This document shows positions 1 to 64,000 of a DNA stretch of 64,000 nt, in pieces (positions within the stretch are counted from its first letter, which is position 1; each line of letters starts with the position of its first letter). This stretch comes from Styela clava (Eukaryota), in the NCBI RefSeq assembly GCF_964204865.1, contig NC_135261.1:1550001-1614000 (forward strand), written 5' to 3'. Under the pieces are notes generated by a model, which did not search any database, was not told the origin of the DNA, and saw nothing but the letters and a program-made list of their open reading frames with translations. Both the position numbers and the translations under genes were made by a program.

Positions 1-560
1 GGGCCTGAAATGTCAATTATTGCGTTCGGGTCGGGCTTATATATCGCTGGATTTTTCATAAGTAAATATATGTTTATTAGAAACTATTTTTCAGAGTGGT
101 TCCGATTTCATAAATATTAAATTTCGAAATTTTAAGTTTCGTAGTTCTTTGGGTGATGATGCTTATTCATTGCTTTTTAACGGCATACCTCGTTTAATTT
201 AATGTGCCGCACAAGTGGAGTGCAGCGGGACATTTGACACGTTTTTGAATGCCTCTTGATGATAATATGTGTGTCGCTAGGGAATTTCTTAGTTTGCCCA
301 GTAAAACCTTTAGCTACCCTCTATCCATTAGCCCCGCATTGTCAAATGAATGTGCAGATTATAGAGCTCACAAAAGAAGAAATATGTCCCAGCATTCCCC
401 TATACTGTACTAAACTCTTGCAATGACAACTCGAAGAACTCCTAAACAAAATATGAAATTTCGGGCCTGTAAATCCAGTTAATTTGTCGGGCTCGGGTCG
501 GGTTTAATGGAGTCGGGTCGGGCTGGAATTTTTTAGCCCGATCTTACCTCTAGATGCGAC

Positions 561-1063
561 TAGGGCTGGGCATTTTCGAATACCTGATGATTCCAAAATT
601 AAATATTTTTTTCGAACCGAATCTCAAATACTTGGGAGATATATAATTGTCTACGTTTTTTTATTGTAATTGGTCCTTTCACTGAAGACGTAAAATACAT
701 CACTCAGACATATTGCTGAGCGTTCACACACAATGAAAAATACTTTAATTAATTGATAACTCACTACAGAAAATAGGGACCTCCTGAAGTATGCGCACCA
801 AGATGACGCACAACCTGAACTCAGGTTGTGTATCAAGTTAGGGTTCAGGTTGTGCGACATCTTGGTGCGCATATTTCAGGAGCATCGAAAATAGTCATAT
901 GTCAGAATCGCACTGAAAAATTATGGCATTAATAAAAAAAAAATGGGTAATTCACCACGACCATTGGCGGAAAAAAAACAAAATGAAGGCGATTCGAAAT
1001 TTTGCTCTGAACTGATTCCAATAATTTACTATCCGAGTATTCGATTCGGAGCGCCCAGCCCTA
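561..1063. mobile_element. Non-autonomous hAT-like MITE (TAGGGCTGGGC...GCCCAGCCCTA) carrying a nested smaller MITE
   Basis: Terminal inverted repeats are visible. Related sequence recurs at ~6680-7030 (inverted) and ~12760-12970. Confidence 0.6.
777..886. mobile_element. Palindromic MITE family A (GG..CC ends, 8-bp TSD, TTAGGG core); Merlin-like by inference
   Basis: TIR GGxxCTCCTGAAGTATGxGCACCAAGATG; TSD GAAAATAG on both sides. Confidence 0.75.
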
Positions 1064-1204
1064 ATAACTTGCAGTAGTTATTAGTAGAGTAGGTAAAAAT
1101 GAATATACAAACAATTGTTCTTATCTGTTAATGATGAGATCACAAAGTGTTTAGTACGTCAATATAAAATGTTACAAAAACTATTATGTATAAATGAATT
1201 TTAG

Positions 1205-1373
1205 GGTTCCATTACATTTGAACCGACGACACTTGCACCTGCATACTATTGTTATTGGAATTTGCACCTATTGATATTTGAACCCATACTAACCCATGGA
1301 TTTTAGCACCCGCATATAGATTGAACGCGCGGATATACGGGTGCAAATGTATGGGTTCAAATGTGCTGTCACC
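1205..1373. mobile_element. MITE family B with 9-bp TSD
   Basis: Inverted ends (GGTTCCATTACATTTGAACC / GGTTCAAATGTGCTGTCACC); TSD GAATTTTAG/GAATTTAAG; second copy at 20909-21111. Confidence 0.7.
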
Positions 1374-1639
1374 GAATTTAAGGTGAGATAGATGTTTTGT
1401 TATATGATAAAAATCAATACAACAAGAGAGCTATGCTCAAATATATGGACACGTTTTATCTTTAACCACTAAAAATTTCGGAGCAATTGGTCCAGTAATC
1501 AAAGAGAAAAGCGACTTTTTAAAAGCGTGTCAAAGAACAACAAAAAGAAGAAGAGTGCCAGCAAAAAATGCAAAACGATCGTTATATCGACTGAAATGTC
1601 TGATTGCGCAATCGCATCCAATTATCTGTAACTTCTTTT

Positions 1640-4600
1640 TTATTTGATACCCATCCCGATAACACTGTTGTAGCCGATCGAAGCAATTTTCTTGCTGGCG
1701 ACTTTACAGGCAAACAACACAGCGCTGTTGAGATCCAATCCTTTTAATCTGGCATGTACAAGAGCAGCTTGGAACGTATCTCCAGCCCCGAGAGTATCTA
1801 CGACTGTTTCTGGTTTTACAGCTGGTACAAGTTGCTCAATATCACCTGGAACATTTCTAGCGTGAGCCGCACCGAGATCGCCCCACGAGCAGACAATTTC
1901 CCCCCTGCAACAACAAAATCGAACTGAATTGAAAAGTTGATGTTGAATGATTTTTTGATAATATTGCTGGCAAATATGGGCGCTCTATAAGTATGTGCAC
2001 CAAGATGGCGCACAACCTGATAATTCTGACCTGGTACACATACTATGTTCAGGTTGTGCGTCAGCTTGGTGCACATTCTTCGGGTGCCCCCAAATATGAT
2101 ACTCTGTGACAGTTCTTCGCGCGATTCGGACTTGCCCATTATCAACCGATGGGCGATTCGCACTTAGGCTAGTGGGGAACAGACGTACGTGCACAAAATA
2201 ACACGCAGTAAACACAATGAATGAATATTATCGCGCAATGAAAACCATAATATGTGAAATTAAGCGAAGAATGCCGCGTATAGCCAGCTAAATTTCAACA
2301 TATGTTTTTTGAAGAGCAATTTGCGGCATTTCGTAGTGAGACACGAATTCGTGATAATTTTCATCATTGCTTCATCAAATTTATAATTTGCGCAGAATAC
2401 CCTAGTAATCAGGAAATGTAGAGTTGACAGGTATCACCATGGACACAAGTTCCAACGCCCGAATTATGAATTCGTTACTTTGTTTCACGACCTGTGTTCT
2501 CTTTAAGAAAATGTACTTTGAGCAAATGTTGTTTTACTGAGTATGAATATAATAACGCTGGGCAGAGTCTACAAACTATGTGAAATATATAACAACAGTA
2601 TAATATATTACCCGAACAAAGTACACGTTTAAATGAAAAATATGGAACATTCTAGCTAGGCGTTAAAAAATATAATGAGCCATACTCTGGAAACTAATGT
2701 TGCAGGCATATTAAACGGGAGCTTACCCTTCTTTCAATTGATGACGTAAATTTGCAACGCATTCCAAAGCAGATTGAAATCCCAAATGACGAGCAAAGTA
2801 ACTGCTAATAATGATCTGTCAGAATAAAATAAATTTTTACTTTTCTTAAATGGACTGAAGAAAATATGAAGATTAATTGAGCCTCAACGATTCGATCTTC
2901 GAATTCTTTAATATTTGTTATTTGAACACCGCACACGAACTACACAAATGCAATGAGATATTACGTTACATATCTCAATTTTCTCAAATAGTACAGGTAA
3001 TAAGAGCACGCAGAGTAGATGCGCACTCCCGTCTAGAACATTACAGACACGGGCAAAGTACGACCCGCGGGCCAAATCCGGCCCATTGGGTAATTCAATC
3101 TGGCCCGCCTGATGCTGCCACATCCAGACTGAACTCGAATTTTGATGCTTCAGCTAAAAAATAGCTCAAGGAATTTGTTGAGATTGCGGCTAAATTTAGT
3201 TTTGGCACGAGGCTTATTGTTTTCCACTGTAACACTGTAAATATTGTTCTTAAAATGTTACTTTTTACGTCACTTACATGGCCCGCCAGTCTAGGTGGGC
3301 AAAAGTTTTGGCCCCGGGTTTAAAAACCTTGCAACCCCCCTGGTACAGACCCATATACTATATTTGTAATGACGTCTCCGTTAATATCCCTATTAAATTA
3401 TCGATGTTCGTCTTTTCTGTAAAAACATTCAAAAGAAATATACTGCACAAATATAGGTTTTAGTATTTACCAAATCCGCTAAAGGAATTAATTTAGTGAG
3501 TGGTGCGTCTTCTGGCATTTCGAGCTCCACAGACACCGATACTCGATTCTCTAACTTTTTAGTTGAATTATGTTGTTGAATTATTTTGATTTGTTTTTCC
3601 ATGACATCGCAGTTTTCTCTATCCTAGAAAAAATGGTGCATGTGAATTTGTAAATAGGAGAACATAATTGGGAAAACATTTATTGACAAATCCTACTATG
3701 TATATATATATATATATAGTAATTGAACGCAGGCCAACACCCACATAAAAGGTACTCCCGAAGTATGTGAACCAAGATGGCGGACACCAGAACGTAGTGG
3801 GTGTACCAGGTCAGGGTTAGGCCTTAATTTTATTCCAATTTTCCTTATTTTAGTTCTATTTCAAGTTAGGAGACTGACCAAGTGGCTCACGTAGTATTTG
3901 TATCTGAAATTATATCCTAACCTTGACCTGGTACACATACCACGTTCTGGTGTCCACCATCTTGATTCACATACTTCGGGGGTACCCAAAAAAAGATGAC
4001 CACAGAAAACCCCCAAACTTGAGACTATTTTGAAAATAAGCCTATATATATATTATATTTAGGTGTGACCTAAAATACATTATATATAATATTTTTTATC
4101 GTATTTTTAACCATGTTCAATGCATACATCTGTCTTAGTGCGTTGTGGTTATATAATACCAATTCAAAAACAATATTGCCTGGGTAAATGGAGCTCCCGA
4201 AGTATGCACACCACGATGGCACACAACCTGAACATAATATGTGTACCAGGTTAGGGTTCAGGTTGTGCGCCATCTGGGTGCACATACTTCGGGAGCGCCG
4301 GGTAAATTATGTAAACACATAGTTTACTTTACATTGAAGTATAAAATCCTATACCTATTATATTCACCTCAAAATGTATCCAACAATATTTGTTCAAATC
4401 AAGAACAGCAAAATCTTCGATAGTTAATTCATCCAGCGGTCTGAAAGCAAGAAACGTTACAGAAATACATTTGTGTTAGTGTGCAGCAAGACTCTTGAAT
4501 AACTTAGGATAGTTATCTCTACTCTTACTACGGCATAATTGCATTGTATGCATACGGATCCGCCAACATAAAAGCATAGAAGATGGATAAGTAGTTAGTC

Positions 4601-7176
4601 TCGCAGAAACCAAATCATTAGCAATAATTGGACAACAGCCATCAGGGCAATTACCAATACCTTGTTTTCCGATATAACGAAAAAATGGAAGGATCTATTC
4701 TATATGACAATATAGAGCACTCCTGAAGTATGTGAACCAAGATGGGGGACACCGGAACATAGTATGTGCACCAGATTAGGGTTAGGTAGGATTACCATAT
4801 TTTTGTGACTTCAAATCGGGACGCCTCGAAAGACAACGACCCCTTAGCTGTGATTTTGTAACTTCACATTTTCCGATTTTACTACATAGGCCTACATTTA
4901 AAGCTGTCTCGGCTGTCTTTATTGACCATATTGTTATCAAAATTTCATGCGCATATTCTCTGTCCAAATATTGGGTTCAGTTCGAAAAATAGGAAGGAAT
5001 TGACGTTAACGATACCGGTACAAATAATTCGAATTTAGACGAATTAGTATTGGTTTTACATGCGATACGTCTGCCATCAATGGGAATCAGCGGGAAACGA
5101 ACGCATTCACCTTCAGTAAGTAGGTTAGCGCTGCGCTACACATAAACAACAGTAACGAGAACATGTTTGTGTATTATGCTGGAAAAGCGGGACTTTTAGC
5201 TGACTTATCGGGACGGCGGGACAAAACGCTGAAAAGCGGGACGTATGGTAAGGTAAGCCTAGGGTTAGGTCATAATTCCAGGTACAATTTTCCTTATTTT
5301 AGTTCTATTACGAGTTCGAGGGCTAGCTAAGTGACTCCCGTAGTATTTGTATCTGGAATTGTGGCCTGACCCTAACCTGGTACACATACTACGTTCCGGT
5401 GTCCGCCATCCTGGTTCAGATACTTCCGGGGTACCCAATATTGGAGCCTTATCATGATTATGCAAAACTACAGACTCAAACATATCTCTTACCCCCTGTA
5501 ATGGGCCATAGTGCGAGTTCCGGTTGCTTTACTCAATATAATTGATGTTGAAGGGAAGCTTTGACAATCCCGGAGAGCAAGATGTTCATAACTGACACCG
5601 GCTTGGTCGAGTTCTGACAAGCAGTATCTGTATATTTTTACAATGATATTTGTTTATAATGGCTCCAGCGCTGGGGAAAATGGTAATATTCTGATTTTTC
5701 TGAATCGAACAATTTTTAGTATCCTTATATATTGATTTTACAAAGTCTCAAAAATTATTCATCATGTCAAATTGATCTAAAATTGTTTGAGTACAAAACA
5801 AGAGAGCTATGCTCAAATATATGGACACGTAGTGGCAAATCTCGACGACGTCATAGCACACACAAAAAAACGAATCCCATACAGCTCAGCGGAATATTTG
5901 AAATAAATAAAAGTAATAGCCTTCTAGCGAAAAATTCAATTTTGAAGCACTGAAAATTTCAAAGCAATTGGTCCAGTAACCAAAGAAAAAAGCGTTTTTT
6001 TTTCTGTGACAAAGAACAACAACATAATATTAAAACGATCCATAAGTCCACTTACGTGTCTAATAAATGCGATTAGTTGTAATGGTGCGTACCTGGCTTC
6101 CTGGCTTCCCATAATAGATTGTTTCATCTTACTAATATCAGGATAAGTTCCCATGAATTCAGCTTTGTTACCGAGATGAGAGATGACTTCAGCAAAATTT
6201 CCGGCATTTCCACCTCTTTGCCAATATCGGGCTTGAGCACTGATTATCAATAATAACAGTAAAAAAGGTGAATCTCCGGAAGTATGTGCACCAGATGGCG
6301 CACAACCTGAACCCTAACCGGGTACCTATACTATGTTCAGGCTGTGCGCCATCTTGGTGCATATATTTCGGGAGTTCCAAAAAGGCAATATAAGGAGTTT
6401 TCAAATGTTCGTTCATTAATCATAACGACGACAAACTACGAGCAACCGACAGCATTATGTGATCATTTTCAGGCGCATCATTCATGAAAAGTTCTCGTTA
6501 TTATAATGAATGAGCTGGATTTTATGATACTAAGCTTGACAGTATTACGATAAGGTTTGACACGAGGCTTATTGTTTTCCACTTTTGCTTTTGCAACACT
6601 TTGAATAGTGTGCATAAAATGTAACTTTTTACGTCACACTTACATGGCCCGCAAGTTCAAGTAGGCAAATTTTTTGGAATATTCGAATCGAATAGTAAAT
6701 TGTTGAATCGGTTCAGAGCATAATTTCGAATCGCCTCCATCTTGTTATTTTTTTTTTCCGCCTATGGTCGAGGAAAATTACCCAATTTTTTTTAACAGAG
6801 CCATATTTTAGGAATACCATTCTGACATATGACTATTTTCTGTAGTGAGTTATTGATAAATAAGTGTTTTTTATTGTGTGTGAACGCTCCGCAATCTGTC
6901 TTAGTGATGTATTCAGTAATGAATTTGTTGACAGGACCAATTACAATAAAAAATTAGCATATAATTACATATCTCCATTGACTCACAAGTATTCGAGATT
7001 CGATTCTGAAATCATCAGGTATTCAAAAATGACAAGATCTATACTAAGTAACAAAATAATAGTAGGTCTTACCCATTTTGAGAATCTTCTTCTGGATATG
7101 ACTCGCATATTGTTATTAAGTCAACACATATTTGTCCAACACTGAGGACATATTTTGAAGATTTTACGGAAGTCAT
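1640..7176 (-). CDS. KHK: Ketohexokinase (fructokinase, PfkB family), 7 coding exons, ~321 aa
   Basis: Manually assembled GT-AG exons with consistent phases: 7176-7073, 6239-6093, 5627-5493, 4440-4368, 3623-3471, 2815-2727, 1904-1640 (966 nt). Translation shows KHK hallmarks: VLSVGQICVDL..YPEEDS, WQRGGNAGN, GTRT, WIHFE, VSVELE, VCSWGDLGA and the PfkB signature VVDTLGAGDTF. Confidence 0.93.
1979..2090. mobile_element. MITE family A copy
   Basis: Same TIR; TSD CAAATATG. Confidence 0.75.
3751..3986. mobile_element. MITE family A, long subfamily
   Basis: GGTACTCCCGAAGTATGTGAACCAAGATGGCGG ... CATCTTGATTCACATACTTCGGGGGTACC inverted ends. Confidence 0.7.
4190..4299. mobile_element. MITE family A copy
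   Basis: Same TIR; perfect TSD GGGTAAAT. Confidence 0.75.
4716..5435. mobile_element. MITE family A (long) interrupted by a hAT-like MITE at 4787-5261
   Basis: Outer TSD CAATATAG/CAATATTG. The inner element has TAGG..CCTA ends and the 8-bp TSD GGGTTAGG. Confidence 0.7.
5797..6065 (-). mobile_element. DINE-1/Helentron-like non-autonomous element (family H1)
   Basis: End AACAAGAGAGCTATGCTC-AAATATATGGACACG (hairpin plus subterminal IR) and far-end CGTGTC; no TSD. Copies at ~1421-1622 and 41002-41314. Confidence 0.6.
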
Positions 7177-7213
7177 TCTTGATATTAAGTCCTGAAAAGT
7201 AGAAAATCGTTTC

Positions 7214-7416
7214 GTACTCCCGTATTTTGTGAACCAAGATGGCGGATACCGGAACGTAGTATGTGTACCAGGTTAGGGTTAGGCCATAATTTCAGGTACA
7301 AATACTACAGGAGTCACTTGGCTATGTCTCCGAACTCGTGATAAATTATTGCCTAACCCTGTTGCACATACTACGTTCCGGTTTCGGCCATCTTGGTTCA
7401 CATACTACGGGAGCAC
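7214..7416. mobile_element. MITE family A (long) just upstream of the KHK start exon
   Basis: Same TIR, with GTTAGGGTTAGG core. Confidence 0.65.
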
Positions 7417-9539
7417 ACGACGTTTTCGGTGCGAACTCGTTTTTCTCTGTACTGCGACAATACAACGCTACATTTCTCAAGTACTGTCGTCTGAATTGAT
7501 ATCCTATGTAGATACGACACTTTACAAATTCACGATGAATGACATGAGTCGATCAATCGAAGTTCACTCCGTGATATAAAAATTGACAGCAACAGACATG
7601 TGCAGGCGGAAATGCAAAAGCCACCGGACATCATTGATTACTCTGCGTGGGTTTGCAGGTTCGAATCCCATGCAGGGATGGTTATGTGCGAGAGGATTGC
7701 TTGACTCCTCGCCACTGTAGGGTGCCACCATCAAGTCCATGCTTACGAAAACAAAAAACTAACTAATAATAATAATCGGCTTTCCTCTCCCCCGGGAAAA
7801 ATATGTAAATCCTATCCTATCAAGTTATTGAAAATATTATATTTTTTGACTTCAGTAAATTTAGTTAAAGCAATACTTTGCGATAGTTCTATTTTAATTC
7901 AAGTATTACATATCAAAACCTGATTTTCTGGTAAAACTCGTTTGATATTAAATATACATTCATTATATTGTACGTCCTTTTGATTTTAGAATGTATTGCC
8001 AAAGTATCGATCATCTTCTTGGCTATACTTGTGTTTCATGTATTCAAGAAAGGGGAAAATGTCATCACCCTCACGTACGTTCCTTTGAATGCTTACATGC
8101 TCTCGCTCGAAACAGAAGCTTCTGCTTCGTTGTTGAGCAACTTTGTGTCTGTCATTCCACGTCAAAACTCACAAACCGTGTTTAATCTTCGCGCTGTCAA
8201 TCGAATTGTGACATAATCAATATCTGTTTATTTGGTAGAGTATAACAGAAATCGTAGCATAATAAGTAGGGTTAGAGTGCTTCTTGAATCATATTTGCGT
8301 GGTCAAGTTAACTTCAACAGTAATATTACATCTGTGAGGTGTGAAAGATTATAAACGTGCGCACGAGGTGGTAGATATCTAACGACGTCATATGTTAAGT
8401 CTTTGTGCATAATGTTTTGATTGACACTACGGAAATTGATTTTTTAATTGATAAAAAGGCTTTGACATACCTTGAATGATCATTTAAATGAAATTTTTCG
8501 TGACTCATTGTTGTGTCAGCTGCAATTTTAAAATTTGTCAATCAATCAATTTTATTTTGGTCACTCTGAAAGAAACAGAACAACAACAAGATAGCAATCA
8601 GAGACCGCCGACTTATCGATCTAGCGGCGTGTATCCTTCGCTCTGACTCAATAGCGACACCGCGTGTCCCATAACTAATTAATTGATAACTCGCTAATTA
8701 TAGGACATTATTCATCCAAAATCAATAGGCTTCTGGTCTGAGATATGATGAATGTACATACAAGCTTTGGAGCAACCTTGCTTTCGTGGAATAGCGCGTA
8801 ACATACGAAAGTATCTATCAGACAGACAAATACCTATCATTTTTTGGGGGATTTTTTTGCCTATTCAAGTCAATTGGAGCGTAATGCAACGGTTCTTTTT
8901 TACTTTAGCTTACGACATCAAACTCGCTATGAACTCGCTTCACGATGAGCGGCTAACCAAGATTAATTTTCCCATTTTTTGTCTCTTTATAATAGGAATT
9001 TATGCACACTGTATATTTTCCACAGTTGAGTATGTTGTCTGTTAATTAAGGTACTGTGGGTAGCGGTGCCCCGAGCCCCGAGAGACGTGGATCTCCCCAG
9101 ATTCTGTAGTGATTTATTACGCACGTAATCAAAAAAAAGCATTAGCTATTATTCTTCAATAAAACAACGACTAATTTGACAATGAGTTTTGTCATGACGA
9201 TTCTTATTATATGGAAATTCAAAATGTGTTCAATATATCTTTCCTCGAGAATATTGTCAATACCGCGTGCAAACTCTACCCTGAAGTTTGACCTCCGGAT
9301 TTCAAATATATGACTCCTTGTAGCGTCATCGTTTCTATTAGCAAGACTGTCTGGATCAAAGTGACTATGATCTGGATTGGGTAGTTCAGAACTGATAGCT
9401 GTAGGCCTACATCTATCTCGTTGTTAGTAAGGATTAAGTGTCTATTTTATTCCGGGTAGAGGAAATACGGCTTATCATATAGAAAACCACGGTCTCTCGT
9501 CCGGTCCAAAGTTTATCTTTACTGTTCACTCCCATTTAT

Positions 9540-9925
9540 AAAATTGACCAATTTGGCAGTGCAATCATCATAAATTTATTAATATGGTGTGGCAAGTAGT
9601 TTTTATTTATTTATTTTTTATTAACTACCAGTATGTAATTTTTCATGTTTCCTTTACTTAATAACTTCTATATGGTTGTGTGTGTGGGTGCGTGTAAGCT
9701 TGTGTGAAATATTTCAATTATTTTATGTGAGTGAACACGTACCACATCTTCTTGGCAAAACCTTCCATCTTATATGCATTCTGTACGTTTTAAACCTTAT
9801 CTAAGGTTTTGTTCGCTCTCCTGATTTCATAAGCAGTTTTTATTTATTTATTTTTACAATTCATTTTATTGTTTTGCTGATTATGGAGTCGAAATAAACT
9901 TATACTTAATATACTTATACTTATT
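9540..9925 (+). mobile_element. Probable 3' end of a LINE (CR1/L2-type tail)
   Basis: AATAAA followed by a short tandem tail (CTTATA)n; a related inverted copy lies at ~54985-55370. Confidence 0.4.
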
Positions 9926-10842
9926 TGGGGCAATCTCCCACCTAAAACTAAAAAAAGTTATTTGTGCATGTTTTCAGTAAGACACTGACCTGCTGACTGA
10001 CTGAAAAAGTATTTCCTAGTGAAATATTCTAATTAGTCCTAATACCTTAAATTATTTTCTCGAAATATAGACTATCTCGTGTTTGATTTGCTTATTGAAG
10101 GTCATGGCCATTTTTTCTAACTTTTGTGTGTGCATAATTGAAAGTTGCTGTTTTTTTTATCTTTTTTTTTACACAAATAATTGCTCTGTCATCAATCTGA
10201 TGATTATTATGTTCAACTCTAAAAGGCATTGTTAATGATATTTCCAACTTTTTAATTATTGCTGAATCTGTGATAATACTGTAATATGATTGCTTCAATA
10301 TTATCTTTATTTCTCCATGTATTTGAGTCCGGTACATGTCCAGTGAATATTTAATTATAAGAAAATATAATAAATAGCTAATTGTAAAAACCAATCTTGA
10401 TATTTGTTTTGTTTCTCTGGGCCTGTCCGCACCTAAAAACTATTGTACATATTGTCGTTGTGCCTTACCTTTTTGTCTTGTGTATTTTACTAGAGTTTTA
10501 TTTGTATTGTCAATTTCATGTCTGTTGTCCTGGTATATCGCATCAGTCCTAAAGTGCTGTTATAATTGTTAGGGGTACATGTCGCACATCTGTGTCTTAG
10601 GCCAGTAAGGTCTTGAACATGTATCCCGTCTCTGTTATACTGTTCAATTATTATGCAGATACTGTTACATTTTGAGGCAAATAAACATACATACTTTGTG
10701 TGACCCAGGATAAATATGTGAATCCTATCTTAGTTTATATTGCGGAAGTCAACAAACTAGACATAAATTCCAAATCTTTAATCTAATCTAGAGCTGTCAC
10801 TAAAATAAAATAAATAATAGCTAAATATTAAGTTATTTCAAG

Positions 10843-11622
10843 ATGGCTCCTGCAGTGAGAAGCCGAGCAGAGATTCGTCTTATACGACTGCTTTCCAGAT
10901 GTGAAGAGATGGCTGGGTTAAACACACCTGATGACTGGAGACTTGAAAAGTATGTTGGAGCATTAGAGGAACGTCTACAAGCGGTCCAAAAGCTTGATTC
11001 CTCGGAAAAACCAAAGGAAGATATCATCAGTGAATACGCAAAGAAAATTAAATTTTTAAAACAACTTTTAGAGACTCAAAAATTACCTGTCACATCAGAA
11101 AAATCTCTCGCTAACCAACTACTCGTGCCAGCAAAGTCTCGGACGATTCCAACTAATAAAGAATCTCCGACGGGAAAGCAGATTCAAATGCAGGCATCGT
11201 CGAGATACACTACGGAAATGCGCGACGAACTCATGCTCACAGAGAAGGAGAAATCAGCCGGAGTGCGCTATAGAGCAACGTCTTCTGGTGGAAGTACGCA
11301 AAATGCAGACACTGAAGCTATACTGCAACATCAACATAAAATGCACGAAAAAATTGCTGACGAAATGGTTGCGTTAACAAGGAATTTGAAACACAACATT
11401 ATGGCTTCTAACAGAGTTATAAAAGATGATTTGAATGTGATCGAAAAATCTTCTAAAAAAGCTGATCAGAATTACGGCCAACTTCAAACCGAGTCGTCAC
11501 GACTTGAGAGTCATTTAAAGAAAGGGACGAACTGGTTGTTGTGGATATCTCTTGCTCTTGTCTGCGCTGTGTTTATGTTCATGATTTTTTTCATCAGGTT
11601 TTTTCCCAAAAGGTACTCTTGA
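10843..11622 (+). CDS. USE1: Vesicle transport protein USE1 (ER Qc-SNARE), single coding exon, 259 aa
   Basis: N-terminal SRAEIRLIRLLSRCE..WRLEKYVGALE, SNARE coiled coil (EKIADEMVALTRNLK) and C-terminal TM anchor. Confidence 0.92.
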   Translation: MAPAVRSRAEIRLIRLLSRCEEMAGLNTPDDWRLEKYVGALEERLQAVQKLDSSEKPKEDIISEYAKKIKFLKQLLETQKLPVTSEKSLANQLLVPAKSRTIPTNKESPTGKQIQMQASSRYTTEMRDELMLTEKEKSAGVRYRATSSGGSTQNADTEAILQHQHKMHEKIADEMVALTRNLKHNIMASNRVIKDDLNVIEKSSKKADQNYGQLQTESSRLESHLKKGTNWLLWISLALVCAVFMFMIFFIRFFPKRYS

Positions 11623-11974
11623 TTGTTCATCATTATTATTCTTGTAAGTGCCAATAATGCTATCTCAGGGGTGTGAAACATTTAAAACAGGAGGGCCAGA
11701 TGGATATAACTGGGTGAAATCGCGGGCCACACTTAGCTTTTAAGGCATTATGAAGTCATAAGCCTAGATAGTAAATTGGATGTACCAAATCAAATTTAAA
11801 ACTTGTTTCTCAGGCCGCACCTCATTCAAAATTGTCACTTCTTCGTGGGCCACACAATTATTTATAGAGGGACGAATTTGGCCCCAGGTTGCACACCCCT
11901 GTACTGCGCCATCGTAGTAAGAATGTAAGGAGCATACGATACAAGTTTTCTCAATATTTAATGTGCCTATAAAC

Positions 11975-12337
11975 AGGGATGCCCAGTTCCGAATACTGCA
12001 CTCTTCCGAATACATTCTAAAATAATATTTTCGAATCTGGAATTTTCAATACATTCTAAAATCAGACATACAAATTTTTGTTTTAGTAAATTACGGTAAT
12101 ATCCAGTAAAATAGGAAATAGCTCCAATAGAAATATTAGAATGAGGCCACAAACCAACAGTATATGTACACAAATTATTTGATAGTTTATGCCAAGTTTC
12201 TATTGAGAAAGTTAACATTCAATGAAGACGCTTCGAGAGCGATGTCGCAGATGTGTGACGTTACACAAAAATTCGATATTCCTATAAACGTTGATTCCGA
12301 TATTCGAATGACGAGATATTCAAACTGGCCATCCCTG
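11975..12337. mobile_element. hAT-like MITE (CAGGGATGCCCAGTT...AACTGGCCATCCCTG)
   Basis: Terminal inverted repeats; flanks CCTATAAA/CCTATTAA resemble an 8-bp TSD. Confidence 0.6.
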
Positions 12338-13629
12338 CCTATTAATCTACTAAACAAGATAATCAAATGCGAGAGGATTGCTTGGCTCCTCACAGGCGTT
12401 GGATGGTTCATGTAACCCGGCCAGTTGTTGATAACTGATAACTGATTAGGCTATCTAATTCCATCATGGATTGGTAACCGAACGAGTGGACATGGTTTGC
12501 CATATGATTGATTTGTCTTATCTGCTCTTCCGGGATAAATATATTGAAATCTTACTCTAAACCAGGGATGTGCAACCTGCGACTACGAGGAAAAATTGTG
12601 TGACCCGTGGAGAAATGCCTATTTTGAAATGGTGTGCGGCACGAGAAACGAGTTTCAAAATTCTCAAGTTTAATCTAGTACATGCGAGTAATTCCTGTGC
12701 GTTGCAAAGCCTATACCTGAGCTCTTGCGAAGCGAGCACTGCATGTCATCAGATCAATACTGGGGCTAGGCATTTTCGAATACCTGATATTTCAGAATCG
12801 AATAATTTTTTCGAATCGAATCTCGAATACTTGGAAGATATATAATCGCATGTAACTTTCTTATTGTATTGAACACACAAATTACTGGAAAAGTAAAATA
12901 CATAACTCAGACAGATTGCTGAAGCGCTCACACACAATAAAAAACACATTTTCATCAATAACTCACTAATTTTTGTGCCTGCATCTACTAGAAAGCCTAT
13001 GGTAAATAAATTTGCTGCCCGCGGTTTTACCCAATTATGTGTATCTGGCGCTCCTGTATTATTAAAGGTTGCACACCCCTGACCTGAACAGATGAAAAGA
13101 TGCTTTACTGCCTGCCTGTTACCAGTTGTGCATTTAAATATTGAGAATCTACTTGGTACCACTTTTATAATGTTCTATTTTATTGCTATTTCTTGGTGCA
13201 ATTAGTTAAAGTCTTGATGTTTGAATTGTATATTTTTGACATGTTTTGGTGAAGGATATTCTGCATTATTCATATCTTTAATCAAGGATTCAAGAACTTG
13301 GATCCAATCTGTGGATATCATTTACCTCAATTCTAAATCCCTTAATAATCAATAATTTATCTCCGTATTGATATATTGTGATCAATATTGGATTTGTTGG
13401 ATTAAGTTTCACCTGAGTTGTGAGGTAGGCTGATTCTCACCTCTCTTTGTTGTATATTTGGAAAGCAACTCATGGATTATGTTTTCATGGTCATAAGCAG
13501 TGATAAGGAGGCTCCAGTCCAGGGGTTCCCAACTGTCCATGGCGTGGCCCCTTTCCCGAGGTTTTTTAGAGTTTTTTGTAAAAGGAAAAATAAAATCAGT
13601 TTTGCGCCTAGCATTGTGGCTCCCTTGTG

Positions 13630-13860
13630 GGCGCTCCAGTAGTATGTGAACCAAGATGGCGAACACCGGAACGTAGCATGTGTACCAGGTTAGGGTTAGG
13701 ACATAATTTTATTCCAATTTTTCTTTTTTAGTCCTATTAGGAGTTCGGTGACTAGCCAAGTGACTCCTGTAGTATTTGTACCTGAAATTATGGCCTAACC
13801 TGGTACACCTACTATGTTACGGTGTCTGCCATCTTGGTTCACATACTACATGAGTGGCCC
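13630..13860. mobile_element. MITE family A (long)
   Basis: Same TIR and TTAGGG core as 3751-3986. Confidence 0.65.
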
Positions 13861-14368
13861 CAACTGCTCTAGTCATTGACACTAAGTCACTATTTATAAA
13901 AAGAATCAAACGAGATTTGATTTATCTGAATAAACCGACTGCGAGTGTTTGACACTTGTCCCGAGGTCGACTATTTCCAGACTTGACAGGGTCTATATAT
14001 GGTCAGGTTCCCCATATGATTATGCCATGTTATTGGATTTTCCCTTGTCTTGAGATACCCTAAATAGCGTATGGAAATCTATACAGACCTACAGAGTTAC
14101 CTATAGTGCAATTCCGACTACTTTGCCACGGATAGAAAGCGTTGATGCATGACAGGCCAGAATAATTGCATTCTAACATAATGGCATTTATGCTGTCAAT
14201 TCTCACTTTCTTGATTATCTGGTTAAATTATATTGAAGTACTGAGCCTCATTATTTTTCCTTTTGAATTATTGCTTCCTAACTATTGGTGAAAATTATAT
14301 AATAATATATTATTTTTGTTTCAACTAAGACAGTTTAATATTTATTTCATTCTTAATTAATAATTTAA

Positions 14369-15331
<963 letters not shown>

Positions 15332-16233
15332 GAAATTTCCAAAAATTATCTTAATTTAAAAAAGAACGTTTATTTAGTGCTCTTTGGGAAGTGGATATGA
15401 ATATTTAAATAGCAAGTTTCAAATAAAAAATAGTCAAATAATAAATTTTTGAAATATATTTTCGAATGTTACCGATTTAGAACATTTCTTTGCTTTGCAA
15501 TTTAAGAGTCGCTTGTGCTGCACACTAACACAAATGTATTTTTGTAACGTTTTGTCCGACCCAAATCAGACTTCCTCAGACAAGCAGTTTACGTGCATGG
15601 ACTTAATGGCGAAGGAAACTGTAATCACCCAACGGTTAGGTGAACCACCCCACGTCGGCGAGGTGTCAAGCAATCCTCTCGCATATAATCATCTTCGTAT
15701 GGGATTCGAAGTTCGAACCGGCATAGGGTAATCAGAGATGCGGTGGCAAGCGTATTCCCAACAGTTAGCTCGATACACCACTGAGTTGCTTCAATTCGAG
15801 TGCAGAATCATTATATGCATTCACTGTCCAATATCTCCTTATAATACGATATTTATATTTAACACGAGGGTGCTTCTTGTCTTGTTACTGGATGGGAATA
15901 GCTTACAATTGAATTTATTTCTTCCTATCTTGATGCAATTTCAACCTAATTAGGTCATGCGAGTGCAACTGAATTTCAGCGATTTTTTATTATGAGGCAT
16001 TTTATCATCTAAACTCTCTATAAGTAGCAACTGATACATAAAGGGATACTTTCTTTTGAAAGAACCGATTTTTCCTGTTTTGCATTGCCTACCCAATTAC
16101 TTACAAACTGGGTGGTGACCATGGGGATTGACAAAAGTTAGGCAATTAGAAATTGACATGTCAGAAGTTACTGGCCTGAATTTTTCCAGTACAGCATTGC
16201 CTAGCCAATTTATTACCCACTGAGTTTCTCGTC

Positions 16234-17208
16234 CACATGTTAGTGTTTAGATATGTTGTGCCTAGACTGTATTTTATTGACCTTTGACCCCTGACTTTCT
16301 CATCCGCAATCAAATTTGCTATGTAATTCAAATTTATCTTCTATTTCACATTGGTCAGGGACGTAGCCAGGAGGGTGTTTTTGGGTGTCGCCCCATTTTG
16401 AAATGTAAAAAAAATAAAAGCATCTTTTTGTATCACACAGAGCAATTCTTCGTAGATTGAAACGCTTTTTAGACCTCCATTACTCGTGAAAACACACGTT
16501 TTCCAGCGTTCGGTCGGACCCGCGAGCTGTTTCGATCTAACTTGGCAAATAGAAATTTCAGAACCCCCCCCCCCCCATGTTGTGCCTAGACTGTATTTTA
16601 TTGACCTTTGACCCCTGACTTTCTCATCCGCAATCAAATTTGCTATCTTAGTATCTAATTCAAATTTATTTTGTGTTTCACATTGGTGTTCACATGTTAG
16701 TGTTTAGATATGTTGTGCCTAGAATGTATTTTAATGACCTTTGCCCCCTGACTTTCTCATCCGCAATCAAATTTGCTATGTAATTCAAATTTATCTTGTG
16801 TTTCACATTAGTGTTCACATGTTAGTGTTTAGATATGTTGTGCCTAGAATGAATTTTAATGACCTTTGACCCCTGACTTTCTCATCTGCAATTAAATTTG
16901 CTATGTAAATCCAATTTATTTTGTGTTCCACATTGGTGTTCAAATGTTAGTGTTTAGATATGTTGTGCCTAGAATGTATTTTAATAAACTTTGACCCCTG
17001 GATTTCTCATCTGCAATCAAATTTGCTATGTGAATCAAACTTATTTTGTGTTTCACATTGGTGTTCACATGTTAGTGTTTAGATATGTTGTGCCTAGAAT
17101 GAATTTTAATGACCTTTGACCCCTGACTTTCTCATCCACAATCAATTTTGCTATTTAAATCAAATTTATTTTGTAATTCACATTGGTGTTCACATGTTAG
17201 TGTTTAGA
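16234..17208. repeat. ~125-bp tandem minisatellite (~6-7 units), interrupted at ~16356-16577 by a CAGGG-type MITE fragment
   Basis: Unit CACATGTTAGTGTTTAGATATGTTGTGCCTAG..GACCTTTGACCCCTGACTTTCTCATC.. repeats at ~125-bp spacing. Confidence 0.9.
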
Positions 17209-17897
17209 TTTGTAAAAATTTTTCATAGCAAATATCTTTAGTTTTCTGTTTGTAGTTCGAATTGAGTGCAAAATTCATTATATGCATTGTATTTATCTGT
17301 CCTAAATTGTTGTTTTGTTTCATTACCCTCTGCGTGTTCCACAACAGATTGGCTTGTTTATTTACTCTTTCCACTAACTGGGATGGCTCGGGGACTCCTC
17401 TCATTGGGCAACAAAAAAAAAATCTAATTTTAAGCTCAATAATTGTAAAAATCCAACAACAATTATTAGAGAACATGCCACTTTGTTATTAGAAAACATG
17501 CCACTTTTATTCCTTGACTAACATTTATCAATTTACGGTTTTATTCTACAAGTAATACGTACTTCGTACCTCCTAACGTAGCGTCGTATGCTATACCAAC
17601 ACCACAGTAATTGTTAGGCGCTTACAATAATAAACAGGAGGGCCATAAGAGCTTAAAGCCGCCTGACCCCATAGTAGGTTAAGAACCACTGGCATAGCAC
17701 AATGTGCCAGCTATCAAATCGACCTATTCTGAATCAGGTCTTGTCTATTTTTCATCTGATAGATATTTGTGTGCTAGTAAAACATTATATTTTATTTTTG
17801 TCAACATCATTATTTATCATTTTACTGTTCTAAGACAAAGTTTAATTTGTTTTATTTATTCTATCATAGAGGTATTATTTAGAAAAAAAATAACAGA

Positions 17898-29916
<12,019 letters not shown>

Positions 29917-30548
29917 TTTAAAAGTGGAAGCTGGAAGGAAATTGAATTTTAGCTTTCGTTATATGGGATTCTGCTGCTTTAGCATGTTGTTTCCAACCTT
30001 TTTCACAGCACTAAACCTTTAATGATCTGCCTAAAGTTTATTGTAACAAACTCTGAAGATGGCTGCACAGCTATGGAAGCTGTAATTTAAATGCTGACAG
30101 TAAATATCAATTCTTAATGAAGGACGACACTCTTCATGAAATCCCAATCCAGCTAATTCCAAAAACGTGCGGCCTAAGACCCAGCTTCCAAATAATTGAT
30201 AGCGAAATTTTAATAAAAAAAACGTAAAAGCAGGTTTGCCTGCTATCAAACTTTGCGATCAGGGTCTAAAGACATCTCTTTTTCTATGAAAAAACTTGTT
30301 TTTAATGAATTTTCGTCAGTTGTTTATGCACATTAAATAATAATGCTGACCATGGCCTATCTACTTTTGAGTTAATATAGTCGTGACCCCCAGAAAGCCA
30401 CTTTGTTGCCTTCTACAGGGCTGAAAGGCACAGTTTGAAAGTCTTTCCTAAGCGATTATAGCCCAGAAAAGACTTTTGACGTTGGAAATCCCTGAATCTC
30501 ATCGAGTACTTGATTTTTAGAAATGACCCGGAGTTGGTAAAAATTTTG

Positions 30549-30634
30549 AGACCTCCGGAAGTATGTGCACCAAGATGGTGCACAACCTGAACTCAGGTTG
30601 TGCGACACCTTGATGCACATACTTCAGGAGTACC
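30549..30634. mobile_element. MITE family A (short)
   Basis: TSD AAATTTTG. Confidence 0.7.
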
Positions 30635-31094
30635 AAATTTTGACCAATAGCATTAGTCTGCTTTACTTAACTTTTTAGGATCAAATTAACAGTCCTGCAT
30701 ACGATTGCGCATTATTTGCCAATGTTTCATAAAGAAACAAAAACTACTGACAATGATGGGAAATTGGGCTTCTCATTTTTTTCCTTGTTTTTATCTATTT
30801 GTAGAATAAATTCAATCGGTCATGCTTTTTGTGTGTGTTTAGCGAACCTAGTGTTAGGATAATAATGTGCGCAAGTATCTCTATCTATCAACGGTTTTCG
30901 ACATTTTTGAGCTTGGCAAAGATGATACAATTTACGCCCCAGGAAGACAGCTCAATCGCAAGCCATGGCCTCCCTCTCGTCCGGCTGCCAATCGTTGTCA
31001 GATATGGCATTAGTTTGCCAGTTACTCTGTTTTCAGAAGCATGGAATTAATTGGAGGAAGCTGTAAACGGCGAGGAGTCAGTCAGTCCTCTCTC

Positions 31095-31316
31095 TCACAT
31101 AATTATCAAGTGGTGGCCAGTTACTGCTTCAAGTTTCATGCAAAAGACTGACTGTCTGACTGGCAAACTGTTAATTAACATAAACTTGCTAAACTGACAA
31201 AAGGTCACATAATTATCAAGTGGTGGCCAGTTACTGCTTCAAGTTTCATGCAAAAGACTGACTGTCTGACTGGCAAACTGTTAATTAACATAAACTTGCT
31301 AAACTGACAAAAGGTC
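31095..31316. repeat. Perfect ~110-bp tandem duplication
   Basis: TCACATAATTATCAAGTGGTGGCC...CTGACAAAAGG occurs twice head to tail. Confidence 0.9.
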
Positions 31317-32161
31317 GCGATTTGCTACGTGATTGAGCCGTCCTATAATTTTTACTCCCTCAGATAAAAATTGAACTATGAAGAACATATACATATATAT
31401 ATATGGTTTCCTTATTTCCTATAAGGTATATTATTCAATCATTTTATTTTGGTCACTCTGACATGAAACAAAACAACAACAAACGGACAAATAAATAAAA
31501 TGCAGTGATACCAGGAAAACCAGTATAAAACTTTGAACGAAGTTAAAAGTGTAAGAGTTACGCTCTCGTCCAACAAAGACAGTTACAGCACACGATGAAA
31601 TAAAAATATAAGACCCTTTTACCGTGTTGACCCGAAAATAAGATAGTCAATAACACAAATTTTTTTTTACCTAATCGATAGCAAGAAATCTCTCCCATAC
31701 GTTTTAAATGATTAATCTAAACCGTGTCATTTTAAGTAAATGGATATCGGTTTTTATATTTGAAAATCTCCAAAACATTGTACCCTTCAATTTTGTTTTT
31801 GATAAATATAAGTACAAGACATCCCCCGAAAATGAACCCTAGTGTTATTTTTCGAAAGAAAATTGAAATAAGACACTGTCTTACGGTAGTAGGTTTCAAC
31901 ACTTGTATCACAGACTGTAGCACGACTCAGTAACAGTCTTTCTTGTGAATGTGAGTGGGTTTATGAAGTTTTTTAATACTTCCATCTCACAATAAATATT
32001 CTCCTAATTTCAAACCAGGTTGGCATCAACACGACCTATTTTGAGTTGCTTCAACAAGCTTATGGCGGATAGATGAGCCTAGTCGAGCCTTTCTGCTAAT
32101 ATACCTCCAGTCACATCGAGTATTTGACTCGAATCCTAGTCGAGTCCACCCAGCACTACAG

Positions 32162-35100
32162 TCATGAATTTGTGTCATTTGGTATTCGTTCTACAATCCA
32201 ATTTCTAAGCATCAATAACTCTTTGAAACCAATCTCATGAAAATATTTAAACTTATGAAATTGACCTTTAACCCCCAAGGAAGTTAATTTTTGAAATGTT
32301 TTCTTTCCCCACTCAAACAATACAAGAGGATCTTTAGTTCCATGAGCCATGAATAGTTCTGGCATGGAGTTTTCAGTTTTTTGATGTTCTATTATTGAAT
32401 CATAGACAGTAGATTCAGCACTGAGAAATGATGACAGAGCAAATACTCCTCCAAGATCCAAATGATTTCGAAAACCAAGATGAAGCGCCATTGAACCTCC
32501 CATTGAGAATCCTCCAACAAGGATGCGAGATGGAGGTATTCCAGCCTTCACCTCTGCCTGAAAAATAAAACTTAACAGATCTTGGCACTGATTTTGTATT
32601 TATACCAGTGGTATAGAAAAATGACTCGTATTGTAAAACACGAACTCTCACCTGATTGCCAGTCCGTGTTTGGTATGGTAAGAATAATTCCCAAATTTAC
32701 TGCTTTAATTAGGACTTAGCCTTATACAAGATACAAGTATTTCAAACTTCACAGTTCACACTAAGTGTTAGTAACCCGCTTGACATTGACCCAATGATCA
32801 GTCTGTATTCTGGTATTTGAGTTCTGGAGCTGTGGATAGGATAGGAGGATAGGATTTACATATTTATCCCGGGGGAGAGGAAAGCCGATAATACGGCTTA
32901 TCCATATGGCGAACCACGGCCTCTCGTCCGGTTACCATTCCAAGTCGGGTATGGGATTAGTTTTACTGTATTGTTTGTTTACGGAAGCATGGACTTGGTG
33001 GTGGAGGAAGACGTAACCGACCAGCGGTTACGTGAACCACCCAACGACGGCGAGGAGTCCAGCAATCCTCTCGCACATAACCATCCCTGCGAACCCACGC
33101 AGAGTAATCAGAGGTGCGGTGGCGAGCGTATTCCTAACGCTTAGCCCGTTGAGCCACACCGCCGCGCCATGTGTTTTCGAACCTATGGGTCGCAAGCCAA
33201 AACTGGGTCGTAATATTTTAGCATGTTTTTGGGTCGCTTGAAAAAATGGTTAGAACCACCGTGCTAGAGGATTCCTGTACTCCTCACCATTGCAAAGTGG
33301 TTCATTGAATCGCTGAGCAGATATGGCTTCTCCCATAGAAAATCACGAGTTAACTCTGCTCATACCTGACACGCCAATTATTAAATTTAACCTCTATAAA
33401 TGATAGTCTTTATTCTATACATTCAAGGGATTCTGCACTAAACTAGAGGCAAATGGGTTGGATATGTCATTTCAGTAGTGTGAGATTTTTTAGGGAGTTT
33501 TTCAATAAAATTGAAAATACGAATTGAAAAAAATATGAAAGAGCCACTGCAATTATTGAAAATAATACCTGAATCAGTTTGTCCGACATTTCATCCACAG
33601 ATTTTGCAATTTCAGGAGTATCGTAAGATATTTTGTGGCGGTCGAACCAAACGTTACTGATTCTACCGTTCATTGGGGTATATGGCTGAGGTGGTGCTGT
33701 TGGATATATAACCTAAAATTTTTTAGACTGTTTCAATTTATGTTAGAAACAGGGGCGATAATTAAATAATGAAGTAATTCTGAAACGGCTAGCGAAGCCG
33801 GAAAATGTGGGTTTCAAGAGTTTCGAGGTTAGTCTCTAATCCCAGAGTTTTTATTTTATTTTAATAAAAACATCACTTTTTATACACATGATAACACATA
33901 AATACTATTGCACTTAAAAAAATGAGTTTATGATAACTTTCCACTATTTATGTGGATCGACAGTTTACATTTTCTAGTTGCAACACTTTTTTCACAGTTG
34001 TACACACTTTTTATCATATATAAAATTGGTCTAATCCCAGAGTTACGGATCAGGTCGCGCAAAGGTCAACAGAATCTGCAGTTGAGCATTCCCAACACTG
34101 CCCTGAACCACCTCTTGTCTCAGAGAACGCACTATATTTTTTGATACAATTTATCTTGTTTAAATTCATTTTTTCATCAAACTTCGCTAGGCACGTCAAG
34201 TCCGTGCTTCCGAAAACACCTGGCTAATTAATCCCATACCCGGCCTGGACTGGTAACCGGACGAGAGGCCGTTGTTCGCCATATGGTTAAGCCATCTTAT
34301 CGCCCTTTCTCTCTCCTGGAATAAATATGTAAATCCTATCCTATCCACGTACGACTTCATTAATTTAGATTCTCTGACAGCAATGCATTTATTCTTTAAA
34401 CACAGCAAATAAAATACCTGTCAGAATCCAATGAAAATTAAAAAAACATCTCAGGGGGCAAAAAGATAAAAAAAAGTTTGTGAACCGCTGCCTTTTTAGC
34501 CTCACCCACCTTAATATGGTTGAAATTAAATCCTTGTTTATCTCCTGTACCATCGAAGCAGTCAGCAATCCAGCTCTGAATACCGACCCCTGTGTCCCCA
34601 GATCCGTGAAGAAATATTAATGATGCTGTGTGCCGACCTGAAAATTAAAAGCATATATGTTATTTACAGATTTAGAAGACATATAGAATTTGCATTCATT
34701 CATGTAGACCAGTGTTTCTCAACCTATGGGTCAAGACCCCAAAGTGGGCCGCACTTTTTTCGACAAAAATATTGTCTAAAAATATTTATTGTTTATTATA
34801 TATTTAATAATGTAGCGTTGCTCAATAATGATTTTGGTATGTGGGAGCATCTCCTTAAATCAGGGGTTCTCAACCCTTTTTCTGTCACGTACAAGACCCC
34901 CCCCCCCCAAGTCACGAAACAATCAACGCGAACCCCCGTAATCGGGCATCGAGCAAAGTTGTGACATATTGACTAACAATCTGTTGCAACAACAATTTAT
35001 TGACCATAATGTAAGTATGTAACTAAATTTAATCTTCGCTTTGATATTATTGCCCTTCATCTGCCTAACTGATGAATTCGTAAAAATCTTTCCCAAGTTT

Positions 35101-36146
35101 CAATAAGCATAATCGCTTTCTCGAATGCTCGCAGCACACTGCCTTAGAAATTTCAGTTTGCATGCAAATTTCACATTGTTGCGTCACAATCACAACAAAG
35201 CAAGATCAATGAAAATCTACGTCAATTGGCACGCATTTTTCTCTGGTAGCAATTAAGGATATTAAAAACAGCAACACACAAAAACTCGATTGCCTTCCAA
35301 GTACCTAAGGGGGTTCGTGAATCCCTGGCTTAAATATATAAACCGCCATTCCAAAAACTCACTGATGGAAAACAACTATCAACTCTGAATTACGGTAATT
35401 TCTGTTGGGATAAATATTATGTAAAAATGACTGGTTTGTTGTTGCCATTTAATTTTGCAGCCATAAACAGACCATCAATGGGTCCCAGGATTTTTTGGCC
35501 ACTGACCCACTGTTGTAACTCACTTATCATTTTTAACCCACATAATATTTAGGCGCGGCGGTGTGGCTCAACGGGCTGAGTGTAAGGAATACTCTCGCCA
35601 CCGCACCTCTAATTACTCTGCGTTGGTTCGAATCCCATGCAGGGATGGTTATGTGCAAGAGGATTGCTGGACTCCTCGCTGTCGTTGGGTGGTTCACGTA
35701 ACCGCTGGTCGGTTACGGCTTCCTTCACCACCAAGTCCATGCTTCCGAAAACAAACAGTATAACTAATCCCATACCCGACTTGGAATGGTAACCGGACGA
35801 GAGGCCGTGGTTCGCCATATGGATAAGCCGTCTTATCGGCTTTCCTCTCCCCCGGGATAAATATGTAAATCCTATCCTATCATTTGCTCCAAATTCATTA
35901 GCGGAAGAAATTGTTACTGACTAGCAGATATTATTGGCTCCACAATATAAATCTATTTTTCTACAGTATAAATGCAGCGGACGAGTTGGATTCTTGGACC
36001 CAATTATGTTGGAGCGGGTTACCAATCTGATAATCTGCCCACCACTTAAACTAGGGTGTAATAGATAGATAAAGTGCTGTTCGGAGTGAAAGCCAAATAA
36101 AAAAAAAATTCTTACCTGCAGGCATCACAATAGTCCTGTGCAGCAT
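32162..36146 (-). CDS. LYPLAL1: Lysophospholipase-like protein 1 (alpha/beta hydrolase), 4 coding exons, 232 aa
   Basis: Exons 36146-36116, 34637-34510, 33712-33569, 32557-32162. [39 protein letters not shown], catalytic GFSMGG / HGTKDPLV / FHE. Confidence 0.93.
32836..33168 (-). mobile_element. tRNA-derived SINE
   Basis: Reverse complement of the 36546 copy; (ATCCT)n tail. Confidence 0.8.
35552..35881 (+). mobile_element. tRNA-derived SINE
   Basis: A box TGGCTCAACGG, B box GGTTCGAATCC, shared body, (ATCCT)n tail. Confidence 0.85.
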
Positions 36147-36273
36147 TTCTGTAGGAATCCAACACAACTTGTTATGAGAAGTAATTAAACCATTACAGCT
36201 TCACTTTGCACTAATACCTCTAGTAAAAATTTAATGTAAATGGTAAGTTTTTAGAATAATAGAAAGGTTAGAA

Positions 36274-36383
36274 GGTACTTCCTAAGTATGCGCACCAAGA
36301 TGTCACACAACCTGAACCCTAACCTGGTACACAACCTGAGTTCAGGTTGTGCGCCATCTTGGTGCGCATACTTCAGGAGGTCC
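36274..36383. mobile_element. MITE family A
   Basis: TSD GGTTAGAA/GGTTAAAA. Confidence 0.7.
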
Positions 36384-36545
36384 GGTTAAAATTGTTGTGA
36401 TTACCACCAAGATCATGAGTTGGATTTGTTTACCAGACTGGAATATTTACAGTCTCTTATACAGTGGTTCTCAACCTTTTTCCTTTCATGGCCCACTTTT
36501 GTTGCACAAATATAAAACACGGCGTGGCACGGCGGTGTGGCTCAA

Positions 36546-36891
36546 GGCGCGGCGGTGTGGCTCAACGGGCTAAGCGTTAGGAATACGCTCGCCACCGCAC
36601 CTCTAATTACTCTGCGTGGGTTCGCAGGTTCGAATCCCATGCAGGGATGGTTATGTGCGAGAGGATTGCTGGACTCCTCGCCGTCGTTGGGTGGTTCACG
36701 TAACCGCTGGTCGGTTACGGCTTCCTCCACCACCAAGTCCATGCTTCCGAAAACAAATAATACAGTAAAACTAATCCCATACCCGACTTGGAAAGGTAAC
36801 CGGACGAGAGGCCGTGGTTCGCCATATGAATAAGCTGTCTTATCGGCTTTCCTCTCCCCCGGGATAAATATGTAAATCCTATCCTATCCTA
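36546..36891 (+). mobile_element. tRNA-derived SINE (~345 bp, apparently full length)
   Basis: Pol III A and B boxes, conserved body, ATAAATATGTAAATCCTATCCTAT tail. Degraded or partial copies at ~7636, 9440, 12368, 15575, 30960 and 34196. Confidence 0.85.
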
Positions 36892-37738
36892 CTTCCACTT
36901 TAAAATAGGAAGAAAATCCCCACACTGTAGGAAAATCAAATTTATCAATAACTCTAGCAATTTTTAATAGGTTTGTGGGCCAGTGCTCTAATATATTTTG
37001 AAATGATCTTTTTGAGTATTAAGGTTTGGGGAGATCTTATCAAACAGTTTTTCGCCATTCCAAGATTAACAGGGTGGAAAGGATCTTCATATGATCACAG
37101 GTGGATCTTCAGTTGAATTATATCATAAATTGAAATTACGCTAAACAAGGAAATTTGCGCACAAATAACACAGGGCTGTTGAATTTAGTAAGTTTTCATT
37201 GAAGCAGTTTTTCAAAAACCACAGAGTAGAAATCTCAGACTTTTAATGGTGATAATCAAACCAAAAATTGTCGATATTAACTGAGAATTAATGCCACTAA
37301 CAATCCTAGAGATTTTAGAGTTTTCATTTTCATCAATTCAACGTTAATTAGGTATGTTTCATGCTCAACAGCCCAGGTTTGTAGAGATTGAAAATAAAAG
37401 TAAAAATTTTGAAGGTAGTAGAGGGTAGGAGGTAGTTCGAAGTCAGAGGTTAAATAAGAAAATAATCAGATGTCAAAAACGCCACACACAAAATTTTCTA
37501 ATGAAAATATGTTCTAAATAAAATAAAAAATGTACTATATCGATTATAAGCAGAAGTATCTGAACCGCAAGAAAAGGTTATCAGTATGGCTGGGAATGGT
37601 TAACCGATTTCAGATCGTTCACGGTTATGATTTATTTTAATCATTAACTGGCATCCCGGGTACAAATCATATTTATAATGTACAATTTTTTCAAAAATGA
37701 TCCCCTGATCATTATCCCCTGAGACAAATATGAAAATC

Positions 37739-38908
37739 TTATTCTACTTTTTTCAGTTTGATAGGTTTGAAAATTATTCCTTCCTTTATAACATTCAATA
37801 GATTCATTCCACTTTGAGAGTTCCCAAATTTGACTTCACTTTTCACAGACTTTGTACTAGAAATTATGGAAGAAGGGCTCGCGTTATTTATTCCACTTTG
37901 AGCACTTTTCACAGACTTTGTACTAGAAATTATAGAAGAAGTGCTCGCGTTATTTCCATCTTTTCTTTTTGATCCATGTTCAGACTGCATATGGCGGTCC
38001 AAATAATCTTTATATATATAACTTTCATTACAAATTTCGCATCGAATTTGTTTTCTTGAATGACAGTTTTTGTGCATGTTCAAGGCTGGTTTAGTTTTAA
38101 AATCTGCCCCACATATTTCACATGGATATGGTCTTATGTTGCTGTGACAGACCATATGATTATTGAAGTTTATTCTACGACAAAATGAGATTCCACATGT
38201 TAAACAAGTATGATTTTCCAGGTTTTTTGGGCGATTCAAAACATGTCTTTTCAAAGTTGCCTTTAGAGAAAACTCCATTCCACATAGTTCACATTTGTAT
38301 GGTGCTTCGTGATTAGCAATATGATTACGTAATTTATATCGATACCTGAAGCTTTTCCCACATAATTCACATGAAAACGGTTTTTCATTTGTATGTATTT
38401 TCAAATGATATCTCAACCGCCAAGCACCTTCGAAACATTTCTTGCAAAATTCACATTTAAATGGTTTTGTGTGGATACGTTGATGGGAATCCAAAGCTCG
38501 CTGGTTTACGGACACTTCTCCGCAAATCTTGCAGACAAAGCGACTATCATTGTCATTACTTGCTATTTCGTGACGTCTTGGTTGACTTTTACGTTTTATT
38601 CTTCTTGTGTTTTTTACTCTTTTATTTCCGAAGATTTTTTCAGTTTCATCGACATTTTTCACAATGTCTGCCAATGAATTGCTGTAATGCCTTTCATATA
38701 TACTTCTTTTCATCGTAGGATGTTTCAAAGTTTTTTCAGTTTCATTGACATTTTTCACAATTTCAGAAGAGTGTTCATCCTGCACATTGTCCAGACCTTC
38801 TAGTGATTCAGTTTCTACTTTTGCCTTCTCGAATAATTTTATACTATTCGAAGCGTTTATGGATGTTTCAGTAACCCATCCCTGATCAGTATCTTGTTCA
38901 GAGGAAAA
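37739..38908 (-). CDS. C2H2 zinc-finger protein (7 fingers, one degenerate); terminal coding exon, true start uncertain
   Basis: CxxC..HxxxH arrays with HTNEKPF and HSNIRPY linkers; finger 4 ends HVLNR. The frame stays open upstream of the track's GTG start to ~38908. Confidence 0.8.
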   Translation of the reverse strand, partial: FSSEQDTDQGWVTETSINASNSIKLFEKAKVETESLEGLDNVQDEHSSEIVKNVNETEKTLKHPTMKRSIYERHYSNSLADIVKNVDETEKIFGNKRVKNTRRIKRKSQPRRHEIASNDNDSRFVCKICGEVSVNQRALDSHQRIHTKPFKCEFCKKCFEGAWRLRYHLKIHTNEKPFSCELCGKSFRYRYKLRNHIANHEAPYKCELCGMEFSLKATLKRHVLNRPKNLENHTCLTCGISFCRRINFNNHMVCHSNIRPYPCEICGADFKTKPALNMHKNCHSRKQIRCEICNESYIYKDYLDRHMQSEHGSKRKDGNNASTSSIISSTKSVKSAQSGINNASPSSIISSTKSVKSEVKFGNSQSGMNLLNVIKEGIIFKPIKLKKVE

Positions 38909-39142
38909 CTATCATCAACTAGACAAGCATTTAAAAAAATGTATTGCACATGCAACCTTTCGAATGATTTGAGAAATAATAGCCTAGTGCTGTAGTGAAA
39001 AACAAGGATGTGTACCGTAACCCTTGTGGGCTGTGGGTTACTGGTTTGCCATCTCATAAGGGCTGAAGTGATTTCACGATACCCATGTGTAAAAACGCAG
39101 ATTCGCATCTAGTAGTAGCACATCGTCATTAATATTGTAGCT

Positions 39143-39459
39143 GCGGATCAACGGGCTAAGCGTTAGAAATACGCTCGCCACCGCACCTCTAATTACTCTG
39201 CGTGGGTTCGCAGGTTCGAATCCCATGCAGGGATGGTTATGTGCGAGAGGACTCCTCGCCGTCATTGGGTGGTTCACGTAACCGGTGGTCGGTTACGGCT
39301 TCCTCCACCACCAAGTCCATGCTTCCGAAACAATATAACTAATCCCATACCCGACTTGGAATGGTAACCGGACGAGAGGCCGTGGTTCGCCATATGGATA
39401 AGCCGTCTTATCGGCTTTCCTCTCTCTCAGGATAAATATGTAAATCCTATCCCTATCCT
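39143..39459 (+). mobile_element. tRNA-derived SINE, slightly 5' truncated
   Basis: Near-identical to the 36546 copy. Confidence 0.8.
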
Positions 39460-40150
39460 GCATGTCGTAGCTAATACAGTACGCCTTAATACTTATCGAT
39501 CTAGCGACGTGTATCCTTCGCTCTAACTCAATAGCGACACCGCGTGTCCATCACTAATTATTCAATAACTCGCTAATTATACGATATTATTCATCCAAAA
39601 TCAATAGGCTTCTGGTCCGAGATATGATGAATGCACATGCAAAGAGCAGATGCAACCTCGCTTCCGTGAGATATCGCGTGTATCTAACAGACAAATACCT
39701 ACCAATCAAGATCGATAAGTAATGATTCAAACATTCAACAAGAATATCGGTCAGAGACCGAAGACTTATCGATCGAAAGTTAGGGGATCCACCAAAACAG
39801 CGCTCTTACTCCATAGTGCAGTGACACCTTGTGTCTCATCACTGATTAATTAATAACACGCTAATTATACGACATAATTCGCCCAAAATCAATAGGCTAC
39901 TGGTCCGAGATATGATGAATGCACATGCAAAATCTGGAGCATATTCAATCTCGCTTTCGTGAGATATCGCGTGCATCTAACAGACAGAAAAATACCTATC
40001 AACATACTTACCGATCAAGATCGATAAGTCTCCAGGTATGGAACATTTTATTGAAATGTATCACCAGTAAAAATAATTCTTGCTAAATAAGGTCATATAA
40101 TAATGAATAGCATAGTTAAAAAGAGAAATCACAAACGGAATTGATAAATA

Positions 40151-40225
40151 GGTGCTCCTGAAGTATGTGTACCAGGTTAGGTTTCAGGTTGTGCCCCATT
40201 TTGGTGCACATACTTCGGGAGCTCT
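40151..40225. mobile_element. MITE family A (short)
   Basis: TSD GATAAATA. Confidence 0.7.
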
Positions 40226-41001
40226 GATAAATATATTGCAAAAAGGCAAGTGAGAAGGAACAAGTGATAAAAATATTTGGCGCATATGTACAATTATTTC
40301 ACTTAAAATATCAGGATGAAATTATAAGATAATTTCCTTTGAACTCACATGCTAGAAAGAAAATATGAGTAATCAATAGATTGGGCAAGTAAGATTTCGA
40401 TACTCCAAAATGTATTATAATTTATAACCAGCTTATCCAAGAGCTTGTTCTCAGATAATACATTATTAGCACGCACACAATCTAAAATCCAACAATATGG
40501 CAATCGAAAATATGATGTATATAAGTTACAAAATCAATCAGTACATTAATTGGAATGTTCTGGATTAAAATAGGTGAAAAAATCAAGACAAAATAGTAAG
40601 GTGTAAAGTGGGATTGATATAAAAAAGACTTACAAAGGGTGTTAATAATAACCTTCAACCTCAAACACACAGAATTAATAATCACAATTACCGTTTATAT
40701 AAAATTGTTTCAGTGCATAAAAGACACAAACTCAAAAGATTGTAATAAAATATTCAAAAACAAGCAGCTGTCTAGTAATATTAAAGATAGAAAAACCTGA
40801 AAAATGGCAGTCCATTCTGGATAAAATATTTAAACTGTAAATTTTAAAACATTGCACAAGTATATGCTGAAACTACACATTATGTGTAGAGATCGATAAG
40901 TAATAAAATCATTTTTCTGTATCAAGCAATTATTGTAGCTTGAAATGCTTTTTAGGAGTCTTGATATATTCCGGGTTACGCCGCCGGCTTAACAAAAAGA
41001 A

Positions 41002-41314
41002 TTATTGGACACGTTTAGTGGACATAACGATCGTTTTGTTGTTATGTTGTTCTTTGACACCTTTTGGACACCTAGTGGAAATATAAAAAAAACGTTGGAC
41101 CAATTGCTTTTATTTATTTCAAATATTTCTGTGAGCTTTGTTTTTGTTTGCTATGACGTCACTGAACGTTCTGCGGACAGCGGACGCCATTTTGTGTCCG
41201 ACTGTACTGCTACGCTTGGTGTGAATATATTTGTAGACTGTGATCTGACGGTACGGTAAACCGTACTGTACTGCGAACAGACGTGTCCATATATTTGAGC
41301 ATCGCTCTCTTGTT
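41002..41314 (+). mobile_element. DINE-1/Helentron-like element (family H1) abutting the ARH3 stop codon
   Basis: TTATTGGACACG...CGTGTCCATATATTTGAGCATCGCTCTCTTGTT. Confidence 0.65.
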
Positions 41315-42409
41315 TTACATTAAAGAGCATCCGCTGCTCTTCTCTATACCTTGATTAATATCATGTAATGCATTTGCAAGTTTCAATGCCTTTCTGGATG
41401 CCTCACAAGCCCAAACCCACTCTGTGGGAATGAATTCGACCCCATAATAAGCCCCAGCTATTGCTCCTGCCATAGAAGCTATCGTGTCAGAGTCATGGCC
41501 AACAGCTGCAGCTGATATAACACAACGCACCATTCCATTGTAACTAGATAACTCAGGTATTTGGTTTCGATTTAAAGTGTATAAAAAGAAAAATATCGCA
41601 GCTGGAACTGATTCAGTGGCACGTACATCCGTCCCGAGTTTTTCAATTATCTCCCCAGGGGAAACCCCATTTTCGGCTTTCAATAAACCAACTACACTTT
41701 CTATTTTTTCTTCGTAAATTTCCAACTCTTCTTTAGCCGGAGTGACTTCTTTCAGCTGTGCAATTAACTCGTGACAGAATTTTTCAGTGTCTTCAATTTT
41801 TCCCGATGTCATAGCTTTTTCAATCGCAAGCGCCTGAAGTACAGCACCATTAATACCCTTCGGATTTGAATGAGTAAGTCTTGATTGGTCCGCAGCAAGA
41901 GCCACCATTTCAGGGATATTATCGTGGTGGAATAACGTGACGGGAGACACACGCATTGCAGATCCATTACCGAACGATCCCGTTCTCATAAATTGTTCGC
42001 TGGCCGCTCTATAAACATCATGTTTGTATTCATCGATTCTTCGTTTCCGAAAACAATCCGTAACATGATTACCGTAGTTCCTACCCAGTGGGGAACGGAA
42101 ATAAGTATCTGAAAAACGCTTAGAAATATCATTGGGATCGTAGATTTTCATCCTGACTAAAGATTCCCCCAGGTCAAAGGTCATGCACGTGTCATCGGTA
42201 TATCGCACATAACCTTCTTCGATGCTAGAAAATCCAGATCTTCGTGCGTCAGTAACTTCGTCATTGATGGTATCATAATATGATTTCACAGTTTCATAAG
42301 GAAGTGTTTTCCAGTCATTTTCAAAGTTAGCTCCCAAACAATCTCCAAATAGTGCACCGAGAGATACTCCTTGAAACTTTGATAAAAGTGTTAATTCTTG
42401 TGCAGCCAT
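41315..42409 (-). CDS. ADPRS: ADP-ribosylhydrolase ARH3-like paralog B (364 aa, intronless CDS, C-terminal CSLM)
   Basis: GALFGDCLGA-FE, YTDDT, GSFGNGSAMRV, LTH, HDSDTIASMAGAIAGAYYG. Start placed at MAAQELTL by comparison with paralog A. Confidence 0.88.
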   Translation of the reverse strand: MAAQELTLLSKFQGVSLGALFGDCLGANFENDWKTLPYETVKSYYDTINDEVTDARRSGFSSIEEGYVRYTDDTCMTFDLGESLVRMKIYDPNDISKRFSDTYFRSPLGRNYGNHVTDCFRKRRIDEYKHDVYRAASEQFMRTGSFGNGSAMRVSPVTLFHHDNIPEMVALAADQSRLTHSNPKGINGAVLQALAIEKAMTSGKIEDTEKFCHELIAQLKEVTPAKEELEIYEEKIESVVGLLKAENGVSPGEIIEKLGTDVRATESVPAAIFFFLYTLNRNQIPELSSYNGMVRCVISAAAVGHDSDTIASMAGAIAGAYYGVEFIPTEWVWACEASRKALKLANALHDINQGIEKSSGCSLM

Positions 42410-45400
42410 TCCCAGATAATATATTAATTTATAACTTTTATTTAGCTGTGAATATATGAAGCAAATGATTAAAACACAGCACAATACAATGATACATATT
42501 CAGAATAAAGAAAATATTACTGCAATGAACTTTATAGTAATACTGTAAACACAAATATTATAGCACAGTAAAAATGCTAGTAGTAATGCTGAGCTGGGAC
42601 TTTCAAAAAAGACTTACCGGTACATATTATGTACAAGTAGTGGCCTCAGTAGGCTTATTAACTCCGAAATAGAGAAATATTAGCTGGGGATGATTGTAAA
42701 TAAGCTATAAACACAAAAATATTGTCTGAACAGAATGCAATGATAGGCAATATTTACATAGATGGAAAATCATAAAAAATTTTATGAACAACCCAACAAG
42801 TACAAAAAAGCAAAAATTTTATTGGTGGACTCAGAAGAGTATTGCAGAGACTCATTACTTATCGATTTTAATTGGTAAGTATGTTGATAGGTATTTGTCT
42901 GTCTGTATGTCTGTTAGATGCACGCCATATCTCACGAAAGCGAGATTGAATCTGCTCCAGATTTTGCATGTGCATTCAAGCGAGTTCTTAATTGATTAGT
43001 GATGGGACGCAAGGTGTCACTATGGAGTGAGGGCGCTGTTTTGGGGGATCCCCTAACTTTCGATCGATAAGTCTTCGGTCTCTGACCGATATTCTCTTTT
43101 GTTTATTATTCCAGACCCACGAGGTCAACATCAAAAACATGAAAATGCAAATAAAGTAGGCAAACTAAATAAAATATTGCAATGCCAACAAAAAAATAAT
43201 TGTAGCAGATCTTGAAAAGAAAATTTTCCCAATAATTAAATATGAACAGATTTATTTTGATAAAATTGTCCCAGGGAGAAGTATACAAATGTAATAGTTT
43301 TCTGACACCCCCTCCATCTTCGAAGTATTCAAAAGTTGAACTTACTAGGTCCAGCACTTGCTAAGAAATTCAATAAGTCTATATCTATGCGATACTTAAG
43401 TCCAGTTTCATGTACACCAATTGAAAAGGCCACATTGATAGCCCATCAGATAAGGTATCTTGGAATCGAATAATGATTGGAAAAGGATGTTAATTGTTTT
43501 TCTGTATCCTGTCAGAAACAATCAAAGATATTTAGTACGAATAAAATAGACATCTTACTGCAAACAGGTAAATTTGAAAAATGAAACAGTAATATTTATA
43601 TTTTAATATATATTAAAAATTTGTACTATAAACTATGAGAATAGCTTGTATTTTAATATAGCTGAAATCATCAATTAGAAGAGCCTATAAATTCACAGCC
43701 CTTTTTAGGAATATTCAAAACAAGGCCGCGAGAACTCAATAAGAAAATAAAGACAATGATGAGTGAATCTATAGAGACGACAACAAAACCCCGAGAGCCA
43801 TTCACCCTACAACGATTCAAGATTTTTTATTCTTTCTACTGTTCTCATTCATTTTATACAGCTTATTAGCAAGTTTCATAGCCTTATCAGAACCCTCACA
43901 AGCTGTGACCCATTCTGATGGGATAGAATCCACTCCATAATATGCGCCAGCTATTGCCCCTGCCATACAAGCAACTGTGTCAGAGTCATGGCTCACAGAA
44001 GTGGCGTAAAGAACAGTTCTAACCATGCCATTGTAAGTTGATAATGTTGGAACATTGTTAGTTTTTAGTGAGTGTAAGAAAAAGAAAATTGCTGGCGGAA
44101 CGGCCTGGATAGCTAACACACCCGTACCAAGTTTCGAGACAATTTCTCTTGGTGTAACTTCACTCTCTTTTTCAAGTAATTCCATCACATTTGACATTCC
44201 ATTTTCAAAAATTTCCATGTCTTCTTTAATAGGTGTGATTTCTTTAAATTGATCTAATAATTCTTGGCAAAATATTTTAGCATTATCAATTTTTCCCGAT
44301 GTCATAGCTTTTTCAATTGCAAGCGCTTGTAGTACGGCACCGTTGATTCCTCTTGGGTTTGTGTGGGTTAGCTTAGATTGCGCAACTACCAAGGTTAACA
44401 TCTCGATAATATTATCATGATGTAACAAAGCAACTGGTGAAACCCTCATAGCGGAACCGTTTCCATAGGAACCAGAACCACCAAACTGTTCACTTGCTGG
44501 TTTATAAACATCACCACGGCAACTGTTTTCTTTCAGTTCACTAAAGACTTTCGCAACATGTTTTCCGTAATTCCTTTCTTTTGGCGAAGCAAAAAACGTC
44601 TCTGTAAATCGCTTAGCGACATCTTGTGGCTTGAACTTCCTATTTTTAGTCAGCGATTTAGCAAGGTCAAAGGTCATGCAGGTGTCATCAGTGTAATGAA
44701 CAAAACCAGAATCAGCTTTTGGTGTTTCCATAGCAACCTTATCTTTGATTGTTTCATAATAAGAGATAACTTTTTCATATGGCAAAATGCTCCAATTATT
44801 TTCAAATTTAGCTCCCAAACAGTCCCCAAATAAAGCTCCGAGAGAAACTCCTTGGAACCTTGACAGAAGAGACAATTCCAATTCTTGAGTTGCCATATTT
44901 AAACCAAGATAACTAAAAATCTGGCATGAACAGTATGTTTATTTGTCACGTAAATAAAAAATTGACTACATTTAAAAGTTAGATGAATATACATATCCTG
45001 TCTTCAACCACAGTATACTGCAATAGCACCAATAACACTCGGCCATTCGTAACGCAAGGCACAGTACCGCATAGTTCTACGATTTCGAGAATAGCCCCAC
45101 ATTGAAAGACATCAATTATAACAGTTAGAGCATACCCTTCCTTTACAAGACGGTTGATTTACAAGACAGTCTGCGACTCCAAGAATAGTCCCACATTGAA
45201 ATATACATCAATTATAACAATAAGTGCAAACCCCTCTATTTAGGACAGTCTGGGCCTCCATATAGGCAAACCGACACTGCAGAATATAATAAAAGCAAGC
45301 GCAATCTAAAAACGTTACCATTGAATTCCTCAGAAAAAAATAGTTTGATTCACCAAAGGAAAAAGTATATTTTCATAGCATTAAGAAAAAAAAACCAACA

Positions 45401-45523
45401 CGATTAATTTAAATCATTACCAGTACCGTATCCGGACAAACATCAGAACATAATGTGATATGGCAGTTGAAGTCTAACTAGGCAATTCAAAATATTAAAA
45501 AAAACCTTGACATCGCAGTTTCA
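42008..45523 (+). repeat. Segmental duplication, copy 1 (direct repeat of 60085-64000)
   Basis: Colinear, near-identical sequence including intergenic DNA. Confidence 0.92.
43817..44896 (-). CDS. ADPRS: ADP-ribosylhydrolase ARH3-like paralog A (359 aa, intronless CDS)
   Basis: Same catalytic motifs: YTDDT, GSYGNGSAMRV, DSDTVACMAGAIAGAYYG. Confidence 0.9.
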   Translation of the reverse strand: MATQELELSLLSRFQGVSLGALFGDCLGAKFENNWSILPYEKVISYYETIKDKVAMETPKADSGFVHYTDDTCMTFDLAKSLTKNRKFKPQDVAKRFTETFFASPKERNYGKHVAKVFSELKENSCRGDVYKPASEQFGGSGSYGNGSAMRVSPVALLHHDNIIEMLTLVVAQSKLTHTNPRGINGAVLQALAIEKAMTSGKIDNAKIFCQELLDQFKEITPIKEDMEIFENGMSNVMELLEKESEVTPREIVSKLGTGVLAIQAVPPAIFFFLHSLKTNNVPTLSTYNGMVRTVLYATSVSHDSDTVACMAGAIAGAYYGVDSIPSEWVTACEGSDKAMKLANKLYKMNENSRKNKKS

Positions 45524-45738
45524 GAGCACGAGTTCAATTTTTTCACCTCAAATATGGTACCGGTACGGTACGGTACCTATCCTAGAGCTCAACTAATCCA
45601 AGATGGATCATCACTGAGACTTAGGTATATAAAATTCATAGTTATGTAGTCTAGCTCTCTGCCTCTCTCTCTTGTCACTTTCATTCTTTTACAAAAATCA
45701 TGACGATAAATACGTAGTACTCTACCACACCTAATTTT

Positions 45739-48207
45739 ACCTAGGTAAAGCTAGCGGCCACTTCCAGCGGACAGTTACCAATTTTTCCAAATTTGAACCC
45801 GCCATGTTCCACGACAGTTGTCGCGAATTCACTTAATTGCGGCTACATGGATGCAAAAAATTAGGTGATTCTCCCTTTTAGAAACTGACGACAGACCTGA
45901 AACATAATAAAAAACAAAAATGATTGAAACAACACATTTTTTCCTCGATAAAATGAATTATTGTTCAGAAGCTCATTTATCGACAAAATCTAAAATTCAA
46001 CTGAGTTGAAGCGTAATTTATGCAAGAAATAATTTTTTCTCATCCAATTCATTAATACAGTGAATTTGATGAAGATATATAAAACATATATTAAATTTTA
46101 AAACAATTCCACTATGCGGAAAGTTGGGAAATACCCCCCAATTAAAGGAAAATTTTTAGGAAATTGTCAAAATAACTCAGTTAAAGCGTCATTTATGCAG
46201 GAAATAATATTTTCTCATCCAATTCAGTAATACAGTGAACAGTACAGTGAAAAAAATGCACCTTGCGGAAAGTAAAAAAATTCCCCCCAGTTTAAGAAAA
46301 AAATATAGGAAATCTCAAATTTAACTCAGTTAAAGCGTAATTTAGGCAAGAAGGAATTTTTTCTCATCCAATTCATTAATGCAGTGTGTTTGGAGGACAA
46401 ATATAAAATACATATTAAAATTTAAAAAAAATCCACCGTGCGGAAAGTAGGGAATTCCCCCTCAATTAAAAAATATATATAAGAAATCGTCAATTTGACT
46501 CAGTTAAAGCGTAATTTAGGTAAGAAGGAATTTTTTCTCATCCAATTCATTAATGCAGTGTGTTTGGTGGACAAATATAAAATACATATTAAAAGTTAAA
46601 AAAAATCCACCATGCGGAAAGTAGCGAAATTCGGTACTCTCGAAATATGGACACAAAGATGACGCACAACCTGAATATAAAAGGTGTACCAGGATAGGTT
46701 CAGAATTAGAATCTAGATTGTACGCTTTTGGGAGCGCAGGGAATAACCCATTTATGCACAAATTAATTTTTTCTCATCCAATTTATTGATACAGTGTATT
46801 TGGTGGACGAATATAAAATACATATTAAAATTTAAAAAAAATCCACCGTGCGGAAAGTAGGGAAATTCCCCTCAATTGAAGAAAAAAATATAAGAAATTG
46901 TCAATTTGACTCAATTAAAGCGTAATTTAGGTAAGAAGGAATTTTTTCTCATCCAATTCATTAATGCAGTGTGTTTGGTGGACAAATATAAAATACATAT
47001 TGAAATTTAAAAAAAATCCACCGTGCGGAAAGTGGGGAAATTCCCCCCAATTTAATGGAAATATTTGAAAAATCGTCTATCCAACTCAGTTAAAGCATAA
47101 TTTATGCAAGAAAAAATATTTTCTCATCAAATTCATTAATACAATGTATTTGGTGGACAGATATAAAATACATATTAAAATTTAAAAAAAATCCACCGTG
47201 CGGAAAGTAGGGAAATTCCCCCCAATTTAATGGAAATATTTGAGAAATCGTCCATCCAACTCAGTTAAAAAATAATTTATGCAGGAAAGAATATTTTCTC
47301 ATCCAATTCATTAATACAGTGTATTTGGTGGACGAATATAAAATACATATTAAAATTTAAAAAAAATCCACCGTGCGGAAAGTAGGGAAATTCCCCTCAA
47401 TTGAAGAAAAAAATATAAGAAATTGTCAATTTGACTCAGTTAAAGCGTAATTTAGGTAAGAAGGAATTTTTTCTCATCCAATTCATTAATGCATTGTGTT
47501 TGGTGGACAAATATAAAATACATATTAAAATTTAAAAAAAATCCACCGTGCGGAAAGTAGGGAAATTCCCCTCAATTGAAGAAAAAAATATAGGAAATTG
47601 TCAATTTGACTCAGTTAAAGCGTAATTTAGGTAAGAAGGAATTTTTTCTCATCCAATTCATTAATGCAGTGTGTTTGGTGGACAAATATAAAATACATAT
47701 TGAAATTTAAAAAAAATCCACCGTGCGGAAAGTGGGGAAATTCCCCCCAATTTAATGGAAATATTTGAGAAATCGTCTATCCAACTCAGTTAAAGCATAA
47801 TTTATGCAAGAAAAAATATTTTCTCATCAAATTCATTGATACAATGTATTTGGTGGACAGATATAAAATACATATTAAAATTTAAAAAAAATCCACCGTG
47901 CGGAAAGTAGGGAAATTCCCCCCAATTAAAAAATATATATAAGAAATCGTCAATTTGTCTCAGTTAAAGCGTAATTTAGGTAAGAAGGAATTTTTTCTCA
48001 TCCAATTCATTAATGCAGTGTGTTTGGTGGACAAATATAAAATACATATTGAAAGTTAAAAAAAATCCACCATGCGGAAAGTAGGGAAATTCGGTACTCT
48101 CGAAATATGGACACAAAGATGACGCACAACCTGAATATAAAAGGTGTACCAGGATAGGTTCAGATTTAGAATCTAGATTGTACGCTTTTGGGAGCGCAGG
48201 GAATAAA
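45739..48207 (+). repeat. Left arm: ~260-bp outer module plus about 12 tandem ~176-bp units
   Basis: Unit CTCAGTTAAAGCGTAATTT..TTCTCATCCAATTCATTAAT..TCCACCGTGCGGAAAGTAGGGAAATTCCC. Confidence 0.92.
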
Positions 48208-48376
48208 TGACCGTCTCACTGCTACTGTTCCCGACAGACAACTCAGTAACAATTCTACCTCTACATGATTCCAAATGGGATATAAAAGTATAATTTATTC
48301 AATCACAAGCAATTAAATAATTTTTATAATTCGTTTGTAACTGTTCTCAAATTTTTTGATCGGCACATACTTTCAG

Positions 48377-49957
48377 ACTATTATTTACTCCTTTCAACTG
48401 ATGACAAAGAATCGCCGTGATGTTTACGTTATGGATAGTTATATTGCTGGTTGTGTTTTTCTCCAACATGCATCACCATCTAATGACTGATGTAAGTCAA
48501 TCTTTCAATCTTTGATGTTTTTAATTTTTCAGGCGGATAGGAAACAACCAATAAATATATCCGAGGCTCGAGAACCCCGGTGTAATTGATATGTATAAGT
48601 TGATTTCATGATTACTTTTGTTACAAAAATATGAAAAAAACAATTTGACGCCGAACACCTCGGATTTGAATGTAAAACTGCTGGAATATACTTGCGGAAC
48701 TATGATCGAAAACCATTGGTATAAACAAAATTAGGGTTGGAAAAATCGACATTGTTTTTTTATCTAAAAAGTCCATATTCATCTTTCCTACAACACTTTA
48801 ATATCATACTTATATCATCTCATTTGTTTTACAGTTAAATTTAGGAAACTATAGCGTGATTGTTTCTGCGTGCAGGATAAATGAAAATCACTGGGTTCTT
48901 TTGCTGAGGATGAAGTTTTGTTTTGAAATTTTAATAATATTCAATAAATAAGAAATTGTTGTGGCAAAATTACATATTGCCTTTTTGTATTTGATTCTTC
49001 ATTTTGATTCGAACAAAATATCTTTGCAATTCATTGACACAACGAGAATTAATTTCTACTTTCTGAATCCGTATGGAGGTTCAATTGAAGAGACCACTCA
49101 CGCATGTGAAAATTATAAGTGAGTTCAATTCCTGAAATACATCTTATCGTTAGCCATTTCAACTACAAGCTAAAGTAGGAACTCAATAAACCTTTACTTC
49201 ACTGTTGCCAGATCGCTTTCAAATCCTGGAGTGGATTTTTTAAAATGATCTTCTTTACAGTTATCCAGTCCTTTATTTTTAATATTCCCTTTCTCTTGTT
49301 GAAAGTATTCGGCTGTTTTTGTAAAAACGTGTCCTGTTCTTACAAGTAATATATAAACTACATAATCACATTGTACCAGTAACAAACTGTATTTACAATT
49401 GGAATGACATTGACAATTGTGAATGACATTGAAATTGAATGAAAAGTATTGATTTTAAAAATCAAGTTACATGAGAAATATATTAGTAAAACTGAATTTA
49501 CACACGTTACAACACACAGAAACTGGATGAATTTACGAAAAGAATGCGAAAACTGGACACCAACGGTTACTGAACATCCCATTCAGAGGGATGGATCCAG
49601 TTGTGGAATTTACGTGATAAAGGTATATAGGAAGTCATACAAATTTAATTATCCATACATCAGTATATGTTCTTTGTCAATTTATTCACAAGTTAAAAAA
49701 TACATTTTTGACAGACTGCGTGGAGACGTACTGCAGTTTTTGTGGGGAGACGGGAGAAGCAGAATGGGTAAGTAACCTAATAGGTGTTCAATAAACATGC
49801 AATATATAATTTTATATTCATGGTATTTTGACTTTTTTTAAAGATTGGCTGTGATGTGTGTCCGCGCTGGTTTCATGCTGGATGCTACAACGGAGATATT
49901 GCGGAGATATTGTACGTACTTTGGAAATGTCCAGCATACGAGGCCGGTTGGCATTAA
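48377..49957 (+). pseudogene. Decayed spliced Ulp1/C48 (SUMO protease-like) peptidase plus PHD finger gene inside the foldback element
   Basis: Exon-like blocks: 48377- TIIYSFQLM..DVYVMDSY; 48835- LNLGNYSVIVSACRINENHWVLL; 49030-49118 FIDTTRINFYFLNPYG; 49520-49622 HPIQRDGSSCGIYVIK; 49715-49767 YCSFCGETGEAEW; 49844-49957 IGCDVCPRWFHAGC..WKCPAY. Shows mutated splice sites, a phase gap and a final PHD Cys read as Tyr. Confidence 0.8.
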
Positions 49958-50068
49958 AACGCATTTGATGTAAAAATAAGTTTCAAAGGGTTGCCACTTG
50001 ACACTAACAAGTAGATCAAATGGCCATTTCCCGTTAACCTGTCCATTGAGTACAGAGCCATGAATATA

Positions 50069-51073
50069 CAGTAGAAGCGCTACCCACGAAATTAATTCGT
50101 TCCGAAGACCCGTCGTATTACATAAGGCGTTTTACCTGTAAATGCCCTAATCCGTTTTAAGTCCACGTAAAACTCGGACATCATTTTCGTATAAATTATA
50201 TTAATGCTTAAAATCCAACAACTACATGTTAGAATTAGATTACAGCATAATAAATAAACAAAGAACATACGGAAGGAAGTAAGAACATAGTAATAACGAA
50301 TAAAAACTAAGAACGGTATGCTTATGTACCTTTGTTTACCATCGTCATAATCAAATGATTGATTCCCAAATTACCGTCCGCCACTGATGGAGAATTAAGA
50401 CCTGAAAACTTGTTTTATTTTTCAAGTCGGTTTTTATTTGATTTGAGTCGGCGCTAATCTTTCATGTCTGGTGTTATTATTTTAATTTTGCTTATTGATA
50501 TCGCCAACTTAAAGTGAACGATATTGTCATCAACGACGTCGGGATAATGATAAAATCCGCGTTAGATATTAAATAACATTTAAAGGTCATTTTATAAACT
50601 CTTAATTGTAAGAAATGAAAAAAATTCCTGTTATGTTCGGTCGCTATCGAAATTGAGGGTGAAAACAATTAATTGCGACACAATTTGCTTTCAGATTTAT
50701 TGGAATAGACGATAATAATTGTGAATATTGTGTAATAATTGTAATTGCGCTTTTTGAATTTCTTTCATGCTGGCCATAATTTAGTGCCACAACGCGCACG
50801 GCTGATTTCAATTGCGATAAAAAATAGAATGGCTGTGAATATTTTTTTTTAAATCGAAAGTTTGACGGCGCTAGGAAATGTGCGTCATATTCGGTATTCT
50901 CAAAAACACCAAAAAAACGATATTCGAAGGTCGCAATATTCAAATATTAGGTTTGTATTGAACATCCCTGCATTAAATTAATCTAAAATGAACAAATATC
51001 ACTATGCAAGTTTTCGGAAAAGAATTGTTGGATTTTTCGTATCCAGAGCCTTTCGTACGGAGAGTTTCTACTG
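50069..51073. mobile_element. Old Tc1/pogo-type (TA TSD) non-autonomous element nested in the foldback core
   Basis: TA-CAGTAGAAGCGCTACCCACGAA ... TTCGTACGGAGAGTTTCTACTG-TA degenerate TIRs. Confidence 0.55.
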
Positions 51074-51736
51074 TATACAAGTTTTTCGTGATATTTTTTG
51101 CTTCCATTTTTTTGTGATTGGCGAATAAAAAACGATTTGTTGATTGATTCATGTGAAAACTTCATTTGGGAATTGAAAGTTTCTTCATACGTTTACAGTG
51201 ATCGTAGCGGCTGCTATCGATCGTATCGTCGTTTCTTCCAACGTCTTAGTACGGTGTGCCATACTTCCTTTAGCTCTTTAATACAGTTTCACAGTCTTTC
51301 AAATTCTGAGATATTTTTTAACAACAGCATTAAAAGGTTCGGCGACATACATACATACATATTCGACATAACAAATGAAGCGCCATAAGTGTCAAATCGT
51401 TACTAATCTTGATGACGCCACCTCATCTGTTAAGGTTGACAATACTATTCTGATTTAGGCTGCTGATGTACTGGGTTAAGGCTGCACGTTCACCTAAGGT
51501 GACCCAAAGATACCAGCATAAGTTACTACTGAGGTTTTAGGGAAGGTAGTGCTATATGGAGTGAGAGGGGGTGTTACGAGGTTGTAGTGTAAACCAATAA
51601 AATGTAATAAGAACATGATAAAACTTCAAAAATAATATTTAGTTATGGAGGAGAATGGGAATGATCAATAAATATGACAAGATTTCGCTTTAATTTATAT
51701 AAATTTACGATTCCGTTGATTTTAACATAAGTTAGA

Positions 51737-54734
51737 TTTCTTAAATATTTCCATTAAATTGGGGGGAATTTCCCCACTTTCCGCACGGTGGATTTTTTTT
51801 AAATTTTAATATGTATTTTATATTCGTCCACCAAATACACTGTATCAATAAATTGGATGAGAAAAAATTATTTTTTGCATAAATGGGTTATTCCCTGCGC
51901 TCCCAAAAGCGTACAATCTAGATTCTGAATCTGAACCTATCCAGGTACACCTTTAATATTCAGGTTGTGCGTCATCTTTGTGTCCATATTTCGAGAGTAC
52001 CGAATTTCCCTACTTTCCGCATGGTGGATTTTTTTTAACTTTTAATATGTATTTTATATTTGTCCACCAAACACACTGCATTAATGAATTGGATGAGAAA
52101 AAATTCCTTCTTACCTAAATTACGCTTTAACTGAGTCAAATTGACGATTTCTTATATATATTTTTTAATTGAGGGGGAATTCCCTACTTTCCGCACGGTG
52201 GATTTTTTTTAAATTTTAATATGTATTTTATATTTGTCCACCAAAAACACTGCATTAATGAATTGGATGAGAAAAAACTCTTTCTTACCTAAATTACGCT
52301 TTAACTGAGTCAAATTGACGATTTCTTATATTTTTTTATTCAATTGAGGGGAATTTCCCTACTTTCCGCACGGTGGATTTTTTTCAAATTTTAATATGTA
52401 TTTTATATTTGTCCACCAAATACACCGTATAAATGAATTGGATGAGAAAATATTCTTTCTTGAATAAATTACGCTTTAACTGAGTTAAATAGACGATTTC
52501 TCAAATATTTTCATCAAATTGGGGGGAATTTCCCTACTTTCCGCATGGTGGATTTTTTTTTTAAATTTCAATATATATTTTATATTCGTCCACCAAATAC
52601 ACTGTATTAATGAATTGGATGAGAAAATATTCTTTCTTGCATAAATTATTTTTTAACTAAGTTGGATAGACGATTTCTCAAATATTTCCATTAAATTGAG
52701 GGGAATTTCCCTACTTTCCGCATGGTGGATTTTTTTAAAATTTTGATATGTATTTTATATCTGTCCACCAAATACATTGTATCAATGAATTTGATGAGAA
52801 AATATTCTTTCTTGCATAAATTATGCTTTAACTGAGTTGGATAGACGATTTCTTAAATATTTCCATTAAATTGGGGGGAATTTCCCCACTTTCCGCACGG
52901 TGGATTTTTTTTAAATTTTAATATGTATTTTATATTCGTCCACCAAATACACTGTATCAATAAATTGGATGAGAAAAAATTATTTTTTGCATAAATGGGT
53001 TATTCCCTGCGCTCCCAAAAGCGTACAATCTAGATTCTAAATCTGAACCTATCCTGGTACACCTTTTATATTCAGGTTGTGCGTCATCTTTGTGTCCATA
53101 TTTCGAGAGTACCGAATTTCCCTACTTTCCGCATGGTGGATTTTTTTTAACTTTTAATATGTATTTTATATTTGTCCACCAAACACACTGCATTAATGAA
53201 TTGGATGAGAAAAAACTCCTTCTTACCTAAATTACGCTTTAACTGAGTCAAATTGACGATTTCTTATATTTTTTTCTTCAATTGAGGGGAATTTCCCTAC
53301 TTTCCGCACGGTGGATTTTTTTCAAATTTTAATATGTATTTTATATTTGTCCACCAATTACACTGTATTAATGAATTGGATGAGAAAATATTCTTTCTTG
53401 CATAAATTATTTTTTAACTGAGTTGGATAGACGATTTCTCAAATATTTTCATCAAATTGAGGGGAATTTCCCTACTTTTCGCATGGTGGATTTTTTTTAA
53501 ATTTTAATATGTATTTTATATTTGTCCACCAAATACATCGTATAAATGAATTGGATGAGAAAATATTCTTTCTTGAATAAATTACGCTTTAACTGAGTTA
53601 AATAGACGATTTCTCAAATATTTTCATCAAATTGGGGGGAATTTCCCTACTTTCCGCACGGTGGATTTTTTTTAAATTTCAATATGTATTTTATATTCGT
53701 CCACCAAATACACTGTATTAATGAATTGGATGAGAAATTATTCTTTCTTGCATAAATTATTTTTTAACTAAGTTGGATAGACGATTTCTTAAATATTTCC
53801 ATTAAATTGAGGGGAATTTCCCTACTTTCCGCATGGTGGATTTTTTTTAAATTTTAATATGTATTTTATATTTGTCCACCAAATATATTGTATTAATGAA
53901 TTGGATGAGAAAATATTCTTTCTTGCATAAATTATGCTTTAACTGAGTTGGATAGACGATTTTCTAAATATTTTCATTAAATTGAGGGGAATTTCCCTAC
54001 TTTCCGCACGGTGGATTTTTTTTAAATTTCAATATCCATTTTATATTTGTCCACCAAACTCATTGCATTAATGAATTGGATGAGAAAAAATTCCTTCTTA
54101 CCTAAATTACGCTTTAACTGAGTTAAATTGGAGATTTCCTATATTTTTTTCTTAAACTGGGGGGAATTTTTCTACTTTCCGCACGGTGGATTTTTTTTAA
54201 ATTTTAATATGTATTTTATATTTGTCCACCAAATACACTGTATTAATGAATTGGATGAGAAAATATTATTTCCTGCATAAATGACGCTTTAACTGAGTTA
54301 TATTGACAATTTCTTAAAAATTTTCCTTTAATTGGGGGGTATTTCCCAACTTTCCGCATAGTGAAATTGTTTTAAAATTTAATATATGTTTTATATATCT
54401 TCATCAAATTCACTGTATTAATGAATTGGATGAGAAAAAATTATTTCTTGCATAAATTACGCTTCAACTCAGTTAAATTTTAGATTTTGTCGATAAATGA
54501 GCTTCTGAGCAATAATTCATTTTATCGAGGAAAAAATGTGTTGTTTCAATCATTTTTGTTTTTTAATATGTTTCAGGTCTGTCGTCAGTTTCTAAAAGGG
54601 AGAATCACCTAATTTTTTGCATCCATGTAGCCGCAATTAAGTGAATTCGCGACAAATGTCGTGGAACATGGCGGGTTCAAATTTGGAAAAATTGGTAACT
54701 GTCCGCTGGAAGTGGCCGCTAGCTTTACCTAGGT
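51737..54734 (-). repeat. Right arm: about 15 inverted ~176-bp units plus outer module
   Basis: Reverse complement of the left-arm units; the outer ~260 bp differ from the left end at only about 4 positions. Confidence 0.92.
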
Positions 54735-55379
54735 CCTAATTTTGCATATTACTATCCTATTATCGTCTACCTCGGGGTGGTCCAAACCCAGGCCCGCGAC
54801 TACAGCCTACCAGGGTACCGGTACCGTATTTCTATAAAATTTCAATTATGTTTTTAACATAGCCTTGCGGAAATAAAATATCTCACTCTCTATAACTGCA
54901 CCGTCATAATTATGGGATGGTTGCGCTAACATTATTCACCGGAAATACGTACGTCTGCTGGAAAGTGAAGTCATGACGTATAATAATAAGTATAAGTTTA
55001 TTCCGACTCCATAATCAGCAATAGACGATAAAAAAATAGATAAAACAAAAGTAAAAGTAACTGATTATAGAATCGGGAAAGTGAACAAAACCTAGAGTAA
55101 GGTTTGAAACGTACAGATTTTAGATGGAAAGGTATTGATAAAAGGAGTAGTACGTGTTCGCTCACCCAAAAGTAAAAAAAAAAATCTAATTAAGGCACAC
55201 ACGCACACGCACACACACAATCATCGAGACATGATACTGTCGGAAGCGGAAAAAGCGAGACTTAAAAGTAAAAAGGAAGGAAAATATACAAACAAATGAA
55301 AAAAAAAATGAATAAATTCTTTTGTCACACCAAATTAATAATTTTATGAGGATTGCCAAATTGGATACCGAATTAGTCA

Positions 55380-56140
55380 ACAGTCAGTCAGTCAGTAGTT
55401 TATTTAATCCCAAACCGAATGTAAACATTGACGAACAAAATTGAAAAAAATGAAAAATTACATTTCAGTGTGAAGGGAGACGCGATAAACCAGAGAAGGT
55501 TATCGAGCAGCGTCACCTTTGAGGCAGTAAGTCTAATATTAAATCATAATGAGAAAGAAGTCAAACATAAAATACTAACAAAAGCCGGACTTGAGACGCC
55601 ATTAAGCGACCCGGTAACCCGGATAATAACGAAAGAAAGCAACTCCAGACACGACAGGCCGCGGTCGCCACGGTGACCGCATATCATTGAACAACCAACC
55701 AAGAGAGCCGGACTGCCGTGGTTATTCTGTGGCTGCGCTAAAGACTTTTGTCCTCTTGGCGCAGTGCCGGTATCGCATTTGAGAGGGACATCACCGGATA
55801 GTTTTAATTAATTTACAAGCTAAGCAATGTTTTAAATACACACTCGTGGGGCTATGCAGAGGCTGTGTGTTGGAGGTAAATAGGCTAATATATATACGAT
55901 AACAATAAAAAGAGTTAGAAATGGGAAAAAAAAATAAGAGGTAAGTTAAACATTATTCTGATGTATGCTAAGTGGTTGTTAGACCGAAACGTTGTTATGT
56001 ATTGTGGATAGAAAAGTATTCCTCAAAAGATATCGTCAAGCTGATTGTAATTGGAGCCATCTAATGCCAAATTGCCCAATCAGAATTGCCAAGTTGGATG
56101 TATGAAGAGGTGGGCTAGACCTGCTTCACTCATCAAATAG
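55380..56140 (-). mobile_element. Probable degraded LINE 3' fragment
   Basis: On the minus strand, AATAAA followed by a (CTGA)n tail; upstream sequence is loosely ORF2-C-terminus-like. Confidence 0.35.
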
Positions 56141-56345
56141 AATCTACAACAAGCCAAATAACGACCAAATTATTTTAAATACTATTAATCAATAACAGTA
56201 TCGGTAATCATAATTAAAATTAATTAGGGCGGTATGATACAGAGGTAGGAAAATTGGTTAAGGGAATATATATGGTGTTTAAGGTTCAAGTAAGGTTTCT
56301 AGGGTCATGGATTATAGGCAAGTAACTTTAATTGAGGTTGTTGAT

Positions 56346-56559
56346 TGTTACTGTTCTACTTTATTCATTTCAAGCACTGCATTCTTTCACTTTCGTTTTG
56401 CTTCATTTATTATGTTCGCTCAGGCGTGAATAATTTTCTATTGTGTTTTGTCTTCTGTTTTCACTGTTTGGGCAGCATGCTCATTATTAGTTTGTGGTTT
56501 TGTTAATCTGTATTAATCGATGTATTGACTTTGAACTGAGTTGTATTGTCAACTTTACA
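56346..56559 (+). mobile_element. Solo LTR of the copia family at 25293
   Basis: Identical 214 bp; 5-bp TSD TTGAT on both sides; no PBS or internal sequence. Confidence 0.96.
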
Positions 56560-57400
56560 TTGATCACTGCGGTCAGTTCAAATTCATCACGGATGATTCA
56601 TCAGTCTCCAAGTTTTGTTGATGTATACACCTTTCATGTTGACATAGATAGCATTTAAATTGATCATCATGACGTCCTGAAAAACGAAAAATATATCTGC
56701 GAGTACAATATTCAATGATTGCAAATAAGGAATCAATAGAAAACTACCCTACACCTTTGAGTGGAAGTTGTTGAATTGTGTAAATATTGATTAATATTAA
56801 TTAAATATCATTAGACTGCTAGTTGAAAGACCTGAGAGAAAAGAGATTGTGGTTGGGACACAAGAGAAATTGTTCACGGACCATGCAAAAATCTTTCGAT
56901 GTCGATCAAACCACACACATGTATGCCATTATCTTAGTCATTAATATCACACTAACCCTTACACATTTGCATGCTATACACAGCATAAATTCGACCAAGG
57001 ATAAAAACTTTGTACACACGCAGGACACAGCATATAGTACTACAGCAAGTTAAAATGTAGGGGAGAATCCAAATATACCTCAACTGGTCACCTAATTACA
57101 ATATTAGGTAGGGTATTTTGCGCAGATGTAAAAAAAAACGAAAACTTTAATGTTATTAGTTGGGTAAAACAGCCATCGAAAACTCCCCACCGACGCTGGC
57201 CAGGTACGGCTCTGAATCAGCATATTATTTATACAATAATTTTACACGGATGTACTGAACAGTACCGGTAGCTAAAGTCGCACAAACACTCTCAAATATT
57301 GTTGCTTTTTCAGTGTATAGTTAAACAATTGTGAAGTTATGTTAATATAGGCTATAAAAAATTCAGATTTTTCAAGTTTTTTTTTATTAAATAACCACAG

Positions 57401-58490
57401 GTGTTGACACAGCAAACTGACGCAAAGACACGATATCCATTTTATTAAAATATCGCGATCCATCGAACCTAAGTTTCGGCAAACGCCTTCATCATGGTAA
57501 TGTATTTATTTGTGAAGACCATTTTCATACAAAAGAAATTCATAAATGTAAGTATTCTACGTTTGTTTCATTTATACAGATGATTGTATTTTTTCTTTCC
57601 CAGGTATAACAGTAACCACGAATTGAAGCCGCTTTCTATATATATTAGTTAAATACATTTGTTATTTAATAAAGGTTTTGTTTTTTTGTAGCGTCAATAA
57701 AATCGTGGCTTCTTCCTGGATCACTTCCAAGTCTGAAGTTACCCGAAAAAAAACTTTCGCATCAAAAACCAATGGCAAGAAGAAATTCAGTTAGGAGACC
57801 CGCAGAACCACACAGAATTTCTAATTATTTCCGAACTCCGTCCATCTTTTAAGAAAGAGTTGTCCCCTTCATATTTGAATCAGTCAAATCATCAAATTCA
57901 TGCTGAATAATTCGAATTACACAACAGACACAATCTTAGAAGTTAATGAAGATCTAACCATATCTTTATATTTACACGGCATTCCAGTCCCGAAAAATCC
58001 GTTATTGGATAATATATGTATAAAAACTATGCCCATTGAAGAGTGCCTAAAAATTATATATATCTGAACTTCATTTGTGCAAGGGATATGAAAACGTTTA
58101 TAAGCCATGCAATTGGATTCCGTGCCCAATTTATTCAAAACAAATTCATCCCACATACAAGGCGAGTCTTTAGCGATACCTCAACAAAATATAGTTGGTT
58201 ACCTCTAATATTGCTGTACTGATAATACTGATTCTTTTCTTCCATGTTCAGCACTTAAATCGATTTATCTAGGTATCTCAGCAAAAGCTGTCAAGTTGTC
58301 GTACAGCATGAAGGTGCGTCTTGTACTTCGTGTATATCAAAGTCACATGATAAAAATTATAACGAAAGTAGATCAGCAAAGCGTGCAAAAGTAATGAAAA
58401 ATCCGGCCCAAGACGGATTAAAAAATCTTAGGCTTTGTAGAAAGGAACGTCTCGTGGCAATTATAATTCAAAAAGATAATATGTGAGCTT
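57401..58490 (+). pseudogene. THAP-domain (P-element/THAP9-like) transposase relic
   Basis: Exon 57401-57547 N*RKD..VFICEDHF (TGA at the expected Trp); the next exon from 57692 reads LLPGSLPSLKLPEK (AVPT-box-like); multiple stops follow. Confidence 0.6.
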
Positions 58491-58549
58491 AGGTTTAAAA
58501 TATTCTGAAAACTCGGAACGAGTTTCTAATTACCGGTAATACCATAGAG

Positions 58550-59951
58550 CAGTGGTCGGCAACCTTTTCCAAGTGACGGACCGGTAAAGCTTGATCAAAC
58601 TTTTGGCGGACCACCTTTATACAAACGAACTAGGCCTATGCAATAAATTATACGCATTAGGAAATTTATGCTGACAATATGCTAAAAACGACGGTGATGC
58701 TATTTAATGTGATGTCTGTATTTGTTTGATGGTCATTCCCTGTTCCCATATTCGAGATATGGTCGACATTGACACACGTAGCGTGTTTCTTACTTCCAGC
58801 CTATTTCGTTTTTGTAGTTATCAGTACTGAAAATCAGGCCTCGCATTGAGATTTCGGGAAGGTTAACAATGCCTGTATCGTTTTGTTGGGGAGATCTTTG
58901 TCGGACTGATGAGAGACGTGGAGAAAACAATTGACCCAGCATTATTGCGACATACTGACATGGCAATTGTTTATGAAATCAGACATGTTGCTCAATAGTG
59001 TTATGCAGTGGTCGGCAAACTTCATGTACTTGCGGGCCAAATATAAACATTTCTGGTAGCGCGCGGGCCGCAATATTCCCGCCTTCGAACAATTGCTTCC
59101 ATAGTTATTAAACTTCAAATTATGGCGCATTCGCATTGCTACTCTTCTATTGCTGTGTTGAAAGCCTGTCCCAATGAGATGTATAGGTGGCGTTTTATTT
59201 TCCAGCGATACATTGTTTTTATGTACTTATTATCAATGTGAAAGATGATGTTTTATGGCAACACGTCGCTCAAATGATGATCTGACAAGCGAGTACTAAA
59301 TTTAATCTAAGTGTAATGCATTTTAGATGAAGCTGCTCAAGGCCATATGTTCTTCCGAACGTGCACATTACACGTTTTGCACTGTCGCACAGATGAGCTG
59401 GGGCGCAGTCCCGGGGTCGAATTTTCGACGACTCGTTTCGTAACGAGTTTAACATCGAAACCCTCGACAACTGCGATGCTGACTGGGCATATCGGGCAAA
59501 CCGGTTTTGGAATGCGCAAGGAAGAAAACATTTTTCCGTTCAAGCACTTTGAAATGCTCGACCCACGTCGCTCCGTTTTGCAGACATTTTCAAATTTTAA
59601 AAATCAAAATTAACTCGAACGACATACAACTGACGCTACTTGTTACATAAGAAGCGCCGTACAGCAGCACTTGTCACCACATAAATCCGCGTAAAGACAA
59701 TAATAAATTCGGGATTAATTTTTGTTTTATTTATTTAATGTCGGGTCGTTCAAGGGCCACAACGAATTAGCTGGCGGGCCGCATTTTTTCCGACCCCTGG
59801 TGTTGTGTTTGTCTGGTTTACTGTTGGGTGCTGTTTTTTAGTCCTAGCGTTTGTGGTTAGATTGTAGAGGTTTTATTACGGCCTTGTCCGTTTTTGTGTC
59901 ACCTCTTTGCGGACCGGCGATGGGCCGCGGCCCGGTGGTTGCCGACCACTG
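58550..59951 (-). mobile_element. hAT (Buster/Charlie-like) deletion derivative with a nested hAT MITE at 59006-59799
   Basis: TIR CAGTGGTCGGCAACC/GGTTGCCGACCACTG; TSD CCATAGAG; inner TSD GTGTTATG/GTGTTGTG; minus-strand CEA*FSVL..KTK remnant of the hAT dimerisation domain at ~58760-58900. Confidence 0.78.
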
Positions 59952-60081
59952 CCATAGAGCAGGGGTGGGCACACCGCGGCTCGCGCGACTTTTTGTGCGG
60001 CTCTTCTCGCTAACATAAATTATTATCCAAATTTTAACTAAAAGAAAAACTTTAATGTAAACTTTTTTAATTTATTAAAAG

Positions 60082-60486
60082 TTATCTATAAACATCATGT
60101 TTGTATTCATCGATTCTTCGTTTCCGAAAACAATCTGTAACATGATTACCGTAGTTCCTACCCAGTGGGGAACAGAAATAAGTATCTGAAAAACGCTTAG
60201 AAATATCATTGGGATCGTAGATTTTCATCCTGACTAAAGATTCCCCCAGGTCAAAGGTCATGCATGTGTCATCGGTATATCGCACATAACCTCATTCGAT
60301 GCTAGAAAATCCAGATCTTCGTGCGTCAGTAACTTCGTCATTGATGGTATCATAATATGATTTCACAGTTTCATAAGGAAGTGTTTTCCAGTCATTTTCA
60401 AAGTTAGCTCCCAAACAATCTCCAAATAGTGCACCGAGAGATACTCCTTGGGACTTTGATAAAAGTGTTAATTCTTGTGCAGCCAT
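60082..60486 (-). pseudogene. Truncated duplicate of ARH3 paralog B
   Basis: In-frame GAA>TGA at 60292-60294; homology ends after DVYR, where a hAT MITE fragment (59960-~60084) abuts it. Confidence 0.9.
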
Positions 60487-61495
60487 TCCCAGATAATATA
60501 TTAATTTATAACTTTTATTTAGCTGTGAATATATGAAGCAAATGATTAAAACACAGCACAATACAATGATACCAATTCAGAATAAAGAAAATATTACTGC
60601 AATAAACTTTATAGTAATACTGTAAACACAAATATTATAGCACAGTAAAAAAAATTACGGCTATCAATGGTGGAATCGCTACCAGAAAGAAATAAAATAG
60701 GCAGGTAATGCTGAGCTGGGACTTTCAAAAAAGACTTACCGGTACATATTATGTACAAGTAGTGGCCTCAGTAGGCTTATTAACTTCGAAATAGAGAAAT
60801 ATTAGCTGGGGATGATTGTAAATAAGCTATAAACACAAAAAAATTGTCTGAACAGAATGCAATGATAGGCAATATTTACATAGATGGAAAATCATAAAAA
60901 ATTTTATGAACAACCCAACAAGTACAAAAAAGCAAAAATTTTATTGGTGGACTCAGAAGAGTATTGCAGAGACTCATTACTTATCGATTTTAATTGGTAA
61001 GTATGTTGATAGGTATTTGTCTGTCTGTATGTCTGTTAGATGCATGCCATATCTCACGAAAGCGAGATTGAATCTGCTCCAGATTTTGCATGTGCATTCA
61101 AGCGAGTTCTTAATTGATTAGTGATGGGACGCAAGGTGTCACTATGGAGTGAGGGCGCTGTTTTGGGGGATCCCCTAACTTTCGATCGATAAGTCTTCGG
61201 TCTCTGACCGATATTCTCTTTTGTTTATTATTCCAGACCCACGAGGTCAACATCAAAAACATGGAAATGCAAATAAAGTAGGCAAACTAAATAAAATATT
61301 GCAATGCCAACAAAAAAATAATTGTAGCAGATACTGAAAAGAAAATTTTCCCAATAATTAAATGTGAACAGATTTTTTTTGATAAAATTGTCCCAGGGAG
61401 AAGTATACAAATGTAATAGTTTTCTGACACCCCCTCCATCTTCGAAGCATTCAAAACTTGAACTTACTAGGTCCAGCACTTGCTAAGAAATTCAA

Positions 61496-61863
61496 CGAGA
61501 ATATCGGTTGGAAACCCAAGACTTATCGATCGATAGTTAGGGGATCCCCCAAAACAGAAACTGCAGTTTCGATTCATCCACTCTTGTAACTTGCGCATCG
61601 CACACACACACTCGGCGGGTTTCAAAATTCTCTCGCTTTACAAAAATCTAGATCACTATATCAATAATTGATTGATAACTCGCTAATTATACTACATGAT
61701 TCGCCCAAAATCAATAGGCTGCTGGTCCGAGATAAGATGAATGCACATGCAAAATCTGGAGCAGATTTAATCTCGCTTTCGTGAGATATCGCGTGCATCT
61801 AACAGACACACAGACAGACAAATACCTATCAATATACTTACCGATCTTAAGATCGGTAAGTAA
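61496..61863 (-). mobile_element. DINE-1/Helentron-like element (H2) present only in duplicate copy 2
   Basis: Empty site TTCAA|TAAGTCT at ~43373 in copy 1; no duplication beyond an ambiguous AA. Confidence 0.8.
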
Positions 61864-62305
61864 TAAGTCTATATCTATGCGATACATAAGTCCAGTTTCA
61901 TGTACACCAATTGAAAAGGCCACATTGATAGCCCATCAGATAAGGTATCTTGGAATCGAATAATGATTGGAAAAGGATGTTAATTGTTTTTCTGTATCCT
62001 GTCAGAAACAATCAAAGATATTTAGTACGAATAAAATAGACATCTTACTGCAAACAGGTAAATTTAAAAAATGAAACAGTAATATTTATATTTTAATATA
62101 TATTAAAAATTTGTACCATAAACTATGAGAATAGCTTGTATTTTAATATAGCTAAAATCATCAATTAGAAGGCCTATGAATCCACAGCCCTTTTTAGGAA
62201 TATTCAAAACAAGGTCGCGAGAACTCAATAAGAAAACAAAGACAATGATGAGTGAATCTATAGAGACGACAACAAAACACCGAGAGCCATTCACAATATA
62301 ACGAG

Positions 62306-63385
62306 TCAAGATTTTTTATTCTTTCTACTGTTCTCATTCATTTTATACAGCTTATTAGCAAGTTTCATAGCCTTATCAGAACCCTCACAAGCTGTGACCC
62401 ATTCTGATGGGATAGAATCCACTCCATAATATGCGCCAGCTATTGCCCCTGCCATACAAGCAACTGTGTCAGAGTCATGGCTCACAGAAGTGGCGTAAAG
62501 AACAGTTCTAACCATGCCATTGTAAGTTGATAATGTTGGAACATTGTTAGTTTTTAGTGAGTGTAAGAAAAAGAAAATTGCTGGCGGAACGGCCTGGATA
62601 GCTAACACACCCGTACCAAGTTTCGAGACAATTTCTCTTGGTGTAACTTCACTCTCTTTTTCAAGTAATTCCATCACATTTGACATTCCATTTTCAAAAA
62701 TTTCCATGTCTTCTTTAATAGGTGTGATTTCTTTAAATTGATCTAATAATTCTTGGCAAAATATTTTAGCATTATCAATTTTTCCCGATGTCATAGCTTT
62801 TTCAATTGCAAGCGCTTGTAGTACGGCACCGTTGATTCCTCTTGGGTTTGTGTGGGTTAGCTTAGATTGCGCAACTACCAAGGTTAACATCTCGATAATA
62901 TTATCATGATGTAACAAAGCAACTGGTGAAACCCTCATAGCGGAACCGTTTCCATAGGAACCAGAACCACCAAACTGTTCACTTGCTGGTTTATAAACAT
63001 CACCACGGCAACTGTTTTCTTTCAGTTTACTAAAGACTTTCGCAACATGTCTTCCGTAATTCCTTTCTTTTGGCGAAGCAAAAAACGTCTCTGTAAATCG
63101 CTTAGCAACATCTTGTGGCTTATACTTCCTATTTTTAGTCAGCGATTTAGCAAGGTCAAATGTCATGCAGGTGTCATCAGTGTAATGAACAAAACCAGAA
63201 TCAGCTTTTGGTGTTCCCATAGCAACCTTATCTTTGATTGTTTCATAATAAGAGATAACTTTTTCATATGGCAAAACGCTCCAATTAGTTTCAAATTTAG
63301 CTCCCAAACAGTCCCCAAATAAAGCTCCGAGAGAAACTCCTTGGAACCTTGACAGAAGAGACAATTCCAATTCTTGAGTTGCCAT
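62306..63385 (-). CDS. ADPRS: ARH3-like paralog A, second intact copy (359 aa, 6 aa differences)
   Basis: Open, full-length ORF with catalytic motifs intact. Confidence 0.88.
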   Translation of the reverse strand: MATQELELSLLSRFQGVSLGALFGDCLGAKFETNWSVLPYEKVISYYETIKDKVAMGTPKADSGFVHYTDDTCMTFDLAKSLTKNRKYKPQDVAKRFTETFFASPKERNYGRHVAKVFSKLKENSCRGDVYKPASEQFGGSGSYGNGSAMRVSPVALLHHDNIIEMLTLVVAQSKLTHTNPRGINGAVLQALAIEKAMTSGKIDNAKIFCQELLDQFKEITPIKEDMEIFENGMSNVMELLEKESEVTPREIVSKLGTGVLAIQAVPPAIFFFLHSLKTNNVPTLSTYNGMVRTVLYATSVSHDSDTVACMAGAIAGAYYGVDSIPSEWVTACEGSDKAMKLANKLYKMNENSRKNKKS

Positions 63386-64000
63386 ATTTAAACCAAGATA
63401 ACTAAAAATCTGGCATGAACAGTATGTTTATTTGTCATGTAAATAAAAAATTGACTACATTTAAAAGTTAGATGAATATACATATCCTGTCTTCAACCAC
63501 AGTATACTGCAATAGCACTCGGCCATTCGTAACACAAGCCACAGTACGGCATAGTTCTACGATTTCGAGAATAGCCCCACATTGAAAGACATCAATTATA
63601 ACAGTTAGAGCATACCATTCCTTTACAAGACGGTTGATTTACAAGACAGTCTTCGATTCCAAGAATAGCCCCACATTGAAATACATCAATTATAACAATA
63701 AGTGCAAACCCCTCTATTTAGGACAGTCTGGGCCTCCATATAGGCAAACCGACACTGCAGAATATAATAAAAGCAAGCGCAATCTAAAAACGTTACCATT
63801 GAATTCCTCAGAAAAAAATAGTTCGATTCACCAAAGGAAAAAGTATATTTCCATAGCATTGAGAAAAAAAAACCAACACGATTAATTTAAATCATTACCG
63901 GTACCGTATCCGGACAAACATCAGAACATAATGTGATATGGAGTTAAAGTCTAACTAGGCAATTCAAAATATTAAAAAAAACCTTGACATCGCAGTTTCA

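What the first reader, a model, noticed from the sequence alone, without database searches (positions are those of the whole stretch)
45730..54743. 9-kb foldback transposon with multi-kb satellite-built inverted arms and a 9-bp TSD
Seen: perfect TSD CCTAATTTT, palindromic ACCTAGGT termini and a ~260-bp outer module about 98% identical between ends. Inside that sit ~12 (left) versus ~15 (right) tandem ~176-bp units in inverted orientation around a 3.5-kb core. Established: 9-bp TSDs with long modular TIRs are typical of Foldback/Mutator (MULE) elements. Inference: the ends are young while the core is badly decayed and lacks a recognisable transposase, so the element was probably mobilised in trans by an autonomous partner elsewhere. 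It also disperses a nucleosome-length satellite. It sits ~840 bp upstream of the ARH3-A start codon, in the presumed promoter region.
Basis: partly seen in the sequence, partly recalled or inferred. Interest (0 to 1): 0.78.

Follow-up and report, generated by a model that had tools for sequence, protein, structure and literature searches.

The report
Foldback transposon with satellite arms
A 9-kb jumping gene in the sea squirt Styela clava has long mirror-image arms built from a 175-base repeat and carries only a broken gene remnant, so another element must move it; it is a good example of a known kind.

Summary
Window 45739-54734 is a real 8,996-bp foldback-type DNA transposon flanked by the 9-bp duplication CCTAATTTT. 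A paralogous, uninterrupted site just past the window end holds a single CCTAATTTT.

The genome is Styela clava, by public protein records. It holds 53 such termini, forming 23 convergent pairs of 4.5-18 kb. Of 17 pairs read, 11 have perfect 9-bp duplications and 4 have perfect 8-bp ones.

Each arm is a ~255-bp terminal module plus a variable number of 175-bp units, interrupted by a 117/132-bp spacer.

The 3.5-kb core is as well conserved as the ends. It holds no transposase. It holds a truncated, spliced Ulp1-like protease/PHD-finger gene tail and a nested Tc1/mariner-like MITE.

No autonomous partner was found, so the superfamily is unproven:
- Mutator sensu lato (Rehavkus/Foldback-like), about 0.55. 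Supported by the 8/9-bp duplications, the tandem-repeat arms and the PHD finger.
- Zisupton derivative, about 0.3. Supported by the multi-exon Ulp1-PHD tail.

The element lies 842 bp upstream of an ADP-ribosylglycohydrolase gene.

This is a new member of a known kind. Other readers of this scan noted the same family elsewhere in this genome.

The parts
45730..45738 (.). left copy of the 9-bp target-site duplication CCTAATTTT
   Evidence: The paralogous empty site holds one copy only.
45739..45993 (+). left terminal module (~255 bp, non-repetitive), beginning with the palindromic ACCTAGGT
   Evidence: 98% complementary to 54480-54734 (I12). 40 scored genome matches at 96-100% identity, from 73 candidates.
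45994..48092 (+). left satellite arm: ~11 units of 175 bp in three blocks (45994-46237, 46250-46632, 46765-48092), with a 132-bp spacer module at 46633-46764
48093..48206 (+). inner spacer module, the innermost part of the inverted repeat; its mirror lies at 51888-52001
   Evidence: (I8 reaches 48206/51888) and the sequence.
48207..51735 (+). unique core, 3,529 bp, with no transposase. The window copy lacks ~280 bp at about 49691 that 13 of 14 other copies keep.
   Evidence: Loose ends of run X5 at 49691/49692.
48420..48491 (+). first exon of the cargo transcript (ATG at 48420, short hydrophobic peptide), donor GT at 48492
   Evidence: A GT..AG joint 48491>48835 in one contig of run X9. Frame worked out by hand. 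The donor is GTAAGT in 14 of 16 anchor matches.
48835..48903 (+). exon with the Ulp1/C48 'NHW' histidine motif. In this copy the donor is CT, not GT.
   Evidence: The donor is GT in 6 and CT in 8 of 14 copies.
49520..49622 (+). exon with the C48 catalytic-cysteine region (QRDGSSCG)
   Evidence: Public models P0002/P0011 start here. Pfam Peptidase_C48 E 0.0038, 17.5 bits, below the 20.7 cut-off. Atlas nearest clusters are Ulp1+PHD.
49715..49766 (+). first PHD-finger exon (CVETYCSFCGETGEAEW)
   Evidence: A GT..AG joint 49766>49843 in one contig of run X7. P0002.
49843..49957 (+). last exon: second half of the PHD finger, plus the stop codon
   Evidence: Pfam PF00628: E 1.1e-5 on the exon alone and 1e-7 on P0002. 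PDB CHD4 PHD E 1.2e-5.
50065..51077 (.). nested ~1-kb Tc1/mariner-like MITE (27-nt inverted ends TATACAGTAGAA..., TA on both sides), present in the family founder
   Evidence: I1. 799 first-look candidates genome-wide at 65-80% identity. High, patchy depth in the RNA-like runs.
51736..54479 (-). right satellite arm: ~14 units of 175 bp (51736-51869, 52002-52981, 53114-54479), with 132-bp spacers at 51870-52001 and 52982-53113
54480..54734 (-). right terminal module, ending ...ACCTAGGT
54735..54743 (.). right copy of the target-site duplication CCTAATTTT

Best explanation
This is one copy of a middle-aged, non-autonomous foldback-type cut-and-paste DNA transposon family of Styela clava, with about 23 paired copies.

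Structure. Each end is a ~255-bp terminal module followed by a variable array of 175-bp repeats punctuated by a spacer module. The two ends are mirror images.

Origin (inferred). The family descends from a conventional long-TIR element whose gene ended in a Ulp1-like protease and a PHD finger. Three things then happened:
- an internal deletion removed the transposase and left only the gene's tail;
- a MITE landed in the core;
- the subterminal repeat expanded into kilobase arms.

Movement (inferred). A DDE transposase made elsewhere binds the terminal module, and perhaps the repeats. It cuts the element out and inserts it with an 8- or 9-nt staggered cut, which gives the 8/9-bp duplications.

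Superfamily. The most likely source of that transposase is Mutator sensu lato (Rehavkus/Foldback-like).

Confidence by step:
- Real transposon insertion with a 9-bp duplication: about 0.98.
- Non-autonomous deletion derivative: about 0.9.
- Mutator-s.l./Rehavkus-like superfamily: about 0.55. The figure given as the overall confidence is this last, weakest step.
For: Shown:
- Exact insertion. The paralogous empty site has the left flank aligned to L061:30-196 and the right flank to L061:188-240. The overlap is 9 nt, a single CCTAATTTT.
- Family size. 53 termini against 0 controls.
- Duplications in 17 pairs read: 11 perfect 9 bp, 4 perfect 8 bp, 1 imperfect, 1 unreadable.
- Length variation. 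Lengths of 5.1-15.4 kb come mostly from arm length; cores are ~3.5-3.9 kb in most copies.
- No ORF above 110 aa in the cores except junk frames.
- No PF10551 hit inside any member.
- The cargo is a gene tail. Public S. clava models of 82-140 aa cover the Cys exon through the PHD finger.
- A single-copy older relative (L059, C3) has the same terminal module at 74% identity and the same tail, plus the C48 N-terminal motif that the family lacks. It has no satellite arms, and its gene ends ~400 bp from the terminus.

From papers (passages read):
- The animal MULE Muta1 makes 8- or 9-bp duplications in yeast (PMC5225508).
- Tm1, a Mutator/Foldback family with a transposase, has 8-10 bp duplications, mostly 9 (PMC3169594).
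[quoted passage not shown] By coordinates only:
- Two loci have a PHD-like exon 44% identical to residues 69-100 of P0002, lying ~1.1-1.2 kb upstream of a PF10551 exon on the same strand: C6:21869297/21870586 and C2:20470252/20469143. PHD-bearing MULEs therefore appear to exist in this genome.
Against: - No transposase was tied to this family. None of the 74 matches to the 17-nt terminus lies within 10 kb of a PF10551 or PF02902 hit.
- The PHD-plus-MULE loci have the PHD upstream of the DDE domain, not at the gene's end.
- A many-small-exon gene ending in Ulp1 is what papers and other agents' notes describe for Zisupton, not for animal MULEs.
- Exon-by-exon Pfam searches miss domains split over ~30-aa exons, so the negative searches are weak either way.
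- No shared word of 8 nt or more links the terminal 120 nt with the 175-bp unit or the spacer. I have no evidence that the repeats carry transposase sites.
Confidence: 0.55

Rival explanations
1. The family is a foldback-shaped, non-autonomous derivative of a Zisupton (KDZ) transposon. The Ulp1-PHD tail is what remains of a multi-exon Zisupton transposase gene, and a Zisupton transposase moves the family.
For: - The cargo is built of many small exons of 52-115 nt with short introns.
- It carries a Ulp1-like domain followed by a PHD finger.
- Zisupton is described as multi-exonic, with 18-31 exons and proteins up to 1,400 aa (PMC9297572, passages).
- Other agents' notes on this genome report young multi-exon Zisupton elements encoding transposase-SUMO protease-PHD, and foldback-looking non-autonomous Zisupton derivatives (s1-809848, s1-813326, s1-819817). 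I did not check these myself.
- Giant ORFs of 1,013-1,851 aa containing C48 but no PF10551 hit exist in the genome.
Against: - Zisupton is reported to make 8-bp duplications (PMC12730594, passages). Here 11 of 17 are 9 bp and only 4 are 8 bp.
- Kilobase tandem-repeat arms are described for Mutator-related, Rehavkus and P-type elements, not for Zisupton, in the papers I read.
- The tail is only 32-33% identical over 56-65 aa to the long C48/PHD ORFs.
- PF18758 gave no hit, but its control was silent, so that result is uninformative.
Confidence: 0.3
2. The family belongs to another superfamily with 7-9-bp duplications: Merlin, P/Galileo-like or hAT.
For: - Merlin elements have 8- or 9-bp duplications and TIRs up to 462 bp, and some carry internal tandem repeats. 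Merlin occurs in Ciona (PMC8101967, passages).
- Galileo shows that foldback arms can arise in the P superfamily (PMC3573991 and PMC3688188, abstracts in the listing).
Against: - Merlin termini are reported to begin 5'-GG (PMC8101967). These begin 5'-AC.
- P/Galileo and hAT make 7-8-bp duplications (recalled), while most here are 9 bp.
- Nothing in the cargo resembles THAP, hAT or IS1595 domains.
Confidence: 0.1
3. It is not a mobile element but an assembly artefact or a local palindromic duplication.
For: Long inverted and tandem repeats are hard to assemble. I could not lay reads across the arms.
Against: - 23 convergent pairs on many chromosomes, each with its own flanking duplication.
- A paralogous empty site with a single CCTAATTTT.
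- Contigs of two other organisms' runs hold the core at 95-99% identity.
Confidence: 0.01

Closest known systems
Rehavkus foldback DNA transposons (grouped with MULEs), e.g. Rehavkus-1_TC and Rehavkus-3_TC of Tribolium
   Same: - 9-bp duplications.
[quoted passage not shown]
- A PHD finger in the encoded protein.
- The repeats travel with the element.
(PMC6446971 Table 1 and PMC12581902, passages read.)
   Different: - Rehavkus is reported only from arthropods and annelids; this family is in a tunicate.
- No transposase is present here, so kinship is untested.
- A Ulp1-like domain is not mentioned for Rehavkus in the passages I read.
- Some duplications here are 8 bp.
Tetris, foldback transposon of Drosophila virilis
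   Same: - The arm has an outer domain, ~220-bp internal tandem repeats and an inner domain.
- 8-9 (to 10) bp duplications.
- No ORF and no autonomous partner found.
- Assigned to Mutator from duplication length alone.
(PMC4079207, passages.)
   Different: - Tetris repeats also form free kilobase satellite arrays; I saw none here.
- Tetris has only 3 complete copies; this family has about 23 pairs and a conserved core with a gene tail.
Tm1, Mutator/Foldback family of root-knot nematodes
   Same: - Composite TIRs of variable length built of tandem repeats.
- Duplications of 8-10 bp, mostly 9.
- Many non-autonomous forms.
(PMC3169594, passages.)
   Different: - Tm1 repeats are 13-15 bp, not 175 bp.
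- Tm1 has members with a 496-aa Mutator-like transposase; none was found here.
Drosophila FB (Foldback) and Galileo
   Same: Long, internally repetitive inverted arms. Cores that differ between copies or are missing.
   Different: - FB repeats are tens of bp (recalled).
- Galileo has a P-type transposase with a THAP domain (abstracts) and, as I recall, 7-bp duplications.
Zisupton (KDZ) transposons
   Same: - A multi-exon gene.
- In this genome, by other agents' notes, a transposase ending in a SUMO protease and a PHD finger.
   Different: - 8-bp duplications are reported (PMC12730594).
- No foldback arms are described in the papers read.
- No KDZ domain was found here, though that search was uninformative.

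Membership tests
Foldback-type elements (structural class) | Long inverted arms that are internally made of tandem repeats and vary in length between copies | tested here: met
   Arms of 1.2-7 kb built of 175-bp units in the window copy and all 16 other fetched copies.
Foldback-type elements (structural class) | Flanking target-site duplication, showing transposition | tested here: met
   15 of 17 pairs have perfect 8- or 9-bp duplications. Paralogous empty site.
MULE superfamily (Mutator sensu lato) | Duplications of 8-10 bp, usually 9, with long TIRs | tested here: met
   11 of 17 are 9 bp and 4 of 17 are 8 bp. The terminal module is ~255 bp at 98%. Criterion as written in PMC5225508 and PMC3169594.
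MULE superfamily (Mutator sensu lato) | A DDE transposase of the MULE type, in the element or in a partner sharing its termini | tested here: not met
   None of the 82 PF10551 hits lies inside a member or within 10 kb of any of the 74 terminus matches. This is a weak negative: the search is exon by exon, and the partner may be absent from this assembly.
Rehavkus group | 9-bp duplication | tested here: met
   The majority class, 11 of 17; 4 of 17 are 8 bp.
Rehavkus group | [quoted passage not shown] | tested here: met
   Definition from PMC12581902.
Rehavkus group | PHD finger in the transposase | tested here: inconclusive
   A PHD finger ends the cargo gene (PF00628, E 1e-7), but no transposase is attached to it.
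Rehavkus group | Transposase groups with Rehavkus in a DDE phylogeny | not testable with these tools
   No transposase is in hand and no Rehavkus reference sequence is available.
Zisupton / KDZ | KDZ transposase domain (PF18758) | tested here: inconclusive
   0 hits in the genome, but the control genomes were also silent.
Zisupton / KDZ | 8-bp duplication | tested here: not met
   Only 4 of 17 are 8 bp; 11 of 17 are 9 bp. Criterion from PMC12730594.
Zisupton / KDZ | Multi-exon gene | tested here: met
   At least 6 small exons with GT..AG joints or public models. Trait from PMC9297572.
Merlin | Termini beginning 5'-GG, with 8-9-bp duplications | tested here: not met
   The duplication length fits, but the termini begin 5'-ACCTAGG. 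Criterion from PMC8101967.

The most novel reading that the evidence does not exclude
The lost autonomous ancestor combined traits that the literature assigns to two separate groups.
- Rehavkus/Mutator traits: 9-bp duplications, a PHD finger, and foldback arms of tandem repeats.
- Zisupton traits: a many-exon gene and a Ulp1 SUMO-protease domain.

If so, the Ulp1-PHD-tailed transposases of this sea squirt would form a bridging lineage. They would either show that foldback architecture arose in a third superfamily, or show that Rehavkus-like and Zisupton-like transposases are closer kin than current classifications say.
Probability: 0.15. Interest if true: 0.65.

Novelty: new member of a known kind. 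Interest (0 to 1): 0.36.

Why it matters
- **A clean case for chordates.** It is a well-bounded, multi-copy foldback family in a chordate relative. My paper searches found foldback elements described only for insects, nematodes and plants. The search 'foldback + transposon + ascidian' found 0 papers, and a Styela clava transposon search found none on this.
- **Origin of satellite arms.** The older armless relative and the 23 armed copies give a before-and-after view of how a 175-bp satellite is born in subterminal DNA and carried round a genome.
- **Arm-to-arm homogenisation.** Diagnostic bases are shared by both arms of the same element in 15 of 16 elements, which suggests the two arms are kept alike.
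- **Annotation.** NCBI annotates the cargo tails as host genes ('uncharacterized protein', 'PHD finger protein ALFIN-LIKE 3-like'). These are transposon remnants.
- **A natural experiment.** The insertion sits 842 bp upstream of one ARH-like paralogue, while its 98%-identical duplicate has the empty site. This pair tests the effect of a 9-kb palindromic insertion on a promoter.

Tried and rejected
**Searches for the partner transposase that found nothing**
- PF10551 in the genome: 82 hits, none in or near a member.
- PF18758: 0 hits, control silent.
- PF02902: 42 hits, none in members.
- Terminus patterns.
- Exon and P0002 protein searches in the genome. Apart from family copies they found a single relic on C3, a 56%-identical PHD exon at C4:22370691, and remote families.
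- Pfam on 10 core ORF pieces gave only PHD.
- Pfam on 20 ORFs upstream in the relic L059 gave nothing.
- A DNA search with L059:3700-5450 hit only a nested high-copy repeat with 2,090 candidates. That used my last own-genome search.

**Wider sequence searches**
- The search of protein representatives with the PHD exon: 9 hits, of which only P0001 and P0002 are relevant.
- The search for homologous proteins with P0011: only those same two clusters.
- The search for related loci, viral contigs: none.
- The search for related loci, metagenomes: one 20-aa match, L060, which I did not analyse.
- PDB: PHD hits only, no SENP/Ulp1 hit.

**Ideas considered and dropped**
- The 18-kb C2 copy as the autonomous master. 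The room upstream of its C48 exon is the same as in the window copy, so its extra ~8.7 kb is probably a nested insertion. I did not read it.
- Flip-flop inversion of the core. A base variant (alignment column 263, allele A) sits on the gene-3' arm in 8 of 8 arms that carry it.
- The 175-bp unit deriving from the terminal module. No similarity was found.
- A motif scan for ARH genes on the wrong side of the element found nothing. The gene is on the minus strand to the left.

**Paper searches**
- One search was badly framed and useless.
- The original Zisupton paper is not held.
- I asked for no supplementary files. Those of PMC6446971 (Additional file 4), PMC12581902 (Fig. S14, S16) and PMC3169594 (Tables S1-S4) may bear on the Rehavkus and Tm1 comparisons.

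Full report
**What is there**

The window holds an 8,996-bp element at 45739-54734.
- Its tips read ACCTAGGTAAAGC... inward from both sides, and CCTAATTTT lies directly outside each tip.
- The outermost 499 nt of the two ends are 98% complementary. The inverted repeat continues, with lower identity and shifting register, to 48206 on the left and 51888 on the right.
- Inside the ~255-bp terminal modules, Tandem Repeats Finder finds 175-bp arrays at 87-90% matches.
- BLAST against one unit gives about 11 units on the left and 14 on the right. A 117/132-bp spacer module interrupts them and also forms the innermost part of each arm.
- The arms are AT-rich, 29-30% G+C against 35-38% nearby.
- The unique core is 48207-51735.

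**Proof that it is an insertion**

The region 42008-45523 is duplicated at 60085-64000 with 97.8-98.7% identity. The equivalent of the insertion site therefore lies about 215 bp past the window's end.

I fetched those 500 bases (L061). They read straight through ...TACTCTACCACA CCTAATTTT GCATATT.... The left flank aligns up to L061:196 and the right flank from L061:188. The 9-nt overlap is a single CCTAATTTT.

The element therefore entered after the duplication, at an exact point, and made a 9-bp duplication.

**The family**

Public protein records identify the genome as Styela clava.

- The terminal 262 bp finds 40 scored matches of 73 candidates at 96-100% identity.
- The 32-nt tip, with up to 3 mismatches, occurs 26 times forward and 27 times reverse, against 0 and 0 for the reversed control.
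- These form 23 convergent pairs 4.5-18 kb apart, plus 7 unpaired ends.

I fetched 16 pairs besides the window's. Duplications in the 17 pairs were:

| Result | Pairs |
|---|---|
| Perfect 9 bp | 11 |
| Perfect 8 bp | 4 |
| 9 bp with one indel (C14) | 1 |
| Unreadable, left tip rearranged (C3) | 1 |

. The 8-bp cases are true 8-mers, not mutated 9-mers.

- Length differences come mostly from the arms.
- Fourteen cores match the window core at 95-99% over most of its length. C17b keeps only the last 700 nt. The C2:16173399 copy has a different 1.7-kb core.
- The window copy lacks about 280 nt at ~49691 that 13 of 14 copies retain. Contigs of run X5 show loose ends exactly there.
- Terminal modules are 97.96% identical between the two ends of one element and 97.46% identical between elements. 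The family is young but not brand new, and the core is no more decayed than the ends.

**Arms**

A conserved 24-nt word of the unit occurs 874 times in the genome, against 0 for the control.
- 605 of these lie in my 17 elements.
- All 100 places that the tool listed lie inside paired elements.
- I therefore see no free satellite arrays, though 774 places were not listed.

Two variable columns of the terminal module carry the same base in both arms of an element in 15 of 16 elements. Three haplotypes exist. A change arising in one arm must therefore have been copied to the other at least twice. I infer arm-to-arm conversion.

A third variant sits only on the arm next to the gene's 3' end, in 8 of 8 arms that carry it. 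The core therefore does not flip freely. The 'both orientations' seen are simply insertion orientations.

**Core and cargo**

No ORF pieces in the core match a transposase. On the plus strand there is a spliced gene tail.
- Runs X7 and X9 of the same organism are RNA only by the tool's guess. Each contains one contig with a GT..AG joint, 49766>49843 and 48491>48835 respectively.
- A third joint, 48902>49519, is non-canonical on the window copy. It becomes GT..AG in the 6 of 14 copies that have G at 48904. It skips an exon and shifts the frame (my arithmetic).
- NCBI's models for family copies (P0001, P0002, P0010-P0015; 82-140 aa) join the Cys exon, an exon lying in the 280 nt that the window lacks, and two PHD exons.
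- Pfam calls the PHD finger at E 1e-7. It calls Peptidase_C48 only weakly (E 0.0038, 17.5 bits, cut-off 20.7).
- The protein Atlas puts P0002 next to Ulp1+PHD clusters, mostly from chordates, with score 0.96 and 200 of 256 features shared.
- The first exon encodes a short hydrophobic peptide unrelated to C48, and the protease's N-terminal part is absent. The tail cannot be a working protease.

The right half of the core holds a ~1-kb element with 27-nt inverted ends TATACAGTAGAA... and TA on both sides. It belongs to a repeat with 799 first-look candidates. It is a nested Tc1/mariner-like MITE, present in the founder.

**An older relative**

The only close relative of the tail outside the family is a single decayed copy on C3 (L059).
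- Its PHD exon is 67-70% identical to the window's, and its DNA is 74-85% identical.
- It keeps the C48 N-terminal motif (LRPNKWLTGEV).
- Its gene ends about 400 bp from a terminal module that aligns with the window's at 74% and starts ACCTGGGCAAAGCTAGC.
- It has no satellite arms.

This supports descent from an ordinary long-TIR element, followed by internal deletion and arm expansion.

**Who moves it**

I found no partner.
- None of the 82 MULE-domain hits or 42 C48 hits lies in a member or within 10 kb of any of the 74 matches to a 17-nt terminus pattern (control 9).
- The KDZ model was silent everywhere, controls included.
- These searches work exon by exon and miss domains split into small exons.
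Several candidate loci could therefore not be read.

**Comparison with known kinds** (passages read in each paper)

- Rehavkus elements are grouped with MULEs. They have 9-bp duplications, TIRs of 26-400 bp, a PHD finger and a minisatellite, and are known from arthropods and annelids (PMC6446971).
- In Tribolium, Rehavkus elements are foldback transposons whose inverted termini are TIRs plus variable numbers of tandem repeats. Some arms exceed 11 kb (PMC12581902).
- Tetris has the same three-part arm, 8-10-bp duplications and no known partner (PMC4079207).
- Tm1 has mostly 9-bp (8-10 bp) duplications and a Mutator-like transposase (PMC3169594).
- Muta1 makes 8- or 9-bp duplications experimentally (PMC5225508).
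- Zisupton makes 8-bp duplications (PMC12730594) and is multi-exonic (PMC9297572).
- Merlin makes 8-9-bp duplications but has 5'-GG tips (PMC8101967).

On duplication length, arm design and the PHD finger, the family fits Mutator sensu lato best, and Rehavkus most closely. On gene structure and the Ulp1 domain, it fits what other agents of this scan call Zisupton in this genome (s1-809848, s1-819817), which I did not verify. I put the two at about 0.55 and 0.30.

**Other species and expression**

- Contigs of organism B (run X5) cover 29 of 30 bins of the core: 20 contigs at 99% identity or more, 64 at 95-99% and 70 at 90-95%, of 154 laid.
- Contigs of organism C (run X6) cover 20 of 30 bins.
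- The family, or close kin, is therefore not confined to one sample. The organisms are coded, so I cannot say how far apart they are.

**Context**

The left end lies 842 bp upstream of the ATG (44896, minus strand) of a 359-aa ADP-ribosylglycohydrolase ORF (PF03747, E 2.7e-53). A second paralogue lies at 41315-42484. Whether the insertion alters expression is untested. The duplicate copy with the empty site is the natural control.

**Verdict**

This is a real and well-documented foldback transposon. It is non-autonomous and of a known kind, new for tunicates as far as my searches go. Its superfamily is still open.

Noticed in passing
window 50065-51077: A nested ~1-kb MITE with 27-nt inverted ends (TATACAGTAGAA...) and TA on both sides. 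It is related at 65-80% identity to a dispersed repeat with at least 799 candidates in the genome, some arranged as inverted pairs. It explains the high, patchy depth in the RNA-like runs.
   Followed up: partly
window 42008-45523 and 60085-64000: A segmental duplication at 97.8-98.7% identity that carries ADP-ribosylglycohydrolase paralogues: ORFs 43817-44896(-) and 41315-42484(-), and a third copy near 62.5-63.6 kb(-). The foldback element interrupts only one of the two copies.
   Followed up: partly
L039:999-3847 (G000:C14, left arm of another family copy): A 2.8-kb insertion inside the satellite arm with an open 625-aa pogo/Tc5-type transposase (DDE_1 E 3.2e-20, HTH_Tnp_Tc5 E 0.0014).
   Followed up: partly
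L059:3730-5025 (G000:C3:3915729-3917024): A very abundant ~1.3-kb dispersed repeat nested in the relic element: 2,090 first-look candidates, with copies 94-96% identical.
   Followed up: no
G000:C6:21869297-21870891 and C2:20469143-20470353 (coordinates only): A PHD-like exon lies ~1.1-1.2 kb upstream of the best-scoring MULE (PF10551) exon on the same strand at two loci. This is a possible PHD-bearing, Rehavkus-like MULE family. I could not read it.
   Followed up: no
G000:C2:16173399-16179515 (L045) and C16:12736392-12741216: Family members with the same arms but other cores. One has an unrelated 1.7-kb core. The other has the right-hand core piece present in both orientations.
   Followed up: no
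NCBI models XP_039262751.1, XP_077971342.1, XP_039256183.1 and others (P0002, P0011, P0012): The transposon's gene tails are annotated in RefSeq as host genes ('uncharacterized protein', 'PHD finger protein ALFIN-LIKE 3-like').
   Followed up: yes
G000:C17:11623488, C14:10987192, C9:5504085, C14:380619, C2:20709211, C6:6146206, C2:4933827: A young family of open ~680-700-aa frames containing a C48-end plus PHD stretch, 32-37% identical to the cargo tail. I could not read them, and their nature is unknown.
   Followed up: no

Follow-up and report, generated by a model that had tools for sequence, protein, structure and literature searches.

The window analysed here, a stretch of 64,000 nucleotides from Styela clava (contig NC_135261.1, positions 1,550,001 to 1,614,000 of assembly GCF_964204865.1), contains a foldback element of 8,996 bp (45739-54734), whose interior encloses all six exon-like blocks of an Ulp1-like protease followed by a PHD finger (Table 1). 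That these exons lie inside a foldback element had been claimed in an earlier note made from the sequence alone, and the claim is borne out by the two inverted arms and the 9-bp target duplication. Both arms are 2.5-3 kb long and carry arrays of a 175-bp unit, and their outermost 499 bp are identical at 491 of 499 positions. A 117-bp insert, related to a dispersed host repeat, occurs twice in each arm (46630-46746, 48090-48206, 51888-52004 and 53000-53116); the four inserts are 97-100% alike and form a higher-order repeat with the 175-bp units. At three of the four insert ends the insert is followed by CCCATTTATGC, and the insert end at 48206 directly abuts coding-like sequence. We infer that this break in the left arm is a deletion point.

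Table 1. Coordinates (window numbering) and basis of the features assigned to the foldback element
Feature	Position	Strand	Basis or remark
Left target-site duplication, CCTAATTTT	45730..45738		Flanks identical at 9 bp only (lengths 4-13 compared)
Left foldback arm	45739..48206	+	About 260 bp of unique end, 175-bp tandem units, two 117-bp inserts; stops directly after the second insert
Tentative 5'-truncated coding piece, phase-0 GT donor at its end	48207..48287	+	Open frame and donor, by sequence alone; starts where the arm breaks off
Exon with start of Ulp1-like domain	48377..48491	+	AG/GT ends; no Pfam or PDB match; TGA at 48488-48490
Exon with catalytic His motif (NHW, 48886-48894)	48835..48903	+	Donor at 48904 reads CT
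Exon with Asn at the position expected for catalytic Asp (LNP, 49063-49071)	49030..49118	+	Motif only; acceptor reads CAA
Exon with oxyanion Gln and catalytic Cys (QRDGSSCG, 49584-49607)	49520..49622	+	Pfam C48 E 0.069; 32/32 residues as in P0001
Deletion point; 94-base exon of other copies absent here	49691..49692		P0001 residues 33-63 unmatched in the window; X1/X5 contigs diverge before 49691
First PHD exon (YCSFC..W)	49715..49767	+	Translation and alignment to P0001
Last exon: remainder of PHD finger, last Cys replaced by Tyr, stop TAA	49844..49957	+	Pfam PHD E 1.2e-5; 36/37 residues as in P0001
Nested TA-flanked element, 1,005 bp, Tc1/mariner-like, non-coding	50069..51073		27-nt imperfect inverted ends
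Right foldback arm	51736..54734	-	Mirrors the left arm; numbers of 175-bp units differ
Right target-site duplication, CCTAATTTT	54735..54743		Exact 9-bp copy of the left flank

The nested element downstream of the exons is bordered in the sequencing-run contigs by loose contig ends at 50066 and 51070 and has a much higher depth; since deep contigs of run X1 span both its edges, it was probably inserted before the family spread. A search of Rfam across 45500-55000 returned no matches. Outside the element, the segments 42008-45523 and 60085-64000 form a duplication that is 95-98% identical, with its copies about 18 kb apart and with frames in both copies that we take to be ADP-ribosylhydrolase-like; it could reflect recent tandem duplication or else a haplotype in the assembly. 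The foldback element lies upstream of one of these frames, at a distance of about 840 bases, and the second copy of the duplication runs out with the window itself, about 215 bases before the position that matches the foldback insertion site. Other repeats in the window include a Copia-like LTR retroelement at 25290-29104 (217-bp terminal repeats 100% alike, a 1,117-codon open frame and, by eye, most of gag seemingly absent), a solo repeat of the same element at 56343-56559 (99% alike), and an array of five 125-bp units at 16195-17276.

Translation of the interior agrees with the earlier description of six exon-like blocks carrying the named motifs in the stated order, and the phases match across 49118/49520 (two bases left over, one skipped) and 49767/49844 (0/0). 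The absence of an exon, also suspected earlier, is confirmed: phases clash at 49622/49715, and the RefSeq model P0001 holds 31 residues between those two blocks. The dead acceptor TTGCAA before 49030 is real, as is the replacement of Cys by Tyr at the last PHD ligand (CPAY, 49928-49939). Two lesions had been overlooked: the donor at 48904 reads CT instead of GT, and a TGA stands at 48488-48490. With a dead donor, a dead acceptor, an early stop and a missing exon, the verdict that this copy is dead is upheld. When the interior was shuffled 1000 times with dinucleotide composition preserved, the His pattern arose 22 times, the Cys pattern never, the PHD pattern once and all three jointly never; the patterns were drawn up after the sequence had been viewed, so these chance figures are flattering.

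The interior was compared with 4 of 19 sequencing runs, all of them in the form of contigs, and what follows refers to the matches listed; none of the runs is recorded as RNA, the RNA nature of X7 and X9 being a guess. At 48904 run X5 has G, as expected for a GT donor, and the window and a deep X1 contig both have C. The ENHWVLL motif proposed earlier stands in its NHW part; its first residue does not, as position 48884 is G in X7, X1 and X5, giving GNHW in three of four runs (the fourth has no coverage there). An X5 contig over 48207-48711 contains eight gap letters, whose position near 48463 was worked out from distances to the contig ends, and the TGA at 48488-48490 probably derives from an 8-base loss near that point: with eight bases restored there, the first exon would be open to its donor and in phase with the His exon. 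A small candidate exon at 48533-48581 was discarded, as the phases join without it provided that the 8-base loss is real. Contigs of X1 and X5 have other letters before 49691 and so fit a deletion in the window copy at this point. Low X1 depth over 48915-49690 was rejected as a sign of deletion, because no contig spans the interval and depth is not copy number.

One X7 contig matches 49519-49622 exactly and is flanked by 74 other letters before and 94 after, the latter number being that of the bases in the missing exon. In depth this contig is equal to a piece that ends near 48902. A second X7 contig begins at 49843 with 53 letters to its left, which is the length of the first PHD exon. These contigs would correspond to a transcript of some copy, spliced so as to leave out the Asn exon of 89 bases, and such a splice would lose the frame.

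The catalytic residues of peptidase C48 (Ulp1/SENP, clan CE) follow the order His, Asp, Gln, Cys. In the window the His, Gln and Cys motifs occur in order, with Asn at the Asp position. The earlier note had proposed a Pfam check of the joined peptide; in a scan run piece by piece (seven pieces), the PHD half of that expectation held and the protease half stayed short of it. The last exon matched PHD at 25.7 bits, above the cut-off of 24, and the QRDGSSCG exon matched Peptidase_C48 (PF02902) at 13.4 bits, below the cut-off of 20.7. Four pieces, including the His and Asn exons, had no match at E<=10, and one piece matched merely weak unrelated zinc fingers. In the four of six RefSeq relatives (described below) that have the corresponding part, C48 scores are higher, at 17.5-17.7 bits (E 0.003-0.004), still with half the domain scored, because these proteins include the exon that is missing from the window copy. 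A feature search of the Atlas with residues 1-64 of P0001 returned C48 clusters as 26 of 30 matches, and the best Atlas structure match for these residues reached a TM of 0.78, below the tool's bar for family naming. Searching the PDB with single protease exons gave nothing significant (one match, E 1.3), and with P0001 the 60 matches listed were PHD fingers, bar two weak unrelated ones, with no protease among them; a single-sequence AlphaFold model of P0001 had a mean pLDDT of 41 and was left out of fold searching. Taken together, exon blocks, motifs and the Pfam PHD match bear out a spliced Ulp1-like protease joined to a PHD finger, with the C48 match sub-threshold. Among the Atlas matches to another RefSeq relative, P0003, 8 of 30 carry both PHD and C48 at a score of 0.95, mostly from chordates, which makes Ulp1 with PHD a common pairing. 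As for substrates, CE-clan folds cut SUMO and also ubiquitin and NEDD8, according to passages of PMC4961225.

Seven of the eight C4HC3 zinc ligands of the PHD finger are present, the last Cys being Tyr both here and in all six RefSeq proteins, so that the full set of eight is lacking; PHD nevertheless scores above the Pfam cut-off in 6/6 of these proteins. In the PDB search with P0001, the alignment pairs both tryptophans of the finger with tryptophans in the PHD of ALFIN-LIKE 3. Such tryptophans form the cage of H3K4me2/3 readers. The finger thus looks like an H3K4me reader, which would direct it to active chromatin, not heterochromatin, and with which a targeting role fits better than an anti-silencing one.

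A search with the Gln/Cys exon returned one protein from one candidate, P0001, which is labelled Styela clava and is 100% identical over the exon. Its cluster comprises six members with 11 RefSeq accessions and six LOC numbers, on contigs of three different sizes. The six proteins are near-identical (97-100% alike, in models of 82-140 residues), and a second Cys is replaced by Tyr in two of them. None of the six reaches the His or the Asn exon, and without a His exon no RefSeq model can be a protease. The 11 accessions in Styela clava bear out that this is not a single-copy host gene, the outcome that the earlier note had named as fatal to its reading; moreover, because six near-identical proteins all carry the same Cys-to-Tyr replacement, the gene was multi-copy and damaged before spreading. 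The other RefSeq copies presumably lie between the same arms. Two of these proteins, P0004 and P0006, whose Styela clava entries bear the name PHD finger protein ALFIN-LIKE 3-like, are pieces of this transposon gene. Searches for longer relatives gave blanks of little weight: none among 37 candidates with the His/Asn region read through its intron, none for a 311-residue read-through against 1.84 billion representatives, and none among 62 candidates when P0001 was compared with longer proteins. In a metagenome scan of 138 stretches the one locus found was rejected as a chance match on a bacterial contig, and viral contigs gave no match.

Rehavkus elements, as defined in Repbase, are placed in or beside the Mutator/MULE superfamily. 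The Styela clava element has three of the features by which a Rehavkus/MULE foldback is recognised (a target duplication of 9 bp, tandem repeats next to the tips of long inverted ends, and a PHD finger), and we conclude that the locus probably derives, by deletion, from a Rehavkus-type foldback transposon of the Mutator superfamily and is no longer autonomous. No transposase was found in the interior when seven frames were compared with Pfam, as is expected of a non-autonomous derivative, and Pfam likewise found no Gypsy-like integrase there. The chain of coding blocks opens at splice acceptors partway through a domain, at 1-170 bases from the arm. Because the transposase is gone and the left arm appears to be cut where the coding sequence begins, these exons most likely formed the end of a Mutator/Rehavkus-type transposase that has since been deleted; the earlier proposal that they are separate cargo is not supported, Ulp1-PHD transposase tails being already in print. 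Weighing against a derivative of this kind are the protease score below the C48 cut-off (at best 17.7 versus 20.7 bits, for half the domain), the want of any match for the His and Asn exons, the Asn in place of the usual Asp, the record of Rehavkus from insects and annelids only, and the absence of any transposase found joined to exons or arms.

Under the derivative reading, the parent would have been one spliced gene encoding a transposase, then the Ulp1-like protease, then the PHD finger. The promoter and the transposase would have been lost in a deletion that began within the left arm (48206) and reached as far as the protease start, and the stump would have been copied by a transposase made elsewhere that bound the arm repeats and cut with a 9-base stagger. 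The leftover exons would then have decayed as passengers, the tail having been damaged before the family spread. As to what the tail did in the parent, we suggest tentatively, giving the idea somewhat short of an even chance, that it served the transposase itself: the PHD finger would dock on H3K4-methylated active chromatin, and the protease would strip one of the ubiquitin-like tags SUMO, ubiquitin and NEDD8, either from the transposase or from the repair or chromatin proteins of the site. Removal of tags at the transposition site would agree with the repair idea put forward in a passage of Bao 2010 (PMC2836005).

It is unlikely that the exons were instead captured, the arms having taken up, in Pack-TIR fashion, the 3' portion of a gene that came from an unrelated transposon (Ginger1, for example) or from the host and never served the element. 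The sharp 48206/48207 junction suits capture as well as deletion, the interior already contains one unrelated insert (50069-51073), and Ginger1-9_HM is described as having Ulp1, PHD and two introns (PMC2836005). Yet no end of a second element is found around the exons, the RefSeq models bear no conserved host gene name beyond the automatic PHD label, and the arms together with the 9-bp duplication point to a group for which a PHD-bearing transposase is described (PMC6446971).

We consider it quite improbable that the parent element encoded, as a gene of its own, a deSUMOylase that was directed to chromatin and lifted host silencing, as an animal counterpart of VANC/KIU. Piwi silencing in flies requires the SUMO machinery according to part of PMC7919418, Ulp1-bearing VANC genes are presented as part of a plant anti-silencing system (PMC13317346), and the X7 contig is compatible with a spliced transcript of some copy; but there is neither a start codon nor a 5' exon such as a separate gene would have, all six database proteins are broken, the finger resembles readers of active marks, not of heterochromatin, and the SUMO activity of plant KIU proteases is doubted in a passage of PMC6117577. 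Anti-silencing by the transposase tail itself deserves equally little credence: here an intact, active tunicate foldback element would encode a transposase-linked His-Asn-Cys Ulp1 protease, brought to chromatin by the PHD finger, that removes SUMO and lifts piRNA/SUMO-dependent silencing. If the anti-silencing reading were true, it would amount to a transposon-encoded enzymatic anti-silencer in a chordate. Near-identical, recent copies imply that a source of transposase existed lately; an intact gene may therefore survive in the species and would make the function of transposon Ulp1 domains testable. Finally, a domesticated or otherwise useful short product, with the 82-140-residue models as real PHD proteins expressed from the copies, is highly improbable in spite of the 11 annotations and of X7 contigs that match the exon edges 49519, 49622 and 49843, as all models are without one zinc ligand and none has a His exon, P0003 starts inside an intron, the suggested X7 splice breaks the frame by skipping the 89-base exon, and copies 97-100% alike are what recent transposition would be expected to leave.

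With the deletion derivative preferred, the element is decayed and non-autonomous, and its layout is one already known for transposons: real but ordinary. Through it, foldback elements of the Rehavkus type probably gain tunicates as hosts, and no fewer than 11 RefSeq entries for Styela clava, some of them named PHD finger protein ALFIN-LIKE 3-like, are shown to be transposon debris, not host genes. The earlier note had ranked the locus as its best candidate for an under-described system; this is not supported, as Ulp1-PHD transposases, the Rehavkus PHD finger and Ulp1-bearing anti-silencing genes have all been published. Our literature search, which did not extend to subscription papers or to Repbase Reports (where Rehavkus is described), found no paper on this Styela family and none assaying an animal transposon Ulp1, and the available text of PMC13359780 and PMC6431247 holds no passage on Ulp1 or PHD.

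Among the systems compared, the plant VANDAL MULEs share an Ulp1-like C48 domain on a Mutator-like element and an anti-silencing context: a 2026 review lists KAONASHI/KIU and VANC as their Ulp1-bearing anti-silencing genes, with the role of Ulp1 unknown (PMC13317346), and the KIU proteases are judged unlikely to act on SUMO in the relevant part of PMC6117577. They differ from the Styela clava element in that KIU is a separate gene in non-TIR elements, that VANC has a DNA-targeting part, and that no PHD finger is named in the passages concerned; no VANC-like sequence was found in the Styela clava element. The Drosophila NOF-FB foldback elements also have tandem repeats within long inverted arms, as described in part of 10.64898/2026.09.13.751287, and differ in host and in repeat unit, the likeness being by description only.

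Ginger1 is set apart by the kilobase arms, the 9-bp duplication and the absence of an integrase from the interior of the Styela clava element. Target duplications in Ginger1 are 4 bp long, as against 9 bp here. Its inverted ends are given as 44-270 bp (PMC2836005), versus arms of 2.5-3 kb. The layout of the coding part is close: passages of the same 2010 paper report intron-containing Ginger1 transposases with a C-terminal Ulp1 and the presence of Ulp1 in Mutators of hydra and lancelet, and its Fig. 1e legend refers to an Ulp1 and PHD alignment of Ginger1 and Mutator transposases; with Ginger1-9_HM, an animal DNA transposon with introns and a C-terminal Ulp1 followed by PHD is on record (PMC2836005). 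A C-terminal PHD finger is also reported on MULE-type transposases of Ciona (PMC1702500).

The closest likeness is to Rehavkus, described in the available passages as foldback elements with long inverted ends and subterminal tandem repeats (10.1101/2024.12.02.626372) and as having 9-bp duplications, a PHD finger, one ORF and a length of 4.9-18.5 kb (PMC6446971). The Styela clava copy differs in being without a transposase, in carrying protease exons where the passages describing Rehavkus name PHD and no protease, and in its tunicate host, Rehavkus having been recorded from arthropods and annelids only in the 2019 survey (PMC6446971); it shares with Rehavkus the 9-bp duplication, the long inverted ends with subterminal tandem repeats, a length that falls within the described range at about 9 kb, and the PHD finger (PMC6446971; 10.1101/2024.12.02.626372).
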